Part shown: positions 1 to 64,000 of the stretch, one piece after another
How the letters are laid out: every line of letters begins with the position of its first letter
How positions within the stretch are numbered: the stretch's first letter is position 1
NCBI GenBank assembly: GCA_963666285.1
Contig: OY762711.1
Length of the DNA stretch: 64,000 nt
Strand: one strand, 5' to 3'
Source: Sedimentisphaerales bacterium
GTDB lineage: Bacteria > Planctomycetota > Phycisphaerae > Sedimentisphaerales > SM23-30
Translations under genes and position numbers: made by a program
Notes under the pieces: model-generated
Told to the model about the DNA's origin: nothing
The model's database searches: none
The model's input: the letters and a program-made list of their open reading frames with translations, nothing else

Positions 1-435
1 CCAGGAATTACCGATTAGAATATCCGAACAGAGCAAATCAAAGCTCATCCCATTCTGTCTCATTAAATCAAACTCGCTGAGAGCGCCGGTACTGGCTTTG
101 ATTTCAGGCTCACTAATCACCTCGCCTTTTATAGTAGCCAGGGTTAAGTTATCGTTCTGACAAAAACAAATGATATGGTCGCAACTGTAGTAATAATAAC
201 TTTGAAGAAACCGAAAACTGCCAAAGCAGAAAAAACAAAGGAGAATAAATGCGTATGTTATCCGGCGAAATTTTCTACCCAGGATATGAAAGAATATACT
301 AACTGCAATACAAAATGCAAATATAGCCAGATAAGCCTTGATGGAAAAGAAAATATTACCGGCAACAATTCCCAGGCCATAGCACAATACAGGCATGAAA
401 AGGGGTACATGCGGGGAATATTTCTGGTTCACCAT
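1..435 (-). CDS. ComEC/Rec2-family competence protein, N-terminal part (runs off window)
   Basis: Not in the ORF track. Manual translation from ATG at 435 gives MVNQKYSPHVPLFMPVLCYGLGIVAGNIFF...LTLATIKGEVISEPEIK, open to position 1. The P-L...GLGI hydrophobic start followed by G-x-V-x-x-x-P resembles the ComEC N-terminus (DUF4131). Confidence 0.55.
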   Translation of the reverse strand, partial: MVNQKYSPHVPLFMPVLCYGLGIVAGNIFFSIKAYLAIFAFCIAVSIFFHILGRKFRRITYAFILLCFFCFGSFRFLQSYYYYSCDHIICFCQNDNLTLATIKGEVISEPEIKASTGALSEFDLMRQNGMSFDLLCSDILIGNSW

Positions 436-727
436 ATAAATACCACATTAAGTTCTGACAATACTCAATTACTAACAACACACATGTAATTATATGAAGA
501 TTTTCCATAATTGAAAAGCATATATACCCATAACAGTTGAAAATGCTCGTTCGAACATGGTATAAATGATTACATTATCATTACTTACCTTACAGGTGAT
601 CGAACAAAATTATACACCATATGTATTGAATAAAAATCAACATATGACGCTGACAAACTTATCCAAAACCATTTAGAATACTTTAAGATTTTGCTCGCTG
701 CACAAAATGAATTTTTAGAGGTGGCCT

Positions 728-1849
728 TTATTCATAGCTTTGCCAGCGTTTGGCCCAGTCAACAAAGCGATCCTGTTCAATAGCTTTGCGGGTTTCGGCC
801 ATTAGCCACTGAAAGAATGCCAGGTTATGTAGCGAGATAAGAATCGGACCGGTCATCTCCGGTTTCTTTCGGTCGCAGACAAGCAAATGCCTGAGATAGC
901 CGCGCGAAAAATTACGGCAGGTATAGCAGTTGCAGTTTTCATCAAGCGGTCCGTTATCGAGCTTGTACTGCTCGTTACGCAGCCGTATATTTCCGTGGCT
1001 GGTAAAGGCAAAACCATGACGACCGTTGCGAGTGGGGATAACGCAATCGAACATATCGACCCCGGAAGCAATAGCCGCGATCATATCTTTGGGAGTGCCA
1101 ACCCCCATAAGATAACGGGGCTTTTCAAACGGCAGCTTCGGCACGATAAAATCGCAGGTCTCGATCATTTCTTCATGGCTTTCGCCGACACTCAGCCCGC
1201 CTACGGCATAACCGGGAAAATCTAGCTTGATTAGTTCTTCAGCACACCACTGACGCATTGCCTTATCGGTCCCGCCCTGCACTATGCCAAAGAGCCATTG
1301 ATCTTTCGGACGCTGATGGGCTTCCTGGCACATCTCGGCCCAGCGGAGAGTGCGAATGACCGCCTCTTTCATACGCTCAGGTGTACAAGGAAGTTTTACG
1401 CACTCATCAAATGCCATAATAATATCAGCGCCGAGCTTATTCTGAACGTGAGTGGCAATAATCGGATCAAGCCTGATTTTTGCTCCATCAATATGCGAAC
1501 GAAATTCTACTTCATCATCACTGATTCGATTAATATCTGCGAGCGAAAATACCTGGAAACCGCCGCTATCGGTGAGCATAGGACCATGCCAGCCGGTAAA
1601 AGTCTGCAATCCTCCGAGAGCCTCGACAACATCTGCCCCCGGTCGAAGAAGCAGATGGTAAGTATTGCCGAGAACTATCTGGGCGCCGATCTCGTGAATC
1701 CTGTCTGGCAGAATACCCTTAATCGCGCCGCGGGTACCAACCGGCATAAAAACTGGTGTGTCTATTACGCCATGCGGAGTTGTTATACGCCCGCGCCTGG
1801 CCTTATGGTCGTTACTGCTATGTAAAATTTCAAAATTAAATTCAGTCAT
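728..1849 (-). CDS. tgt: tRNA-guanine transglycosylase (queuine tRNA-ribosyltransferase)
   Basis: TPVFMPVGT, DSGGFQVFSL, GIVQGG, YLMGVG, DMFDCVIPTRNGR and Zn-binding CNCYTC...H motifs. Confidence 0.97.
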   Translation of the reverse strand: MTEFNFEILHSSNDHKARRGRITTPHGVIDTPVFMPVGTRGAIKGILPDRIHEIGAQIVLGNTYHLLLRPGADVVEALGGLQTFTGWHGPMLTDSGGFQVFSLADINRISDDEVEFRSHIDGAKIRLDPIIATHVQNKLGADIIMAFDECVKLPCTPERMKEAVIRTLRWAEMCQEAHQRPKDQWLFGIVQGGTDKAMRQWCAEELIKLDFPGYAVGGLSVGESHEEMIETCDFIVPKLPFEKPRYLMGVGTPKDMIAAIASGVDMFDCVIPTRNGRHGFAFTSHGNIRLRNEQYKLDNGPLDENCNCYTCRNFSRGYLRHLLVCDRKKPEMTGPILISLHNLAFFQWLMAETRKAIEQDRFVDWAKRWQSYE

Positions 1850-1937
1850 TGTATAAACGATTATTACCGATAGCCACTCGGCTAATATAAAAAGTATCGT
1901 CCGGCCGGAATGCTCCTGACCGATTAAAACATTCTCA

Positions 1938-4052
1938 TTAGAGCCACGGATCTATAATTATGCCGCGGTTATTACGGGCTTCATAGTATGCCTGTTCCGG
2001 ACCGCGATGGGGATCACTTTTAATAACAATCTTAACATTATGCTCCTCTTCCAGCAATGACAGAACCGATCTCCTGTTATTGAGCAGGTAACAGGCAACT
2101 TCAGGTGCAACCTTCACGTCAAGCTCGGCCAGTTTAGGATCTTCAACAGCATAATTGATCTTTCGCATAACCTCAATCGAAACACTTTCCGGTGATTTCA
2201 AATGACCGGTACCTTTACACAGCGGACAGCTCATATAGGTACGATTCTTTAGCGAGGCTTTCATACGCTGGCGGGTAATTGCCATAAGACCAAACTGGTT
2301 AATACGCAATATCCTGGTACTGGCCCTGTCTTTTGTGAACAAATCCTTAACTTCTTTCTCGAGAGCACGTTTGTTCTTATTAGTCGCCATATCGATAAAA
2401 TCTATAACAACAACGCCGCCAAGGTCACGTAGCTTCAGCTGTCGGCAAATCTCTTCGGCTGCTTCCATATTGGTCTTGAAAGCAGTATCTTCAGCATTCT
2501 GGTTCTCACGGTATTTACCGCTGTTAACATCAATCGTAACCATAGCTTCGGTACTCTCGATAACAATTGATCCGCCATGCAGCAGAGGCACAGTTTTACT
2601 CTGTAGTTTTTGAATTTCCCGTTCCAGCTTATATTTGCTAAACAGCGGCTCGTGATCGGAATAATATTTCACCTTGTTACGGGTACGCGGCATGGCAATA
2701 GTAAAGAATTCCTTTATCTTTTTACAGGTATCTTCATCATCGCAAATAATACCGTCAACGCCGGTGGAAAATACATCACGTATAGTCCTGATTACCAGGT
2801 CGGATTCCTTGTACAGTTCAATCGGCCCGGACTTGATTTTTATTGTTCGGCTCATCTGTTTCCATAAACGAAGCAGATAATTGAAATCTTTTTTCAGTTC
2901 CCTCTTGTTACTATTAAGGCTCGCTGTTCGCAGGATCAGACCGACATCTTCAGGAGCGCTCAGTTCACTGCTCAGCTCTTTCATCTTCTGACGGTCTTCC
3001 TGGGTCAGCTTGCGCGAAACACCGCTATGCTTCATACCTGGCATAAGAACAACATATCGACCGGGTATCGAAATATATGAGCTTAGGGTAGGACCTTTGG
3101 TGCCTATACCGGATTTGATAACCTGAACTACAATCTCCTGCCCTTTCTTAAGGCTCTCCTGGATAAGCGGCCTGGTTTTTCTCGGATGCTTTTTGCCAAC
3201 CTTTTCTCCCTGGTCACTGCCGTTTTTGAAATATGACGCCTGAACATCTGAAATATGAAGGAAACCATTCTGACCGATACCGAAGTCAACGAAACACGCC
3301 TGGATACTCGGTTCGATATTTACAATTTTACCCTTATAGATATTTCCAACTAGGCTTTCGCTATCCAGTCGTTCGACATAAAGTTCCTCGAGCTTGTTAT
3401 TACTGATAACAGCAATTCTGCACTCCTGCCCGGAAGTAATATTAATTACCATATCCCGGCGGTCTTTTTTAGTCTTTGCAATACCATTTTGATTAGAAGA
3501 AACATTAGAAGTTTTCTTTTGACCGGAATCCCTGTCTCTTTTATCTTCTTTTTTATCTTCCTCCCTGCTGTCATCCTCTATTTTTACTGGATTATCTTTC
3601 GACTCTTTATCCTTTTTCGATTTCGAACGACGACGTCGCCTGGATTTACTGCTATGCTCCTTCTTTTCTTCAACCTCTGCACTATCAGAAGTATTTGTTT
3701 CCGAGCTGGAAGTATCTTTAGACTCTTTCTCTTCTGTGTTCTGCTCTTTTACGTCTGCCTGCTTTTCCGGCTCATCTGTTTTTTCTGATTCTTCTACAGT
3801 TTCAGGTTTTGTCGCTGTTTTCTTTTTCGTCGGACGCCTGCGCCTGGTTCCACGTCTCTTCGCCGTTTTAGTATTTTCTGCATCACCGGTCTTTTCCGAA
3901 TCAGATTCATTAGGACCTGTCTCGGCTTTCTGACGGCTAATTTCTACACTCTCATTTTTTTCTGCAGAATCAGAAGCCTCTGAATCTGGTTCAGGTTTCG
4001 GTTTTTCCTTATGGCCGAGAACCCGTTTAATTGTCTTCTTAATATTTTCCAT
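1938..4052 (-). CDS. rne: Ribonuclease E/G family with long charged N-terminal extension
   Basis: GNIYKGKIVNIEPSIQACFVDFG (S1), IDVNSG, LRDLGGVVVIDFIDM, CPLCKGTG; ~200 aa low-complexity K/E/S/R N-terminus. Confidence 0.9.
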   Translation of the reverse strand: MENIKKTIKRVLGHKEKPKPEPDSEASDSAEKNESVEISRQKAETGPNESDSEKTGDAENTKTAKRRGTRRRRPTKKKTATKPETVEESEKTDEPEKQADVKEQNTEEKESKDTSSSETNTSDSAEVEEKKEHSSKSRRRRRSKSKKDKESKDNPVKIEDDSREEDKKEDKRDRDSGQKKTSNVSSNQNGIAKTKKDRRDMVINITSGQECRIAVISNNKLEELYVERLDSESLVGNIYKGKIVNIEPSIQACFVDFGIGQNGFLHISDVQASYFKNGSDQGEKVGKKHPRKTRPLIQESLKKGQEIVVQVIKSGIGTKGPTLSSYISIPGRYVVLMPGMKHSGVSRKLTQEDRQKMKELSSELSAPEDVGLILRTASLNSNKRELKKDFNYLLRLWKQMSRTIKIKSGPIELYKESDLVIRTIRDVFSTGVDGIICDDEDTCKKIKEFFTIAMPRTRNKVKYYSDHEPLFSKYKLEREIQKLQSKTVPLLHGGSIVIESTEAMVTIDVNSGKYRENQNAEDTAFKTNMEAAEEICRQLKLRDLGGVVVIDFIDMATNKNKRALEKEVKDLFTKDRASTRILRINQFGLMAITRQRMKASLKNRTYMSCPLCKGTGHLKSPESVSIEVMRKINYAVEDPKLAELDVKVAPEVACYLLNNRRSVLSLLEEEHNVKIVIKSDPHRGPEQAYYEARNNRGIIIDPWL

Positions 4053-4126
4053 TCTTAATCCTCATGACTTCGCATACAGCGAAATTGTTTCCTTTTTGAT
4101 CCTTTTTCATTATTCTAATGCAATAA

Positions 4127-4840
4127 CTAACTTGATAACTTAGAGTCAAGCGTAAATAGATCATTGAATATTTTTCCGTTATAAACAGTCTTTGTCCGCC
4201 TGATAATTTTTACATCATCAATAAAATCCAGACCAACAGCTTCGACAACCTCCTTAAGTTTTGCAGTTGCGCCTGGGCTGATTTTCACCACAAGCTTTAT
4301 TAAACTGTTTTCTAAATTTATCTCTTTTATGTTTTCCTTGATATTGACACTGCGTGCTTTATGACGGCCCCTGGCCTGACGCTGAACAAAATATTCCTGC
4401 TCCGCATTCAACCTCTCAATACTGCCTGTTAAAACAGTTAAATCTACATGACTGTGAGGCTCGATCTCATAATAGACTTCTTCCGGAAGCGGGGTGTCTT
4501 TGCCCGGAACATATCCGGCATTAAGAAGGACAAGCCCGTCTGGCAGCTGGCCGGCCAATCTTGCAGCTGCCTCTTCCGGTTCTAGCCGGTCAGAAACATA
4601 AACCACCATGATTTCACATTCGCTGGCAACCCCGACACTGCGCGGAAGCGGCAGTGACATCTTAATATGGGGGTTAAATCCCTTGGAATAACATACTGAG
4701 ATTGAAGCGCGTATCATCGCACGCTGCCAGATAGTATGGGTTTCTTTATGCGAAAAAAATCTCGCATCACCCTGGACAGAAAACAATATATATAACCTAT
4801 ACTGCTCCTGCACATTTGCATTTACAATGTTTTCAGACAT
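4127..4840 (-). CDS. Radical SAM-linked protein (DUF2344/TIGR03936-like)
   Basis: RFFSHKE...RAMIRA...YSKGFNPHIKMSLPLPRSVGVASECE motif; sits upstream of RNase E/G, as is usual for this family. Confidence 0.85.
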   Translation of the reverse strand: MSENIVNANVQEQYRLYILFSVQGDARFFSHKETHTIWQRAMIRASISVCYSKGFNPHIKMSLPLPRSVGVASECEIMVVYVSDRLEPEEAAARLAGQLPDGLVLLNAGYVPGKDTPLPEEVYYEIEPHSHVDLTVLTGSIERLNAEQEYFVQRQARGRHKARSVNIKENIKEINLENSLIKLVVKISPGATAKLKEVVEAVGLDFIDDVKIIRRTKTVYNGKIFNDLFTLDSKLSS

Positions 4841-5043
4841 TACTTGTCTAGCCGACAGGTTTAATCAACTTTTTGCGGTTATGCTCTTAACACTTACCGG
4901 AAATAGTTAATAACTCGGCCGTATTCCGTTAAATAATATTCCATTTTCATGCAGATATCAAACAGGCAAAAATGCATGCCGATCTGCTCAAACTTATCCA
5001 TTAATTGGACAGCAATTCATCATCCTGAACTCAGGCAGAAATG

Positions 5044-6789
5044 CTAATCCAGATTTTCGTTCTGTATTTTTCTAAATTCATCCCTCAGGTAATTCACTGT
5101 CTGGCTGTCGGTATCAAAACCAAGCGCCTTGCGAGCCAGTCTCCTGCAATATTCAATAGAAACAGAACGAATAATTTTTTTCACTTCCGGTATCATAGGC
5201 GGTGCCAGGCTAAGCGCACGGAATCCCATACCGATAAGCAGCGGGGTTACTTCCGGCTCTGAGGCCATCTCACCACAGATACTAATATCTATTTTCGCCC
5301 TTTTGGCACTCTTGGCTACTCGGCTCAAAAGCTGAAGCACCGCTGGATGCATCGGGCTGTATAAAGTCGCAACTCTTTCGTTTACACGGTCAACTGCCAG
5401 GGTATATTGTATTAGATCGTTGGTACCTATGCTAAAGAAGTCAACCTCTTTTGCCAGGTCATCAGCTATCAAAGCCGAAGCTGGGGTTTCGATCATAATA
5501 CCAACCGGCATATTCTCATCATAAGGAATTCCCTGCTCTTCTAGGTCTTCCTTTACATCGGCAACAACCCATTTGGCCTGACGCAGCTCCATCATAGATG
5601 TTATCAAAGGAAACATCATCTTCAGCTTGCCGTGAACTGAAGCTCGCATGATTGCACGAATCTGTGCTCTAAACATTGGTATATGCTGCAGGCAATACCT
5701 GATAGACCGCAGGCCAAGAAACGGATTTCGCTCTGGTTCGCCGCTGCGTGCCTGGGTAAACTTATCCGCACCCAGGTCTACCGTCCTGATTGTAATCGGG
5801 TAATCGTTACCTATCAGGTTGATTGCTTCCATGTAAGCATTGTAATGATCTTCCTCGGTCGGCTCTTCCGAGACATCCAAATACAGAAATTCGGTACGAT
5901 AAAGACCGACACCTTCGCCGCCGCGCTGGATTACTATTTTCGCTTCTGACGGAAACTCGATATTGCCCATCAGCTCGATTGGCTCAAAATCTGTTGTTAC
6001 CGCCGGCAGCTCGGCTAGCTCGTTCAACCGCAGCTCATAGTTATGAAAATCGGTTGCATAAGATCGATATTCATTGATGGTATCTTCGTCAGGATCAACG
6101 ATAACAGTACCCCTGTTACCATCAACAATCACCATCTCGCCCTGACCGACATTGCGAGAAACATCGCCGAGTGCTACAACCGCTGGAATACCAAGACTCC
6201 TGGCTACGATAGCGGTATGAGATGTTCTGCCGCCGGCATCAGTTGCCAGACCTTTGATATATGTCTTATCAAAACTGGCGGTCTGCGTAGGGGTCAGATC
6301 GCGGGCAATAACAACCACAGGGCTGGTGAGATGTTTGAGGTCTTCCCTTTTATCGCCGATTAGATGACGCACAACCCTTTTTTCAATATCAAAGATATCG
6401 TTTGCTCGTTCTGATATATACCTGTCTGGGGCATGATTGAAATGGCCGGCAATATCACGCATTACCACACTTACGGCATATTCCGCTGAATATCGCTTCT
6501 CGTTTATGATATCGGTAATATTTTTTCGCAGAGTTCTGTCACGCAGAAAATGCAAATGCACGGCGAAAATATCCTTGATATGACTATCAACTACATTGGC
6601 CTGACTGGCCTGAAGGGTATTTACTTCCTGAGTGGCATCCAGGAACGCCTTCCGCAGCCGCTTTACCTCATTTTGAACATCCCGTTTAGGAACGATTCTC
6701 TTAGGTATGCGGTAATCTTCGGCATCAATCGCTACCGCACGGTAGATCGCGACACCTTGTGATACGCCTATTCCCTTGTATATATCCAC
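5044..6789 (-). CDS. ptsI: PTS enzyme I (phosphoenolpyruvate-protein phosphotransferase)
   Basis: GGRTSHTAIVARSLGIPAV (phospho-His), GVGLYRTEFL, NPFLGLRSIR, SIGTNDLIQY, ICGEMA; no N-terminal GAF domain. Confidence 0.95.
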   Translation of the reverse strand: MDIYKGIGVSQGVAIYRAVAIDAEDYRIPKRIVPKRDVQNEVKRLRKAFLDATQEVNTLQASQANVVDSHIKDIFAVHLHFLRDRTLRKNITDIINEKRYSAEYAVSVVMRDIAGHFNHAPDRYISERANDIFDIEKRVVRHLIGDKREDLKHLTSPVVVIARDLTPTQTASFDKTYIKGLATDAGGRTSHTAIVARSLGIPAVVALGDVSRNVGQGEMVIVDGNRGTVIVDPDEDTINEYRSYATDFHNYELRLNELAELPAVTTDFEPIELMGNIEFPSEAKIVIQRGGEGVGLYRTEFLYLDVSEEPTEEDHYNAYMEAINLIGNDYPITIRTVDLGADKFTQARSGEPERNPFLGLRSIRYCLQHIPMFRAQIRAIMRASVHGKLKMMFPLITSMMELRQAKWVVADVKEDLEEQGIPYDENMPVGIMIETPASALIADDLAKEVDFFSIGTNDLIQYTLAVDRVNERVATLYSPMHPAVLQLLSRVAKSAKRAKIDISICGEMASEPEVTPLLIGMGFRALSLAPPMIPEVKKIIRSVSIEYCRRLARKALGFDTDSQTVNYLRDEFRKIQNENLD

Positions 6790-6905
6790 TATTTTTCCTG
6801 CGGATTCGCTTGATTATGTTATTTTGCTGAAGGCAATGTATCGGCTAAACGCCAAACATATTTTATCATATATCCACTGCCAGGTCACATATAAAAATGG
6901 ACCCG

Positions 6906-7202
6906 CTATTTTATAAATTCGTTAGGAGTACGGCCTTCAACTATACTTACCAACGCAGTCAATGCTTCCTGGGCATCTGGTCCCTCGGTAATAATCTTTA
7001 ACCTGGTACCTTTTCCTGCTGCAAGCATCGTTAGCTGCATTATGCTTTTGCCATTAACGGTATTACCATTAATTTCAATTAGCACTTCCGATTCGTAATG
7101 CCCGGCACATTCTACAAATTGCATGGCCGGACGCATGTGCAGACCTTCATCAATCTGCACTTCACATTCCTGCTCGGCTCTATTGGACGAATCTGAGCTC
7201 AT
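6906..7202 (-). CDS. ptsH: HPr phosphocarrier protein
   Basis: GLHMRPA (His15) and NGKSIMQL (Ser46) motifs. Confidence 0.93.
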   Translation of the reverse strand: MSSDSSNRAEQECEVQIDEGLHMRPAMQFVECAGHYESEVLIEINGNTVNGKSIMQLTMLAAGKGTRLKIITEGPDAQEALTALVSIVEGRTPNEFIK

Positions 7203-7310
7203 CTAATCCTTTTTCTTAATCTTGACATTATTATAGAATTTTATTCAAACACCTTACAGCAGGTTCCTATATATAAAAAACTTACCGCAAATCTGCTTAA
7301 TCAACCCTGT

Positions 7311-7796
7311 TTAACTGAAGTCATCAGTTCCGGGTGACTCTTCTGCTTCTTTCAACAGGTCAACGATTTCTTCTTTTGTTTCTGCCTGCCTTAAGAATTT
7401 ACGGAACATATCACGCTGCAGGTGCGAGAAAACTTTTTCCATAGCTTCCAGATGCTTGTCAGGATCGTTAGGAGGACTTAAAAGCAGCAAAACTGAATAA
7501 ACTGGGGCTTTATCCAATGAATTAAAATTCACACCTTCAACACTACGGCCAATAGTACCGGTAATGGTCTCTATACTTGGATGCTTGACATGCGGTACCG
7601 CAATACCTTTACCAATTCCGGTACTGCCCTGACGTTCTCTCTCGCACAGCTTCTCGATTATGTCTTCTTTGTCTTCAGCTTTAATTTTGCCTGAAGCCAC
7701 CAAAGCTTCAACCAGCTCGCGAATTACATCGTCACGTTCGGTACTTTCTAAGTTCGGAACAAATGCGTCCGGAACCATAAAGTCAGTCATTTTCAT
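7311..7796 (-). CDS. PTS EIIA component (Ntr/fructose-mannitol type)
   Basis: RERQGSTGIGKGIAVPH motif; lies between hpf and ptsH. Confidence 0.9.
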   Translation of the reverse strand: MKMTDFMVPDAFVPNLESTERDDVIRELVEALVASGKIKAEDKEDIIEKLCERERQGSTGIGKGIAVPHVKHPSIETITGTIGRSVEGVNFNSLDKAPVYSVLLLLSPPNDPDKHLEAMEKVFSHLQRDMFRKFLRQAETKEEIVDLLKEAEESPGTDDFS

Positions 7797-8002
7797 ATTT
7801 TATCTCTCCAGAGAATACTAACTAATGAAAATTACATTAGGCTTATATACGTTGGAGTCTTACTGTAACTCCATCTATAATCTTGAATATCTGACACTGC
7901 CGTTTATTTGGCAATGACATAAATTACTATAACTATTGAATTTATCAAATTTACTAGCAATTACAAAGACAATAATTATGTTCTTAGTAATATAATGGTA
8001 AA

Positions 8003-8362
8003 TTATTCTTCAATTACTTCGGCTGAGGCTTCACCGGCACTGGTTTTGCCCTTATGATGCTTGGTTTGTTCTTTATATTTCAACAGCTGACGCTCGGCAC
8101 GGTCTACTACACCGTCAATACAAGCATAAGCATCTTCATCTGTATGGTGAACAACAAATGGTTTTGCTCCGTCACCGGTATGTACGATTACTTCTACAAG
8201 GTAATTATTGCCCTTCGATGACGATTTGCCATCTATATCAAGTATCACTTCTATCTCGGTTATCCGGCCATGGAACTTGCTCAATCTAGATATTTTCTTA
8301 TCTGCGTAATCTTTTAATGAATCTGTCAGTTCAACATGACGGGATGTAATTTTAGTTATCAT
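8003..8362 (-). CDS. hpf: Ribosome hibernation factor / RaiA-HPF family
   Basis: ITSRHVELTDSLKDYADKKISRLSKF...DAYACIDGVVDRAERQLLKYKE. Confidence 0.9.
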   Translation of the reverse strand: MITKITSRHVELTDSLKDYADKKISRLSKFHGRITEIEVILDIDGKSSSKGNNYLVEVIVHTGDGAKPFVVHHTDEDAYACIDGVVDRAERQLLKYKEQTKHHKGKTSAGEASAEVIEE

Positions 8363-9209
8363 TCGGTATCTCCTTGATAAGATTCCCTGTGTTTTCTTCT
8401 AGTTCTTTCTTTACATTCTCTGTAGCTGCTTCCGATGCAAACTTTTCTGGATTTATCACCCCACCGCTTATAGTGAACCGAAGCGCTTCCTCTATCGTTA
8501 TCGGCAGATCTATCAACTCACTTTGCTCTACATGAATAACATATCCGGTGAACGGTGTTGGTGAACTGGGGATAAAAACTGCTACAGAAGCCGTTTCTTT
8601 CTGGGGGGCCATTGTTTTCATTAGCCCGGCACCTGTTACTAAACCTATTGACCACACGCCTTTACGAGGATATTGAACAAGAACTACTCTGTTAAATTCT
8701 AGCTTTTTCTCCCCTAAAAAGTATTCGGTAATCTGTTTGACATATGGATAGACCTGCTTAAAGCCAGGCACCTGGTTTACCATAATTTCAAAGTATTTCC
8801 AGAGTCTGTGTCCGATAAAACTCGCTAACAATCTGCCTACGACATAAACTATTATTATCGCTAGAAAAAAGCCCACCAGGGACCCATAACCTTGGGTCCA
8901 GGTTCGACGCAATTTCCACAAACGCATCTGATCTCGCTGCTTGCGGTCATTTACGTTTACACTGTCTAACTCATTTTCCTTCTGATACTTAGATAATTCT
9001 TCGCCTGTCAGCTCAGGATACTTTGTGTCAATCAACACAAATAGCCTGACCGCTCCTTCAGTAATATGCACTCCAATATTTTCCTGTACAAATTGGTAGC
9101 ACTCTATCAGAAGAATTATTGTCAAAACCGTGGGAAGCAAAGTAGCCAGACCTCGAAAAAAGAATAGCCTAAAGTCTGTCCAGAAATGTCTTTCAGGTTT
9201 GTTGCTCAT
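8352..9209 (-). CDS. DUF502 family membrane protein
   Basis: FFRGLATLLP, VLVQYPRKGVWSIGLVTG, VFIPSSPTPFTGY, ISGG motifs. Confidence 0.88.
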   Translation of the reverse strand: MSNKPERHFWTDFRLFFFRGLATLLPTVLTIILLIECYQFVQENIGVHITEGAVRLFVLIDTKYPELTGEELSKYQKENELDSVNVNDRKQRDQMRLWKLRRTWTQGYGSLVGFFLAIIIVYVVGRLLASFIGHRLWKYFEIMVNQVPGFKQVYPYVKQITEYFLGEKKLEFNRVVLVQYPRKGVWSIGLVTGAGLMKTMAPQKETASVAVFIPSSPTPFTGYVIHVEQSELIDLPITIEEALRFTISGGVINPEKFASEAATENVKKELEENTGNLIKEIPNDN

Positions 9210-9513
9210 ATTAACTTTTGATCTAAATCTCTCTAAAATAACTACTTATAATTGAATCAGCAAAAAATGTCTTTACAAATTTTCATAAAAACCTTCATAA
9301 ACCAGAAGTTATACTAATTCTGATCGTTATTTTTCTGCTTGATTAGAGCCCCGCTAGTTTACCTGTAATTGGGTATATAGTCAAATACTAATTAATATAG
9401 ATAAAAGCGATAGCCTGGTTTATATACCCTAAATAAAAGGGCCTACCAAAACATTATTATAGTAATCTTAAAATTAATGTCTCCTTTGATTAAGTTTTTA
9501 TATATAATTTGTT

Positions 9514-9690
9514 TACTTTTGCACTTTTCAAGTTGCAATAAACGCTAACAGGGCCTTCCTGCAACGCTTATGTTTTAAACAAAACGTGAGACGATAGTCG
9601 AACACCTTAATTTTTCATTTTTCACTATTCGTTTTTCACTTAATTGGCCCTGTTTCAGCCTTTGCGTGTAAACTTGAACAGTCAAAAGTA
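9514..9690. mobile_element. MITE-like ~177-bp element with imperfect terminal inverted repeats; second copy at ~57821-58018
   Basis: Left end TACTTTTGCACTTTTCAAGTT versus reverse complement of right end TACTTTTGACTGTTCAAGTT; the body aligns by eye with 57821-58018. Confidence 0.55.
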
Positions 9691-9764
9691 CGATACCGTA
9701 CTAATTACGCAATCTAATATATTATATGTTCGATAATAACAATAATTTAGAAACTTAATCAAAA

Positions 9765-10385
9765 ATGACAGACAAAATAGAAGCGATAATATTCGATCTT
9801 GGCAGAGTTTTAGTTGATCTGGACTTGAAAAAAGGAATCTTCGGCCTTTTTGATCATTCAGATGATGATAGCTCTGAGATCATAGCAAAGATTATGGCCA
9901 ATCCAGCCGTTAAACTTCACAATACGGGTAAGATATCATCGGAAGAATTCTATCAGCGAATATGCCGGGATATGGAACTTGAGATGGATTTTGAAGAGTT
10001 CAGTACAAGATGGTGTGATATTTTTTCACCAGTACCTGAAATGGGTACATTAATAGAAAAACTGAGTAAAAAATATCAAATTGGTTTGCTCAGTGATACC
10101 GACCCGCTTCACTGGAATTATGTCAAGAATCGGTACGAATACCTGAAGTTATTCCCCAACCCGGCATTAAGCTATAAATTAGGTATTACCAAACCTGAAA
10201 AAGAAATTTATATTAAAGCCTGTGAACTGACCGGTAGCCAACCCGAAAACACGCTTTACATAGATGACCTGAAAGTAAATGTGGAAGGTGCAATCAGTGT
10301 AGGCATGAAAGCCTTTGTTCATACCGGACCTCAAGATACGATTAATGCCATCAATAATATACTTGGCAATGGTCTGGATGGATAA
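9765..10385 (+). CDS. HAD-family hydrolase (YihX-like phosphatase)
   Basis: IIFDLGRVLVD motif I, LSDT, KP..IY, YIDD...N motifs. Confidence 0.88.
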   Translation: MTDKIEAIIFDLGRVLVDLDLKKGIFGLFDHSDDDSSEIIAKIMANPAVKLHNTGKISSEEFYQRICRDMELEMDFEEFSTRWCDIFSPVPEMGTLIEKLSKKYQIGLLSDTDPLHWNYVKNRYEYLKLFPNPALSYKLGITKPEKEIYIKACELTGSQPENTLYIDDLKVNVEGAISVGMKAFVHTGPQDTINAINNILGNGLDG

Positions 10386-10544
10386 TGTAAAACACTTGGT
10401 TGGGGCTTCACCTTATATGTAGGCCAATCTTTATTGTAAGCTAAAAGAGATTATTTGATTATGAACATCTTCACAGCTTATTTTTTCTGTCGACACCTTC
10501 CGGTACAACAAGAATGAAAAAATCTTTTAAGACGGAGCTGATAA

Positions 10545-11531
10545 ATGGGCATAGCAACTTCAGGCAATTCCAGACGCTGGAAAAAATACAGGGATATATT
10601 TCTACGCTCGATGGTGCCGGCACATATCAAGAGGCGATTTCGCAATCTTTCTACCGATCAGCTGAATTCACTAATACATATTTTATCTGAGTATCAACTG
10701 GCACCAGAAAAGACTGATGCAAGTACGATTGATTCTGCCGGTGATCAGTTATTAACTCGTCTTAACTATTGTCGCTTATCTATGATCCCGCTAGTCGATC
10801 ATGTAAAAAATTTAGATGGCTTGAAGGTCCTGGAAATTGGCTGCGGTACAGGAAGCTTCTCTGTTGCCCTTGCCGAACAGGGAGCAGAGGTATATGGCCT
10901 GGATATCGACCCGTCTTATGTTAAGATCGCACAAAAAAGATGTGAACTATACGGACTTAAAGCTGATTTGCGATCTGGAAATGCAACTGAGATAAAAGAG
11001 ATTTTTTCTGACGTAAAATTTGACCACATAATCTTCTATGCCTCGCTGGAACACATGACCACAACAGAAAGAATTTTGTCTATCAAGTACGCCTGGGAGA
11101 TGCTCGAAACCGGAGGACTTTTATCTGTTGCTGAAACTCCCAATAGATTATGGCTGACTGATTCACATACTTCTTTTCTGCCTTTTTTCCACTGGCTGCC
11201 TGACGATCTCGCCCTGCTCTACGCAAAACACAGTCCCAGGAAAGAAATTAACAACATACCTGATGAATTCAACCTGGATAATTGCACTAACCTTACTCGC
11301 AAAGGACGCGGAATAAGCTATCACGAATTTCATCTCGCAATTGGCAGCCTGGATAAACTTAACATAGTGAATAGCCTGCAGGAATACATGCAGCAGAAAA
11401 GCTTGATATATCGCTTCATAAGGAAATTTTCTTTACAATATCGGTTTGGACGAATGCTGATGATGTACGGCCCCGGAATCCACCTTGGATTTTACGAGCG
11501 TAATCTTTATTTCGTAATGCAAAAAAAATAA
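10545..11531 (+). CDS. Class I SAM-dependent methyltransferase
   Basis: VLEIGCGTG, GLDID, FDHII...SLEHM. Confidence 0.85.
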   Translation: MGIATSGNSRRWKKYRDIFLRSMVPAHIKRRFRNLSTDQLNSLIHILSEYQLAPEKTDASTIDSAGDQLLTRLNYCRLSMIPLVDHVKNLDGLKVLEIGCGTGSFSVALAEQGAEVYGLDIDPSYVKIAQKRCELYGLKADLRSGNATEIKEIFSDVKFDHIIFYASLEHMTTTERILSIKYAWEMLETGGLLSVAETPNRLWLTDSHTSFLPFFHWLPDDLALLYAKHSPRKEINNIPDEFNLDNCTNLTRKGRGISYHEFHLAIGSLDKLNIVNSLQEYMQQKSLIYRFIRKFSLQYRFGRMLMMYGPGIHLGFYERNLYFVMQKK

Positions 11532-11747
11532 TATTGGCGAATCCGTAAATTAATGCATCAGAAATAACTTCGCTTAGCTTGACTTCTCTAGCGAACAATC
11601 TGGCATACTCCTGAATTTGAATACCGCCAATTCGAGAATTTCACACCAGCGTTTTTGATAATTCCCTGAAAGGAACTTTGCGCGTAATGTTGAACTGGCA
11701 AAAGCTCAACTTGCATAAAATGCAAAGCTCACACCGATCCTCTTCTA

Positions 11748-14192
11748 TCATGCCTTATAAGAAACTGTAAGCCTGTTGGTTACCATAACCAGCTCCGGCA
11801 TGATAATATTAACTTTTTCGATATCATTTACTATGGCCGCTCTTTCCAATGAAAGAACAAGCTCTCGCAATTTTTTGAAACCGGCGCCGCCGGCAGAGTC
11901 ACGGAAATCAAAGGCCAGACGGGCAACATCTGCCATACTTCCTATATTTACCGCCTCTTTGATGTTTTTTACATATTCCGGAACCATCTCGATAAAACAA
12001 TCAACTATTTCAACCATTTCCGGATCGCCTGCCAGTGTAGAAACTTCAGGTTCAACATCAGTTGCCATCATATCCAGATCCGATGGTGTTATGCTAAAGA
12101 AATTATCCGCATCTATTTTACGGGCCGCTTCTATTTGTTCTCCTGTTATGGAAGAATATTCAATTGTGACTGAATCTAGTTCAGATTTCATTATCGGTTT
12201 ATACAATCTTCTTTTGCAGCCTATCATTTTACAGAGCTCTTCTGTATGTTCCTCATTATTCGTACTCATAGCTATTACCGGAATCTCTTTTGCTCGCTCT
12301 TCAACTAGTTTCAGTACGGTTTGGTCATACAGTTCCGGCAGCGTCACATCCAGTAGGATAAAATCATAACGATTGTTCAAAATTTTATCTAATGCTTCGC
12401 CGCCATTGTCAGTATATTCATAGCTGATATCCATATGGTCGAGATATCCATTGATAATATTCAGCTGGTGCTTGTCCTTTTCGACTACCAGCACTCCGCG
12501 AGATTCCTGCTGGCTGATCTGGCTGTCCTTTGTTTTTTGCTGAATCTTCTTATCTACCGGAATAGATACTGAAAATCTGGAACCCGCGCCAACTGTACTT
12601 TCCAGCTCGATTCTTCCGCCTAGTAAATCGACATACCTTTTTGCGACTGTTAAACCAAGACCCAAACCGTCATATTCCCTGGTACGGCTCATGTCTGCCT
12701 GGCTGAACGAATCAAAAATATTTTCTCTGACTGATTCATGAATGCCGATACCGGTATCAACTATTTCAAAATTAATAAACTGACATTCATTTGTTTTTCT
12801 CGCTGACAAAATTAATTCAACTCGGCCACGCTCGGTGTACTTTATCGCATTCTCTATAATATTGAATATCGCCTGCTTTAATTTCGGCAGATCGCTCCTG
12901 ATCTCATGCGGGCAATCTGCAGCACGGCTGATACGAAATTCCAAACCCTTTTCTTCCGCGGCATCTTTATACAGTACAATCACGTAATCTATAATATCAT
13001 CAACAGTAAACCATGATTTATTAATGGTGATAATATTTTTCTCGAGACGTGAAAACTCCAACACGTTATTAAGAACTTTTATCAGATCCTTTGTACAGCC
13101 GTAGATTGTATCTACATGTTCCTTCTGTTCGTCTGTCAGAGGTTCATCCAATAGCAACTGGGAAAAACCCAGTATGCCGTTTAACGGGGTGCGAAGCTCA
13201 TGACTCACATTTGCAAGAAAATCACTTTTAGCTTTGCTGGCGTCAAAAGCGTCCTGGGCGATCTGATTAGTATGAGAAACCACTTCTTCAAGATGCCTGT
13301 TTATCTCCATCATCTGTTTGTGGTCTGCTTTCGCTTTCTCCTGGGCACTCTTAATCATTTTTTCCATTTCATGACGCTCTGTCAGGTCGTCTATTGTAAG
13401 AACTACATGCCTCGCTCCATCAAGCATTACAGGTTTGATACTTACCCTCGCCCACATCTTGGTATCATATTTTTCATTACTGAACGACAACTCCATTTCT
13501 CGATGAAGTATACCTTTATTACTGGCAAATGCTTCTTCAACACTTTTCACCAAAGGACAGAATTTCCTATGTGACTCATCACCGCACGAACCTTCACATC
13601 TGACACTATGATAGCAATGGATAAACTCCCCGACTTTCAGGCCGGGCTTGAACTTGCCTATAACGCCTGACATATAAATAGCATATGTATTGGCCATCTT
13701 TACATACAGGTTCTCATCAACCAGCAGCATACCGACATGCTGACTTTGTGCCAGTGCCCGCATATAACGGTTTGTTACATTATTTTCATTGTCAAAACGC
13801 TGAAGATCATTGTAAAAACTAACGAGGTAGGGAACCAGTTCCTTACTTATCCTGTCCCGACAGACATATGCTGTTGCCCCTTGGCGAAGAGCCTCTATCC
13901 GATCGCATTCTCTCTGCTTTTCACATACCAGAACTAACGACGAATTACAACCCTGTTCGCGAGCTCGCCGGATAAGAATCATACCATTCTCATTGAAAAC
14001 GTTTTCATCTATCAGAAAGATTTGATATGTATTATGCACTATATCGTTAATGACTTGCTGGTATTCGCTACCAATATCAACGGTATTGACATATTCAACT
14101 GACGATAACAATTCCTTAAATTGTTCTGCCAGCTTAGAGTCTTCACTTACCACCATTATTTTTAAACTTTGCATTTCCATCAACCACCCCAA
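11748..14192 (-). CDS. Hybrid histidine kinase (REC-PAS-HisKA-HATPase-REC-Hpt-like)
   Basis: FLANVSHELRTPLNGILG, NIIENAIKYT, DTGIGI, GLGLGL, REC ILLDVTLP...KP; C-terminal Hpt-like helix. Confidence 0.92.
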   Translation of the reverse strand: MGWLMEMQSLKIMVVSEDSKLAEQFKELLSSVEYVNTVDIGSEYQQVINDIVHNTYQIFLIDENVFNENGMILIRRAREQGCNSSLVLVCEKQRECDRIEALRQGATAYVCRDRISKELVPYLVSFYNDLQRFDNENNVTNRYMRALAQSQHVGMLLVDENLYVKMANTYAIYMSGVIGKFKPGLKVGEFIHCYHSVRCEGSCGDESHRKFCPLVKSVEEAFASNKGILHREMELSFSNEKYDTKMWARVSIKPVMLDGARHVVLTIDDLTERHEMEKMIKSAQEKAKADHKQMMEINRHLEEVVSHTNQIAQDAFDASKAKSDFLANVSHELRTPLNGILGFSQLLLDEPLTDEQKEHVDTIYGCTKDLIKVLNNVLEFSRLEKNIITINKSWFTVDDIIDYVIVLYKDAAEEKGLEFRISRAADCPHEIRSDLPKLKQAIFNIIENAIKYTERGRVELILSARKTNECQFINFEIVDTGIGIHESVRENIFDSFSQADMSRTREYDGLGLGLTVAKRYVDLLGGRIELESTVGAGSRFSVSIPVDKKIQQKTKDSQISQQESRGVLVVEKDKHQLNIINGYLDHMDISYEYTDNGGEALDKILNNRYDFILLDVTLPELYDQTVLKLVEERAKEIPVIAMSTNNEEHTEELCKMIGCKRRLYKPIMKSELDSVTIEYSSITGEQIEAARKIDADNFFSITPSDLDMMATDVEPEVSTLAGDPEMVEIVDCFIEMVPEYVKNIKEAVNIGSMADVARLAFDFRDSAGGAGFKKLRELVLSLERAAIVNDIEKVNIIMPELVMVTNRLTVSYKA

Positions 14193-14234
14193 GGGAAAAT
14201 GTAATTGTTCTACTTTTAATCCGCACTATAAATT

Positions 14235-15500
14235 TTATACTTTTTTATCGCGGGCACTATCCATTGCCGATACCAAAGCTTCTTTATCGACTGGCGTACA
14301 AATATAATCTGCCGCTCCCCGGACCAGCGCTTCACGACCGTACAATGGATTTTCCGCTATCGCTATTACGGTATTGGAATAGTACAATTCCAGAACCTTC
14401 ATAAATTCAAGCGGGTTTTCCGGATCGTAACTGGCAAATACCACTTCAAATTCTTCGATTCCATAACATTCACTAACGGCACTATTCTTACAATATACCA
14501 TGCCGTAACCGCATCCGGATAATGTTTCTTTGATTGTGTTCTGACTTAAATTATCGCCGCCAACCAGCAGCGCCTGGTGTTTATCAACCCTGTCATGACA
14601 TTTCAGCCTGTGCCCGATAATTGCAGATTCAACTGCATCTTCCAGGTAATCTTCGATCGCTTCCGGGGTAATACATTCATCTATCCCGGCACGGCTAAGC
14701 ATACGGCGGTCATCTTCATTATCTACAACGGCAATAGAGGCTAGCGATTCTGCCCGATAGCGAAACTGCCTGGTAAAATCTTTGTCATAGCGAAGCTTGG
14801 TGCCATTACACAAAATTGTTAACTGGGCATTAGTCTTGGCCGCACTTGTCAATGCCTGGTGAACGCTAAACATCTTTTTTACATTAAAACCATCACGACG
14901 TAGCTGTTTGTATATCTTATCATCTACATCGGATGTATTGTCGCTTACCAGTAATATCAACACCTGTTCACGGTTTTTTATGCTCCTGCGTATCTCACGT
15001 ATTTTATTGTCCTTGATGATTATTTTATTGGCATCCTGGTAGCCGATTGATTTACAGCCTACCTCGGTAATTTCATTTTTTTTAGGGCCCGTTACATCTT
15101 CCTTGATACGAACTACCTCTACAACCACTTCTTTATTTTTTCCGACCGGGGTTGCAAAATGAACCTTTATCAAACGGGATGGGATAAAATGTCCTTCAAC
15201 CTGCAAACAAAGGCCGCTCCTCGACACATCTTTGAGAGATGCCGTATATTCAACTCGTTCTCCTGACTTTACATCGGTCAGGCGGATAATCTCAGCCTCT
15301 GCATCATAGGGGATACGCTGCTCGTTTCGCTTGTTCTCCGGCTTGACGCCGCCTAGCTCAAGACTGACCAGCTGGACCAGCGACCCGGCATCGTCAACCA
15401 GCTGACGGATCTCACCTAACTCATCCTGGTCACAGGACTCCAATATCTTTCTTATCTCTTCCAGTTTTGAAAATGGCATTATGTTTTCTCCGTTTTCCAA
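14235..15500 (-). CDS. PilZ-domain protein with degenerate receiver-like domains
   Basis: RNEQR (RxxxR) and DVSRSG (DxSxxG) c-di-GMP motifs; C-terminal ALVRGAADYICTP is REC-like. Confidence 0.75.
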   Translation of the reverse strand: MENGENIMPFSKLEEIRKILESCDQDELGEIRQLVDDAGSLVQLVSLELGGVKPENKRNEQRIPYDAEAEIIRLTDVKSGERVEYTASLKDVSRSGLCLQVEGHFIPSRLIKVHFATPVGKNKEVVVEVVRIKEDVTGPKKNEITEVGCKSIGYQDANKIIIKDNKIREIRRSIKNREQVLILLVSDNTSDVDDKIYKQLRRDGFNVKKMFSVHQALTSAAKTNAQLTILCNGTKLRYDKDFTRQFRYRAESLASIAVVDNEDDRRMLSRAGIDECITPEAIEDYLEDAVESAIIGHRLKCHDRVDKHQALLVGGDNLSQNTIKETLSGCGYGMVYCKNSAVSECYGIEEFEVVFASYDPENPLEFMKVLELYYSNTVIAIAENPLYGREALVRGAADYICTPVDKEALVSAMDSARDKKV

Positions 15501-15854
15501 CTATAAGTACAATGCTATGAAATTAGTTTCGGAATCTTACACTGACCACTGAATGAGATTATCCGACAATTAAGCTATTTTTAAATGTAGCCGTCCACGA
15601 TAACTTTCACAATCGATACAAACTATACAGAGTCCCATAAAATCACCTGCTTCAATACTAATCCGGCAATAATCACTTATAATTGCAGACTTCCCTGGCA
15701 TACAGTTTCTAACAGGCCAAATATGAAAGTCCAAAAAACTTACTACATGCCATAGTATAATTGTTTCCTCATAAATTCCCCCGATATTATTCCTACATAA
15801 CTAACTACAATATATATATTTAAATAATTATGGTTCGGTTTTAATATCAAAACC

Positions 15855-15906
15855 TACGAAACTTTTCGTGAATTAATTTGACTCTACGAACTTGTTCGTA
15901 TATATT
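15855..15906 (+). promoter_or_regulatory. sigma70-type promoter of blaI-blaR with two palindromic BlaI-type operators
   Basis: TTGACT(15878)-17 bp-TATATT(15901). Palindromes TACGAAacttTTCGTG (15855-15870) and TACGAActtgTTCGTA (15885-15900); the second lies inside the promoter spacer. Confidence 0.75.
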
Positions 15907-15988
15907 TCATAATAGATCATTTGTCCAATAATAATGGCAATTGGCAGGACTGCACGCCAAACACAAATTTGAATTGAAAGGCAGCAAA

Positions 15989-16375
15989 ATGGTAAAGCAA
16001 AAGAATTATCAGCCTACCGACAGGGAACTACAGATACTCAGAATTCTATGGGATAACGGTCCGGCAACTGTCCGGGAAGTCAACCGCCAGATGAACGAAA
16101 TCGAAAAGACCGGATATACCACTACCCTCAAACTTATGCAGATAATGGTAGAAAAAGAACTGCTGGATCGCGATGACAGCCAGTTTAAACATATCTACAG
16201 CCCGGCGATCAGTGAAGAAAATACCCAAACTCAGGTAGTCGGCAACCTGGTAGACAAACTGTTCAGCGGTTCGGCTGAAAAACTTGTCATGCGGGCACTT
16301 TCTGCCAAAGAAGTTTCGCCCAAAGAATTGGCTAATATCAAAAAACTCATTAATGAAATAGAAGAAGGGAAATGA
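15989..16375 (+). CDS. BlaI/MecI/CopY family transcriptional repressor
   Basis: PTDRELQILRILWDNGPATVREV...GYTTTLKLMQIMVEK...LFSGSAEKLV; ATG at 15989 preferred to the TTG at 15941. Confidence 0.93.
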   Translation: MVKQKNYQPTDRELQILRILWDNGPATVREVNRQMNEIEKTGYTTTLKLMQIMVEKELLDRDDSQFKHIYSPAISEENTQTQVVGNLVDKLFSGSAEKLVMRALSAKEVSPKELANIKKLINEIEEGK

Positions 16376-19300
16376 TCATGGAATTATTACATAGCTTAAT
16401 TGAAGCTGAACTGACCCAAAGAATCGGATGGACTCTTATTCATTTTTTGTGGCAGGCGGCACTAATCGGCATCATCACAACTATCATTCTCAGCATCGCC
16501 AAAAAGAACTCTCCGGCAGCAAGATACCGAATTGCCTTTTCTTCGCTCTACATTATGGTACTGATTTCTCTTATTACTTTCAAATCGATTTCTATCGAAA
16601 TACCCGGCATTGATAACACAAACACTGCCGATATTGTACCGCTGGTAATTGCTGATGTACCGATAAATAATATTCCGGACAATGAAATTGTTCATCAAAC
16701 GCCCACACCGATCCAAATTACTACCGATAATAACACTAAAGAGTTTAAATTTGAAGCTCTAACACCCTATATCGCTCTTGCCTGGCTCGGCGGCATATCA
16801 ATTCTTAGCATCCTGCATATCGGCGGATGGTTCCAGCTCCAGAAATTACGTTGGCAAACCGTTAAACCCGTTGCAGAGTCTGTTAAATCGCAAATGAATG
16901 CATACGCAAAAACTCTAGGCATATCCAGGGCCGTTAACATCCTGGAATCGTCACTGGTACAGGTGCCAACTGTCATTGGACATTTCAAACCGATTATTCT
17001 GCTGCCCGCCAGTGTTATCTCCGGCATAAGCTCCGATCAGATCGCTTCACTGCTCGCCCATGAGCTGGCACATATCAAAAGAAACGACTATCTGGAAAAT
17101 ATCGTACAGACTGGTTTTGAAATTCTAGGCTTTTTCCATCCGGCCGTATGGTGGCTGTCTAAAAAAATACGTACCGAACGGGAAAACTGCTGCGACGACC
17201 TGGCTATCGAACTTTCCGGCAGCAGAATCGAATACGCCAAAGCTTTGACTGCTATGGAAGAATTACGCAGCAAACAATACAAACTCGCTGTCGCTGCTAC
17301 TGACGGTAACCTCTACTGCCGCATCCGAAGGCTGCTTATTGAAGACAAAAATAACGAAAGAATAACCTCCGGCATATATTCTGCCATGGCCACATTACTG
17401 ATTATGGGCATTATCCTCCCCTGCGCTTTCGCACTGGCGACAGCAACAGACGAAAAACCGGATGTTATGCCGGTCATTGTCGACGGTGCCCAATCTTATT
17501 ATGTGAACAAAAATGTGTCTGAGTTTACCGGACCAGAAGATCTTTCCACACCCGAAACCGCTTATGTCGCTATCTGTAAAGTACACACTGCTGACGATCC
17601 TAAAGAATGGAAACGACTAAGCGAAGAAAGAATTGCCAAGGCAATTGACACATCACGCAAACCCAACCCAAATCCAAACTGGGCAAACGTCTGCCTCCAC
17701 GCTAAAATCAGGGAAGTGCATATAAAAGATGATATGGCTTTGGTTGTTGCTGAATTACTGCAGGATTATTCCGACAAGCCTATCCGCAACCCTATCGACC
17801 TTCGCAGTTTTTCTTTCCAAAATGGTAAATGGCTCAATTCAGGTAACGGCAGAGTCAATACTATAGAGCAGGCGCGAGACGACTTCAAGCTGTCCTGCAA
17901 ACTAAAGGAAGAAGAGGCCAAACCGGTCTTCCAGCCTGAACCTGCCGAACAAATACAGGCTTACGAAGTACAAAAAAATGTATCTGAATATACCGGACCC
18001 GAAGATTTCTCCTCTCCTGAAACCGCTTACGTTGCCATAAATAGAGTTATGGCCACCGACAACACATCCGACTGGAAGCGGGTAAGCGTTCAAAAACTCG
18101 CAAAGGTTTTCTCGCCTTCCAGAAAAGCTAACCCGAATGCCAACTGGGCCAATGTAGTTTCCAACGCAAAAATTCACGGCGTTATTATAAACGGCAGCAA
18201 TGCCGTAGTAATTGCTGAATTCCTGCAGGAGTTCTCTGATAAAAAGATCTACCAGCCTATCGATGCCCGCTACCTCGAACTCGAAAACGGTAAATGGCTC
18301 AATACCGGCCAGGACAGGTTCAATTCTATCATAGAAGCGAAAGTTAAATTCAAAAATTTCATCGATAAGAATAAGCCAGACAACAAGCCCGGCCTGAATA
18401 TATTTATCGACCAGATCGATATCGACAATGACACACCCGCAGACATTATCAAAATTCTGGGCGAACCGGAAAAATATATGTGGGACAATCAAACGTTCAC
18501 CAAGGACAACCTGCCCGCTCGGTATGTAATGATTTACCCTATCCATCTAAACGTGTTCGTTACCAATAACTATATTGTAGAACTGCGAGTTGAAGGCCCC
18601 GGCGATTATATCTATGGCAACGCCCTGAAGTTCGGCTCTTCACTCGATGAAGTTATCAAAACGCTCGGCGATCCCGACGAAACTGTTACCGGGAAAGCCA
18701 ACAAATTCAAAAGCAATACGCTCTATAAAAATATCGACGGTCAGGATGGATACTGCTATTATGCCCGCGAAGATAAAAATATCAGGGTATGGCTCCGCAG
18801 CAACCTGGTAATGGCGATATATCTCACCAGGAGCGACTACAGCGACGGCGGCAGCGGCAGGAAAACATACTCCGCCGAAAATCTGCCGCCCAACAGTTTC
18901 ATCAACGAAGAAGGACACCTGGTCGATAAGGTTAACTACCCGTTTGAAACCGACCCCGCTGTTATCGGCAAATGGACCAGCGTTGATTTCGTCGACAACA
19001 TCGACCAGTTCAAACCAAAACGCAAACACTGGGGCGGCGAACTGTTTTTACAGAGTATTACATTCACTGATACCGGTGATGCAATATATAAACTGGACAA
19101 TAAGCAAAACACAAATATAGTTGTACATAAATGGACCAAAGGGCTGCTGCTCGGCACAAACACTGCCAGTAAATATACTGTCAAGGAAATCAACGGCGAG
19201 ACATACATGTTCTACGAATGGAAAAGCGGCGACTATACCATTCGTCATATGCACCCCTGCTATTATGTCCTCAAGAAGGATAAAAATAGTGGTATAGCTC

Positions 19301-21225
19301 CTGACACAATCGGTGGCAATAGCCGTGGTATAAGCATCACAGCACAAAATGAGGACAGCTCAAAACCAAAAATTTCAACGGAAATAAGGTTAATATATTC
19401 TCCAGAAAAGATCCCTCTATTACCTGTAAATGCAATGGGATCGTTTACTCTCTCCGAGAAAGAAGCAGAAGAACTAATAAAATACACGAAAAATAATGCT
19501 AGCTGCAGATCAGTAACAGCCCCTAGTATTACAACTATTGATGGAGAGCAAGCAAACCTGAATTTTTCCAAGGAAATTGTTTATGTTTTAGACGGTCAAA
19601 CAATTGCCGAAAAACAAACTGTCGATGAAGGTGTAAACATTGATATTGTCAGCAGCATCGAAGATAATAATTACTTAAATTCTAAGATTGAATATAACCA
19701 TACTTTTCTGGCTAACGAAAATACTGGCGATGTAGCAAGATCAACAATGTCAACAAACCAAAGTATCAAAATAGGACAGACTATTGTCATTGCCAGTATA
19801 ACTTTCAAAGATGGATATATTACAACATTAATCAAACCAGAAATTGCAAAACCTGTCGAGCCGGCGAGTGGAAGCGGTAATATGCCAGGTGGCATGGGCG
19901 GAGGAATGATGGGAGACATGGCTCCTCCTTCCGGAATAGTTGGTGGTATGGTTGAAGGTTTTCAACCTGGCTATAACCACACTATCACCGGACCATCAGT
20001 AAAAACTGAAGTTAGAATTGCCACACTGCCAAACAACTCTGACCTGCTAAAAGAAATAATGCAAAATCCAATTATAGATGATGCCAGGGCAAATGAGATT
20101 ATCAGTCTCACCAAAAAAGATGCAAGAAGCAGACTTCTTACGATGCCATACTGTAGTACACCTGACAACGTTCGGTCCAATTTTTCGTTTGGAGAAACAA
20201 AACTATTTATCACAAATCATATTGCACTTGACAAAAAGTTCGTTAGAGCAGATATAGAATATGAAAATATAGAAACAGGACCAGATGGAATAGCATCTTC
20301 AAACTCAAGTGCAACATCTTTAGTTATCCCTTCTGGCAAGACCTGTATAGTATCAGGCTATAATACTGCTGACTATGCAACACTACTTCTCATTAAAGTC
20401 ACTATCAATGAAGCAGAAGAAACTGCGAAGAAGGAAGCTGATAACCTGGAAGTGGTAAAGATAGAGTTCGTTCCCAATGTAGAAATGGAACAACTGGCAC
20501 AAGGTAAAAATGTACTCTGCTTAAATGTTAAAAACAAAAGCGACAAAGACCGGCTTTTCGCCGTCCATATATACACCCGCTCGCCCGATATGGGACCAGA
20601 CGGCATCGGCTGGGGAACAGTATTTTTTGAAACAATACCCGCCAAACAGACAAAACTGGTCAAAGCTCCATTCAAAATTCAAGGACCCATAACAGACAAT
20701 ACTTATGTCAGGCTCAAATACTACAACCCGGCGTCAGAAGAACAATACGACTATGAAAAACCGTTCCACGAGGAAAAACTTAATGCCGCTAAGATCAATG
20801 CTGTATTTGCAAAAGATAGAACTCCGGGTACTTTATCAAAAACCGAACCTGTTTCAAAAGAACTCACCGAATCCCTTCTAAACTTCCAGGACCTCATCCG
20901 GAACAAAGCCTATGACAAAGCATGGGATATGCTCACAGACGATTACCAGGTTTCCGAATACCAGCACAAAGGGTTAGATCGGTTCCGCAAACACATGGAA
21001 CCGGTTCAACCGTTAGATGATGGGTTCTCATGGAAGAAAGAAACTTTTCTGAATATGAAACCTGCTGCCATGAAAGCTCGCGGCCAGGCTGCCTTCCAAA
21101 ATAAAGCTTATGTATATGCCGAAACTGAAAACGAAAAATGGACTATCGTCTTCCTGCGTGACGAAAACGGTCAATGGAAAATCGACGATATAACCGGCTA
21201 CACTCCGAACGTTGTTAATATGTAG
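16372..21225 (+). CDS. BlaR1/M56 family metallopeptidase sensor with very large multidomain extracellular region
   Basis: LAHELAHIKRND (HExxH), FFHPAVWW, ERENCCDD; ATGA overlap with the blaI-like gene. Confidence 0.92.
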   Translation: MIMELLHSLIEAELTQRIGWTLIHFLWQAALIGIITTIILSIAKKNSPAARYRIAFSSLYIMVLISLITFKSISIEIPGIDNTNTADIVPLVIADVPINNIPDNEIVHQTPTPIQITTDNNTKEFKFEALTPYIALAWLGGISILSILHIGGWFQLQKLRWQTVKPVAESVKSQMNAYAKTLGISRAVNILESSLVQVPTVIGHFKPIILLPASVISGISSDQIASLLAHELAHIKRNDYLENIVQTGFEILGFFHPAVWWLSKKIRTERENCCDDLAIELSGSRIEYAKALTAMEELRSKQYKLAVAATDGNLYCRIRRLLIEDKNNERITSGIYSAMATLLIMGIILPCAFALATATDEKPDVMPVIVDGAQSYYVNKNVSEFTGPEDLSTPETAYVAICKVHTADDPKEWKRLSEERIAKAIDTSRKPNPNPNWANVCLHAKIREVHIKDDMALVVAELLQDYSDKPIRNPIDLRSFSFQNGKWLNSGNGRVNTIEQARDDFKLSCKLKEEEAKPVFQPEPAEQIQAYEVQKNVSEYTGPEDFSSPETAYVAINRVMATDNTSDWKRVSVQKLAKVFSPSRKANPNANWANVVSNAKIHGVIINGSNAVVIAEFLQEFSDKKIYQPIDARYLELENGKWLNTGQDRFNSIIEAKVKFKNFIDKNKPDNKPGLNIFIDQIDIDNDTPADIIKILGEPEKYMWDNQTFTKDNLPARYVMIYPIHLNVFVTNNYIVELRVEGPGDYIYGNALKFGSSLDEVIKTLGDPDETVTGKANKFKSNTLYKNIDGQDGYCYYAREDKNIRVWLRSNLVMAIYLTRSDYSDGGSGRKTYSAENLPPNSFINEEGHLVDKVNYPFETDPAVIGKWTSVDFVDNIDQFKPKRKHWGGELFLQSITFTDTGDAIYKLDNKQNTNIVVHKWTKGLLLGTNTASKYTVKEINGETYMFYEWKSGDYTIRHMHPCYYVLKKDKNSGIAPDTIGGNSRGISITAQNEDSSKPKISTEIRLIYSPEKIPLLPVNAMGSFTLSEKEAEELIKYTKNNASCRSVTAPSITTIDGEQANLNFSKEIVYVLDGQTIAEKQTVDEGVNIDIVSSIEDNNYLNSKIEYNHTFLANENTGDVARSTMSTNQSIKIGQTIVIASITFKDGYITTLIKPEIAKPVEPASGSGNMPGGMGGGMMGDMAPPSGIVGGMVEGFQPGYNHTITGPSVKTEVRIATLPNNSDLLKEIMQNPIIDDARANEIISLTKKDARSRLLTMPYCSTPDNVRSNFSFGETKLFITNHIALDKKFVRADIEYENIETGPDGIASSNSSATSLVIPSGKTCIVSGYNTADYATLLLIKVTINEAEETAKKEADNLEVVKIEFVPNVEMEQLAQGKNVLCLNVKNKSDKDRLFAVHIYTRSPDMGPDGIGWGTVFFETIPAKQTKLVKAPFKIQGPITDNTYVRLKYYNPASEEQYDYEKPFHEEKLNAAKINAVFAKDRTPGTLSKTEPVSKELTESLLNFQDLIRNKAYDKAWDMLTDDYQVSEYQHKGLDRFRKHMEPVQPLDDGFSWKKETFLNMKPAAMKARGQAAFQNKAYVYAETENEKWTIVFLRDENGQWKIDDITGYTPNVVNM

Positions 21226-21247
21226 AAACAACAATAACCTCCTCTTG

Positions 21248-21282
21248 AAGCAGCTTTGATTTTTTTTCAAAGCTGCTTTTTT
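21248..21282 (+). terminator. Intrinsic terminator between convergent blaR-like gene and hemL
   Basis: AAGCAGCTTTGA-loop-TCAAAGCTGCTT followed by a T run. Confidence 0.75.
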
Positions 21283-21333
21283 CATCCCTTTTACCTCTTA
21301 CTTCTTACCTCTTCCCTCTCTCTTCTCGCTTCT

Positions 21334-22608
21334 TTAAACCACCGCCCCCTCAATCACTTCCAAGGTCTTTTCTATATCAGCTTCACTATGTGCATCGCCA
21401 ATAAAAAACGCCTCAAACTGACTCGGCGGCATAAGAACTCCGCCACTCAGCGTACCGCGATAATATTCGCCAAATTTCTCTGTATCACATGTCGCAGCAT
21501 CTTCATAACTTACAACCGGCTCGTCGGTAAAATATAAACATGCCATCGAACCTACTCGCTGATACTGGTAACTCAATCCTTTCCTATCCAGAATATCTCG
21601 CACTCCCGCCTCCAGCATCGCTCCCATACGCTCCAGATTATTATAAAACTTCAGCATATCCCACTCTATAACCTTCAGAGTCGCCAACCCCGCCGCTACC
21701 GATACCGGGTTACCGCTCAATGTACCTGCCTGGTATACCGGACCCGCCGGTGCCATCATCTCCATTATCTCACGCTTACCGCCAAAAGCGCCCACTGGCA
21801 TACCGCCGCCAATTACCTTACCCAGGGTCGTCAAATCACCCTCCACGCCGTACAACTCCTGCGCACCACCAGGCGCCAACCGAAACCCCGTCATTACCTC
21901 ATCCATTATCAGCAGTATCCCGTTCGCCTCGGTCACCGCCCGCAGCTTCTGCAAAAATCCGTCCACCGGCGGTATCACGCCAGCGTTACCTATTACCGGC
22001 TCAATTATCACCGCCGCTACCTGGTCCGGGTTATTCGCGATCAACTCCTCCACCGAACCGATATCATTAAACTTTGCGATTAGCGTATCTTTTGCCGCTC
22101 CCTCTGTCACACCCGGCGAGTTTGGCACACCCAAAGTCATCGCACCAGAACCGGCCGCCACCAAAAAACTATCTGCATGGCCATGATAACACCCGGCAAA
22201 CTTTATTACCTTATCTCGTTTCGTATAACCCCTCGCCAATCGCAACGCACTCATCGTCGCTTCTGTTCCACTACTCACCAGCCGCAGCATCTCGATACCA
22301 GGAAAGAAATGCATAATCTTCTCTGCCAGACGAATCTCGTTCTCAGTCGCTGTACCGAAACTCAAACCGTAAGTCGCAGCCTCTATCACCGCAGCTATTA
22401 CATCCTCATGCGTATGACCCAGTATAGCTGGGCCCCACGAACCGATATAATCTATATACTCACTACCGTCACTATCCCATATCTTCGAGCCCTTCGCCAA
22501 AACACTAAACACAGGTTCTGCTCCAACACTCTTAAACGCTCGAACCGGACTGTTTACACCGCCCGGCATAACTTTCAACGCTTCTCTATATAACTCACTA
22601 TTACTCAT
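21334..22608 (-). CDS. hemL: Glutamate-1-semialdehyde 2,1-aminomutase
   Basis: MPGGVNSPVRAF, SSGTEATMSALRLARGYT, GCYHGH, DEVMTGFR, LGKVIGGGMPVGA, YQAGTLSGNP; GAGGAG RBS before ATG 22608. Confidence 0.96.
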   Translation of the reverse strand: MSNSELYREALKVMPGGVNSPVRAFKSVGAEPVFSVLAKGSKIWDSDGSEYIDYIGSWGPAILGHTHEDVIAAVIEAATYGLSFGTATENEIRLAEKIMHFFPGIEMLRLVSSGTEATMSALRLARGYTKRDKVIKFAGCYHGHADSFLVAAGSGAMTLGVPNSPGVTEGAAKDTLIAKFNDIGSVEELIANNPDQVAAVIIEPVIGNAGVIPPVDGFLQKLRAVTEANGILLIMDEVMTGFRLAPGGAQELYGVEGDLTTLGKVIGGGMPVGAFGGKREIMEMMAPAGPVYQAGTLSGNPVSVAAGLATLKVIEWDMLKFYNNLERMGAMLEAGVRDILDRKGLSYQYQRVGSMACLYFTDEPVVSYEDAATCDTEKFGEYYRGTLSGGVLMPPSQFEAFFIGDAHSEADIEKTLEVIEGAVV

Positions 22609-22681
22609 ATTATACTCCTCTATGTTATTTCTTCTAACAGGCACATTTCGACAACCTGTACCTATGTGCTATTCCTGTCAT

Positions 22682-24595
22682 TTAATCCGATAGCTGATCA
22701 CCCGAAACCGGGTTCTCACCTAAATATATCGTCGCGCCTAAATTTACTTTCTCGTTTGCCTTCAGGTCTAGATCAAATCCTATAAATTTAATATCTCTAT
22801 TTTCTGCATCCCAACTATTCTTCGGTTCTGCTGAATATATTTTTAGCAGAACCGGTATTGGCTCTTTACAGTCTTCGCGATAATAAATATACTTGCCGAC
22901 CAGCTTAACCTTCTTATCGCCCTGACTTAAAACTGCTTCATTTTCTGCAACTAAATCTATCTCTGCTTTGGTTGCCATCTGCCAACGAACTGTCACAGGC
23001 TCTTCTCCAACTTCAATTGTATCTCCAATACTTACCTTCGTACCATCAAAATATATACCGCCATTCCTGACAACACTTTTAATTTCACCTGAATATAGAT
23101 CGCTCATGTCAATAAATGCTGACCTAACATTTTTTTTATCAGAAAATAGCAATATCTCACCAAACCCCTTAACATTCTGATACTTACCATTTACCGTCAG
23201 CGTATTATGCGAGGTATTATTATAACGAAATATCTTCCACCTGTCGCTGCCCTGGCTGCTATTCCATAAACTCATTCCAAGCTGCTCGATCTTATTATAA
23301 TTCTCCGGCCCCAGATCCCACGCCCAACGCTCGCCCAAAGCATCCAGCACAAACGAACCGACATCCATATGACCATGATTGCTGCTCGGCGTCCCGCCTT
23401 TTATACCCAGGTACACCGCGTCATCATCCCAACCGCTGCGAAATATCGCAATCGGGTTCCTGCCCTTGGCAACATAAGCCAATTTCTTCGGTTCCCCCCT
23501 CTTATCTGTCTTCCAAAGCAAAGTCAACACACTCGTCCTCTCCTTCACCAGCTCCGTCGGCTTATCATTAATATACTTATCCCACAGCTTATCCTGCCAC
23601 CATGCAACCGAAGCGTCTCCCGTCTTCCTCGCAAACCAGTACACCGTCGGATTAAAGCCGCCCCTGCTCCCGCAATCGGCATAATTCCAATACAGACCGG
23701 TCGGACCCGTTGCAAACAGATAATAATCGGCACTCTTCAAAAAACTATCATTATCACCCAAACCAAAATCAGCGCCCAAAACTGAATCCAGCGCCGCCAG
23801 CATAATCACATTAAATGTTGTGCCATAACTCCAATACCCCGGTCCCTCAGGATACGCTCCGTCCGGCTCATACTCCGCCATCGCCTTCTGAACCTTATTC
23901 ACCGCTCGATGCACAATATACTCAGACAGCTCCTTCTCATCTTCCATCACCGCCAGCGCCCCGCACACCATGCCGCCATGACATACCTGGTTCCAGTTAT
24001 TCTCTGTATTCACCCACCATTGAGACTTACCGTTCCTATCCAAAGATGCCTTCAGACCCTTCTCTACTATCGCACTTTCTATCTTAGCACGCATCGCTTC
24101 ATCCATATCATTATAAAGCCAGTCATAACCAATCGCCAGCGCCGTTGTCATCTCTCCAACATCCAAAAAATGGCTCGGGTTCCAATCACTAAATTCGCTC
24201 ACCGCCAGCATCTCCGCCACACATCTGTCTTTATACTTTTCTTCTCCCGTTACCCGATACGCCCAACTCAACAGCATCACTCGCCCCAATACCTCACGCG
24301 ACACACCCAGCAGCCGTTTACCCGTCAGCTTACGCTCGCTCACTCCCTTCGTCAAATAAGAATCTGCTCTATCAAGCAATGCCTTATTATATTTCGCTAA
24401 ACCACTGTCCTGACCTATCCGCTGTTTCAGTTCCGCCAGCTGATCATTATCAACAAACAACCTCGGATGGCTCTTGCCCGCCTTCGCCATAGCATCTGCT
24501 ACTGTATCTTTAGATATATCATATGCCTTGCCTTCCGTTATTGACACAAAACTGGCGATAACCAATAAACATACTGCTAATAATCTGATTCTCAT
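22682..24595 (-). CDS. Secreted heparinase II/III-like (DUF4962 + Hepar_II_III) lyase
   Basis: Signal peptide, HPRL, WNPSHFLDVGE, NNWNQVC, YPEGPGYWSYG, HGHMDVGSF, HNTLTVNG. Confidence 0.85.
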   Translation of the reverse strand: MRIRLLAVCLLVIASFVSITEGKAYDISKDTVADAMAKAGKSHPRLFVDNDQLAELKQRIGQDSGLAKYNKALLDRADSYLTKGVSERKLTGKRLLGVSREVLGRVMLLSWAYRVTGEEKYKDRCVAEMLAVSEFSDWNPSHFLDVGEMTTALAIGYDWLYNDMDEAMRAKIESAIVEKGLKASLDRNGKSQWWVNTENNWNQVCHGGMVCGALAVMEDEKELSEYIVHRAVNKVQKAMAEYEPDGAYPEGPGYWSYGTTFNVIMLAALDSVLGADFGLGDNDSFLKSADYYLFATGPTGLYWNYADCGSRGGFNPTVYWFARKTGDASVAWWQDKLWDKYINDKPTELVKERTSVLTLLWKTDKRGEPKKLAYVAKGRNPIAIFRSGWDDDAVYLGIKGGTPSSNHGHMDVGSFVLDALGERWAWDLGPENYNKIEQLGMSLWNSSQGSDRWKIFRYNNTSHNTLTVNGKYQNVKGFGEILLFSDKKNVRSAFIDMSDLYSGEIKSVVRNGGIYFDGTKVSIGDTIEVGEEPVTVRWQMATKAEIDLVAENEAVLSQGDKKVKLVGKYIYYREDCKEPIPVLLKIYSAEPKNSWDAENRDIKFIGFDLDLKANEKVNLGATIYLGENPVSGDQLSD

Positions 24596-24749
24596 ATTAA
24601 AACCTCACTAAATTTCAACTAATTGCCAAAAAACAATACGACTATTTTACCAACCATTTAAACATTTGTCCAACCTCTATCCGCCAGCCACAAAAACAAT
24701 TCCACCATTACCATTTTACGCCTCATCATTTCTCCCCTCTACCCTTTTA

Positions 24750-24976
24750 CCTCTTACCTCTCACTTCTCTCTTCTCTCTTATTTTGCGTCAGCTTTAAAA
24801 CAATTCGTAAGCCGCCAGGCGAACATCATAATTTTTCATTTTTCACTATTCATTTTTCATTTCCCCTCTTACCTCTCACTTCTCTCTTCTCTCTTATTTT
24901 GCGTCAGCTTTAAAACAAGTCGTGAGCCGCCAGGCGAACACATTAACTCTTCGCTCTTCGTTCTTCACTCTTCACT
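24750..24976. repeat. Tandem pair (115-bp period) of the composite intergenic repeat with 7-bp pyrimidine tracts
   Basis: CCTCTTACCTCTCACTTCTCTCTTCTCTCTTATTTTGCGTCAGCTTTAAAACAA starts at both 24750 and 24865, each followed by CGT(A/G)AGCCGCCAGGCGAACA. Confidence 0.85.
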
Positions 24977-24978
24977 CA

Positions 24979-26406
24979 TCAATATTTCCTCCCCAAAGCT
25001 TCATAACTATTGCCAAACCGGTTCACAAAAAAATACCGCAACGCATCTATCAAATGGTCATGCTCGCCATCTTTCTCTGGCATTTCACTTAACCCGCCGT
25101 CTACCTTTTTATACCTCAACATCTGCAGCGCCTTTATCAGCCGCTTACACTTCGGATCTATCAGCAGCCGAACTATCCCATCACCACTCAGTATATAACT
25201 TCTTATCAGCTCTATCCCCTCCAATACCCTGCTCGACCGACTCTCACAACATATTCCAAAACTTACCAGTTCATCCACCACCGAACTGCCCGTTACATCA
25301 TTACGCTGCCGACCAGCCGGGTCACAATAATTTCCTGTTACCGGCCACCGCCATTTCCGCTTAATCATCTGAGCATGTTCCGCTATCGTCTTCCTTACCA
25401 TTACATGCTCGTCCAGCACCTGTACTAAACCGCCTTTCACCTGGATAAGCAAACATACCAGCGGGTTACTATAGCCAAAATCAAAACTGCGGTACAACTC
25501 AGCTCCCGCGTCATAACTCATCCGGTAAACATGTCGATTAATATCAAAGTCGTCAAATACCTGGTCACTTGCCCCTGGACGCAAACACATCATCTCACTC
25601 TGCCACCCGCGACTGCTGCCGCGACGCTTCTGAGAAATCGCGTCATCTATACCAAAGTACCCTTCACAATCCTTCGCCCTACCCCGACAATCCTCCGACA
25701 AATAACATTGAGAACATTCCCTGTCCACACACTTCTCCAATATCTCCATCAGGCACCATCGGAATAACTTGTAGCCTCCCTCTCCCGCACCTTCCACCAG
25801 TTCCGACATCAAACCATAAGGCATATGCATCGTACTCATTGCTTCCAGACGACCGGCCAGGCTTCCCTTACTCTGCGTCACATACTGAGCCGCCTGCCAG
25901 ACACTCCTGTCAAATAGCTCAACCTCATCACAACGTAAACGCTGAACATGTTGACCCCGAACACTGCTCTGCGACTGGGTCAATACCTGAACCGTCGATT
26001 GATTAGAAAACTTACACCCGTTCATCGTTAACTTATCTTTAAGAAATTCTGTATAGTTCATATCCAGCATTTCACGAAAGTAACTATACATCTGCTGAGA
26101 CTGCTGCATAGAACCGCCTAAAATCCTTATATCACAATTAGGATTGAATACACAATCTAGTAAACTTGCTATTGCCCCTAACTTCGTTTTCCCTCCTCCC
26201 CTGTTTGCCCATACTAACACATCGCCCCTTTGGGCGTCTCCTTCCAAAAACACATAACTCAAATAATCCAGCGGACTGTCATGACAGTCACATATTTTCT
26301 TTCCTGGCACACGCACCCCGCAAAATAAATCGCAATACATCGCCAGCTCATCACGATTTTGCGGCCTGTAACACTTGATTTGTTTTTCCGACCCACTCAA
26401 TTGCAT
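24979..26406 (-). CDS. Phage terminase large subunit-like protein
   Basis: Walker A ANRGGGKT, RG...Walker B LRCDEVE, nuclease motifs SFDFGYSNP, CDPAG, DHLIDALRY; GAGGAG RBS 8 nt before ATG at 26406. Confidence 0.88.
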   Translation of the reverse strand: MQLSGSEKQIKCYRPQNRDELAMYCDLFCGVRVPGKKICDCHDSPLDYLSYVFLEGDAQRGDVLVWANRGGGKTKLGAIASLLDCVFNPNCDIRILGGSMQQSQQMYSYFREMLDMNYTEFLKDKLTMNGCKFSNQSTVQVLTQSQSSVRGQHVQRLRCDEVELFDRSVWQAAQYVTQSKGSLAGRLEAMSTMHMPYGLMSELVEGAGEGGYKLFRWCLMEILEKCVDRECSQCYLSEDCRGRAKDCEGYFGIDDAISQKRRGSSRGWQSEMMCLRPGASDQVFDDFDINRHVYRMSYDAGAELYRSFDFGYSNPLVCLLIQVKGGLVQVLDEHVMVRKTIAEHAQMIKRKWRWPVTGNYCDPAGRQRNDVTGSSVVDELVSFGICCESRSSRVLEGIELIRSYILSGDGIVRLLIDPKCKRLIKALQMLRYKKVDGGLSEMPEKDGEHDHLIDALRYFFVNRFGNSYEALGRKY

Positions 26407-26441
26407 TTGTTCCACTCCTCATTCACATGTATAATTAATAT

Positions 26442-26573
26442 ATGACTAATTCAAGTCCTTTGTCTATCTTTGTTAACTGGTGTGCTTCAATGCCGGTCTG
26501 GGTATACCTTCTGGCAATGCTTACCATTATCATAATTGTCGTTTTCCCGACCGTTTGGCGAAAAGACAACTGA
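26442..26573 (+). CDS. Putative 43-aa single-pass membrane peptide (antisense, possibly leaderless)
   Basis: MTNSSPLSIFVNWCASMPVWVYLLAMLTIIIIVVFPTVWRKDN; TTGTTC-17 bp-TATAAT ends 6 nt before the ATG. Confidence 0.4.
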   Translation: MTNSSPLSIFVNWCASMPVWVYLLAMLTIIIIVVFPTVWRKDN

Positions 26574-26744
26574 TTCTTTTCGTTCTTACACCAATTCCAT
26601 AACTATCTATATTCTCATTACTAATACAACAATAACCGATTTCATATCTGTTATTACTCTTCAACAATAAGCTCTATAATAAATACAGGTTTTTCCACTA
26701 GAACAAATTGGTTTTTATCTACCTCAGTAAATACCTTTACTGTA

Positions 26745-27167
26745 TTACTGCTCTTTCACTTTCTGCTCAACATTACTACCCGCTAATTTATACAGCATTT
26801 CACGTGCTTCTTCTTCTGATAATTCACAACCCGGCTGTTGTGTTTCTCCTTCACTCAACTTGATTTTTTTCAATACATCCTGGCATCGGTTTAAAATATC
26901 TACCGCTGCTTTCATCGCAACTTCATCCTTACCGTCAACCAATAGCAATCCAAGTTTGCGAACTGCTTTTACACCATACCCCGCCAACTCTATCTCTGAT
27001 TGCTTAACACACTTTTTGAATAATACTTCCAGATATCTGACAAATTCTTCATTTTCATACAGTTTTACCAGCCTTTCATAGCTCATATTATGAAATCTGC
27101 ACGCTTGACGCTCTTCCAAACCCTCAAATAGCTTGCCCGCTACGTTCATCTCCTGACGTGTCAACAT
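26745..27167 (-). CDS. Putative terminase small subunit / phage HTH protein
   Basis: 140 aa, directly upstream of TerL. The helical pattern AVRKLGLLL...EVAMKAAVDILNR resembles phBC6A51-type HTH/TerS proteins. Confidence 0.55.
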   Translation of the reverse strand: MLTRQEMNVAGKLFEGLEERQACRFHNMSYERLVKLYENEEFVRYLEVLFKKCVKQSEIELAGYGVKAVRKLGLLLVDGKDEVAMKAAVDILNRCQDVLKKIKLSEGETQQPGCELSEEEAREMLYKLAGSNVEQKVKEQ

Positions 27168-27243
27168 AACTCGTTCTCCTTACAAATTAAATTTTCTTTA
27201 CTCTCAACCGTTACCAATCTCCTGAACGCTCCCAAACCTACTC

Positions 27244-27768
27244 CTATCTCTTACCTCTTCCTTCTCGCTTCTCGCTTCTCGCTCCTAACTTCTTCTCTCT
27301 CTCTCTCTTCCACAAATAATAATTCTCTTCCTCTCCAACCTTTGCCATCCCTGCCCTCTCCAGAAAACCGCTCCACCTCCCCATCTTCGCAACCGTATCG
27401 ATAAACCGAACACCCACCATAGGCATCGTCACTCTCACCAGTTTTGTCCCCAAACCCGCACCGCGATACGACGGAGCTATCACAATCCGCGACAATCGCC
27501 GACACTCTCTGTTCAAAACCGTCATCTTCAAACCTTTGTCAAAATGTAAATAATAGTCTGACAAAACCTCATCTCTCATCCGGCAATTTGCTTTCGGATA
27601 CGTATAAACAACTATACCAACCTTTCGCCTTACTTCGCCATAAATATGCAAAAACAAATATACCTTGTCTACAAAATACAATCGCTTATCCGTTCGATAA
27701 TGATACCGCCTGAACAACTCCCAGTCCCTTACCGAACCGCGGACTATCTCATATTCGCCCAACATCAC
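27244..27768 (-). CDS. GNAT acetyltransferase (COG2401-type C-terminal module)
   Basis: YHYR, LSRIVIAPSYRGAGLGTKL acetyl-CoA motif, TVAKMGR...FLERAGM; 4-bp overlap with the upstream ATPase. Confidence 0.8.
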   Translation of the reverse strand: MMLGEYEIVRGSVRDWELFRRYHYRTDKRLYFVDKVYLFLHIYGEVRRKVGIVVYTYPKANCRMRDEVLSDYYLHFDKGLKMTVLNRECRRLSRIVIAPSYRGAGLGTKLVRVTMPMVGVRFIDTVAKMGRWSGFLERAGMAKVGEEENYYLWKREREKKLGARSEKREGRGKR

Positions 27769-28364
27769 TCAACCTCCAAATACTCCGCCAGCCTGTCATT
27801 CACTCCCGCCAGTACAAAACCAAAACCATATTCCTTCGCCGCCCGGCATATATTAGCACACAAGACCGAACCCGATACTTCATCCAGACTGCTGCAAAAC
27901 TCATCTGCCATTATCAGCTCCGGCCTAATACTCATCGCCAATGCCAGCCGAAACCGAAACTGCTCGCCTACACTCAACATATCATAACTCGCCATCATAA
28001 GGTACACTTCCGACAAACCCACCTTACACAGCCACCCCATAGCCTCGTCCAGCGAAACATCCTTCATACTGTCAACCAGCGAACTCTCTCTATCAAACTC
28101 CAAATCTTCTACGTCACAAACCTTATAGCCATCATCTCGCAGCCGCACCTTCAACTCTCGCATTATCGAGCTCTTTCCCCATCCGCTTCGACCGCAAATG
28201 TATGTAACCTTACCGAGACCGACCTTCACCTTGAATCTCTTTACTACCTCCCGCCTGGTGACCAGCCCGCCAACCCCAAACATCTCCGCTAACTTACTTC
28301 CTCTCACTCCCGCACCTGCCCTCAATTCATAATCAATATCTATCTCATAACTAACCATAACCAT
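27765..28364 (-). CDS. Stand-alone ABC-type ATPase (COG2401-type N-terminal module)
   Basis: Walker A GRSGWGKS, signature LSVGEQFR, Walker B IMADEF; no permease gene nearby. Confidence 0.82.
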   Translation of the reverse strand: MVMVSYEIDIDYELRAGAGVRGSKLAEMFGVGGLVTRREVVKRFKVKVGLGKVTYICGRSGWGKSSIMRELKVRLRDDGYKVCDVEDLEFDRESSLVDSMKDVSLDEAMGWLCKVGLSEVYLMMASYDMLSVGEQFRFRLALAMSIRPELIMADEFCSSLDEVSGSVLCANICRAAKEYGFGFVLAGVNDRLAEYLEVE

Positions 28365-28488
28365 CTCCTATCCCCATACCAGCGTCAGTCTGTATATGTT
28401 TTATAGCCCGCGATTTCAGCCGTGGGTCAACAGACTTCACAATAATCCATTAACTACTCTCGCCGCCAGACAATCAACTTCCAACTTC

Positions 28489-28908
28489 TCACTGGAAACT
28501 CCTGGCTTCAGCCAAAAGTTTTCTAACCTTATATTCACTCACTCCATATTTACTCGCCAGCTGACGATAACCCGTACCATCAACCAGCTTATCATACAGC
28601 AGCATACCGCCCAGCCCCTTACTCTTCCTCAATCTCAAGACAAACTTAAACGATCGCTTACCCGTCAGCAGTCTCTTCAATCTCGAATAACGCATCGAGA
28701 CCGTTCGACTGCTTGCTCCCGTCAACTCTGCTATTCGATTAAAACTCATCCCGTAACTCAACACCATCTCCAGCAGCAGCCGGTCTTGCCTTCGCAAGAT
28801 CTCCGACCGACGCTGCAGATCCTCAATTTCGGCTCGTGTACCCAATCGGCAATCTTCAAATACCAACTCATCTTCAAACTTCAACCTGCCCATATCATCA
28901 CACTCCAA
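28489..28908 (-). CDS. Double-HTH / sigma-70 region 4-like regulator
   Basis: LRRQDRLLLEM...GMSFNRIAELTGASSRTVSMRYSR and a second HTH GYRQLASKYGVSEYKVRK. Confidence 0.65.
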   Translation of the reverse strand: MECDDMGRLKFEDELVFEDCRLGTRAEIEDLQRRSEILRRQDRLLLEMVLSYGMSFNRIAELTGASSRTVSMRYSRLKRLLTGKRSFKFVLRLRKSKGLGGMLLYDKLVDGTGYRQLASKYGVSEYKVRKLLAEARSFQ

Positions 28909-29087
28909 TCTTGTGCACTCGCTTCAAATCACCGCCAAAAACTCTAACAGTTTTGCCTAACACACTTAAAAACCGTCTTCACGCTCAAAACTCACTCTTA
29001 CATTAAATTATCATCCTGTAATCCTGTCATCCTTCCTAACTCTTGGTTTTTCTAACTTACATCTTTTGTTAATTATCTATATAACAT

Positions 29088-29116
29088 ATTCTACGCCCCA
29101 TAACACGGTTCGTCAA
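29088..29116 (-). promoter_or_regulatory. sigma70-type promoter of the terminase operon
   Basis: Minus strand TTGACG-17 bp-TAGAAT. Confidence 0.7.
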
Positions 29117-29157
29117 ATAAAAATCATATTTTTTTTCAAACATAATCTATAAGTTTG

Positions 29158-29186
29158 TTGACTATCAAACATTTACGTGCTATATT
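29158..29186 (+). promoter_or_regulatory. sigma70-type promoter of the repressor gene
   Basis: TTGACT-17 bp-TATATT, back-to-back with the minus-strand promoter. Confidence 0.7.
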
Positions 29187-29328
29187 TTTTATAATGATAC
29201 ATGGAAATAATATTTTTAACCCGTACAAACCAACTTGTGCGACAGCTTTAAAATATCTTCCCGATGAACATCGGGAAACCTCCTTTACACTTTTTATTTT
29301 ACTCTTTACATTTTAAAGGAACAAGACT

Positions 29329-30102
29329 ATGTCCCTAGGCAAAGTACTTAGACAGCAGCGCGAAAAACTTGGCATTACCCTCGACGAACTCGCCAGGCTT
29401 ACCGACTTCAGTAAACCATATCTGTCAACCGTAGAAACCGGCAAGGTCAAAAACCCGCCCAGCGACGATCTGCTCGTCAGGCTCGAACAGCATCTAAAAT
29501 TCGAAAAAGGGTACCTGCTCCACATGGCACATATGGAACGCGTTCCGGCAGATATCAAACACACTATCGAACACAACGAAGCTGAAAACAACCGCCTTAA
29601 GAGCATCATCAAGGACCTCATAAAGTCAGACTCCGCCAAACCAAGCTCAAAAAATAAAAAGATTCTTGCCAATATTACTTCAAAAGGTACCGAGCTCAAA
29701 CAGCCGCGAAACCTGATACCTATCATCAATAAAGTTTCCGCAGGCTACCCAGCTGACTATTCCGATCTCGACTACCCGCCAGGCGGCGCCGACGATTACG
29801 TACGATGCCCGGACCTCAACGACCCAAACGCATTCGCCGTCCGAGTCATCGGCGACTCCATGGAACCTAAATTCCACGAAGGTGATATCATTGTCTTCTC
29901 GCCCGCACGCAAAGTCGAATCAGGCGACGACTGCTTCGTACGTATCAATGATCCTTACGAGGCTACCTTCAAACGAGTTTACTTCGAAGACAACGAAACT
30001 CTGCGACTCCAGCCGAGAAACCAGAAATATTCACCAATCTTCATGCCCGTCACCAAGATCAGCGGACTGTGGAAAGCCGTCATGCGCTACGAACAATTGT
30101 AA
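29329..30102 (+). CDS. CI/LexA-like repressor (XRE HTH + S24 autopeptidase)
   Basis: N-terminal HTH LRQQREKLGITLDELA...SKPYLSTVETG; Ala-Gly cleavage site VSAGYP; catalytic GDSMEP and TFKR. Confidence 0.92.
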   Translation: MSLGKVLRQQREKLGITLDELARLTDFSKPYLSTVETGKVKNPPSDDLLVRLEQHLKFEKGYLLHMAHMERVPADIKHTIEHNEAENNRLKSIIKDLIKSDSAKPSSKNKKILANITSKGTELKQPRNLIPIINKVSAGYPADYSDLDYPPGGADDYVRCPDLNDPNAFAVRVIGDSMEPKFHEGDIIVFSPARKVESGDDCFVRINDPYEATFKRVYFEDNETLRLQPRNQKYSPIFMPVTKISGLWKAVMRYEQL

Positions 30103-30258
30103 GTAACACATGCACCTCCGCTTGTGAATAAATTAAGCTCGCTGGTACTCTCGTGGAAACACCCCCTGATCAGCTTCGAAAACTAACCAGTTACAAGGTA
30201 GTAAGTTTAAAAATAACCTCTAATAACATAAATATTACACAAGATTGAGAAAACCAAT

Positions 30259-30711
30259 ATGAAAAAGTTCCCACTCGGCTGCTTCTTTACATTTATAATT
30301 GTCGCATTATTATTCTCTATCCTGTTCCCTGCATTACAGAAAGCGAGTGAAGGTGGTCTCGGACCAATGTATCGCTACATCTATACAGAAGATCTTCAAA
30401 AGGAATTCGATAAAAATGGAAAACTTCCAGATGTTATTAAGTTCGATGATAACGAAATATTGAACTATTACCCTGAAAACTGGGACAAAGCTGATAAGAT
30501 ACTCGTATTCTATAAGGTATATCTAAATTTTGGACACGTGAAATATGTTATCGGCATGGGCAACGGCGACTACATTGTAACAGATGAAGATATCGCTATT
30601 AAAAAAATATTAGACAACTTCGACCTGACATACAAAAACACTGAAGAAGATGAAAATACCTCTGACACCAAAAATGAAAAACAACACGGCGGACCAATAC
30701 GATTAAAATAA
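30259..30711 (+). CDS. Hypothetical membrane-anchored protein
   Basis: N-terminal hydrophobic helix ending ILFPALQKA (pilin/DUF1559-like). Confidence 0.6.
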   Translation: MKKFPLGCFFTFIIVALLFSILFPALQKASEGGLGPMYRYIYTEDLQKEFDKNGKLPDVIKFDDNEILNYYPENWDKADKILVFYKVYLNFGHVKYVIGMGNGDYIVTDEDIAIKKILDNFDLTYKNTEEDENTSDTKNEKQHGGPIRLK

Positions 30712-30882
30712 TATTTCCGTGTCAGTCCATTATATTTTGGTAGCCCACGGTTTCAACCTATGCCCAGCAGAACCTGTGGCTTCAAAAAATCGAAGCTTTA
30801 TGCATAAACAAAATGAACGAAACAGAACTATTCATATCCATAGCTGATACAAAATCAATATGGAAACTGCAAACCAAATATG

Positions 30883-30935
30883 GTTGAAATTTTTCCAACT
30901 TTTTAGTTGAAATTTTTCCAACCGTGTGTTATATT
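30883..30935 (+). promoter_or_regulatory. Promoter with two identical palindromic operators
   Basis: GTTGAAATTTTTCCAAC at 30883-30899 and 30906-30922; TTGAAA(30907)-17 bp-TATATT(30930). Confidence 0.7.
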
Positions 30936-30971
30936 TTAATAGTAATAATACTATTACAGGAGTGTCTGGTA

Positions 30972-31283
30972 ATGGATTGCGAAAAGGTAAGAAATATTAT
31001 AAATACTGCCATATTGGACAGTTCCAGGGCATTAAGTGTGTTTAATAGCAAATTTTGCGACAATCCTAAAAAATACGAACATGAAGACGCAACCCTCGCA
31101 TCAGGCATGTGGACTCTGATCAGTCGCCTAATGGAATACAGAAAGCTGTGTTATAAGCAGGAAGTTTTCTCTTTGTGCGCTAATAACTGTGTTATCGAAG
31201 ATAACCTCGAAGCGATCGAGAAAGATTTAACCAAACTGATAAACTTACACAAAAGACTGTCTTATTGCATCCTGTTGAGATAA
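30972..31283 (+). CDS. Hypothetical 103-aa helical protein
   Basis: AGGAG RBS before ATG 30972; lies downstream of the promoter above and directly upstream of an XRE gene. Confidence 0.6.
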   Translation: MDCEKVRNIINTAILDSSRALSVFNSKFCDNPKKYEHEDATLASGMWTLISRLMEYRKLCYKQEVFSLCANNCVIEDNLEAIEKDLTKLINLHKRLSYCILLR

Positions 31284-31297
31284 AGGAAATTGTAATT

Positions 31298-31639
31298 ATG
31301 ATAACCCGTCAGCAAGCTAACTTGATGAAAGAAATTTCAAATGCTGTTGTTAATCTTATAACTAATAACGATATTCGACAGAAAACTATTTCTGAAATAA
31401 TCGGCAAAGACAAAGGCACCGTCTCTAAAATTTTCAAAGGCGAGTTCAACTTCTCGCTCGAAGACCTGCAGGAAATATCACTCCGCACCGAACTGCCGGT
31501 CCTGCCCATTGTGCTTTCATACTTCTGCGAAAAGGGCGACCTTATATCCAAAGACCAGAAAAATATTGAAGTCCTGAAAAACGTCGAACAATCTTTGACC
31601 TCGTCCCTGGAACAACTAAAAAAATTAAAGAAAAAATAA
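31298..31639 (+). CDS. XRE-family HTH protein
   Basis: IRQKTISEIIGKDKGTVSKIFKGEFNFSLEDLQEI HTH; AAGGA RBS before ATG 31298. Confidence 0.78.
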   Translation: MITRQQANLMKEISNAVVNLITNNDIRQKTISEIIGKDKGTVSKIFKGEFNFSLEDLQEISLRTELPVLPIVLSYFCEKGDLISKDQKNIEVLKNVEQSLTSSLEQLKKLKKK

Positions 31640-31661
31640 TTATCTTCATGGTAACATATTC

Positions 31662-31696
31662 AAAAAAAAGCACCAGCCATCACAGCCAGTGCTTTT
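31662..31696 (-). terminator. Intrinsic terminator, probably of the GH2 gene, possibly bidirectional
   Basis: Minus strand AAAAGCACTGGCTG-TGA-TGGCTGGTGCTTTT stem (with G-U pairs) followed by a T run. Confidence 0.6.
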
Positions 31697-31712
31697 GTAT
31701 TCAGTAATTGAT

Positions 31713-31822
31713 CAAGCCGTCACGCCAGCGAATTATTCCTGATGTCAACGTACATCAGGACACCTCAAACTCTTCACCCGCTTGCGACATGCGAAGCATA
31801 CTTAGTTCTTCACTCTTCACTC
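31713..31822. repeat. Composite intergenic repeat containing the 28-bp hairpin TTATTCCTGATGTCAACGTACATCAGGA
   Basis: Hairpin copies at 31733, 39926, 43172, 45066, 45238 and 48274 with shared flanking scaffold. Confidence 0.9.
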
Positions 31823-33615
31823 TTTTCTTTATACCATTCCTGCAATGTATAAAACGCCTGCTTCTTTATCCCGCGTTCGCTTATCAAACCTTTTCGGTTA
31901 TAATAATCCTGGATATACGGCAGCGGCCTACGCGGCGACATAAAATCCCGCAGGATCCACGGCGACACTCCTCGCAAAAACGATATATTCTTCAGCATCG
32001 GAATCTGACCCTTATAGACCCTGTCCTGAAACTCTTCAGTCCAGCGCACCCGCTCGCCGCCATGATATCCCTGCAGCGCACCACCGCCCAGCTCGCTCAT
32101 GATCAGCGGCTTATCATATGGCGTAACCCACTGCTTACCGAAATTATCGCCTTCATACCAGCCGATATACTCATTACAACCCAGCACATCCAGGTACTCT
32201 CCCAGCGGGTCCGCTATCTCGACATTATTGCCACGCGTATGCTTCTCCATCGCCGCCGTCACCAGCCTCGTCGGGTCCAGCTCCCTCGTATAATCCGCCA
32301 GGCTGCCCAGAAACTTCGTGCGAGGCTCCGATACCGGCGTCTCATTCGATACCGACCACAAAATTATCGACGCCTTATTCTTATCACGCGCCACCATCTC
32401 ATCCAGCATCTTCACCGCGTTATTGTACACTTCCTTATTCTCCCACTGGATCGTCCAGTACAGCGGTATCTCCGACCACACCAATATCCCCATCTCATCA
32501 GCCGTCCGTGTCATAAACTCATTATGCGGATAATGTGCCAGCCGAACAAAATTACAGTTCAGATCTTTCGCCCAGCCCAGCAGCACCTCGGCATCTTCCT
32601 TCAGATACGCACGGCCATGCCTCAACGGCGCCTCTTCATGAATACAGATTCCACGCAAAAAGACCGACTTACCGTTCAGCAGAATATCTGACCCCTTTAC
32701 CTCCAGGCTCCTGAACCCGATCTTATCCTCAATCGTATCTGTCCCGCACTTCACTACCACCTTATACAGCTTCGGACTGCCCGGCTCCCAAAGCTCCAGG
32801 TTCGCGTCAAAATTAAATTTCGCATAGCCCTTTTCATTTGTTGTAAACGATTTCGAAACTCCCGCCTCAGGTATCGATACCGTCACCTCCTGCTCCGCCT
32901 TCGCGCCGTCCAGCTGCACCCATCCGTCAATATTTTTCTGCGAGCCCTTCGCCAACTGGATCTTATAATCGCGAACAAACGTACCCGCTTCTTCGATCAG
33001 CAGCACCCGGCGAGTTATCCCGCCATAGTTCCACCAGTCACTCATCACCGTCGGTATCGCGTTATGCTGACGGGTATTATCAACCTTCAATACCAGCGTA
33101 TTATTCCCCTTCCTAACCTTATCTGTTATCTCAAAAACAAACGGCGTATATCCGCCCGTATGCACGCCCAGCTTACTGCCGTTCAAATACACCACCGCCT
33201 CATAGTTCACCGCACCGAAATAGACAAACAACCGCTTACCTTCAGCCAACTCATAGTCGAACTTCTTGCGATACCAGATATTTCCCTCATAGAAAAACAG
33301 CTTCTCCTTCTGACTGTTCCAGTCGCCCGGCACCTGCAGCGTCTCACTGTCATCAAAGCTGTACTCCACCATCTCATATTCATTCCTCGGCTTAGCATCC
33401 TTAAAGAAACCCCAGCTGTACTCCTTATATCGATAATCATAAAATCCGTTCTCGAACGGATCGACTATTATATTCCAGATTCCGTCCAGCTCGGTTATAT
33501 CTCGATTATCAACATTGGTTATCAATCCACCGGCATTAACCGCCGCAACCATAACTAATACAAACATCACTACTAACAAAAATGATCTCTTCACAATTTG
33601 GCCCTTTCTATTCAT
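31810..33615 (-). CDS. Glycoside hydrolase family 2, beta-glucuronidase-like, secreted
   Basis: VPGDWN, FGAVNY, GGYTPF, WWNYGGITR, NFVRLAHYPH, WSVSNE (acid/base), MSELG (nucleophile), NRKGL. Confidence 0.92.
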   Translation of the reverse strand: MNRKGQIVKRSFLLVVMFVLVMVAAVNAGGLITNVDNRDITELDGIWNIIVDPFENGFYDYRYKEYSWGFFKDAKPRNEYEMVEYSFDDSETLQVPGDWNSQKEKLFFYEGNIWYRKKFDYELAEGKRLFVYFGAVNYEAVVYLNGSKLGVHTGGYTPFVFEITDKVRKGNNTLVLKVDNTRQHNAIPTVMSDWWNYGGITRRVLLIEEAGTFVRDYKIQLAKGSQKNIDGWVQLDGAKAEQEVTVSIPEAGVSKSFTTNEKGYAKFNFDANLELWEPGSPKLYKVVVKCGTDTIEDKIGFRSLEVKGSDILLNGKSVFLRGICIHEEAPLRHGRAYLKEDAEVLLGWAKDLNCNFVRLAHYPHNEFMTRTADEMGILVWSEIPLYWTIQWENKEVYNNAVKMLDEMVARDKNKASIILWSVSNETPVSEPRTKFLGSLADYTRELDPTRLVTAAMEKHTRGNNVEIADPLGEYLDVLGCNEYIGWYEGDNFGKQWVTPYDKPLIMSELGGGALQGYHGGERVRWTEEFQDRVYKGQIPMLKNISFLRGVSPWILRDFMSPRRPLPYIQDYYNRKGLISERGIKKQAFYTLQEWYKEKSEE

Positions 33616-33963
33616 TGAGATTTTTCTTTACTTAACTATATACACTATCTTTTCACAAAGCCTGTATAACTTAAATTCAACTTTCATAATTCAGCTTGCC
33701 GCCTGCCCTGAGTTCATCAAAGGGCCGCGGCTTTCCTCCCCTGGCACCTGACACCTGTTCCCTTTTCTTATCTATATGACTTTTATTATCCCATTTTCCC
33801 ACCAAAAATCAAGATTTACCATAACACTCTACCAGACAACCAATTACCACAACAAAACCACCTCCCACACCAACATAAATCCATCGCACCCTCCATCCCA
33901 AACAACAAAATACCACACAGAATCACTCAACCTCTGCTAACCGCTAACTTAAAACCGTTCTCG

Positions 33964-34590
33964 TTATTTCCTTTTTTTCAATCCCTCTTCTGCCAGATAC
34001 TCTTGAAAAGAATCTTCCGTCATCGCTCGCACAGAACCATCACCATACAGCACAAAACGACTTATCATCGAATGCCACGGCTCTCTACCATACATGATCA
34101 GCTCCTTAGCCGGCATCTTTACCTCTAACTCTCCTCCTATATAAACATACGATATCCCTTCCCCATACTTATCCGCCGGACAATGCAGCAGCCCCATAAA
34201 ACCATCATCGTCTATATCAGACAATTGCTCCGGAAACTCTCCATCATGTTCGTTACCATACGCCTCTATATAACTATATATCCTTTTCAGATTATCCTTA
34301 CATTTATTCTTTTGCTGATATTCTCTATGCTGTTTTAATACCGGGATCATTAGAGTCGGAATAAATGACAAAATTATCAGACACGCTATCCCGCCGAACA
34401 TCTGATGAAACGGATCTTTCCTCTTCAACCCATACCAGAACCATTTAAAACTACCACAGACAACAAGAATACATATAACAAATGTAGGCATAAAGAAAAA
34501 CAGCAGCCCCAACAATACCCATAAAAATATCTTATATCCCGCCTTCTTATCCGGCTTATCATAATATTCTGTTTTATCAGCTTCTTCCAT
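33964..34590 (-). CDS. Hypothetical membrane protein with DUF1559-like C-terminal domain
   Basis: TM helices, then CKDNLKRI...Y...H.G.FP, CPAD, H...FVLYGDGSV. Confidence 0.65.
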   Translation of the reverse strand: MEEADKTEYYDKPDKKAGYKIFLWVLLGLLFFFMPTFVICILVVCGSFKWFWYGLKRKDPFHQMFGGIACLIILSFIPTLMIPVLKQHREYQQKNKCKDNLKRIYSYIEAYGNEHDGEFPEQLSDIDDDGFMGLLHCPADKYGEGISYVYIGGELEVKMPAKELIMYGREPWHSMISRFVLYGDGSVRAMTEDSFQEYLAEEGLKKRK

Positions 34591-34760
34591 CCAGACCTCT
34601 TTATCTTTTTCGCATCTTTCGTATCTTTTATGGCCATCTCTTTTAAAACTTCTTCCTCCTCACTCCTCTCTTCTCACTCTTCTTATCCGTGGTTCAACTC
34701 TTTTGTATTTTTTATAATTAATCAGACAAACCTTTACAATATATTGAGACTCAACAATTT

Positions 34761-34851
34761 CAAACACAGCCACTTTCGCGTCAGCATAAATCAAACGTGA
34801 GGCGTCAGCCGAACACCGCAACTCTTCACTCTTAGTTCTTCACTCTTCACT
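34761..34851. repeat. Composite intergenic repeat without hairpin inserts; near-identical copy at 51140-51230, related copy at ~50996-51096
   Basis: CAAACACAGC...CGTGAGGCGTCAGCCGAACACCGCAACTCTTCACTCTTAGTTCTTCACTCTTCACT. Confidence 0.88.
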
Positions 34852-34863
34852 CTTACAAGTTGT

Positions 34864-36378
34864 TCATCCTAAGAACAACTTGTAAGCCGGGTTATCCAGC
34901 TCCTGTACAAAACTATACTTACCATCCAGCATCCGAGCCTCAAACGTCGCACGCTTCGCAGCCGGTATCTGTATCCCGATCAATACATAAGCATATATAC
35001 CACCTGTCCGGCGATAATGCAAAATTGATATATTCCAGTCCGGCTCCAAAAGCGTCAGGAAATTCGACAACGCTCCCTCACACTCAGGAAATACCAGCCG
35101 ATACAATACCTCGTTCTCCACTCCCGCTATATGACCGCCCACCATATGACTCACATGCAGCTTCGCCAGCTCATTATCCGACAGATCGGTTATCGCAAAT
35201 CCGCCGCCTTTCAGATTCTTCATTAGTTTCGCCCGGTCATTCGTCAGGTCCTTAACCTGCACCTTCGCAAAAATCGTCGCCTTTACATCCGATTCATACC
35301 GATAGTTAAACTCCGTTATCTGATGCTTCGACAGCGCCTTGCAGAACCCCTTCAATATCCCCGGCCGATCTTCCGCTACCGCCGCCAGCACAATCTCCGA
35401 CCGCTCACCAATCTCAAACCGGTCAGAAATATATCGCAGCCGCTCGAAATTCATATTCGCGCCCGAAGAGATCGTCACCAGCGTCTTATTCTTTATCCGC
35501 TTACGCCTGACATAGTTCACCATCCCCGCAACCGACAGCGCACCCGACGGCTCAGAGATACTCCGAGTATTATCAAATACATCCTTCACCGCCGCACATA
35601 TCTCATCAGTCGTCGCTGTCACAACCTCATCGACCAGACCCTTTATTATCCGAAACGGCTCCTGACCTATCTGTGCGACCGCCACGCCATCGGCAAATAT
35701 ACCGACCTTCGGCAATACCACCCGGCTGCCCGCCTCCATCGCCGCCTTCAGACACGCCGACTCGTCCGCCTCGACCCCGATTATCTTGATCTCTGGCCTC
35801 AAATATTTAACATACGCCGTAATTCCAGCTATCAGCCCGCCGCCGCCCACCGGCACAAATATCGCATGGATCGGATCGGTATGCTGACGCAATATCTCCA
35901 TACCAATCGTCCCCTGGCCCGCGATCACATCCGGGTCATCGTATGGATGGATAAACACCTGACCGCTCTCAGCCGCCAGGTTCATCGCATACTCACAACT
36001 CTCATCGAATCGCTCGCCATACAATATCACCTTACTGCCACGACGCCTGACCGCATTTACCTTTATCTCCGGCGTTGTCCTCGGCATAACTATCGTCGAC
36101 TTGATCTTTAGCCTCTCGGCACTTATCGCTACTCCCTGGGCATGATTACCTGCAGACGCCGCTATCACCCCTCGCTGCTTCTCGCGAGTGCTCAGCCTCG
36201 AAATCTTATTATATGCGCCCCGCAGCTTAAACGAAAACACAGGCTGCAAATCTTCACGCTTGATCATCACCCGGTTACCCACCCGCTCACTCAACAGAGG
36301 CATATCATCCAGCGGAGTCTCCTCCGCGACATCATAAACCGACGCTTCCAATATCTTCTTTATATAATTATCGGACAT
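34864..36378 (-). CDS. ilvA: Threonine dehydratase, biosynthetic
   Basis: KREDLQPVFSFKLRGAYNK, ASAGNHAQGVA, GGGGL, FADGVAV, SGANMNF; two C-terminal regulatory domains. Confidence 0.96.
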   Translation of the reverse strand: MSDNYIKKILEASVYDVAEETPLDDMPLLSERVGNRVMIKREDLQPVFSFKLRGAYNKISRLSTREKQRGVIAASAGNHAQGVAISAERLKIKSTIVMPRTTPEIKVNAVRRRGSKVILYGERFDESCEYAMNLAAESGQVFIHPYDDPDVIAGQGTIGMEILRQHTDPIHAIFVPVGGGGLIAGITAYVKYLRPEIKIIGVEADESACLKAAMEAGSRVVLPKVGIFADGVAVAQIGQEPFRIIKGLVDEVVTATTDEICAAVKDVFDNTRSISEPSGALSVAGMVNYVRRKRIKNKTLVTISSGANMNFERLRYISDRFEIGERSEIVLAAVAEDRPGILKGFCKALSKHQITEFNYRYESDVKATIFAKVQVKDLTNDRAKLMKNLKGGGFAITDLSDNELAKLHVSHMVGGHIAGVENEVLYRLVFPECEGALSNFLTLLEPDWNISILHYRRTGGIYAYVLIGIQIPAAKRATFEARMLDGKYSFVQELDNPAYKLFLG

Positions 36379-36713
36379 ACTACTACTCTTATTAATATAG
36401 GTTGCCTATATAGTTATACTATTAACAAAAAATTGAGCACAGATAATTATATCATATCAGAAGCAGTTTCCCCATCTTTTTTCTACACAAACAGCATCAT
36501 ATTTAAGGTGACCGCTGGAAATTACTTTTGAGGCGATAGTTCTTATACCTTTTCTTCTATATTCCAACTGCTCACCGCCACCAACCTTTCACCCCCGCTT
36601 TAAACAAAATTGTGAGGCGAGCGGTACCTTCCCTCACCTTTTCCCTCTTCTTCCCTTTTACCTCATACCTCATACCTTTTACCTTTTACCTCTTCCCTCT
36701 TCCCTCTTACCTC

Positions 36714-39614
36714 TTACCTCTCCCTTCTCCCTTCTCCCTTCTCCCTTCTCACTCTTTCATCATACACCTTCTCGCCCGCCGCTATCGCATCGCGGTTTCG
36801 CCTCTCCTCCTCAGCACGCCGCTCGTACCATGCCAGCCTCATCTTATCATCATCGCATGGCACATGACCTGACATATCCGCCCGCGGCCTATCTGCCAGG
36901 TTACGTTTACCCTGAAGAATTATTACCAGCGCCTCATCATATTTCTCGCCCGACAATTTCGCCAGGCACCCGCTCAGCTCCGGCCGGTCATAATTAATCA
37001 GCGGCCCTTTATTACGATCATACCCGGCATAAGCAGAAAAATTATAACCCGTCAAAGCGCCCAGCCTGCCCAACTGATCATTATCCAACGGAGAGCGACC
37101 CGCCAGGTTGCCCGGATACGCACTACTATACTCACTATAATACGGCGCATTAATATCCAGCCATGTCACGATCCGTTCGTAATCCTCATCCGAAAGCTTA
37201 ACATCCTTATGCATTTCCTTCTTCAATGCCGCTACCAGTTTACTCTTATGCGAGCCCCATGAATACGCCTGCTGAATCGCTGCCGGGCCGGCACCAACCG
37301 CTCCGGTATAATTCTTCCGCCACAACTCGTTATACGATGTATTAAATGTATTAGTCTTATCACCCGATAGAATCAGACCGCCCTTTGCACCGCCCGGCGT
37401 GCCATAATCATGACATTTTATACATTTACCATCAAACACCGGCTGAACCTCACGCACATAGCTGAACGTCCTCGCGGCACCATACCAGCCTTCCAGCCTA
37501 CTAGGTTCTCGCTTCAAAGCCTTAGCCGTTTTATATTCCGCTACCGGCGGCGCCTTTACCCGACTCTCATGACATCCAACACAACCGCGAACCTCGCCCG
37601 GCTGGACAATTGCCCCGCTTCGCATACTCTGGACCATCTGCTTGTTCTCATCCAGCAGCTGAAAATATACAAACTTCTCAGCCGGAACCTCGAAATACAC
37701 CGAACCGTCTTCTTCTACCGGCACCGTTCCCAGTATCCGCTTATTATTGAAATCATGCCAGCCCATCGCCGGCCATTCCGTTCCCTGACCGCTCCATGCC
37801 GTCATCGTACGGGTTCGCTTCTCAGGCGACTCCACTACCCGCAGCCATTTCACATCGCCACGCTTCACACCCAACATATGCGTTCCCTCATAAACATTCG
37901 TCACATAAAACTCGCCCTCGCTCTTACCGCTCGCATAACTCCTCATCTCCACCGGCATAATCGGACGAGACCTGGGCGACAGCGGCATCGGGTCAAAACA
38001 ACCCGGCTCCTCGAAATACAGCTCAAACTCTTTACCATTCATATCCACCAGGAAAATACCCATCTGCTCGCCTTTGACCGTACGCGAACATAAGAAATAT
38101 TTATCATCCAGCGGATAAGGATCCTCATACTTCGGCATAACACGCTTAAACGTATCGTAGTTGCCAACCCCCACCAGCTCCCTCGCGCCCGCCGGCCATG
38201 TACGCACTACCGGCTCCTTACCATCCAGCCCTAGCCGCCGGTCAACCAGTGCTAGTGCCCCCCAGGGCCGGTCATGACAAGAACTGAACGTCGCTATTAT
38301 CTGCTGTGTGCCCGGCACCGCACGAGGGTCCAAAACGCCGCCCGGAGAATTCGTGTTATTCCCCCAATACACCGCATGGTTCGTTCCGTCCGGGTTAACC
38401 GTCCACAATCCCTGGGCATCGCCGAAGTTCCGATCGACATACTCCCAGCGATCGTAAACTATCCGACCGTCCGGCAGCAGCGAACTGTGACCCTCAAACA
38501 ATGTGCTCTTACCTATCTGGTGAATATTCTCGCCGTCCGGCCCCATCTTATACAGGTTACACATTATATGCCTGTTACACATGCAATACTTAGGTTCGCG
38601 CGACGAAGAAAATACAATCGTATCATCCGGCATATACAGCGGATCAATATCATCTACCTTCTCGGCAAATGTCAACTGCCGCAGGCCGGTTCCATCTGCG
38701 TTAATCTCATAGATATGATAACTGTCCGACAAACTGCGACGCATAGAAAAGATTATCTTGCTGCCGTCAAAATATACTTCCGGGTCACGAATCACACCTT
38801 CCTTTGCCTCCAGCAGCGTGCTAACCTTACCACTCGCAACATCCAGCTTCTTCAACGCTCCGCCCGGCTGAAATCTACCGTCATTATATTCATTATTATA
38901 ACTCGGAAAAAATGTAGCTGTGTTATGGTGGTCCGGCCTGTACTGATTGCGAGTCACAAATATCAGCGGATATTTTTTTACTATCGGATTCGATAATATC
39001 GCTTCTCGTTCGAGCCGGCCAGGCTCTCCCGCTCCGGCAACAATCTTGCCATGCGCCTGAAAATCATCCAGCGTTATATGGCCCCAACCACCGGTATGAC
39101 TGTCAACCACCCGCACAAACACTCGCTTACCCACCAGCTCCGGCATATCCCAGCGAACTGTTTCCATCTTCTCGATATTATTGCCATGAGCCGCCGCAAC
39201 TTCTTCCGCACTGCCATCATCATTCAGCACATATAACGCTACCTTAGTCTGCTGCGAGCTGCCGCCCCCGACCTTCAATGTTATCTCACCTTTATCCAAT
39301 TCCATAACCGGCGAGCCTATCACCCCGGTATATCCGTCCGACGGGCTATATTGCTCTGTCTCCAAAGTAGATACAAAATATTTACCCTGCTTATTATACT
39401 TCGCACCGCCATTGTGAAACGTGTCCCGGTCGCAAACCACCATCCCGAACCCGCCTTCGACAACCGACCAGCCCTGCAAATCGCCAGTCTCAAAATCATA
39501 TACTATCTCGCCGCTGACACCGCCGCACGACTCGGCCAGGCATCCACCTGACACAGCCAGGCACAATACCAGCACCTGCAACCCAAAGATCATTCTTTTA
39601 GAATTAGTTCTCAT
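36714..39614 (-). CDS. Exported hydrazine-synthase-alpha-like (HzsA-related) beta-propeller/cytochrome c protein
   Basis: Signal peptide, TolB-like propeller repeats, RWEYVDR, ILGTVPVEEDGSVYFEVPA..FQLLDEN..VQSMRS, two CxxCH motifs (CVGCH, CIKCH). Confidence 0.8.
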   Translation of the reverse strand: MRTNSKRMIFGLQVLVLCLAVSGGCLAESCGGVSGEIVYDFETGDLQGWSVVEGGFGMVVCDRDTFHNGGAKYNKQGKYFVSTLETEQYSPSDGYTGVIGSPVMELDKGEITLKVGGGSSQQTKVALYVLNDDGSAEEVAAAHGNNIEKMETVRWDMPELVGKRVFVRVVDSHTGGWGHITLDDFQAHGKIVAGAGEPGRLEREAILSNPIVKKYPLIFVTRNQYRPDHHNTATFFPSYNNEYNDGRFQPGGALKKLDVASGKVSTLLEAKEGVIRDPEVYFDGSKIIFSMRRSLSDSYHIYEINADGTGLRQLTFAEKVDDIDPLYMPDDTIVFSSSREPKYCMCNRHIMCNLYKMGPDGENIHQIGKSTLFEGHSSLLPDGRIVYDRWEYVDRNFGDAQGLWTVNPDGTNHAVYWGNNTNSPGGVLDPRAVPGTQQIIATFSSCHDRPWGALALVDRRLGLDGKEPVVRTWPAGARELVGVGNYDTFKRVMPKYEDPYPLDDKYFLCSRTVKGEQMGIFLVDMNGKEFELYFEEPGCFDPMPLSPRSRPIMPVEMRSYASGKSEGEFYVTNVYEGTHMLGVKRGDVKWLRVVESPEKRTRTMTAWSGQGTEWPAMGWHDFNNKRILGTVPVEEDGSVYFEVPAEKFVYFQLLDENKQMVQSMRSGAIVQPGEVRGCVGCHESRVKAPPVAEYKTAKALKREPSRLEGWYGAARTFSYVREVQPVFDGKCIKCHDYGTPGGAKGGLILSGDKTNTFNTSYNELWRKNYTGAVGAGPAAIQQAYSWGSHKSKLVAALKKEMHKDVKLSDEDYERIVTWLDINAPYYSEYSSAYPGNLAGRSPLDNDQLGRLGALTGYNFSAYAGYDRNKGPLINYDRPELSGCLAKLSGEKYDEALVIILQGKRNLADRPRADMSGHVPCDDDKMRLAWYERRAEEERRNRDAIAAGEKVYDERVRREKGEGRRER

Positions 39615-40010
39615 GAATACATAATATCATACCTCACACTAATATTAAACCACAAAAATCTCGACATTATTGCTGCACTTACTTACTCAAAGTAACCGAT
39701 TTTATACTTCTTATCGCTATAACATTTTCGATACATTCTGTTATATTAAAATTTAAATAGTTTGACGCCGCCCTGAGTTCACCGAAGAGCCGCTGCTCTT
39801 CCCTCCTTCATCCACTTCTCTCTTCTCGCTTCTTTCTTCTAACTCTTCTCATCCTTCAGGTGCCGCAATTTTGAAATAAACTTCCATACGCGTCAGCTTT
39901 AAAACAAGCCGTGAGCGACAGCGAATTATTCCTGATGTCAACGTACATCGGGACACCTCCTTTACACTTTTTATTTTACCCTTTACACTTTTACGCCGCC
40001 CCGCGGCATC

Positions 40011-41189
40011 TCACGGCACTACCACCACTTCAGTTCCTTCCAGCCAATATTCGGCTATCACCGCCAGGTCCAGCAGATCAACTTTATTATCACAATTTAT
40101 ATCGCCAGGCACCAGCGAACAGCCATCACACCCATTAGCTACCATATCACTATCGGCATCACCATTAACATTAGATATCGTCAGGTCACCTTTCAGCCTG
40201 CTATTAGAATCTTGATTTCTACCACCCACTATAAACCCAAAATAATAGCCATGATATATCTGTATCGAAGCTGAACCAGTAAAACTGAAAAAGGAATACG
40301 TCTTTACATAGTCCACAAGAGTTATTGTCTCGGTACCATCTGGCCCGTCCGCAAATATCTTAAAATCGGCATACGCATTATAAAACGAGTGAAAGCCGCT
40401 AAAGTCATAATCAAAACTAAACGTTCCATCTCCAAACGCCTTAGCCTTAAACGCCGCCGTGCGATAGCTTACTCCGATGTTACTGCCCAAATCAACATCA
40501 TACGAAAACACAGCTGTCCCAGCCTCGCCATTCTCAGGCGTTATCCACGTACTGCCACCAATGATCGAACCATTCTCCCACATATCAATTGCATACGCAT
40601 CCGAAAACCCCGCAGCACACTCATCTGCTGGCAATATGGCTTTAACAACACGGGCATATACATTATCTTCGTTATAATCTATCCCAACACCATTCGAAAT
40701 ACCATTATCAAAAGGGTCCAGATCAAATATCCCGTTATTTCCGGTCGCCTCCGGCCACCCCGACTCCAGCGTCAAATGCAGCGAGTCATTAATATACAGG
40801 TTATTATACATACCCGGCCCATGAATATCCTTCCAACTGAATACCCAGCCCGGATCATCGTTAACCTTATGACCGCTCCCGCTCAAATCGATCAGCCAGA
40901 CTATTCCGTCTGTTCTGCTCCCATCTCGAGCTACAGAAATCTCAGCACTCGGATCATTCCCCCACACCGCATACGCTGTACGAGTGCCATCATACATCAT
41001 ATCCTCATATATAGAAAATGCAACATTCGCTGCATTACCAACCGAAGCACAAATAAAAGTCAAAACCAAAACCAAACCGGCAAACTTAAACCTATCTCTA
41101 ACTATCATAAGAGTTCCTTTCAAGACTTTCCAGCCCTTTATCATCAATAAAATATCTTCGGTACCACATTTATGCCGATCAAAGCACAC
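40011..41189 (-). CDS. Exported hypothetical protein with dockerin-like C-terminus
   Basis: Signal-like segment (true start may be ATG 41108); C-terminal GDINCDNKVDLLDLAVIAEYWLE. Confidence 0.7.
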   Translation of the reverse strand: MCFDRHKCGTEDILLMIKGWKVLKGTLMIVRDRFKFAGLVLVLTFICASVGNAANVAFSIYEDMMYDGTRTAYAVWGNDPSAEISVARDGSRTDGIVWLIDLSGSGHKVNDDPGWVFSWKDIHGPGMYNNLYINDSLHLTLESGWPEATGNNGIFDLDPFDNGISNGVGIDYNEDNVYARVVKAILPADECAAGFSDAYAIDMWENGSIIGGSTWITPENGEAGTAVFSYDVDLGSNIGVSYRTAAFKAKAFGDGTFSFDYDFSGFHSFYNAYADFKIFADGPDGTETITLVDYVKTYSFFSFTGSASIQIYHGYYFGFIVGGRNQDSNSRLKGDLTISNVNGDADSDMVANGCDGCSLVPGDINCDNKVDLLDLAVIAEYWLEGTEVVVVP

Positions 41190-41575
41190 TATCAGCCACC
41201 GGCATACACATACTCCGTTAAATATCCCCCGTTAGCGCAGCATAGATCATACAATGATCAATTAACATGCAGAAAATCCACCACCTGCTCCCCGCAAAAG
41301 CAGCTGTAATTAAGAACTTTTGAGTATAGTATCCCAACCCCTCCAAAAGCAAATAAACATAATTAATCAAGGTAACTGGTTTTCTCTTTGTTTTGCTCTA
41401 ACAAATTATAGTGCAATCTGTTACAATAATAACTTAAATTGCTCGCCGCCTGCCCTGAGCTAATCGAAGGACCGCGGCATTCCTTACCTGATACCCCTCA
41501 AACCGATCACAGGTCAGTTTGAGTAAACATTATTTTACAAACATAAATACCATACCACAAAAAACAAGGCATTAA

Positions 41576-42160
41576 ATGAACTTCTCACCCGACAGCAGCT
41601 ACCAGGACCAGGAATTCGACAAAATATCATTCCCAAACCAGGAAATATCAGATATAAACTTCTCGTCTTGCACTTTCAAAAACTGCGACTTCACCGGCTG
41701 TAAATTTCTCGGATCGGCCTTCCACAAATGCTCTTTCGACTCTTGCAACCTCAGCCTGGCAAATTTCTCCGACTCGAGACTCAACCAGGTTAAATTCATA
41801 TCTTCAAAACTCACCGGCATAGACTTCTCTACCGTCAACCCGTTCACACTCAAATTCAAGTTCCAGGATTCAATGCTCAGCAACTGCAGCTTCTCGCACC
41901 TCAAGATCAGAAACACTTCCTTCTCTGGCTGCTCAATCAAAACATGTGACTTCTACGGCACAGACCTCGATAATGCCGACTTCAGTAGAACCGACCTCAA
42001 CGAATCAATATTCGAACAATGCAACCTCACCGGCGCATCTTTCCGAAACGCAAAAAACTACTCTATCAACCCGTCAAACAATAAAATCAAAAACGCAACC
42101 TTCACCATGCCCGACGCTGTGGCATTACTTTACCCATTCAACATCAACATCGAATTCTAA
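41576..42160 (+). CDS. Pentapeptide repeat protein
   Basis: Continuous x-x-F-x-x repeats (CTFKN CDFTG CKFLG SAFHK CSFDS CNLSL ANFSD...). Confidence 0.92.
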   Translation: MNFSPDSSYQDQEFDKISFPNQEISDINFSSCTFKNCDFTGCKFLGSAFHKCSFDSCNLSLANFSDSRLNQVKFISSKLTGIDFSTVNPFTLKFKFQDSMLSNCSFSHLKIRNTSFSGCSIKTCDFYGTDLDNADFSRTDLNESIFEQCNLTGASFRNAKNYSINPSNNKIKNATFTMPDAVALLYPFNINIEF

Positions 42161-42208
42161 ACCCCTCACACTTCCCTCTCCCCTCTTCCCTCTTATCTCT
42201 TCCCTCTT

Positions 42209-42369
42209 CCCTTATCCCTTATCCCTTATCCCTTATGCCTTATGCCTTATCCCTTATCCCTTATCCCTTATCCCTTACCCCTTATCCCTTATCCCTTATC
42301 CCTTATCCCTTATCCCTTACCCCTTATGCCTTATCCCTTATCCCTTACCCCTTATCCCTTATCCCTTAC
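42209..42369. repeat. Tandem heptamer array (CCCTTAT)x23
   Basis: 23 contiguous 7-mers: CCCTTAT with GCCTTAT and CCCTTAC variants. Confidence 0.97.
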
Positions 42370-42394
42370 CTTCCCCTCTCACTTCTTACTTCTA

Positions 42395-42838
42395 CTATTC
42401 AATCCTCAACCTGCTGGCATTATGCCGAAACCCAAACTTCTCATAAAAGCCAAACGCACACTCATTTCCGGCTACCACCACCACATCTATCTTGCCACAT
42501 TCCTTCGCACGCATCCACTCCAGCCCATTTTCCATAAACTGCTCGCCTATCCCGCGACCGCGATACTCCGGCACAATATAGATCGATTCAACCTCGCCCC
42601 GGCCGTATTTCGCGGTACAAAAACAATACCCTACCAGCCTGCCGCCATCCTCGGCAACCTCAATCCGGATCTGATCTTCACGTATACCCGCCAGATGCTC
42701 ACACCGCTTCTGAAAATTATTCGACCGAAAGCTAGCCTTAAAATGCTCCGTACAATCCAGGTGATGGCTGTTCAACTCCATCCACAATCCTTCAACCATT
42801 CCTATCTCATCCAAACCTATTGTCTTTATACTTATCAT
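42395..42838 (-). CDS. GNAT family N-acetyltransferase
   Basis: IYIVPEYRGRGIG, N..A..FYEKFGF. Confidence 0.9.
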   Translation of the reverse strand: MISIKTIGLDEIGMVEGLWMELNSHHLDCTEHFKASFRSNNFQKRCEHLAGIREDQIRIEVAEDGGRLVGYCFCTAKYGRGEVESIYIVPEYRGRGIGEQFMENGLEWMRAKECGKIDVVVVAGNECAFGFYEKFGFRHNASRLRIE

Positions 42839-43272
42839 ATATTCCTCTCATAAAATACTCAAAGTGATCGATCTTAGAATTTGTTTTACAGTAATAAGTT
42901 TTAACTCAATTTGTTATGTTAAAATTAAAATAGTATGCCGCTCTGCGGCAATCCTTCCCTAATACCTGGTACCTAGTAATCGTCCTATTATTCTCTCAGC
43001 TAACTCTTATTTATCCGTGTCCATCTGCGCCCATCTGTGGTTCAACTCTTAAGCGTCAAACCTCGCGCAGCGACTCCTGATTCCTGCCAACGCCAAGCAA
43101 AATGAAATCCGCCCCAGGCGGAGCTCGGCACTTATCGCCGAAGGCGATTTAACAAAGATCGCATCAGCGAATTATTCCTGATGTCAACGTACATCAGGAC
43201 ACCGCAACTCTTCACCCGCTTGCAACATGCGAAGCATACTCAGTTCTTCACTCATCACTTATGTATAAATTT

Positions 43273-43767
43273 CTATAGAATTTTATACATAACATACGCA
43301 TCAACCAGCTTTTCACCGGCATACTTAAACGCGCCCGGCAGCCGACCCACAACCTCAAAACCCAGCTTAGGCCACAAACTCATCGACGCTTCATTCGTCG
43401 CCACCACCAGGTTAAACTGCATCGCCTTATACCCCAGCTCAACCGCAGCCTTCAGCGAATGCTCGCCCAGCTTACGCCCGATCCCAAGACCACGCATCTC
43501 TTTCGCCACCATATACCCGCAATTACATACATGACCGCCCAGCCCCGGCTTATTCGCCATTATATGATAAGTCCCCACTATCCGGCCGGCCTGCTCCGCA
43601 ACATACGCCTTCTCCGGCACATCAAACCAGTAATGCACGCAATCCGCCTTACTAGTCTCCATCGGGTACGGATAAGTTTCGCCCGCACGTATAACCTCTT
43701 CGAAAATCGGCCATATCCCGGCCAGGTCCGCTTCACTCGCCTCGCGTATTATAACTTTCGTTTCCAT
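43273..43767 (-). CDS. GNAT family N-acetyltransferase
   Basis: GETYPY, HVCNCGYMV..EMRGLGIG, MQFNLVVATN...LWPKLGF. Confidence 0.92.
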   Translation of the reverse strand: METKVIIREASEADLAGIWPIFEEVIRAGETYPYPMETSKADCVHYWFDVPEKAYVAEQAGRIVGTYHIMANKPGLGGHVCNCGYMVAKEMRGLGIGRKLGEHSLKAAVELGYKAMQFNLVVATNEASMSLWPKLGFEVVGRLPGAFKYAGEKLVDAYVMYKIL

Positions 43768-43884
43768 AACCTGCCATTATACCCAATCCCAAAACAGATT
43801 AAAGCTTTTTCACCAAACCGCCACCACATAATTCCACAACCGATCAATCAGCCTCGACATAGCCCTTTCCCCACCCGCCAGATT

Positions 43885-44640
43885 CTATCTATGCTTAACC
43901 GCACCAACCATCAGCGCTCCGCACGGCTCTTTAGTATTCTGAGAATTAATTCGCAGCAGCTTCGGCTCCAGCCCGACCTTACAGACCTCACCCAATATGT
44001 CACGCCAATGGCCCAGGTACCTGCTCGGCAGATAACACTTACCGCCTATCTTCTTAACCCCGGCATAAGACACCTCTTTCGACTCACGATAGACTATCTT
44101 CTTCTCGAGTACCTGCTCGTTAAACTTATCCGCCAGAAGTCTCTTATTCACCGGACTGCACATCGACAACAGGATAAAAACTCCGTCATCTTCCAGCAGT
44201 TTATAAACATTTCCCAAATATGATTTTCTATCCTTACTGTCTGTTATGCAATGCAGGCACAGACCGTCGATCACAATATCAAACTTACCATACTTTTTAA
44301 TATCCATACTGCATACATCGCCATGCCGAAACTCAAGATTATTACCACCCGACTGTTCACGGGCCATCGCAATCGCCGTCCTGCTGACATCAACCCCAAC
44401 CCCGCTATATTTATTCCGGCACACTCGCCGCAATATTGTTCCCGTTCCACAGCCAAGCTCAATTACCCGCCCGCTCCGGGCCGACCACGGCTGACCCAGC
44501 ACATCCCTCAAAAAATTATTAATCGCAGGATCATCTGACTTCCCGGTCGTCCCGCTACCGGCCTGACCCCAGGAACTTATACCGTTCGCCTTCATCTTCC
44601 GATAGATAGTTTCATGACCTTCATAAGCCTTCTTTTTCAT
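43885..44640 (-). CDS. Class I SAM-dependent methyltransferase
   Basis: VIELGCGTG, GVDVS, FDIVIDGLCLHCI. Confidence 0.88.
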   Translation of the reverse strand: MKKKAYEGHETIYRKMKANGISSWGQAGSGTTGKSDDPAINNFLRDVLGQPWSARSGRVIELGCGTGTILRRVCRNKYSGVGVDVSRTAIAMAREQSGGNNLEFRHGDVCSMDIKKYGKFDIVIDGLCLHCITDSKDRKSYLGNVYKLLEDDGVFILLSMCSPVNKRLLADKFNEQVLEKKIVYRESKEVSYAGVKKIGGKCYLPSRYLGHWRDILGEVCKVGLEPKLLRINSQNTKEPCGALMVGAVKHR

Positions 44641-45402
44641 TTAACTTCTCCAGTAACCATTCTCCCTCCGCGGCCTTAATGTACAACCATCCTCAAACAA
44701 CCATATCATATTATAACCCAAACCGGCACAGATAACACTCAAAACCAGATTTTTATCCCACATCCCAACTCCGGCACCACCAGCACAATCGCAATTCCCC
44801 ACCAAACTCTTTTTCTTTTTAACGTTTTTCGTGCCTTTTACTATTATCTCTTCCCAGCCTTCAAACTTTATTTGTCCTATTTCCTACTCAAAATATGTCC
44901 CATATGACAGTAGATTAATCAGCCTCGGCGAAGCTGAACGAAGTGAAATCCGCCTTAGGCATAGCCGTTTCAGCTCGCCTCTAACTCTTCTTTATCTGCA
45001 CCCATCTGCGCGGTTCAATCTTTACTCCCGCACCAGCTTTAAAACAAGTCGTCCGCGAATGCGAATTATTCCTGATGTCAAAGTACATCAGGACACCTCA
45101 ACTTTTCATTTTTCACTTTTCATTTTTCATTTTGCGAAGCTTGCCTTCTCCCTCCTCGCTTCTCTCTTCTAACTCTCCTCATTCGTGGTTTAGCTCTTAG
45201 CCCACCCGCGCGATTTAGAATAGCTCGCGTCAGCGAATTATTCCTGATGTCAAAGTACATCAGGACACCTCAACTTTTCATTTTTCACTTTTCATTTAGC
45301 GAAACTTGCCGCTTTCCTTCTCACCTCTAACTCTTCTCACCCGTGGTTCAACTCTTCACCCAAACCTACCTCCCAAAACGATCGTCAGCCGGTTTGAACT
45401 TC

Positions 45403-46083
45403 TTACTTCATCTCCCATCCGCCCGGACAATAATCCAGCCAGTTCGCCGCCAGCACAGCAAAATCTTCCAGGTTCACTTCCATATCATTATTCACATCTG
45501 ACGTCCACCCCTTACCATGCTCCAGCCACTCGCTCGCAAACACCTCAATATCCTCCATACACACCTTACACGCCTGAACCGAATAATTACCCAACGAAAA
45601 ATTAATCCAGCCGATATTCTCACCCCACGCCAAACCGCTAAACTTACCGTCACTATTAATCCTTACATGGGCAAAAGGGTTAGGCCTGCGACCTTCACCC
45701 GGATATCTCGGATCAAAATTAATCCAGCCGACATTCTCGCCCCACGCCAGACCGCTCAAATTGCCATTACCATCATTAACAACACCAATATTATACCCCG
45801 ACAGATTCTTACCTATATATCTTGGCGAAAGATTAATCCACCCGACATTCTCACTCCACACATATCCTGTCAGCTCACTCGAAGATACCTGCGCACCTGA
45901 TCTCCACCCAGGGTCAAAATTTATCCACCCGACATTCTCACTCCACGCATACTTCATCTTCAAATTATACGGATCTATATTCTCGCCGCAGCATATCCCC
46001 GCCGCCAAAATCATCATCACCGCTATATTTCTTATCTTAAGCATTTGCCTAACCCTTATATTCTCAAACTTATCAAAATGCAA
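45403..46083 (-). CDS. Exported protein with W(S/G)EN(V/I)GWINF repeats and dockerin-like C-terminus
   Basis: Four AW(S/G)EN(V/I)GWIN(F/L)-type repeats; DVNNDMEVNLEDFAVLAANWL. Confidence 0.75.
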   Translation of the reverse strand: MHFDKFENIRVRQMLKIRNIAVMMILAAGICCGENIDPYNLKMKYAWSENVGWINFDPGWRSGAQVSSSELTGYVWSENVGWINLSPRYIGKNLSGYNIGVVNDGNGNLSGLAWGENVGWINFDPRYPGEGRRPNPFAHVRINSDGKFSGLAWGENIGWINFSLGNYSVQACKVCMEDIEVFASEWLEHGKGWTSDVNNDMEVNLEDFAVLAANWLDYCPGGWEMK

Positions 46084-46117
46084 ACCAAAAACGAACCGCT
46101 AAACAATATAGCCGGCA

Positions 46118-47449
46118 TTATTCTTGAGCTACATGATTCGTCCCTATAGTATTATTAGAATTACCTGTCATCGGCGTTCCAACATTCCCATAAAACATAT
46201 TCTGATCAATTATACAATTACCCCTATAGTATAAAGTTACATTCGACCAGCCATCAGATTCAGTTCCATTATCACTAAAATTATTAGCTATTATCCTGCA
46301 GCCTCTCCCTACTGACATCGCCCTCATCGAATATGTATTAGAAGAACCAGCTCCGGCTCCGGCACCATTACCCCTCAAGGTATTCTCAATCAAACTGCTG
46401 CTATCAGCGGCAGAAATACCATATACATAATACATCGCATTAATACCATTATTAGAAACAATATTCTCCTCTATCTTGCACGCATAGCTTGCCACCACCC
46501 CATATACATTTGCCAGACACCTTGTCCCATTATTAGTAATACTATTTCCACTCACTTTACAACTCGTACCACACGAAATTCCAGCAACCTTGCCGCTGGT
46601 ATAATCTGCACCATCATTTCCACCATTACTACATGAAACATTATTTATTACTGTTGAGTAAGCTCCTATATCATAGCCATAAATCTCATGCGATGAGCTT
46701 GTCCCTGCCGCTATACCATTCCTGGATGATATATTATCTCGAACTATACATTCCAGAGCTGCGTATATCCCTTTCACATGACCGCTAGCGTTATAGCCGT
46801 TGCCTGCCACCTCACACCCGACAAGCTGCGAACAAAAGCCAACTCTAATACCATATACACTACCACCTGCCTGACTGCCATTATCTAATACCTTGCATCC
46901 CTCAACCTTAGAATTGTCACCAACTCTGATTCCATACACACTTGAAGTAGCACCACCACCATTGCCGCTTATAATACAATCCTTTACCGTACAGTTATCT
47001 AATAAATAAATACCAGATATACCATTTGCTGTTATTTTACAATCGCGTATCACAACTTTACTGTCTTCATCAGAATCTACACCATAAATCCCCTGTGCAA
47101 AGTTTTTTATCGAGCCATTACAGATCTCTACAGAATGGGCGTTATTGACACATACTCCATAACCAGCACCTGCTCCGGTCACAGTAAAACCATTCAGGTC
47201 AAATTTTACATCATCAGCTGTTATTACAATTATAGTACTGTCGGTTGATGTAATATTATCGGTCAGATAATACGAACCCGCTTCACTTATAACCACCGGC
47301 ATATCAGCCTGACCTACAGGTATCCGAGCCTCAACCTCATCCAATGTCTTCATCGTTGGGGCAGGCGCACCAGACGGATTCAAGCTTCCGGCATAGACAT
47401 ATGAACTTACTGCAAACAACATCAAAGTTAAACAAACTAATTTCTTCAT
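46118..47449 (-). CDS. Exported right-handed parallel beta-helix protein
   Basis: Signal peptide, GSLNPSGAPAPTMKTLDEVEAR, GSYYLT, DLNGF, repeated GI...C.V..C.I..NG units. Confidence 0.82.
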   Translation of the reverse strand: MKKLVCLTLMLFAVSSYVYAGSLNPSGAPAPTMKTLDEVEARIPVGQADMPVVISEAGSYYLTDNITSTDSTIIVITADDVKFDLNGFTVTGAGAGYGVCVNNAHSVEICNGSIKNFAQGIYGVDSDEDSKVVIRDCKITANGISGIYLLDNCTVKDCIISGNGGGATSSVYGIRVGDNSKVEGCKVLDNGSQAGGSVYGIRVGFCSQLVGCEVAGNGYNASGHVKGIYAALECIVRDNISSRNGIAAGTSSSHEIYGYDIGAYSTVINNVSCSNGGNDGADYTSGKVAGISCGTSCKVSGNSITNNGTRCLANVYGVVASYACKIEENIVSNNGINAMYYVYGISAADSSSLIENTLRGNGAGAGAGSSNTYSMRAMSVGRGCRIIANNFSDNGTESDGWSNVTLYYRGNCIIDQNMFYGNVGTPMTGNSNNTIGTNHVAQE

Positions 47450-48708
47450 CTCTATCTTTTCCTATTTTATATTTTTCAATGTGACTTATTTCACACTTAT
47501 CTCTAAATCTAATTTCACTGTTTTTTTAGTTGCAATACCGGCCACCGGCCGTACAACTGCACTAACATCTGACTGCGCAGACATTTACATTATCTCAGCA
47601 ATAAATAATGTGGAGTTAAATGCTAAAAACATAACGTCATTAGACAGACAATGGCATACGACCGCAATTTTCTACTAAATTTCAGCCGTTTATTGACTCT
47701 AATACACGATATTTATCTCTACTCTTTGCATAGAATAATAATTTACAATTTACAGACAGGCAATTCAAATTAAAAAACAAAACTTTTTAACCATTTTTCC
47801 ATCACCTTCGCCATACATCCAACCGCCAAACACCGTTATAACCGATACAACTACTACAAACCAACCTCCCGGCACCACCGAAAACAATCGAAATTCCCCT
47901 CCAAACTCTTTGTCTCTTTAACGCTTTTCGCGACTTTTACTATTATCTTCCTCACTTCTCTCTTCTAACTCTTCTGATTTGTGGTTTAGCTCTTTTCCCG
48001 CCGCAGGCGGATTCGTGTCCATTTGTAGTAAAGCTCTTTCTTCGCCGCCAGGCGATTAATTGTCTGCCGCTACGCGGCTTTCATTCCCTGATCCCTGGCA
48101 CCTGAAACCTAACCCCTATATTAATAAAACACGAGCGGTAGCGAGTCACCCTATATATTATTGGTGTGAATTCGTGTCCATTCGTGGTAAAGCATTTTCC
48201 CGCCGCAGGCGGATTCGTTGTTCAATCTTTACTCCCGCACCAGCTTTAAAACAAGTCGTGAGCCGCCAGCGAATTATTCCTGATGTCAACGTACATCAGG
48301 ACACCTCAACTTTTCATTTTTCACTATTCATTTTTCATTTAGCGAAGCTTACCTCTCCCCTCTCTCCTCGCTCCTCGCTTCTAACTCTCCTCATCCGTGG
48401 TTCAACTCTTTTGTATTTTTTACAATTAATCAGACAAACCTTTACAATATATTGAGACCCAACAATCTCCATCCAAACCAGCACCGTTAACGACATAGTA
48501 GATCAGGAATCCCTGCCTGACAATAAACCAACCCTCGCGTAGCGACTCCCAAATCCTGGGAACGCCGAGCACCAGCTCGGCATATTCGGCGCCAGCCGAT
48601 CAAAAACATCCTCGGCATAAACAAAACATTTCCTTTCAAAACCCATATTATAAAGAACTTCTAAAATCTCTCTTCTAACTAATTCATAATATTTGAACCA
48701 TCACTCTT

Positions 48709-49046
48709 TTACCAGAATAAAAACCAAATTGGAAACACAATAAAGCTGTGAACTATTAATATTATTAGTAAGGCGTAATAACAACTTTTAATTATCTTTG
48801 GATAATCTTCTGCCCATTGCCTGATCTCTTCATTTTCATGATCAGAATACAGCTTTATCAATACGCCGCTATACCCTCTAGTTATCCAAAGATTAAACCG
48901 CACTATTTTCCATTCCTCTGGCTCATATTTTTAAGCAGCTTTGCTATTTGTTTTTCATAATAAATCATAATAGCAAAGTATATAATTAGCCAAATTACAT
49001 ATGGAGTAAAATAAGATATTTATTCATAATTCTGGAACCCACTCAT
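48709..49046 (-). pseudogene. Disrupted small membrane-protein gene
   Basis: MSGFQNYE*ISYFTPYVIWLIIYFAIMIYYEKQIAKLLK, then a frame change in an A run to KYEPEEWKIVRFNLW...PIWFLFW*. Confidence 0.35.
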
Positions 49047-49112
49047 TAATAATTCCAATCTCAATTTGCCACCGAAATCCAGACACAATACTCAAAAAAA
49101 TTATCAAACTTC

Positions 49113-49832
49113 CTATAAAACTGCAAATTGACTGGGAGTCTCTTGCCAAGTTCTTCCATCAAGCAAATTGCCATTTTTTTTCTTATTCACTCCTCCCCAC
49201 TGTTTAAAGAAAAATGGAACTTGACTGTCAATGCATTGATTGCGAACATTCCTAACCCATTCCGCTTCTATAGGTCTGCAATTAGGACCAGATTCCCCAC
49301 CAGCTATAACCCAATCAATATTTGTTAAATCGATTACTTCTATATCATCTAATAATGGTTCAAGAGATAGAAATTTAATACAAGCTGGTATGTAACGAAG
49401 TAAATCAATTCTATACTTATAATCCCTTGCCTCTACTGTAACACCCATCCAAATATTTTCCGCCCATTGCAATTCTGATGCTAATTCTGCAAGTCGTTCT
49501 GCTCTTTTTGTTAAAATTTGAAATTGATGATGCGGTGCTCTCATCATGATATCAAATACATCAAAAATATAGCTATCAGAAACATCTTTATGAAAAAGAT
49601 CACTCATAGAATTCACAAAAATTACTTGTGGTTTTTTACTTTTAAGAGGAATTTCTAATGCATGAGGATGACATGTAAGAGCAAAACCATTTTTATAGTT
49701 AGCTTGCCCCATTGCTTTTAGCCTTTTCGCCATTCTTTCAGCATAGCAGTTTTGACAACCTGAACTTATTTTTGTACATCCTGTAACCGGATTCCAAGTT
49801 GATTCCGTCCATTCTATTTTACTATTTTTCAT
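49113..49832 (-). CDS. Phage Gp37/Gp68 (DUF5131) family three-Cys-motif protein
   Basis: SKIEWT..TWNPVTGCTKISSGCQNCYA, FVNSMSDLFH, QILTKR, SLEPLL, WVIAGGESG, FFFKQWGG. Confidence 0.93.
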   Translation of the reverse strand: MKNSKIEWTESTWNPVTGCTKISSGCQNCYAERMAKRLKAMGQANYKNGFALTCHPHALEIPLKSKKPQVIFVNSMSDLFHKDVSDSYIFDVFDIMMRAPHHQFQILTKRAERLAELASELQWAENIWMGVTVEARDYKYRIDLLRYIPACIKFLSLEPLLDDIEVIDLTNIDWVIAGGESGPNCRPIEAEWVRNVRNQCIDSQVPFFFKQWGGVNKKKNGNLLDGRTWQETPSQFAVL

Positions 49833-50952
49833 TAGCTTTGCCTTTGAATTGAACTTTTACTTGTTTTTCTCGAAGATAAAAAGCCTTCCTACGTACTTCT
49901 ACTCCTGTTTGGATATCATTCACTTTAATTTTATCGTCATTTTGAAGCTTTTCCAATAAAGATTTTACTATTTTAGGTGGAAACCCGTTTAAGAGCCCAA
50001 ATTCATATAAGTCTAAATTGGAAGGAGAGTTTTTGGCAACATATTGAACTAGCTCTTGAAGAAAGATTTCCTGTTTTAATGGAAGTTCTACAGGATGAAA
50101 AAGTGGCATATCAACCCACTCATCTCCTATCAAATTAGAATTGTCTTCCCCCGAATTTTCGTCAATTTTCCAACAAACCTCAAGAAATGTTTCCAGACCT
50201 CTCAAATTACCACTACCAAATATAATTCCATATATATTAGAACCTTTCTTTATTGAAAATGGAGCTAAATAATATTCGCGGACAGTATGCTTCCTAAAAT
50301 TTTCACAAACAAATTTATGAATCATTTTATAAGGAGTTTCTTTTATGCTATCAATATCAATATTAAGTTTGGGACAAAATATGTCTTTAAATCTATTAAT
50401 AACAGATGTTGATATGAAAAACAATATATCAGTATGATGAAGTTTAGAAAGTTCATTAAGAATATCTGGTGTGATACAATCAACTCCACATTGGTCCATT
50501 ATGATCAAATTTGCTGATTCATTTTTTTTAAGCTTCGGCAATGTTTTACTTATTGCTTCATCAAAAGTTTCGTTAGTGTATTCAAATTGACAACACTTAT
50601 TTGAACATTTAACACTTTTAGCATTTTCTTTTAATTGTTCAATATTATCACTATCTTTATCATTAAAAAGGATTTCAACTTCTATATTTGCTTTAAGGTC
50701 ATTATTGGTTTCACAATAGTTTTTAAGTTCATCTATGATAATTAAAGGAGAACCAACAACGCCTTTACAGTCATACCCAGGTCCAGAGAAAAAGTCATAA
50801 ATACGAATTGTACCAAAGTTTCTTCGACTATCTCTAGTAGCTGTCATAAATTTAGGAAGCCAGTTTCTAATATACATTTTAAATATTTCTAGCTTAGTTT
50901 GCGTCCCTTCATCAAATGCATTGTCGTGAAATTTCTTTGCCATATACATCAA
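49822..50952 (-). CDS. Three-Cys-motif partner protein (TcmP-like)
   Basis: TQTKLEIFKMY...W, YDFFSGPG...GSP, IMDQCG; overlaps the DUF5131 gene, the usual pairing. Confidence 0.85.
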   Translation of the reverse strand: MMYMAKKFHDNAFDEGTQTKLEIFKMYIRNWLPKFMTATRDSRRNFGTIRIYDFFSGPGYDCKGVVGSPLIIIDELKNYCETNNDLKANIEVEILFNDKDSDNIEQLKENAKSVKCSNKCCQFEYTNETFDEAISKTLPKLKKNESANLIIMDQCGVDCITPDILNELSKLHHTDILFFISTSVINRFKDIFCPKLNIDIDSIKETPYKMIHKFVCENFRKHTVREYYLAPFSIKKGSNIYGIIFGSGNLRGLETFLEVCWKIDENSGEDNSNLIGDEWVDMPLFHPVELPLKQEIFLQELVQYVAKNSPSNLDLYEFGLLNGFPPKIVKSLLEKLQNDDKIKVNDIQTGVEVRRKAFYLREKQVKVQFKGKANEK

Positions 50953-51230
50953 TCCTTTTTCAAATACAATTACTTATATAACCAAACCGATTTCTCGCGT
51001 CAGCTTTAAATCATCCGTGAGGCGTCAGCCGAACACCGCAACTCTTCACCCGCTTTAGCGACATGCGAAGCATACATAGTTCTTAACTCTTCACTCAATA
51101 AGCTTCTTCATATCCCACTCCAAACTTACTCAACAACTCCAAACACAGCTACTTTCCGCGCCAGCATAATCAAACGTGAGGCGTCAGCCGAACACCGCAA
51201 CTCTTCACTCTTAGTTCTTCACTCTTCACT

Positions 51231-51262
51231 TAGAATTAGAACTTTCATAAGTTCTAATTCTA
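51231..51262. other. Perfect 14-bp AT-rich hairpin abutting the GGDEF stop codon
   Basis: TAGAATTAGAACTT-TCAT-AAGTTCTAATTCTA. Confidence 0.6.
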
Positions 51263-52588
51263 TTACGCTTGTTTAATCTGATCCTTCCCGGCTTCTTTAC
51301 TCTTCAGCAGCGCCTCATCCGCCGCCGCCAGCAGCAGCTTTACACTATCACCATCCTTCGGATAGCTCGCAATCCCACCCGAGATCGATAGCTTACTCAC
51401 ATGGCTCCGATACCGCGACGCACAACTGCTCTCACTCACAAGCTTACGAAAATTATTACTTATCCGCAATACCATCTCGTCATGCCCCGGCATCTCAGAA
51501 CACTCCTCCGCATACTCAGGCTTCACCTCACGCTGCAGCTCAGGCGCATCCCAGAACAATACCGCAAACTCATCGCCGCCCAACCGGGCAACAACATCAT
51601 GCTTACGACAACACTGCCTCACAAGCTCAATCGCCTGGCACAATATATGATCGCCCGCAACATGACCGTACGTATCGTTATAATATTTAAAATTGTCAAT
51701 ATCAAATACCAGCATCGCAATCTTGATATTCTCACTTTCAGCTCTCGCCAAAAGCTGCCTCATATACGATTCAAGGTACCGGCGGTTATACGCTCCGGTC
51801 AGCTCATCGACAGTCGCCAAAGATTTCAGATCATGGTCACGCTCGCACAACTCAAACAAAACTGCCAGATACTCGGCTATCTCACCAACCGTCTTCTTAT
51901 CTATCGATATCTGGTCAGCCCACACCCGAATTTCGCCAAAATCGTGGCCACTTCCACTCAATAGCTTCGCCGTCGCGCTAGCGCCGCTCGACGCCGTACA
52001 CTCCCCGTCTTCGTCCGCGCCTGGTTCTCCAACCACTACACGCCGCGCCTCGAAGAAATCCGTCAGCAGCTCTTCGCTCATCAGCCGCAAATGCTCCGCG
52101 CCCTGCGGAACTGCACCCGCAAGCTCCCGGCATACACTCATAAACCGGCCGCGAACCATATTCGAAAAGAATCCGGCCATCTCACTGGCATCATCCACAC
52201 TCAAAGTATTACGATCCTTCAGCTCCACCATACCGGACGAGCGAACCTTACCACCGGCCGCTATTATTTCACGCAGCTTATTCGCAGACGCCGGCAATAT
52301 CAGAATATCGTCCATACCCGCTCCCTGCAGCTCTGCATGATACGCCTCGGTCCACGCATGACCGTAACCCACCAGCCGCGCACCGGCCGCAGCAGTTTTC
52401 AACGCTCTTACCACATCCTTCGCATTAGAACCGGCCTGCTCTATGTTAAGCATTATTATATCAGGGTTTATATCTCCTGCATCTGCTATCGCCTTCAGGA
52501 TACTGCTCTCACTGTCAACCTCTGGCGATACCTCTCCCGCAGCCCGGCACAACAAACTCGCCATCATGCCATCATCAGCTATCAACAA
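51263..52588 (-). CDS. Diguanylate cyclase with degenerate N-terminal receiver domain
   Basis: DELTGAYNRR, DIDNFKYYNDTYGHVAGD, I-site RKHD, RLGGDEF. Confidence 0.92.
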   Translation of the reverse strand: MLIADDGMMASLLCRAAGEVSPEVDSESSILKAIADAGDINPDIIMLNIEQAGSNAKDVVRALKTAAAGARLVGYGHAWTEAYHAELQGAGMDDILILPASANKLREIIAAGGKVRSSGMVELKDRNTLSVDDASEMAGFFSNMVRGRFMSVCRELAGAVPQGAEHLRLMSEELLTDFFEARRVVVGEPGADEDGECTASSGASATAKLLSGSGHDFGEIRVWADQISIDKKTVGEIAEYLAVLFELCERDHDLKSLATVDELTGAYNRRYLESYMRQLLARAESENIKIAMLVFDIDNFKYYNDTYGHVAGDHILCQAIELVRQCCRKHDVVARLGGDEFAVLFWDAPELQREVKPEYAEECSEMPGHDEMVLRISNNFRKLVSESSCASRYRSHVSKLSISGGIASYPKDGDSVKLLLAAADEALLKSKEAGKDQIKQA

Positions 52589-52705
52589 TATTTTTTCTGT
52601 CTGACTATTCAGATAACTCTCCTTTATACAATAACTTATATAATTGGATTCGCGCTAGCGATACCTCAAAAACCTCTTACTTCTCACTTCTCGCTTCTAA
52701 CTCTT

Positions 52706-53356
52706 TCATTCTTCCAACAGCGACCTGAGCTCATCATCACTCAGCGATATATCTGTAAGTCCTTTATTAGACTTATCTTCCACTTTTTTTCGTTCAACAA
52801 TCTCCCCGTCATCACCATCTTTACCCGCTCCGCCCTTCTCCGCCGGAACCTCAATTATCCTCATCTCCTCATCCTCTAGCAAACTATAAGTCTCTTCTTC
52901 ACATACCCTTATATTGCTTTCATCAATTAAAGGGGTCCGTCCCCTTTTTTCCGACCGACCGCCGCCGACTATCGAATCAAACAGCCCCGGCCTGAGATTA
53001 TCCAGAAACATCGCTCGATCTGCCCCGGCCTTTAGCGAGGTTTGTAGCTTACTCTCATTATTATTTGATACCGCTAGAGTTACAACACTATCATGCTCCT
53101 TCAACAGCGTAAACAACTCCATCTGACCCAACGTCAGGGTATCAGCCCAGACCATCACAACAATAAGCTTACCAGATTGTAAATTACCTTCTGACAGCAA
53201 CTTAAATGTCTCTGCCATCGCCTGGTAAACATTATCACAAACACATAGATCAACTTTATCGTTGCGACCTATACGCTCGAATATCTCTGACTGCTTCTTC
53301 TCAGGAGCAGTTATTATCAAGTATGTCTCAGACCGATCTAATTCCATATTATTCAA
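52706..53356 (-). CDS. Hypothetical protein (degenerate REC-like N-terminus, acidic tail)
   Basis: 216-aa ORF co-oriented with the GGDEF gene; VYQAMAE, SLKAGAD; C-terminal LSDDELRSLL. Confidence 0.6.
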   Translation of the reverse strand: MNNMELDRSETYLIITAPEKKQSEIFERIGRNDKVDLCVCDNVYQAMAETFKLLSEGNLQSGKLIVVMVWADTLTLGQMELFTLLKEHDSVVTLAVSNNNESKLQTSLKAGADRAMFLDNLRPGLFDSIVGGGRSEKRGRTPLIDESNIRVCEEETYSLLEDEEMRIIEVPAEKGGAGKDGDDGEIVERKKVEDKSNKGLTDISLSDDELRSLLEE

Positions 53357-53878
53357 CCTGGCATCAGGAAAAATCCAACTAATTACAGATTTAACTCACT
53401 AATATAAAAGTACTTACACCTCAACAAAAAATCAGATTCCCCGGCAAGTACAATATATCTTTCCTTTACTTTACGCCTTCTTTTGGGACTTACAACCTCC
53501 TTTTATAAACTGATTATAATGTACAAGTTACGTTTAAAACAAGAAAAATCGCCTTTTCACTATAAAACATAGATTTGGTACTACCAGACTGAGCCGTCCC
53601 TAAAAAGAAACTTCCCAGCTTCCACTCCGTTTAGGCCCCGCACACTCGCCGTGCACCCTTCGCACATACTCCGTATTATCGCCGCACACCGCCCCGCCCT
53701 CTCGGCATACAAACTCGGCTGTCTCTCTGGCAGTTACACACTCTCAATTTTCATTTTTGGCAGTACCCAAACACCCTCTAAAAACCGACCGTTTCACTAA
53801 ATACTACCCACTATAAACACCTACAATACAACATCTTACAACTTGCCGCTAACTACCAAACTCCCCTTCCCCCAACAT

Positions 53879-53894
53879 TGGCACATCATTTGCA
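53879..53894 (+). promoter_or_regulatory. sigma54 (-24/-12) promoter
   Basis: TGGCAC-ATCAT-TTGCA, matching TGGCAC-N5-TTGCW, ~50 bp before ATG 53945. Confidence 0.72.
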
Positions 53895-53944
53895 TTTACT
53901 ATTTATGTTGAATTGTTTAATTATTTGATTTTGAAGGTTAGAAT

Positions 53945-54451
53945 ATGACCGTTTCACTTTCACAACATGATACAGTCAATGTACTTATGAGCAACAGCTA
54001 CTGGGCCTGGCCCCAGGCTGTCCAGCAGATATTCCAGCCTTGCGGCGTGAATGTGCTCATGGCCAATGACACCAACGACATTGTGAAAATCATCGACAAC
54101 CGAAAAGTTCACCTTGCCATAATCGACAATTCAATCGATAACGAGTCCGGCCTGAAGGCACTCGATATCATCAGAAAACAAGATAAGTTGATGCCCTGCC
54201 TGCTCTTAGCGGGCGACGTTAACGACAAACTGCTCGCCGGAGCACTGAAACTGAACGTCTGTTCGGTACTGGCCAAGCCAATAAATATTGTCCAGCTGGC
54301 CAACCAGATGAACAAAATTTTTCGCAAGTATTATTCCTGCGATATTTTCGGACAGGCCAACGACCTGCTCGGCAATTACCTCACGGAACATAAAGTTGAA
54401 CTGACCGACAAGAAAATTTCGTTGCGGCTGTCAATCAAGAAAAAGAAGTAA
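53945..54451 (+). CDS. Single-domain response regulator (atypical REC)
   Basis: HLAIID, SGLKAL, PCLLL, VLAKP; lacks the N-terminal acidic DD pair. Confidence 0.75.
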   Translation: MTVSLSQHDTVNVLMSNSYWAWPQAVQQIFQPCGVNVLMANDTNDIVKIIDNRKVHLAIIDNSIDNESGLKALDIIRKQDKLMPCLLLAGDVNDKLLAGALKLNVCSVLAKPINIVQLANQMNKIFRKYYSCDIFGQANDLLGNYLTEHKVELTDKKISLRLSIKKKK

Positions 54452-54516
54452 GTACTTAAATCATAAATAGATAGTTAACATAACAATAGTAACAATTTTA
54501 ATAAGGAGTTATTCAA

Positions 54517-54804
54517 ATGAATGTAAGACCACTTGCTGATAAGGTACTGGTAAAGAGACTGGAAGCTGAATCGACAACAAAGGGCGGTATTGTTTTGCCT
54601 GACAGTGCAAAGGAAAAACCAAAACAAGGCACAATCGTTGCTTTAGGCGACGGTAAACTTCTGGATGACGGCAGCCGAGCTGCTTTCCAGGTCAAAAAAG
54701 GCGATACAGTTCTGTTTAGCTCTTACGCCGGCACAGAAATCAAGCTCGATGGCGACGAATTCCTTCTAATGGACGAATCTGACATCTTAGCCGTAATTGG
54801 ATAA
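54517..54804 (+). CDS. groES: Co-chaperonin GroES
   Basis: RPLADKVLVKR..AESTTKGGIVLPDSAKEKP. Confidence 0.97.
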   Translation: MNVRPLADKVLVKRLEAESTTKGGIVLPDSAKEKPKQGTIVALGDGKLLDDGSRAAFQVKKGDTVLFSSYAGTEIKLDGDEFLLMDESDILAVIG

Positions 54805-54851
54805 ATAACAAACATTTGCAATAAAAATTTGATAATACACAGGAGATAAAA

Positions 54852-56483
54852 ATGGCTGCAAAGAAAATAATTTTTGATAATGAAGCACGTCAGGCGGTAC
54901 GTGACGGTGTAGTTAAACTGGCTAAAGCAGTTAAAGTTACACTTGGCCCTGCCGGCAAAAACGTAGTAATAGAAAAATCATTCGGCACACCAACTGTCAC
55001 CAAAGACGGTGTTACTGTTGCCAAGGAAATCGAACTCGAAGATGCATGCGAAAATATCGGCGCTCAGATGGTAAAGGAAGTCGCATCAAAGACTTCTAAC
55101 GCTGCTGGTGATGGTACTACCACTGCTACTGTTATGGCTGAAGCTATTTATTGCGAAGGTTTGAAAAATGTTGTTGCAGGCTGCAACCCAACAGTAATCA
55201 AACGCGGTATAGACAAAGCTGTAACTGCTGTTGTAGAAAGCTTTAAGAGCATGAGCATTCCAGTTGACAGCAGCAAGCAGATCGCCCAGGTTGGTACTTG
55301 TGCCGCTAACCAGGATGCAGAAATCGGTAAAATGATCGCCCAGGCTATGGACAAAGTCGGTAAAGACGGCGTAATCACAATCGAAGAAGGCAAAACTCTA
55401 GAAACCACGGTTGACCTGGTTGAAGGTATGCAGTTCGATAAAGGTTATGTATCACCACACTTTGTAACTAACACAGAAAACATGACTTGCGAACTGGAAA
55501 AACCATTTATCCTTATCTTTGAAAAGAAAATCAGCACAATCAAAGACATCGTGCCAATCCTGGAAAAAGTTGCCCAGGCTGGTCGTCCTTTGCTGATCAT
55601 CGCAGAAGATATCGAAGGCGAAGCACTTGCCACCCTGGTAATTAACAAGCTTCGCGGCGTACTTAACGTTGCCGCTGTCAAGGCTCCTGGTTTTGGCGAC
55701 CGCCGCAAGGCAATGATGCAGGACATCGGCATCCTGACCGGCGGCCAGCCGGTATTTGAAGACCTGGGTATTCAGCTTGAAACCTTAGGCATCGAAGAAC
55801 TCGGTCAGGCCAAGAAAGTTGTCATTGACAAGGAAAACACAACTATCATCGAAGGTGCCGGAAGCACAGATGATATCAAGGGCCGTATCGACCAGATCAA
55901 TAATGAAATCAACGCTTCAACCAGCGACTATGATATTGAAAAACTACAGGAACGCCTCGCCAAGCTGAGCGGCGGTGTTGCCCAGATCAATGTTGGTGCT
56001 GCTACCGAAGCTGAAATGAAAGAAAAGAAAGCCCGTGTCGAAGATGCTCTACACGCTTGTCGCGCCGCAGTTGAAGAAGGCGTTATGCCGGGCGGTGGCG
56101 TATCAATGCTGCGTGCTATCAAAGCACTGGAAAGCGTTAAAGTCACCGGCGACGAAAAAGTCGGTGTTGACATTGTAATGCGTGCCCTGAGTGCTCCGAT
56201 CAAACAGATCGCCTCTAACGGCGGACTTGACGGTTCTATCGTTGCCCAGAAGATAATCGAAGGCGGCGATGGAAACGTAAACTTCGGTTACGATGCTGCT
56301 AAAGGCAAGTACGGCGACATGGTCAAGTTCGGCATTATCGTACCAACCAAGGTAGAACGTACCGCGCTGCAGAACGCTGCCAGTATTTCTGGACTGCTGT
56401 TGACTACTGACGCAATCGTTTCAGAAATCCCTGAAGATAAACCTGAAATGCCTGCTATGCCGGGCGGTGGCGGAATGTACTAA
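54852..56483 (+). CDS. groEL: Chaperonin GroEL
   Basis: [30 protein letters not shown]-terminal GGGGMY. Confidence 0.98.
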
Positions 56484-56517
56484 GCAAAATAAGCTTTACC
56501 GCTATTTAGAAAAAATC

Positions 56518-56549
56518 AAAGCACCGGTTATTATGGCCGGTGCTTTTTT
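56518..56549 (+). terminator. Intrinsic terminator after groEL
   Basis: AAAGCACCGGTTA-TTA-TGGCCGGTGCTTTTTT. Confidence 0.85.
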
Positions 56550-56653
56550 ATTAGATATATAACATGTAATCATTCAATAGTTGAAAACCAATTATAATAT
56601 TGATAAACATTTCACATCATTGATTGGCTCCAAATCAGTCTTAACATTATGAT

Positions 56654-57763
56654 CTAATCCCATTGAGAAATCACAAATTCTACTGCAAGGTTTTCATCTG
56701 GTGCAATAAAGTAATTATCCACCGAATAATTTAATTTAACAACATCTTCAGATTTTTTAACTTTTACAATAACTCTGCTGTTCGCCGGAATAGAAATTGT
56801 TTTAGGACCAAACTTGCCGGTTTTGGTTAAGTTAATATCCATCAGTGATTTATTTTCAATTTCAAAATAAGCTATATTCTTGCTGTTTAGGTAATGCGGG
56901 GCAGATACTATAACATTACTTTCAAAAAGCTGTTTCAAGAACTGCTCTCTGCCATAAAGCTGATTGTTATGCCAGACAACAGTTCTATGATCTATCAATG
57001 CATCTTTAACAGCCTGAACCGTTCTATCCTTAGCAAAAACCAAAGTCAATGTACGATGTTTTTCTGCAGTATAGTTATAATCAATTGATGGCTGATGAAT
57101 ATCAGAATTACCTATCATAGTTAGATTGTTTTCAAGGCACCATTTGAATGCAGAAGGATAATATACCTTTCCGTTTGCAACTTCCATGCCATGAAGATAA
57201 TTCTTTTGTACCATTTCATCATGAAAATCCATCCATGCCCCACGTTCAACACCTTTCCATTCGTGATGATTCCAAAAGACAAAAGCATTCTGCTCATTTG
57301 CCTTGGCAACAATATTTACAAGCCTATTTTTCCTTTCATCTACATCCAATTCGTCTTTAGCGCAATATTCGGCAACTAAATCGATATCATTGATATATAC
57401 AGCATTATAATGTCCCGGAGGTGTTTCCCGAGTTATTTCAGTTCCTTTAATCAATAAAACATTACATTGCTTAGCTTTCTCAGAAGCAACTTCAAAAGGC
57501 CGATTGTGATTAGTAGGTATATCGGCTTCATGCGGCTGATATTCAATGTGATCTGTAATAGAAATTACATCAATACCTTCTCGATAGGCTTCATCTACTC
57601 TTACTGTCGGCCAGACATACCCGTCAGAAAATACCGTATGCATATGAAAATCGCAAACCAGAACTTCACAACCGGGAACATCAACAAAATATTCCCCGGC
57701 AGAAGACGGTGCGATCATACATAAATTAATAATACATAAAAAAAACAAATAATACTTCTTCAT
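56654..57763 (-). CDS. Exported PHP-domain phosphoesterase
   Basis: DFHMHTVFSDG, ITDH, GHYN, WNH, NSDIH metal ligands; signal peptide. Confidence 0.88.
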   Translation of the reverse strand: MKKYYLFFLCIINLCMIAPSSAGEYFVDVPGCEVLVCDFHMHTVFSDGYVWPTVRVDEAYREGIDVISITDHIEYQPHEADIPTNHNRPFEVASEKAKQCNVLLIKGTEITRETPPGHYNAVYINDIDLVAEYCAKDELDVDERKNRLVNIVAKANEQNAFVFWNHHEWKGVERGAWMDFHDEMVQKNYLHGMEVANGKVYYPSAFKWCLENNLTMIGNSDIHQPSIDYNYTAEKHRTLTLVFAKDRTVQAVKDALIDHRTVVWHNNQLYGREQFLKQLFESNVIVSAPHYLNSKNIAYFEIENKSLMDINLTKTGKFGPKTISIPANSRVIVKVKKSEDVVKLNYSVDNYFIAPDENLAVEFVISQWD

Positions 57764-57820
57764 TATAAACTCCTAAAATAAATATGGGTAAAATACTAAT
57801 TAGTTAACTTTCGTAGATTT

Positions 57821-58018
57821 AAGTTGCAATAACGAAGGGCCTTTGGTAAATCGCCTAAAAGGTCCTTCCTGCAATACTTTGAAATTAAACAAAACGTGAG
57901 ACGACCCGCCCTGAGCTGGTCGAAGGATTGTCGAATACCTTAATTTTTCACTTTTCGTTTTTCACTTAACTGGTCCTGTTACGGCCTTTGCGTATAATAT
58001 TGAACAGTCAAAAGTGCG
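57821..58018. repeat. Second copy of the 9514-9690 element carrying an extra 23-bp hairpin insert
   Basis: Shared AAACAAAACGTGAGACGA...TCGAA(C/T)ACCTTAATTTTTCA...GCCTTTGCGT...TTGAACAGTCAAAAGT; insert CCCGCCCTGAGCTGGTCGAAGGA at 57905-57927. Confidence 0.85.
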
Positions 58019-58051
58019 CCATGCATATGATGCGAAGCATAAACCGCACTA

Positions 58052-58909
58052 CTAACGCACAGGTTTTTTATCAGCATCTTCCTTTGTGTTTGCCACCCAT
58101 GCAACTTGATTACCATTACCAAGGCCCCCTGTATACCACCTGGCATATACATCAGTGCCGTCGCTTTGTGCAATTTCAGAAACATGACCATCAAGCCAAA
58201 GCGTATTAGAAACTCCGATACCCTTAGGATTATTGTTACCTGCTTCACCTTCAACGGAACGAGATGTTCGCTTGTGCCTAAAACACTCAACAATCGAATG
58301 CTCACTCCACTTGCTTATACTATACCGCCACTGTGTTAAGTTTATTTTCTGACCATCTGGGATATAGAACATGTCGGTTTTATTTTTATTATTGTCAAGT
58401 TTTTGTTCAAAATGGTCTTGAAGTATTATTACTTCAGACTGCCGTTTTATCCGGCCAATATTTCGATGTGATATAAAACCATTAAGACCAAAATGCGCCC
58501 AGGAATAGATTTCGGCGTCATCATTATCCGGATTCCATGTTTGCAGTTGAAATTTAGACGATGGGCAGCTAAATACATCTTTATTCTGAACGTACTTCAA
58601 ATATGCAATTCCCCAATATGCATCAGTATCATCTTTGTCATACATCTCCCCATTTGTACCAGCTTTAAACCAGTAACCACGATTGGGACTCCAATGAGAA
58701 ATACCATTGTTATCATCTATATACATAGTAAATGCAGACCCAAATCCTCTCTGGTGGGCGGCACAATATACAGCTCTGGCACTTTGCCGAGCCTTGTTAA
58801 GAGACGGCATTAGTATCGAAACCAGTAAGGCAATAATTGAAATAACCACCAGCAGCTCGATCAATGTAAATGCTCTTGTTCTTTTATTTATTCCTGTCTG
58901 TTTAATCAT
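58052..58909 (-). CDS. Prepilin-type N-terminal cleavage domain protein (DUF1559 / H-X9-DG-like)
   Basis: RAFTLIELLVVISIIALLVSILMPSLNKAR, CPS, RH...NTLWLDGHV. Confidence 0.9.
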   Translation of the reverse strand: MIKQTGINKRTRAFTLIELLVVISIIALLVSILMPSLNKARQSARAVYCAAHQRGFGSAFTMYIDDNNGISHWSPNRGYWFKAGTNGEMYDKDDTDAYWGIAYLKYVQNKDVFSCPSSKFQLQTWNPDNDDAEIYSWAHFGLNGFISHRNIGRIKRQSEVIILQDHFEQKLDNNKNKTDMFYIPDGQKINLTQWRYSISKWSEHSIVECFRHKRTSRSVEGEAGNNNPKGIGVSNTLWLDGHVSEIAQSDGTDVYARWYTGGLGNGNQVAWVANTKEDADKKPVR

Positions 58910-59000
58910 ACACTTCCTTCCACTTTCTAATCGTTAAATCAGCAAATCATAAATAATTGGGACAGGCATAATTTACCTGCCCCAAATAATAAACTGACAA

Positions 59001-62000
59001 TTACCTTAACCAGCACTCAGCAAACTGGGCCAGGTCTACATAATCTATTTGATTACTGTTGTCATAATCAAATACCGGTGAATCAACACTACTTAACCAT
59101 TGAGAAGCAAACTGGCCAAAATCAATCATATTGGTACTGCAATCGGCAAACTCTGCATTCTTATCAAATGGAACATAACCAAATACAAAGTCACTATCAA
59201 TTGCAACAGGTGCATAATCAGAACCCAGGTCTTCTGCGGTATAAACGATAAAGTCATCACCGTCATCTTCATAACTGATCAGCACACGTGCCGGACCGAA
59301 CAAGTCAGTTCCATATGAATTCAATACCAGCATACCGGCGGCAGGGCTGCAGCCTTCCAGGCTTACACGATAAACACCGGTATCTTCCCTGGTGACTGTA
59401 AACAGGCCGTTGCCGTTAACTACATCACCGTCACCAGAAACTCTACCCAGCATAATTTCACGACTGGTATAAGGCACATACAGATAACCGAAATCATTTG
59501 CCTTATAACCGGCAGAATACTGACTTTCCGCAATTGCAATATCCCAGCTGCCGCCATCAGGTGCAATATTAGCAAACCTGTCATTATTACACTGAGCTGC
59601 CGCAAACAGAATACCATCTTCAGGCGAAGCGTTTTGCATTGAAAACAGATAACGTCCGGCATAACCGGCATAGCTTGGAGTAACCGATACAGAAAGGCCG
59701 TATGAATAATCTACATTTCCGCCGGACCCTATATGACCGCTGGTAAAACCTGCCTCAAACGGGAAAAAGGCCGTCGCAAAGTCTGCATTATATTCACCAC
59801 CTGTGGTCTTGGCTATCGCCAGCCAGCTGTCTCTCCGAGGTGAAACAACTGTATGATAGTATTCGCTGTCACCAGATTCTTTACGAAGTGACTGGCGAAT
59901 AGTAGCTAGCAGCACACCTTCCTCCGCCGATAAACGAGCCCCGTTTCGAGTCAGATAAAAATCACCACGGTCACAAGCAGCAACACTTAAATAATTACGC
60001 TTGCTCTTAGCTATTATAGAACCGTAAACCTGGTTGACACTGATATCTCCTGTACTGGTAACAGTAAAATCTGCAGCGGAAATATCCGACGTGTCAAATC
60101 CGCGGCTCGGCCCTGGGGCAGCAGGAGGATTTTCAAACGGAATAAATGCAAACTGGACACCTTCATCATTCATGTCCTGCAGATTCGTAGCGCCTCCATT
60201 ATTCAGATCGTAAACATAAATTAGCCAGCCATCACCATCTGGTTCATATACAACAATGTTGTCTGTAGAATATCTGCTTACACAACCGCTGATAAGCAGT
60301 GTACCGGTTTCAGGAGTCTGGCCATCAATAGTCAAACGAATAGTACCGGTAGTGATGTGTTCAATAGCAAAGTTAAATAAACCTTCGGAATTTACAGAAC
60401 CATTATAGATGCCAAGTTTGGGACTCAAAACACCTGCTGCTATGCCAGGTGTTTCAAAAGGAACATATACAAAATTAAACGGATCGCTTTCCTTAGATAA
60501 TTGAGCGTTATCACGCACACTAATAACCCAGCCGCTGCCATCCAACGCAGCTCCGGAGACAGCATAATTATCTTCATTCTTGCCGCCACATGCCAGAAGT
60601 ACGCCATCGTACCTGCTGTCAACACCTGGAATTGTAATCTGCCAGTCGGCACCGTCTGTATATGTATAATTATAAGGACCTACCTCCATTGATCCGTCAG
60701 ATGAAATCAACTGATCGCCTAAAGTAATATTTTCACTTCCTTTTAATACATATGCTTGTCCATTATTATCCAGGTTACATACATAACCACCGGTCCAGCC
60801 GCCGCTGAATGGGAAGTAGGCAGCACCTACATTTACATTATCTTCATGAGCACCGGTATAATACGTCTCACCAAACATCTGACCGGTTGTCAGTATTGCC
60901 AGCCAGTTCGCTTCCTGACCATGGCCAATCGAGGCAGTATGAAAATGCCTAACAGTCTGAGTAGCGTAATTTTCATTAGTTCGACCGTTCTCTGCAATAG
61001 CAGCAAAGAAAATGCCATTCTCCATATCATCTGTATAAGCTGAACCAATCTGAGGATGGTAATCTCCCCTGTTGCTGTGAGGAACTGTCTCATCATTAGG
61101 ATCTGTCAGCCCAAACATTTCAGTACGCTGACCTGCCGGAATATACACACTAACATCTTCCGGTTCGTTACCTGTTCCATGCTGTATAACTTTTATATTA
61201 GCTGCCTGAACCGTAGGCACCTCTTCACGTCTGGCAATACTGTCAAAACGGGCGGCAAAATCTACAGAGAAACTAAACTCACTGTCTTCATCATCCATAT
61301 ATCCATTCAATGTCGGCGAATAGGTTTTAACATTAATCTGATTATTGATATCGTCAAACTCATAAAGACGCATCCAACCGTTTCCGCCATTATCATAATA
61401 CTGATAATCCTGGCAAACCTGGATAACTTTGTTGCCGAAAAGATTTTCGGTGACCAAAAGACCTTCACCGTCTGTTGATGCAGAATGGCCATTTAACACT
61501 AAAAAAATCTGGTCATTATTATTGATCAACCTCGTCCACTGGCCATGACCGCCAATGTCGGCGATCGCATTTATCGTATTCTCATCTCCATCTTTAGGCA
61601 GACCTGACCAGATATTCGGATCTTCGTAGCCTCCCTCGTAAGCGGTATCCTTTATATATGCATGTGTCGAGTAAATAGTAGGCAAATCGGGATGGGCATC
61701 CAAAACTCGCTGAGCCCAAAGCAGAACCTCTACATCCGGTAAATATTCCATATTCAAATGCAGCCAGGTTCTGCCGCCTGCTTCAAATACCTGGTAATGA
61801 CTGGTCCCGCGGCGACTGCTGCCGCCATACCAGCTGTCTTTATAAGCATAATAGCGAGATGGGCCGAAGTAAAAATCATAGTAGAAACATCCATCATTTT
61901 TATCACCGTTAGTATAATAGTCATGATTGCCTAAACAAACAGAATAGGGCAGTACACCATCCAGCAAATCCATGGCAGCATCTGCATTCGCCCACTCATC

Positions 62001-62228
62001 GGCATTATCGCCATGATTAACGATATCACCCAGCTGAGTTAAAAATGCAATATTTTCACTTTCCACATTTTCTGCAACCCATTGCGTCTGATCTGCAAAT
62101 ATTTCAGGATAATCCTGAGAATAAAGCTGGGTATCCGGCAATACCGCGATCTTAAATGATTCCGCCTGTGCATTGGCGATCATTACCAATGAAAGCGTTA
62201 ATATAAACATCAATAGTTTGTTTTTCAT
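59001..62228 (-). CDS. Exported calcineurin-like metallophosphoesterase with repeated C-terminal domains and dockerin-like tail
   Basis: LPDTQ, LGDIV, GNHD, STH, NGH motifs; signal peptide; DYDNSNQIDYVDLAQFAECWL. Confidence 0.87.
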   Translation of the reverse strand: MKNKLLMFILTLSLVMIANAQAESFKIAVLPDTQLYSQDYPEIFADQTQWVAENVESENIAFLTQLGDIVNHGDNADEWANADAAMDLLDGVLPYSVCLGNHDYYTNGDKNDGCFYYDFYFGPSRYYAYKDSWYGGSSRRGTSHYQVFEAGGRTWLHLNMEYLPDVEVLLWAQRVLDAHPDLPTIYSTHAYIKDTAYEGGYEDPNIWSGLPKDGDENTINAIADIGGHGQWTRLINNNDQIFLVLNGHSASTDGEGLLVTENLFGNKVIQVCQDYQYYDNGGNGWMRLYEFDDINNQINVKTYSPTLNGYMDDEDSEFSFSVDFAARFDSIARREEVPTVQAANIKVIQHGTGNEPEDVSVYIPAGQRTEMFGLTDPNDETVPHSNRGDYHPQIGSAYTDDMENGIFFAAIAENGRTNENYATQTVRHFHTASIGHGQEANWLAILTTGQMFGETYYTGAHEDNVNVGAAYFPFSGGWTGGYVCNLDNNGQAYVLKGSENITLGDQLISSDGSMEVGPYNYTYTDGADWQITIPGVDSRYDGVLLACGGKNEDNYAVSGAALDGSGWVISVRDNAQLSKESDPFNFVYVPFETPGIAAGVLSPKLGIYNGSVNSEGLFNFAIEHITTGTIRLTIDGQTPETGTLLISGCVSRYSTDNIVVYEPDGDGWLIYVYDLNNGGATNLQDMNDEGVQFAFIPFENPPAAPGPSRGFDTSDISAADFTVTSTGDISVNQVYGSIIAKSKRNYLSVAACDRGDFYLTRNGARLSAEEGVLLATIRQSLRKESGDSEYYHTVVSPRRDSWLAIAKTTGGEYNADFATAFFPFEAGFTSGHIGSGGNVDYSYGLSVSVTPSYAGYAGRYLFSMQNASPEDGILFAAAQCNNDRFANIAPDGGSWDIAIAESQYSAGYKANDFGYLYVPYTSREIMLGRVSGDGDVVNGNGLFTVTREDTGVYRVSLEGCSPAAGMLVLNSYGTDLFGPARVLISYEDDGDDFIVYTAEDLGSDYAPVAIDSDFVFGYVPFDKNAEFADCSTNMIDFGQFASQWLSSVDSPVFDYDNSNQIDYVDLAQFAECWLR

Positions 62229-62268
62229 GACTTTCTCCTGTATAAATAATATTCTAAATCTTGCATAA

Positions 62269-62286
62269 CATATGCGCGCACATATG
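62269..62286. promoter_or_regulatory. Palindromic operator-like site upstream of the phosphoesterase gene
   Basis: CATATGCGCGCACATATG (16/18 self-complementary), ~40 bp upstream of the start codon. Confidence 0.5.
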
Positions 62287-62339
62287 CTGTATTAACCAGC
62301 CAATTCCAATAACCTGTAAATATCTACTAAAACAAATAT

Positions 62340-62500
62340 GGTGACCTCTGGAAATTGCTTCTGATGCGATAGTTTAAGATTTTGGTTGCTGACAAGGAAC
62401 ATAAAATAGTGCATATTGGGCTATATTTACTGTTTTATGTGACGCATGTCAGCAGGCAAAAGAAAAACTAGTCGCTCAAAATGAATTTTCAGAGGTTGCC
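62340..62500. mobile_element. 161-bp MITE, copy 1
   Basis: TIRs GGTGACCTCTGGAAATT / AATTTTCAGAGGTTGCC; flanked by ATAT on both sides. Confidence 0.85.
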
Positions 62501-63000
62501 ATATGTTTTACGGCAGGTCATGATCGGTAATAAAGTTGCTAAAACAAAACTATTACTGATCATTTTAATGTCGCAGGAATTATACTATGAGATAGTCTGT
62601 ATTTGGATTAAACTAAGGATAATTTAAAGTTAATTTTAGATTGCATATACATTAAATTATCGTGCGAAAAATATTCAGACAATAACACATATGCAGTTCA
62701 TGTATATTGGATCTCCTACCTGTTAAAATATTCCATACCAACCTGATTTATATATTTGATATGAAATCCTAACAAGAGCTGCTGCCGGTCACATTAGATA
62801 TCTAATGCACTAGCAGGTTTATGCTCCGGGCAATATGAGCCATAGTCACGATTAAAGCGGCTTATCTCAATTGGATTACAATCCAGACTGGTATCCTACC
62901 GGTTCGATTTAACATTATATATCAAGAAAATATTTCCTTTGACCACAACCGAATACCTGATATAGTACCTGTTTGATGTAATACTTTGGCTAAATATATA

Positions 63001-63161
63001 GGTGACCTCTGGAAATTGCTTTTGATGCGATAGTTTAAGATTTTGGTTGCTGACAAGGAACATTAAATCGTGTATATTGGGCTATATTCACCGTTTTATG
63101 TGACGCATGTCAGCAGGCAAAAGAAAAACTAGTCGCGCAAAATGAATTTTCTGAGGTTGCC
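63001..63161. mobile_element. 161-bp MITE, copy 2
   Basis: Same length and near-identical sequence to copy 1; flanked by TATA on both sides. Confidence 0.85.
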
Positions 63162-63235
63162 TATAATATCTGTATGCCGATAATTGATTATAAGTAAGAA
63201 AACGGATTGTTTATTGTAAAAGAATGTTGTAAGTT

Positions 63236-64000
63236 ATGAATATAAAAGTAATTATTTTTAAGAGCGTCCTAGTCCTGCTAACGGTAATATGCATATTTTG
63301 GAGTGGAAATAACTTTGTTAACGATACTCCGCTGAACGAGTCTTTAGATGCCAATACCAATATGGTTATGGCCTACCATTATTACAAGACCGGAACTATT
63401 TCACAGGAAAGAAAAATATCGGATAACCCGCCGCCTACCAATTACCGGGAACCGGGATATCCGTTTTACCTGTCATTACTATTGAATGATGACGTTGTAA
63501 GAGATATATCTCTAAAGGATATACACAACAACACTAGACTGCTCCACCACCTGCGAAAATCTGAAATTCACCTGGCAGCAATAACCGGCATATTAGGTTT
63601 TATCCTGATATATATGATCAGTCGCTCATTCTGGTTTTCTTATCTCGGCCTGTTTCTGCTCGGGTTCAACCTGGAAATATTAAATAATATCAATACCCTG
63701 ATGACTGAGCAAATATCGATACCGCTGATGTTATTGTTCAGTATATTCTTCTATAAGGCCATCCAAAAAGAAACTGAAATAAAATACAGGTATATTTTTA
63801 TGGGCCTGGCCGGCCTGGCTATGTCATTAGTCGTACTGTGTAAAGCAATATTCTTGTATATGATGGTTTTTGTACTCGCCCTCATGTGGCTGACCCTGAA
63901 AAGCATTAATAAAAAGCATCTGGCTATTTCGCTAGCTATCTTCCTGATATGTTTTTCTATTCCAACCGGCGGCTGGATGGTCAGGAACAAATCACTGTTC
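63236..64000 (+). CDS. ArnT/PMT-like (GT-C fold) membrane glycosyltransferase, partial (runs off window)
   Basis: Manual translation MNIKVIIFKSVLVLL...NYREPGYPFYL...NTLMTEQISIPL; multiple TM helices; open to the window end. Confidence 0.7.
   Translation, partial: MNIKVIIFKSVLVLLTVICIFWSGNNFVNDTPLNESLDANTNMVMAYHYYKTGTISQERKISDNPPPTNYREPGYPFYLSLLLNDDVVRDISLKDIHNNTRLLHHLRKSEIHLAAITGILGFILIYMISRSFWFSYLGLFLLGFNLEILNNINTLMTEQISIPLMLLFSIFFYKAIQKETEIKYRYIFMGLAGLAMSLVVLCKAIFLYMMVFVLALMWLTLKSINKKHLAISLAIFLICFSIPTGGWMVRNKSLF

Follow-up and report, generated by a model that had tools for sequence, protein, structure and literature searches.

The genes of a six-gene unit from a Sedimentisphaerales bacterium (class Phycisphaerae) suggest that it is one half, the one for control and packaging, of a split viriform that resembles a gene transfer agent (GTA), occurs class-wide, and is inherited vertically. 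We give this reading a probability of about 0.68. A phage-derived particle system would have been fixed early in Phycisphaerae evolution and would be spread over at least two chromosomal loci. The unit lies in a 64,000-nucleotide stretch of contig OY762711.1 (the window).

An ORF check and family searches recovered all six open reading frames (ORFs) of a preliminary description of this DNA, with the positions and orientations it gave. The XRE-S24 repressor gene (plus strand) faces a minus-strand series of HTH activator, ABC ATPase, GNAT, terminase small subunit (TerS), and terminase large subunit (TerL) genes, together spanning 24979..30102. The features of the locus are as follows.

24745..24974, no strand: two tandem copies of a 115-bp host interspersed repeat, outside the phage-derived unit
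24979..26415, minus: TerL, 478 aa, ATPase plus RNase H-like nuclease
26745..27167, minus: TerS-like protein, 140 aa, HTH-like region at the N-terminus
27244..27768, minus: GNAT-fold acyltransferase, 174 aa (phrog_886, 5e-14)
27765..28364, minus: soluble ABC-type ATPase, 199 aa (PF00005, 2e-8; phrog_11143, 6e-17; phrog_293, 4e-16)
28489..28908, minus: tandem-HTH regulator, 139 aa, candidate activator (PF08281, 5e-7; phrog_79, 4e-6; phrog_836, 2e-4)
29071-29086, no strand: weaker copy of the candidate operator, just downstream of the operon's -10
29088..29116, minus: predicted sigma70-like promoter facing the operon, TTGACG-17-TAGAAT
29156..29171, no strand: candidate repressor operator, palindrome TGTT-N8-AACA, over the repressor's -35
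29158..29186, plus: predicted sigma70-like promoter facing the repressor, TTGACT-17-TATATT, consensus match only
29329..30102, plus: XRE-HTH plus S24 autopeptidase (CI-type) repressor, 257 aa (PF00717, 2e-21; phrog_4, 1e-35)

The duplicated 115-bp repeat, which occurs at about 109 loci genome-wide, abuts the TerL stop codon as described. The placement of host repeats in the untranslated regions of the module fails for the second repeat, which instead covers part of the GNAT ORF at its 3' end. The strand skew said to be common to module and host was confirmed, with GC skew matching that of the flanks. No portal gene follows TerL at the window locus, and the contiguous integration, replication, head, tail, and lysis modules of an intact temperate prophage are absent.

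Unlinked to the module, the same genome carries a head operon (G000:C1:64,914-70,510) encoding an SPP1-like portal (SPP1_portal), a scaffold, a SU10-type capsid (SU10_MCP), and an adaptor-like protein. Because of this operon, the term "capsid-less" used in the preliminary description is true of the window locus and not of the genome. The proposed search for unlinked portal and capsid clusters thus yielded one head operon, co-distributed with TerL, which backs the option that the module is the regulatory and packaging part of a dispersed GTA. The portal and capsid genes have full-length ORFs with host-type genes on the flanks, and all ten ORFs of the two loci are open. A 1.4-kb insertion sequence (IS) separates the scaffold and capsid genes. 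The head operon is without a sigma70-like promoter and has a conserved upstream motif, which was not found before the module genes. At both loci, ORF lists and family scans were free of integrase and replication genes; in relatives, mobility and replication genes in the flanks were assessed by clustering only. A reading of the module as portal-less across the class rested on the wrong portal family and was overturned once the SPP1-like family was found in 119 of 201 genomes. The phrog_145 portal has no match in this genome and is present in 6 of the 201, and HMMs built from prophage-type loci gave portal matches at only 3 of 98 loci.

TerL homologues are present in 34 of 41 relatives and in 137 of the 201 Phycisphaerae genomes (125 at E<=1e-30), alongside capsid in 115, GNAT in 152, and the repressor in 147 (one copy in 146, two in 1). 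Each gene is nearly always single-copy. TerL and head genes occur together in 115 genomes, TerL only in 5, head only in 5, and neither in 76, a count that leaves out five genomes whose sole TerL lies in a prophage-type locus and in which kin are not independent. Put differently, 115/120 TerL carriers have the head and 115/120 head carriers have TerL. The gene order recurs in relatives, as the preliminary description had proposed to check: the HTH regulator gene lies ahead of ABC/GNAT at 52 of 77 related TerL loci, and the TerS-like gene is found at 40 of 77, mostly directly upstream of TerL. In three genomes (G118, G048, and G057) the portal gene lies 0.24-1.3 kb after TerL.

Inheritance and selection were likewise in line with domestication rather than decay. 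TerL and RpoB trees have 16 of 26 splits in common, compared with 0.3 in shuffles (an unweighted count, with the RpoB tree built without G071, whose gene is partial), and TerL evolves at about 2.1 times the rate of RpoB. Host families are mostly monophyletic in the 70-row TerL tree, a quick tree that leaves out 10 rows shorter than 400 aa, and the portal-adjacent, prophage-type TerLs form a separate clade. Portal and TerL patristic distances are correlated (r = 0.83, 17 genomes), and capsids across the class are 49-67% identical to that of this genome. Median dN/dS was 0.11 for TerL (22 pairs), 0.18 for the portal (11 pairs), and 0.09-0.23 for the other module genes, with a maximum of 0.41 among module genes and portal; these pairs are all between other genomes because dS to this genome is saturated. 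TerL, portal, and capsid are each retained in the four genomes of the genus, where the identities measured for TerL and portal are 59-69% and dS is saturated. Single-copy presence across the class, tree congruence with RpoB, and dN/dS of about 0.1-0.2 together bear out the earlier claim of a domesticated system.

TerL matches phrog_2 (1e-25) and PF17289, and its AlphaFold2 model (pLDDT 81) resembles the TerL of phage D6E (TM 0.62-0.65, E = 9e-18). Of 114 homologues, 109-114 conserve each of the Walker A (R72/K76/T77), Walker B (D163/E164), S194/T195, and nuclease (D312/D365/D453/D457) residues, and 113 have a four-Cys motif (C229/C234/C237/C243) that is specific to the family and is a putative metal site. 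The 140-aa TerS-like ORF itself has no family match; 7 of its 21 aligned homologues match the TerS family phrog_2538 (best 3e-8), and some members of its Atlas look-alikes carry HTH_Tnp_1_2/Terminase_5. A PDB sequence search with the TerS alignment returned no terminase, and co-folding of TerL with two TerS copies gave no usable answer (score 0.03). The TerS of this system appears to retain an HTH, whereas a published account of known GTAs (PMC11841831) describes their TerS proteins as without a DNA-binding domain.

The repressor has the HTH, Ala-Gly cleavage site, and Ser/Lys dyad of CI/LexA-type S24 proteins, with A138-G139, S177, and K215 invariant in 19 of 19 homologues. It is not the host LexA: it scores 37.7 bits against TIGR00498 (cut-off 110.95), compared with 143 for another gene, and the genome encodes RecA and a separate LexA. 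The HTH regulator combines a sigma70 region-4-like part with a following Q/late-activator-like part. Across 27 loci, the operon-strand promoter-like site had a mean score of 9.63 versus 8.44 +/- 0.15 in shuffles, and the operator motif had a leave-one-out score of 9.75 versus 7.4-8.3 in eight shuffles (27 regions). A genome-wide scan with the operator motif yielded no convincing regulon: neither repair genes nor phage genes were enriched, and lexA and the portal gene had no good upstream site. We propose that the repressor would bind the palindrome in the divergent promoter region and keep the operon off. Release of the system probably comes through RecA-triggered repressor cleavage: activated RecA would prompt self-cleavage at Ala138-Gly139, and the HTH protein, made upon repressor loss, would switch on the distant head operon. 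TerS and TerL would then cut host DNA and fill heads by headful packaging, and the cargo would have to be chromosomal because replication and excision genes are lacking.

The ABC ATPase and GNAT point to a further, predicted activity. The ATPase has its Walker A, signature, and Walker B motifs, but alignment places its C-terminus about 20 aa short, and a post-Walker-B His found in most ABC homologues is absent here and in two genus relatives. The earlier statement that all catalytic motifs are intact stands for the TerL sites and the repressor cleavage site and dyad, and not in full for this protein. The GNAT is a short form without an internal insert of about 75 aa, which several other lineages also lack; aligned homologues share invariant H23, Y24, R65, R94, P99, R102, and G140. 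Its model (pLDDT 90) has a GNAT fold (best Z 13.4). Similarity to Mu Mom (Z 12.3 over 141 residues) is no higher than to other GNATs, and the tRNA-acetylating KacT/AtaT take the top Foldseek ranks. The ABC ATPase is coupled or fused to this GNAT family, depending on lineage, which resembles the phage GNAT-ABC ATPase system predicted to acylate a DNA base (PMC7824862); the difference is that the locus here is a fixed chromosomal one of a bacterial class. A ParB gene, missing from the window locus, is present at 31 of 77 related loci. ParB partners and terminases are described as co-occurring with phage DNA-modifying enzymes, one class of which ParB activates (PMC13229309). The ABC-GNAT pair, with ParB in many relatives, may acylate DNA bases and could shield the cargo from restriction.

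A marker tail-region gene, assigned a putative tail role from its position and prophage homologues, is present in 54 of 120 head-bearing genomes, where downstream tail-region genes form one operon with the head, and was not found in the other 66. It was not found in this genome or, at orthologue level, in G001-G003 of its genus, which means that a particle made here may have no tail. Seven of the eight downstream tail-region or membrane families of relatives' operons had no orthologue-level match, or no match at all, in this genome, and the two families with matches had them in a separate Mu-like prophage. Head operons of G001, G003, G017, and G020 were scored for presence and position only. 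Family searches identified neither an endolysin nor a holin nor a tape-measure protein, even in relatives' long operons; by reading of the sequences, those operons end with small membrane-type and lipoprotein-type ORFs that match no lysis family. Since tail-region genes were not found, the product in this genome, as in many lineages, would be a DNA-filled tailless head.

The head-only state bears directly on what the system is for. The same parts could do another job, with heads that deliver no genes and act instead as DNA stores or in phage defense, where competing capsid, portal, or terminase subunits would poison an infecting phage's assembly or the chromosome would be cut abortively. The high conservation of portal and capsid despite the frequent lack of the tail marker, the absence of identified lysis families, and a CI-type switch that would respond to phage-induced RecA activation would all suit such a role. 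We nevertheless think it unlikely, given that TerL retains its ATPase and nuclease sites, that portal, scaffold, and adaptor are kept together, as a decoy would not need, and that 54 genomes keep the tail-region genes in the head operon. An alternative that we judge improbable is a GTA active in tail-bearing lineages and decaying in this genome and genus, with the six genes as a relic. The missing tail region and ParB, the IS, the shortened ATPase without its His, and a TerL terminal branch of 0.53 (0.23 for G003) are what decay might leave, but the ten open ORFs and the retention of TerL, portal, and capsid throughout the genus argue otherwise, as do portal dN/dS values of 0.09 in a head-only pair of another family (G120/G127) and 0.06 in G001/G002.

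A mobile satellite, or repeatedly inserted prophage remnants borrowing helper capsids, is largely refuted and very improbable. Such an origin would fit the close homologues in true prophages and phage contigs. Planctomycete prophages of the same lineage (G161:C54, G212, G079, family f13) and IMG/VR phages share the TerL family, the ParB/ABC-GNAT/TerS order, and homologous adaptor and tail-region genes. However, these prophages have the phrog_145 portal directly after TerL and occur in 6 of the 201 genomes, and G161:C54 carries an integrase, RecT, RusA, and methylases. A single-protein search of IMG/VR found nothing; an alignment-based search did find homologues, and members of both this TerL family and this capsid family occur in 16 of 79 capsid loci, in most of them in the order TerL, portal, capsid. 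This genome holds four other prophages, but as capsid sources they were rejected: three HK97-type ones have their own portal and unrelated TerS and TerL, and the fourth, Mu-like by a reading of its ORFs, has its own terminase. The system described here supplies its own capsid, and no mobility genes were seen in it, which disfavors both the satellite and the stand-alone terminase decoy offered earlier; its single copy and the separate clade of prophage-type TerLs also argue against a satellite. The integrase, replication genes, mobility, and patchy distribution of PICI, cf-PICI, and P4-like satellites were not found. The genes instead show chromosomal, vertical inheritance under purifying selection and a motor, portal, and capsid without replication, integration, or excision genes, as in a GTA; a tail for DNA delivery was not found in this genome.

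The GTA-like reading can be set beside known systems. RcGTA has an HK97-type portal and capsid set, from which the SPP1-like portal and SU10-type capsid here would differ by their family assignments; the TerL here is assigned to phrog_2. cf-PICIs also form tailless heads filled by their own terminase and could borrow phage tails, but they are mobile, with integrase and replication genes, and package themselves, unlike the system here. RcGTA-type GTAs of Alphaproteobacteria are described as having packaging and structural genes without replication genes, at distant loci, with headful packaging (PMC11841831), and the system here is likewise host-encoded over distant loci with predicted headful packaging. 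The HTH and sigma-like parts of its candidate activator resemble GafA (PMC6363796). It differs from RcGTA in its dedicated CI-type repressor (versus CtrA/GafA with indirect LexA input), its apparently HTH-bearing TerS, its ABC-GNAT(-ParB) cassette, and the missing tail-region marker in more than half of carriers.

Our literature search found no published description of this split system. Only a small number of independent origins of GTAs are known, and further ones are described as not findable by homology (PMC11841831); this system spans most of a bacterial class, and its genes evolve only about twice as fast as RpoB. The head-only state in more than half of carriers raises the question of what a tailless DNA-packaging capsid is for. 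A fuller version, which we hold to be doubtful, is an independently domesticated class-wide GTA with a RecA switch and a DNA-acylation cassette that in many lineages, this genus included, is a tailless DNA-filled capsid under strong selection. Base-modified host DNA would be delivered or released by heads that have no tail of their own, through tails borrowed from resident prophages, membrane vesicles, or whole-head uptake, and such heads would be gene-transfer particles of a kind not found in the literature searched. The system can be tested directly, given the simplicity of the predicted switch and the availability of Phycisphaerae isolates, and it gives access, on a chromosome and in culturable organisms, to the predicted ABC-GNAT modification. 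Particles of about 30 nm have been reported for strain ZRK32 (PMC10945688).

Two phage-like contigs carry capsids 61-65% identical to the host's, which suggests that capsid exchange with phages continues. The repressor is kept in family f12 (26/28) where the portal is rare (6/28), and a fused ABC-GNAT is kept in families f11, f23, and f25, which are without TerL or head; the repressor and ABC-GNAT can therefore serve other ends.

Open reading frame (ORF) prediction recovered the six genes of the preliminary description at their original positions, and family scans concurred:

24979-26415, minus strand, TerL (ORF and family scans)
26745-27167, minus strand, TerS-like gene (7 of 21 homologues match phrog_2538)
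27244-27768, minus strand, GNAT (ORF and family scans; fold)
27765-28364, minus strand, ABC ATPase (ORF and family scans)
28489-28908, minus strand, HTH gene (ORF and family scans)
29329-30102, plus strand, XRE-S24 repressor (ORF and family scans)

The predicted structure of TerL (pLDDT 81) matched the D6E large terminase with a TM score of 0.62-0.65, and the catalytic residues, like a four-Cys motif, are conserved in 109-114 of 114 homologues. The phrog_2538 matches suggest that the 140-aa ORF upstream of TerL is TerS-like. The GNAT fold is certain; structure comparison placed Mu Mom (Z 12.3) among many GNATs (top Z 13.4), and KacT/AtaT ranked first in Foldseek. The catalytic motifs had all been described as intact, but in alignments the ABC ATPase stops ~20 residues short and has no His following Walker B. 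A ParB gene, found in 31 of 77 related loci, is missing from the window module. Within the divergent gap, sigma70-like promoters lie back to back, the operon-facing one scoring above shuffles (27 loci); the gap also holds a candidate operator, the palindrome TGTT-N8-AACA. A pyrimidine-rich host repeat family (~109 loci genome-wide) occurs at window positions 21280-21335, 24745-24974, 27226-27295, and 34796-34854; the final ~20 codons of the GNAT ORF come from a related copy.

TerL was matched in 34 of 41 relatives (full-length matches, 45-62% identity) and in 137 of 201 genomes of the class, which is Phycisphaerae since the record titles name the orders Sedimentisphaerales, Phycisphaerales, and Tepidisphaerales. 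Beyond this class, full-length matches were detected in three genomes only of a phylum sample (n = 301). GNAT (152/201) and the repressor (147/201) are almost always single-copy. The order repressor <> HTH > ABC > GNAT > [ParB] > TerS > TerL recurs across orders and is broken up in some families. A hemL-like gene (window 21334-22644) is the next gene after TerL in three relatives at genus level and lies one gene away in the window; thus, the module occupies the same chromosomal position across the genus. Upstream of TerL, eight loci (L187:2264-2650 and seven others) carry an ASCH-domain gene on the opposite strand inside the module, and 24 (L142:4308-4769 and 23 others) carry a gene that reads as rpiB-like ~2 kb away.

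In a quick TerL tree, host families were mostly monophyletic and 56 rows grouped in one clade (support 92); TerLs of prophage type, with a phrog_145 portal alongside, grouped in a clade of their own (support 100). For 29 genomes, the TerL tree had 16 of 26 splits in common with the RpoB tree (shuffles, 0.3; maximum, 3), TerL distances being 2.1 times those of RpoB. Across disjoint close pairs with dS of 0.05-2, dN/dS was 0.11 for TerL (22 of 27 pairs), 0.13 for TerS (7 pairs), 0.23 for ParB (4 pairs), 0.18 for GNAT (10 pairs), 0.09 for ABC (9 pairs), 0.20 for HTH (7 pairs), and 0.17 for the repressor (3 pairs), with a maximum of 0.41 among module genes. In line with the earlier proposal, the module is not a decaying prophage: across the class its genes are nearly always single-copy where present, its TerL tree broadly follows that of RpoB, and none of the measured pairs had a dN/dS near 1.

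The portal family of prophage-type relatives, phrog_145, had no match in the module's own genome (G000) and matched 6 of 201 class genomes. A reading of the portal as absent everywhere, drawn from that family, was overturned in G101: there, a weak match at a distance of 27 kb from TerL was identified as an SPP1-like portal belonging to a different family, with a capsid gene next to it. This portal type is present in G000 (50% identity, E 6e-134). The earlier claim that portal and capsid are missing therefore holds at the module locus and fails genome-wide, a head operon flanked on both sides by host-type genes lying at C1:64,914-70,510 in the following order:

portal, 494 aa (PF05133)
scaffold, 142 aa
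insertion sequence (IS; L357), C1:67161-68587, 1,427 bp, 430-aa ORF
capsid, 384 aa (PF17236 SU10_MCP, 7e-82)
adaptor-like gene, 210 aa

The head operon is 5.5 Mb from the module along the contig; were the contig circular, the distance would be ~0.63 Mb. Six more IS copies at ≥99.9% identity indicate recent expansion; the insertion may cut capsid expression in this genome.

Of the 201 genomes, 119 have the portal and 115 the capsid; five additional family members all have both. With TerL scored at E ≤ 1e-30 and five prophage-type genomes excluded, TerL and head occurred together in 115 genomes, TerL only in 5, head only in 5, and neither in 76, kin not being independent in this count. Neither was found in f11, f20, f23, f25, f26, and most of f12 (f numbers denote genome families). 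The portal immediately follows TerL in 2 of 98 re-scanned loci and in G057. Portal and TerL distances correlate (r 0.83; 8 of 14 splits common to both trees, 17 genomes), and portal dN/dS is 0.18 (11 pairs). Among 79 viral loci, 16 carry the TerL family together with the capsid family, which marks the two halves as natural partners.

In eight genomes (G036, G030, G140, G188, G048, G128, G159, G101), the operon extends past the head by 4-8 conserved gene families, whose homologues come after the head genes in prophage-type loci of planctomycetes; family scans of these extended operons identified no tail, tape-measure, or lysis families. A tail-region marker gene matched in 66 of 201 genomes, and all 54 with E ≤ 1e-60 are head-bearing. 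It was not found in 66 head-bearing genomes, among them every sampled member of f8, f12, f14, and f19 and most of f6; genes missing from draft genomes are scored as not found, and several of these genomes are single-contig. The three genus relatives gave no orthologue-level match, and the sole match in G000 sits in a Mu-like prophage.

With the parts, their inheritance, the selection on them, and the co-occurrence of the two halves established, a mechanism can be proposed. RecA would set off repressor self-cleavage (G000 encodes RecA and a LexA separate from the window repressor), and the HTH protein would turn on the head operon. No sigma70-like plus-strand site was found upstream of the head operon; a conserved motif there scored 12.2 versus 7.2-8.0 in leave-one-out comparison (38 sequences, one family over-represented). 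Chromosomal DNA would be packaged by a headful mechanism, and ABC-GNAT may acylate bases. Against so tidy a mechanism stand the IS in the head operon, the persistence of the repressor and of ABC-GNAT without a head in some families, and two phage-like contigs with a host-close capsid. These contigs (L382 and L383, IMG/VR) carry methylase and DnaB helicase homologues and a capsid that shares 61-65% identity with that of the host, a closeness equal to that between class members; the host portal family was not matched in them.

By anatomy and evolution, the system works like a gene transfer agent (GTA), and membership is conditional on particle DNA and transfer; the tail expected of a GTA was not found in G000. 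GTAs are described in PMC11841831 as typically comprising packaging and structural genes only, often spread over distant loci, with a TerS without DNA-binding domain. Other papers describe GafA and an indirect role of LexA in controlling RcGTA (PMC6363796), predicted acylation of a DNA base by GNAT plus ABC ATPase (PMC7824862), a phage DNA-modifying enzyme activated by ParB (PMC13229309), and a Poriferisphaera strain that, without lysis, releases ~30-nm particles attributed to a 21.9-kb phage (PMC10945688). The accessible sections of PMC13669383 do not mention planctomycetes, and no paper on this system was found outside subscription journals and supplements.

Related elements occur elsewhere. 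In ~35 IMG/VR contigs (L072-L115, e.g., L087:8880-10840), the TerL family is split and reordered into a nuclease-like ORF (~169 aa), an unknown ORF (~168 aa), and an ATPase ORF (~308 aa), in that order; ParB genes lie upstream, and no phrog_145/phrog_12 portal is adjacent. A fused ABC-GNAT gene is present in 21 of 21 genomes of f11, f23, and f25 (L250-L261), none of which gave a match to the module's TerL, portal, or capsid; often located immediately behind a different XRE-S24-like gene, the fused gene is possibly a stand-alone inducible DNA-modification unit. Related capsids (E about 1e-130 to 1e-147) and weaker TerL matches occur in G277, G295, G311, G326, G340, and G353 (f68, a different class) and also in G366, G378, and G260; they may constitute a second such element, conserved in a Planctomycetota class other than Phycisphaerae. 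At L066, L210, L211, and L219 (G045, G054; f13) and L069 (G161:C31), the module runs straight into a portal (phrog_145), scaffold, and capsid. In G161:C31 the neighbour of this late operon is an S24 repressor, and no replication genes were recognised between the two. These may be independent, unsplit GTA-like intermediates. G000 itself carries four prophages (C1 ~965-1000, 2112-2142, 2150-2180, and 5279-5300 kb), three HK97-type, two of these with very similar gene layout, and one Mu-like by ORF reading.
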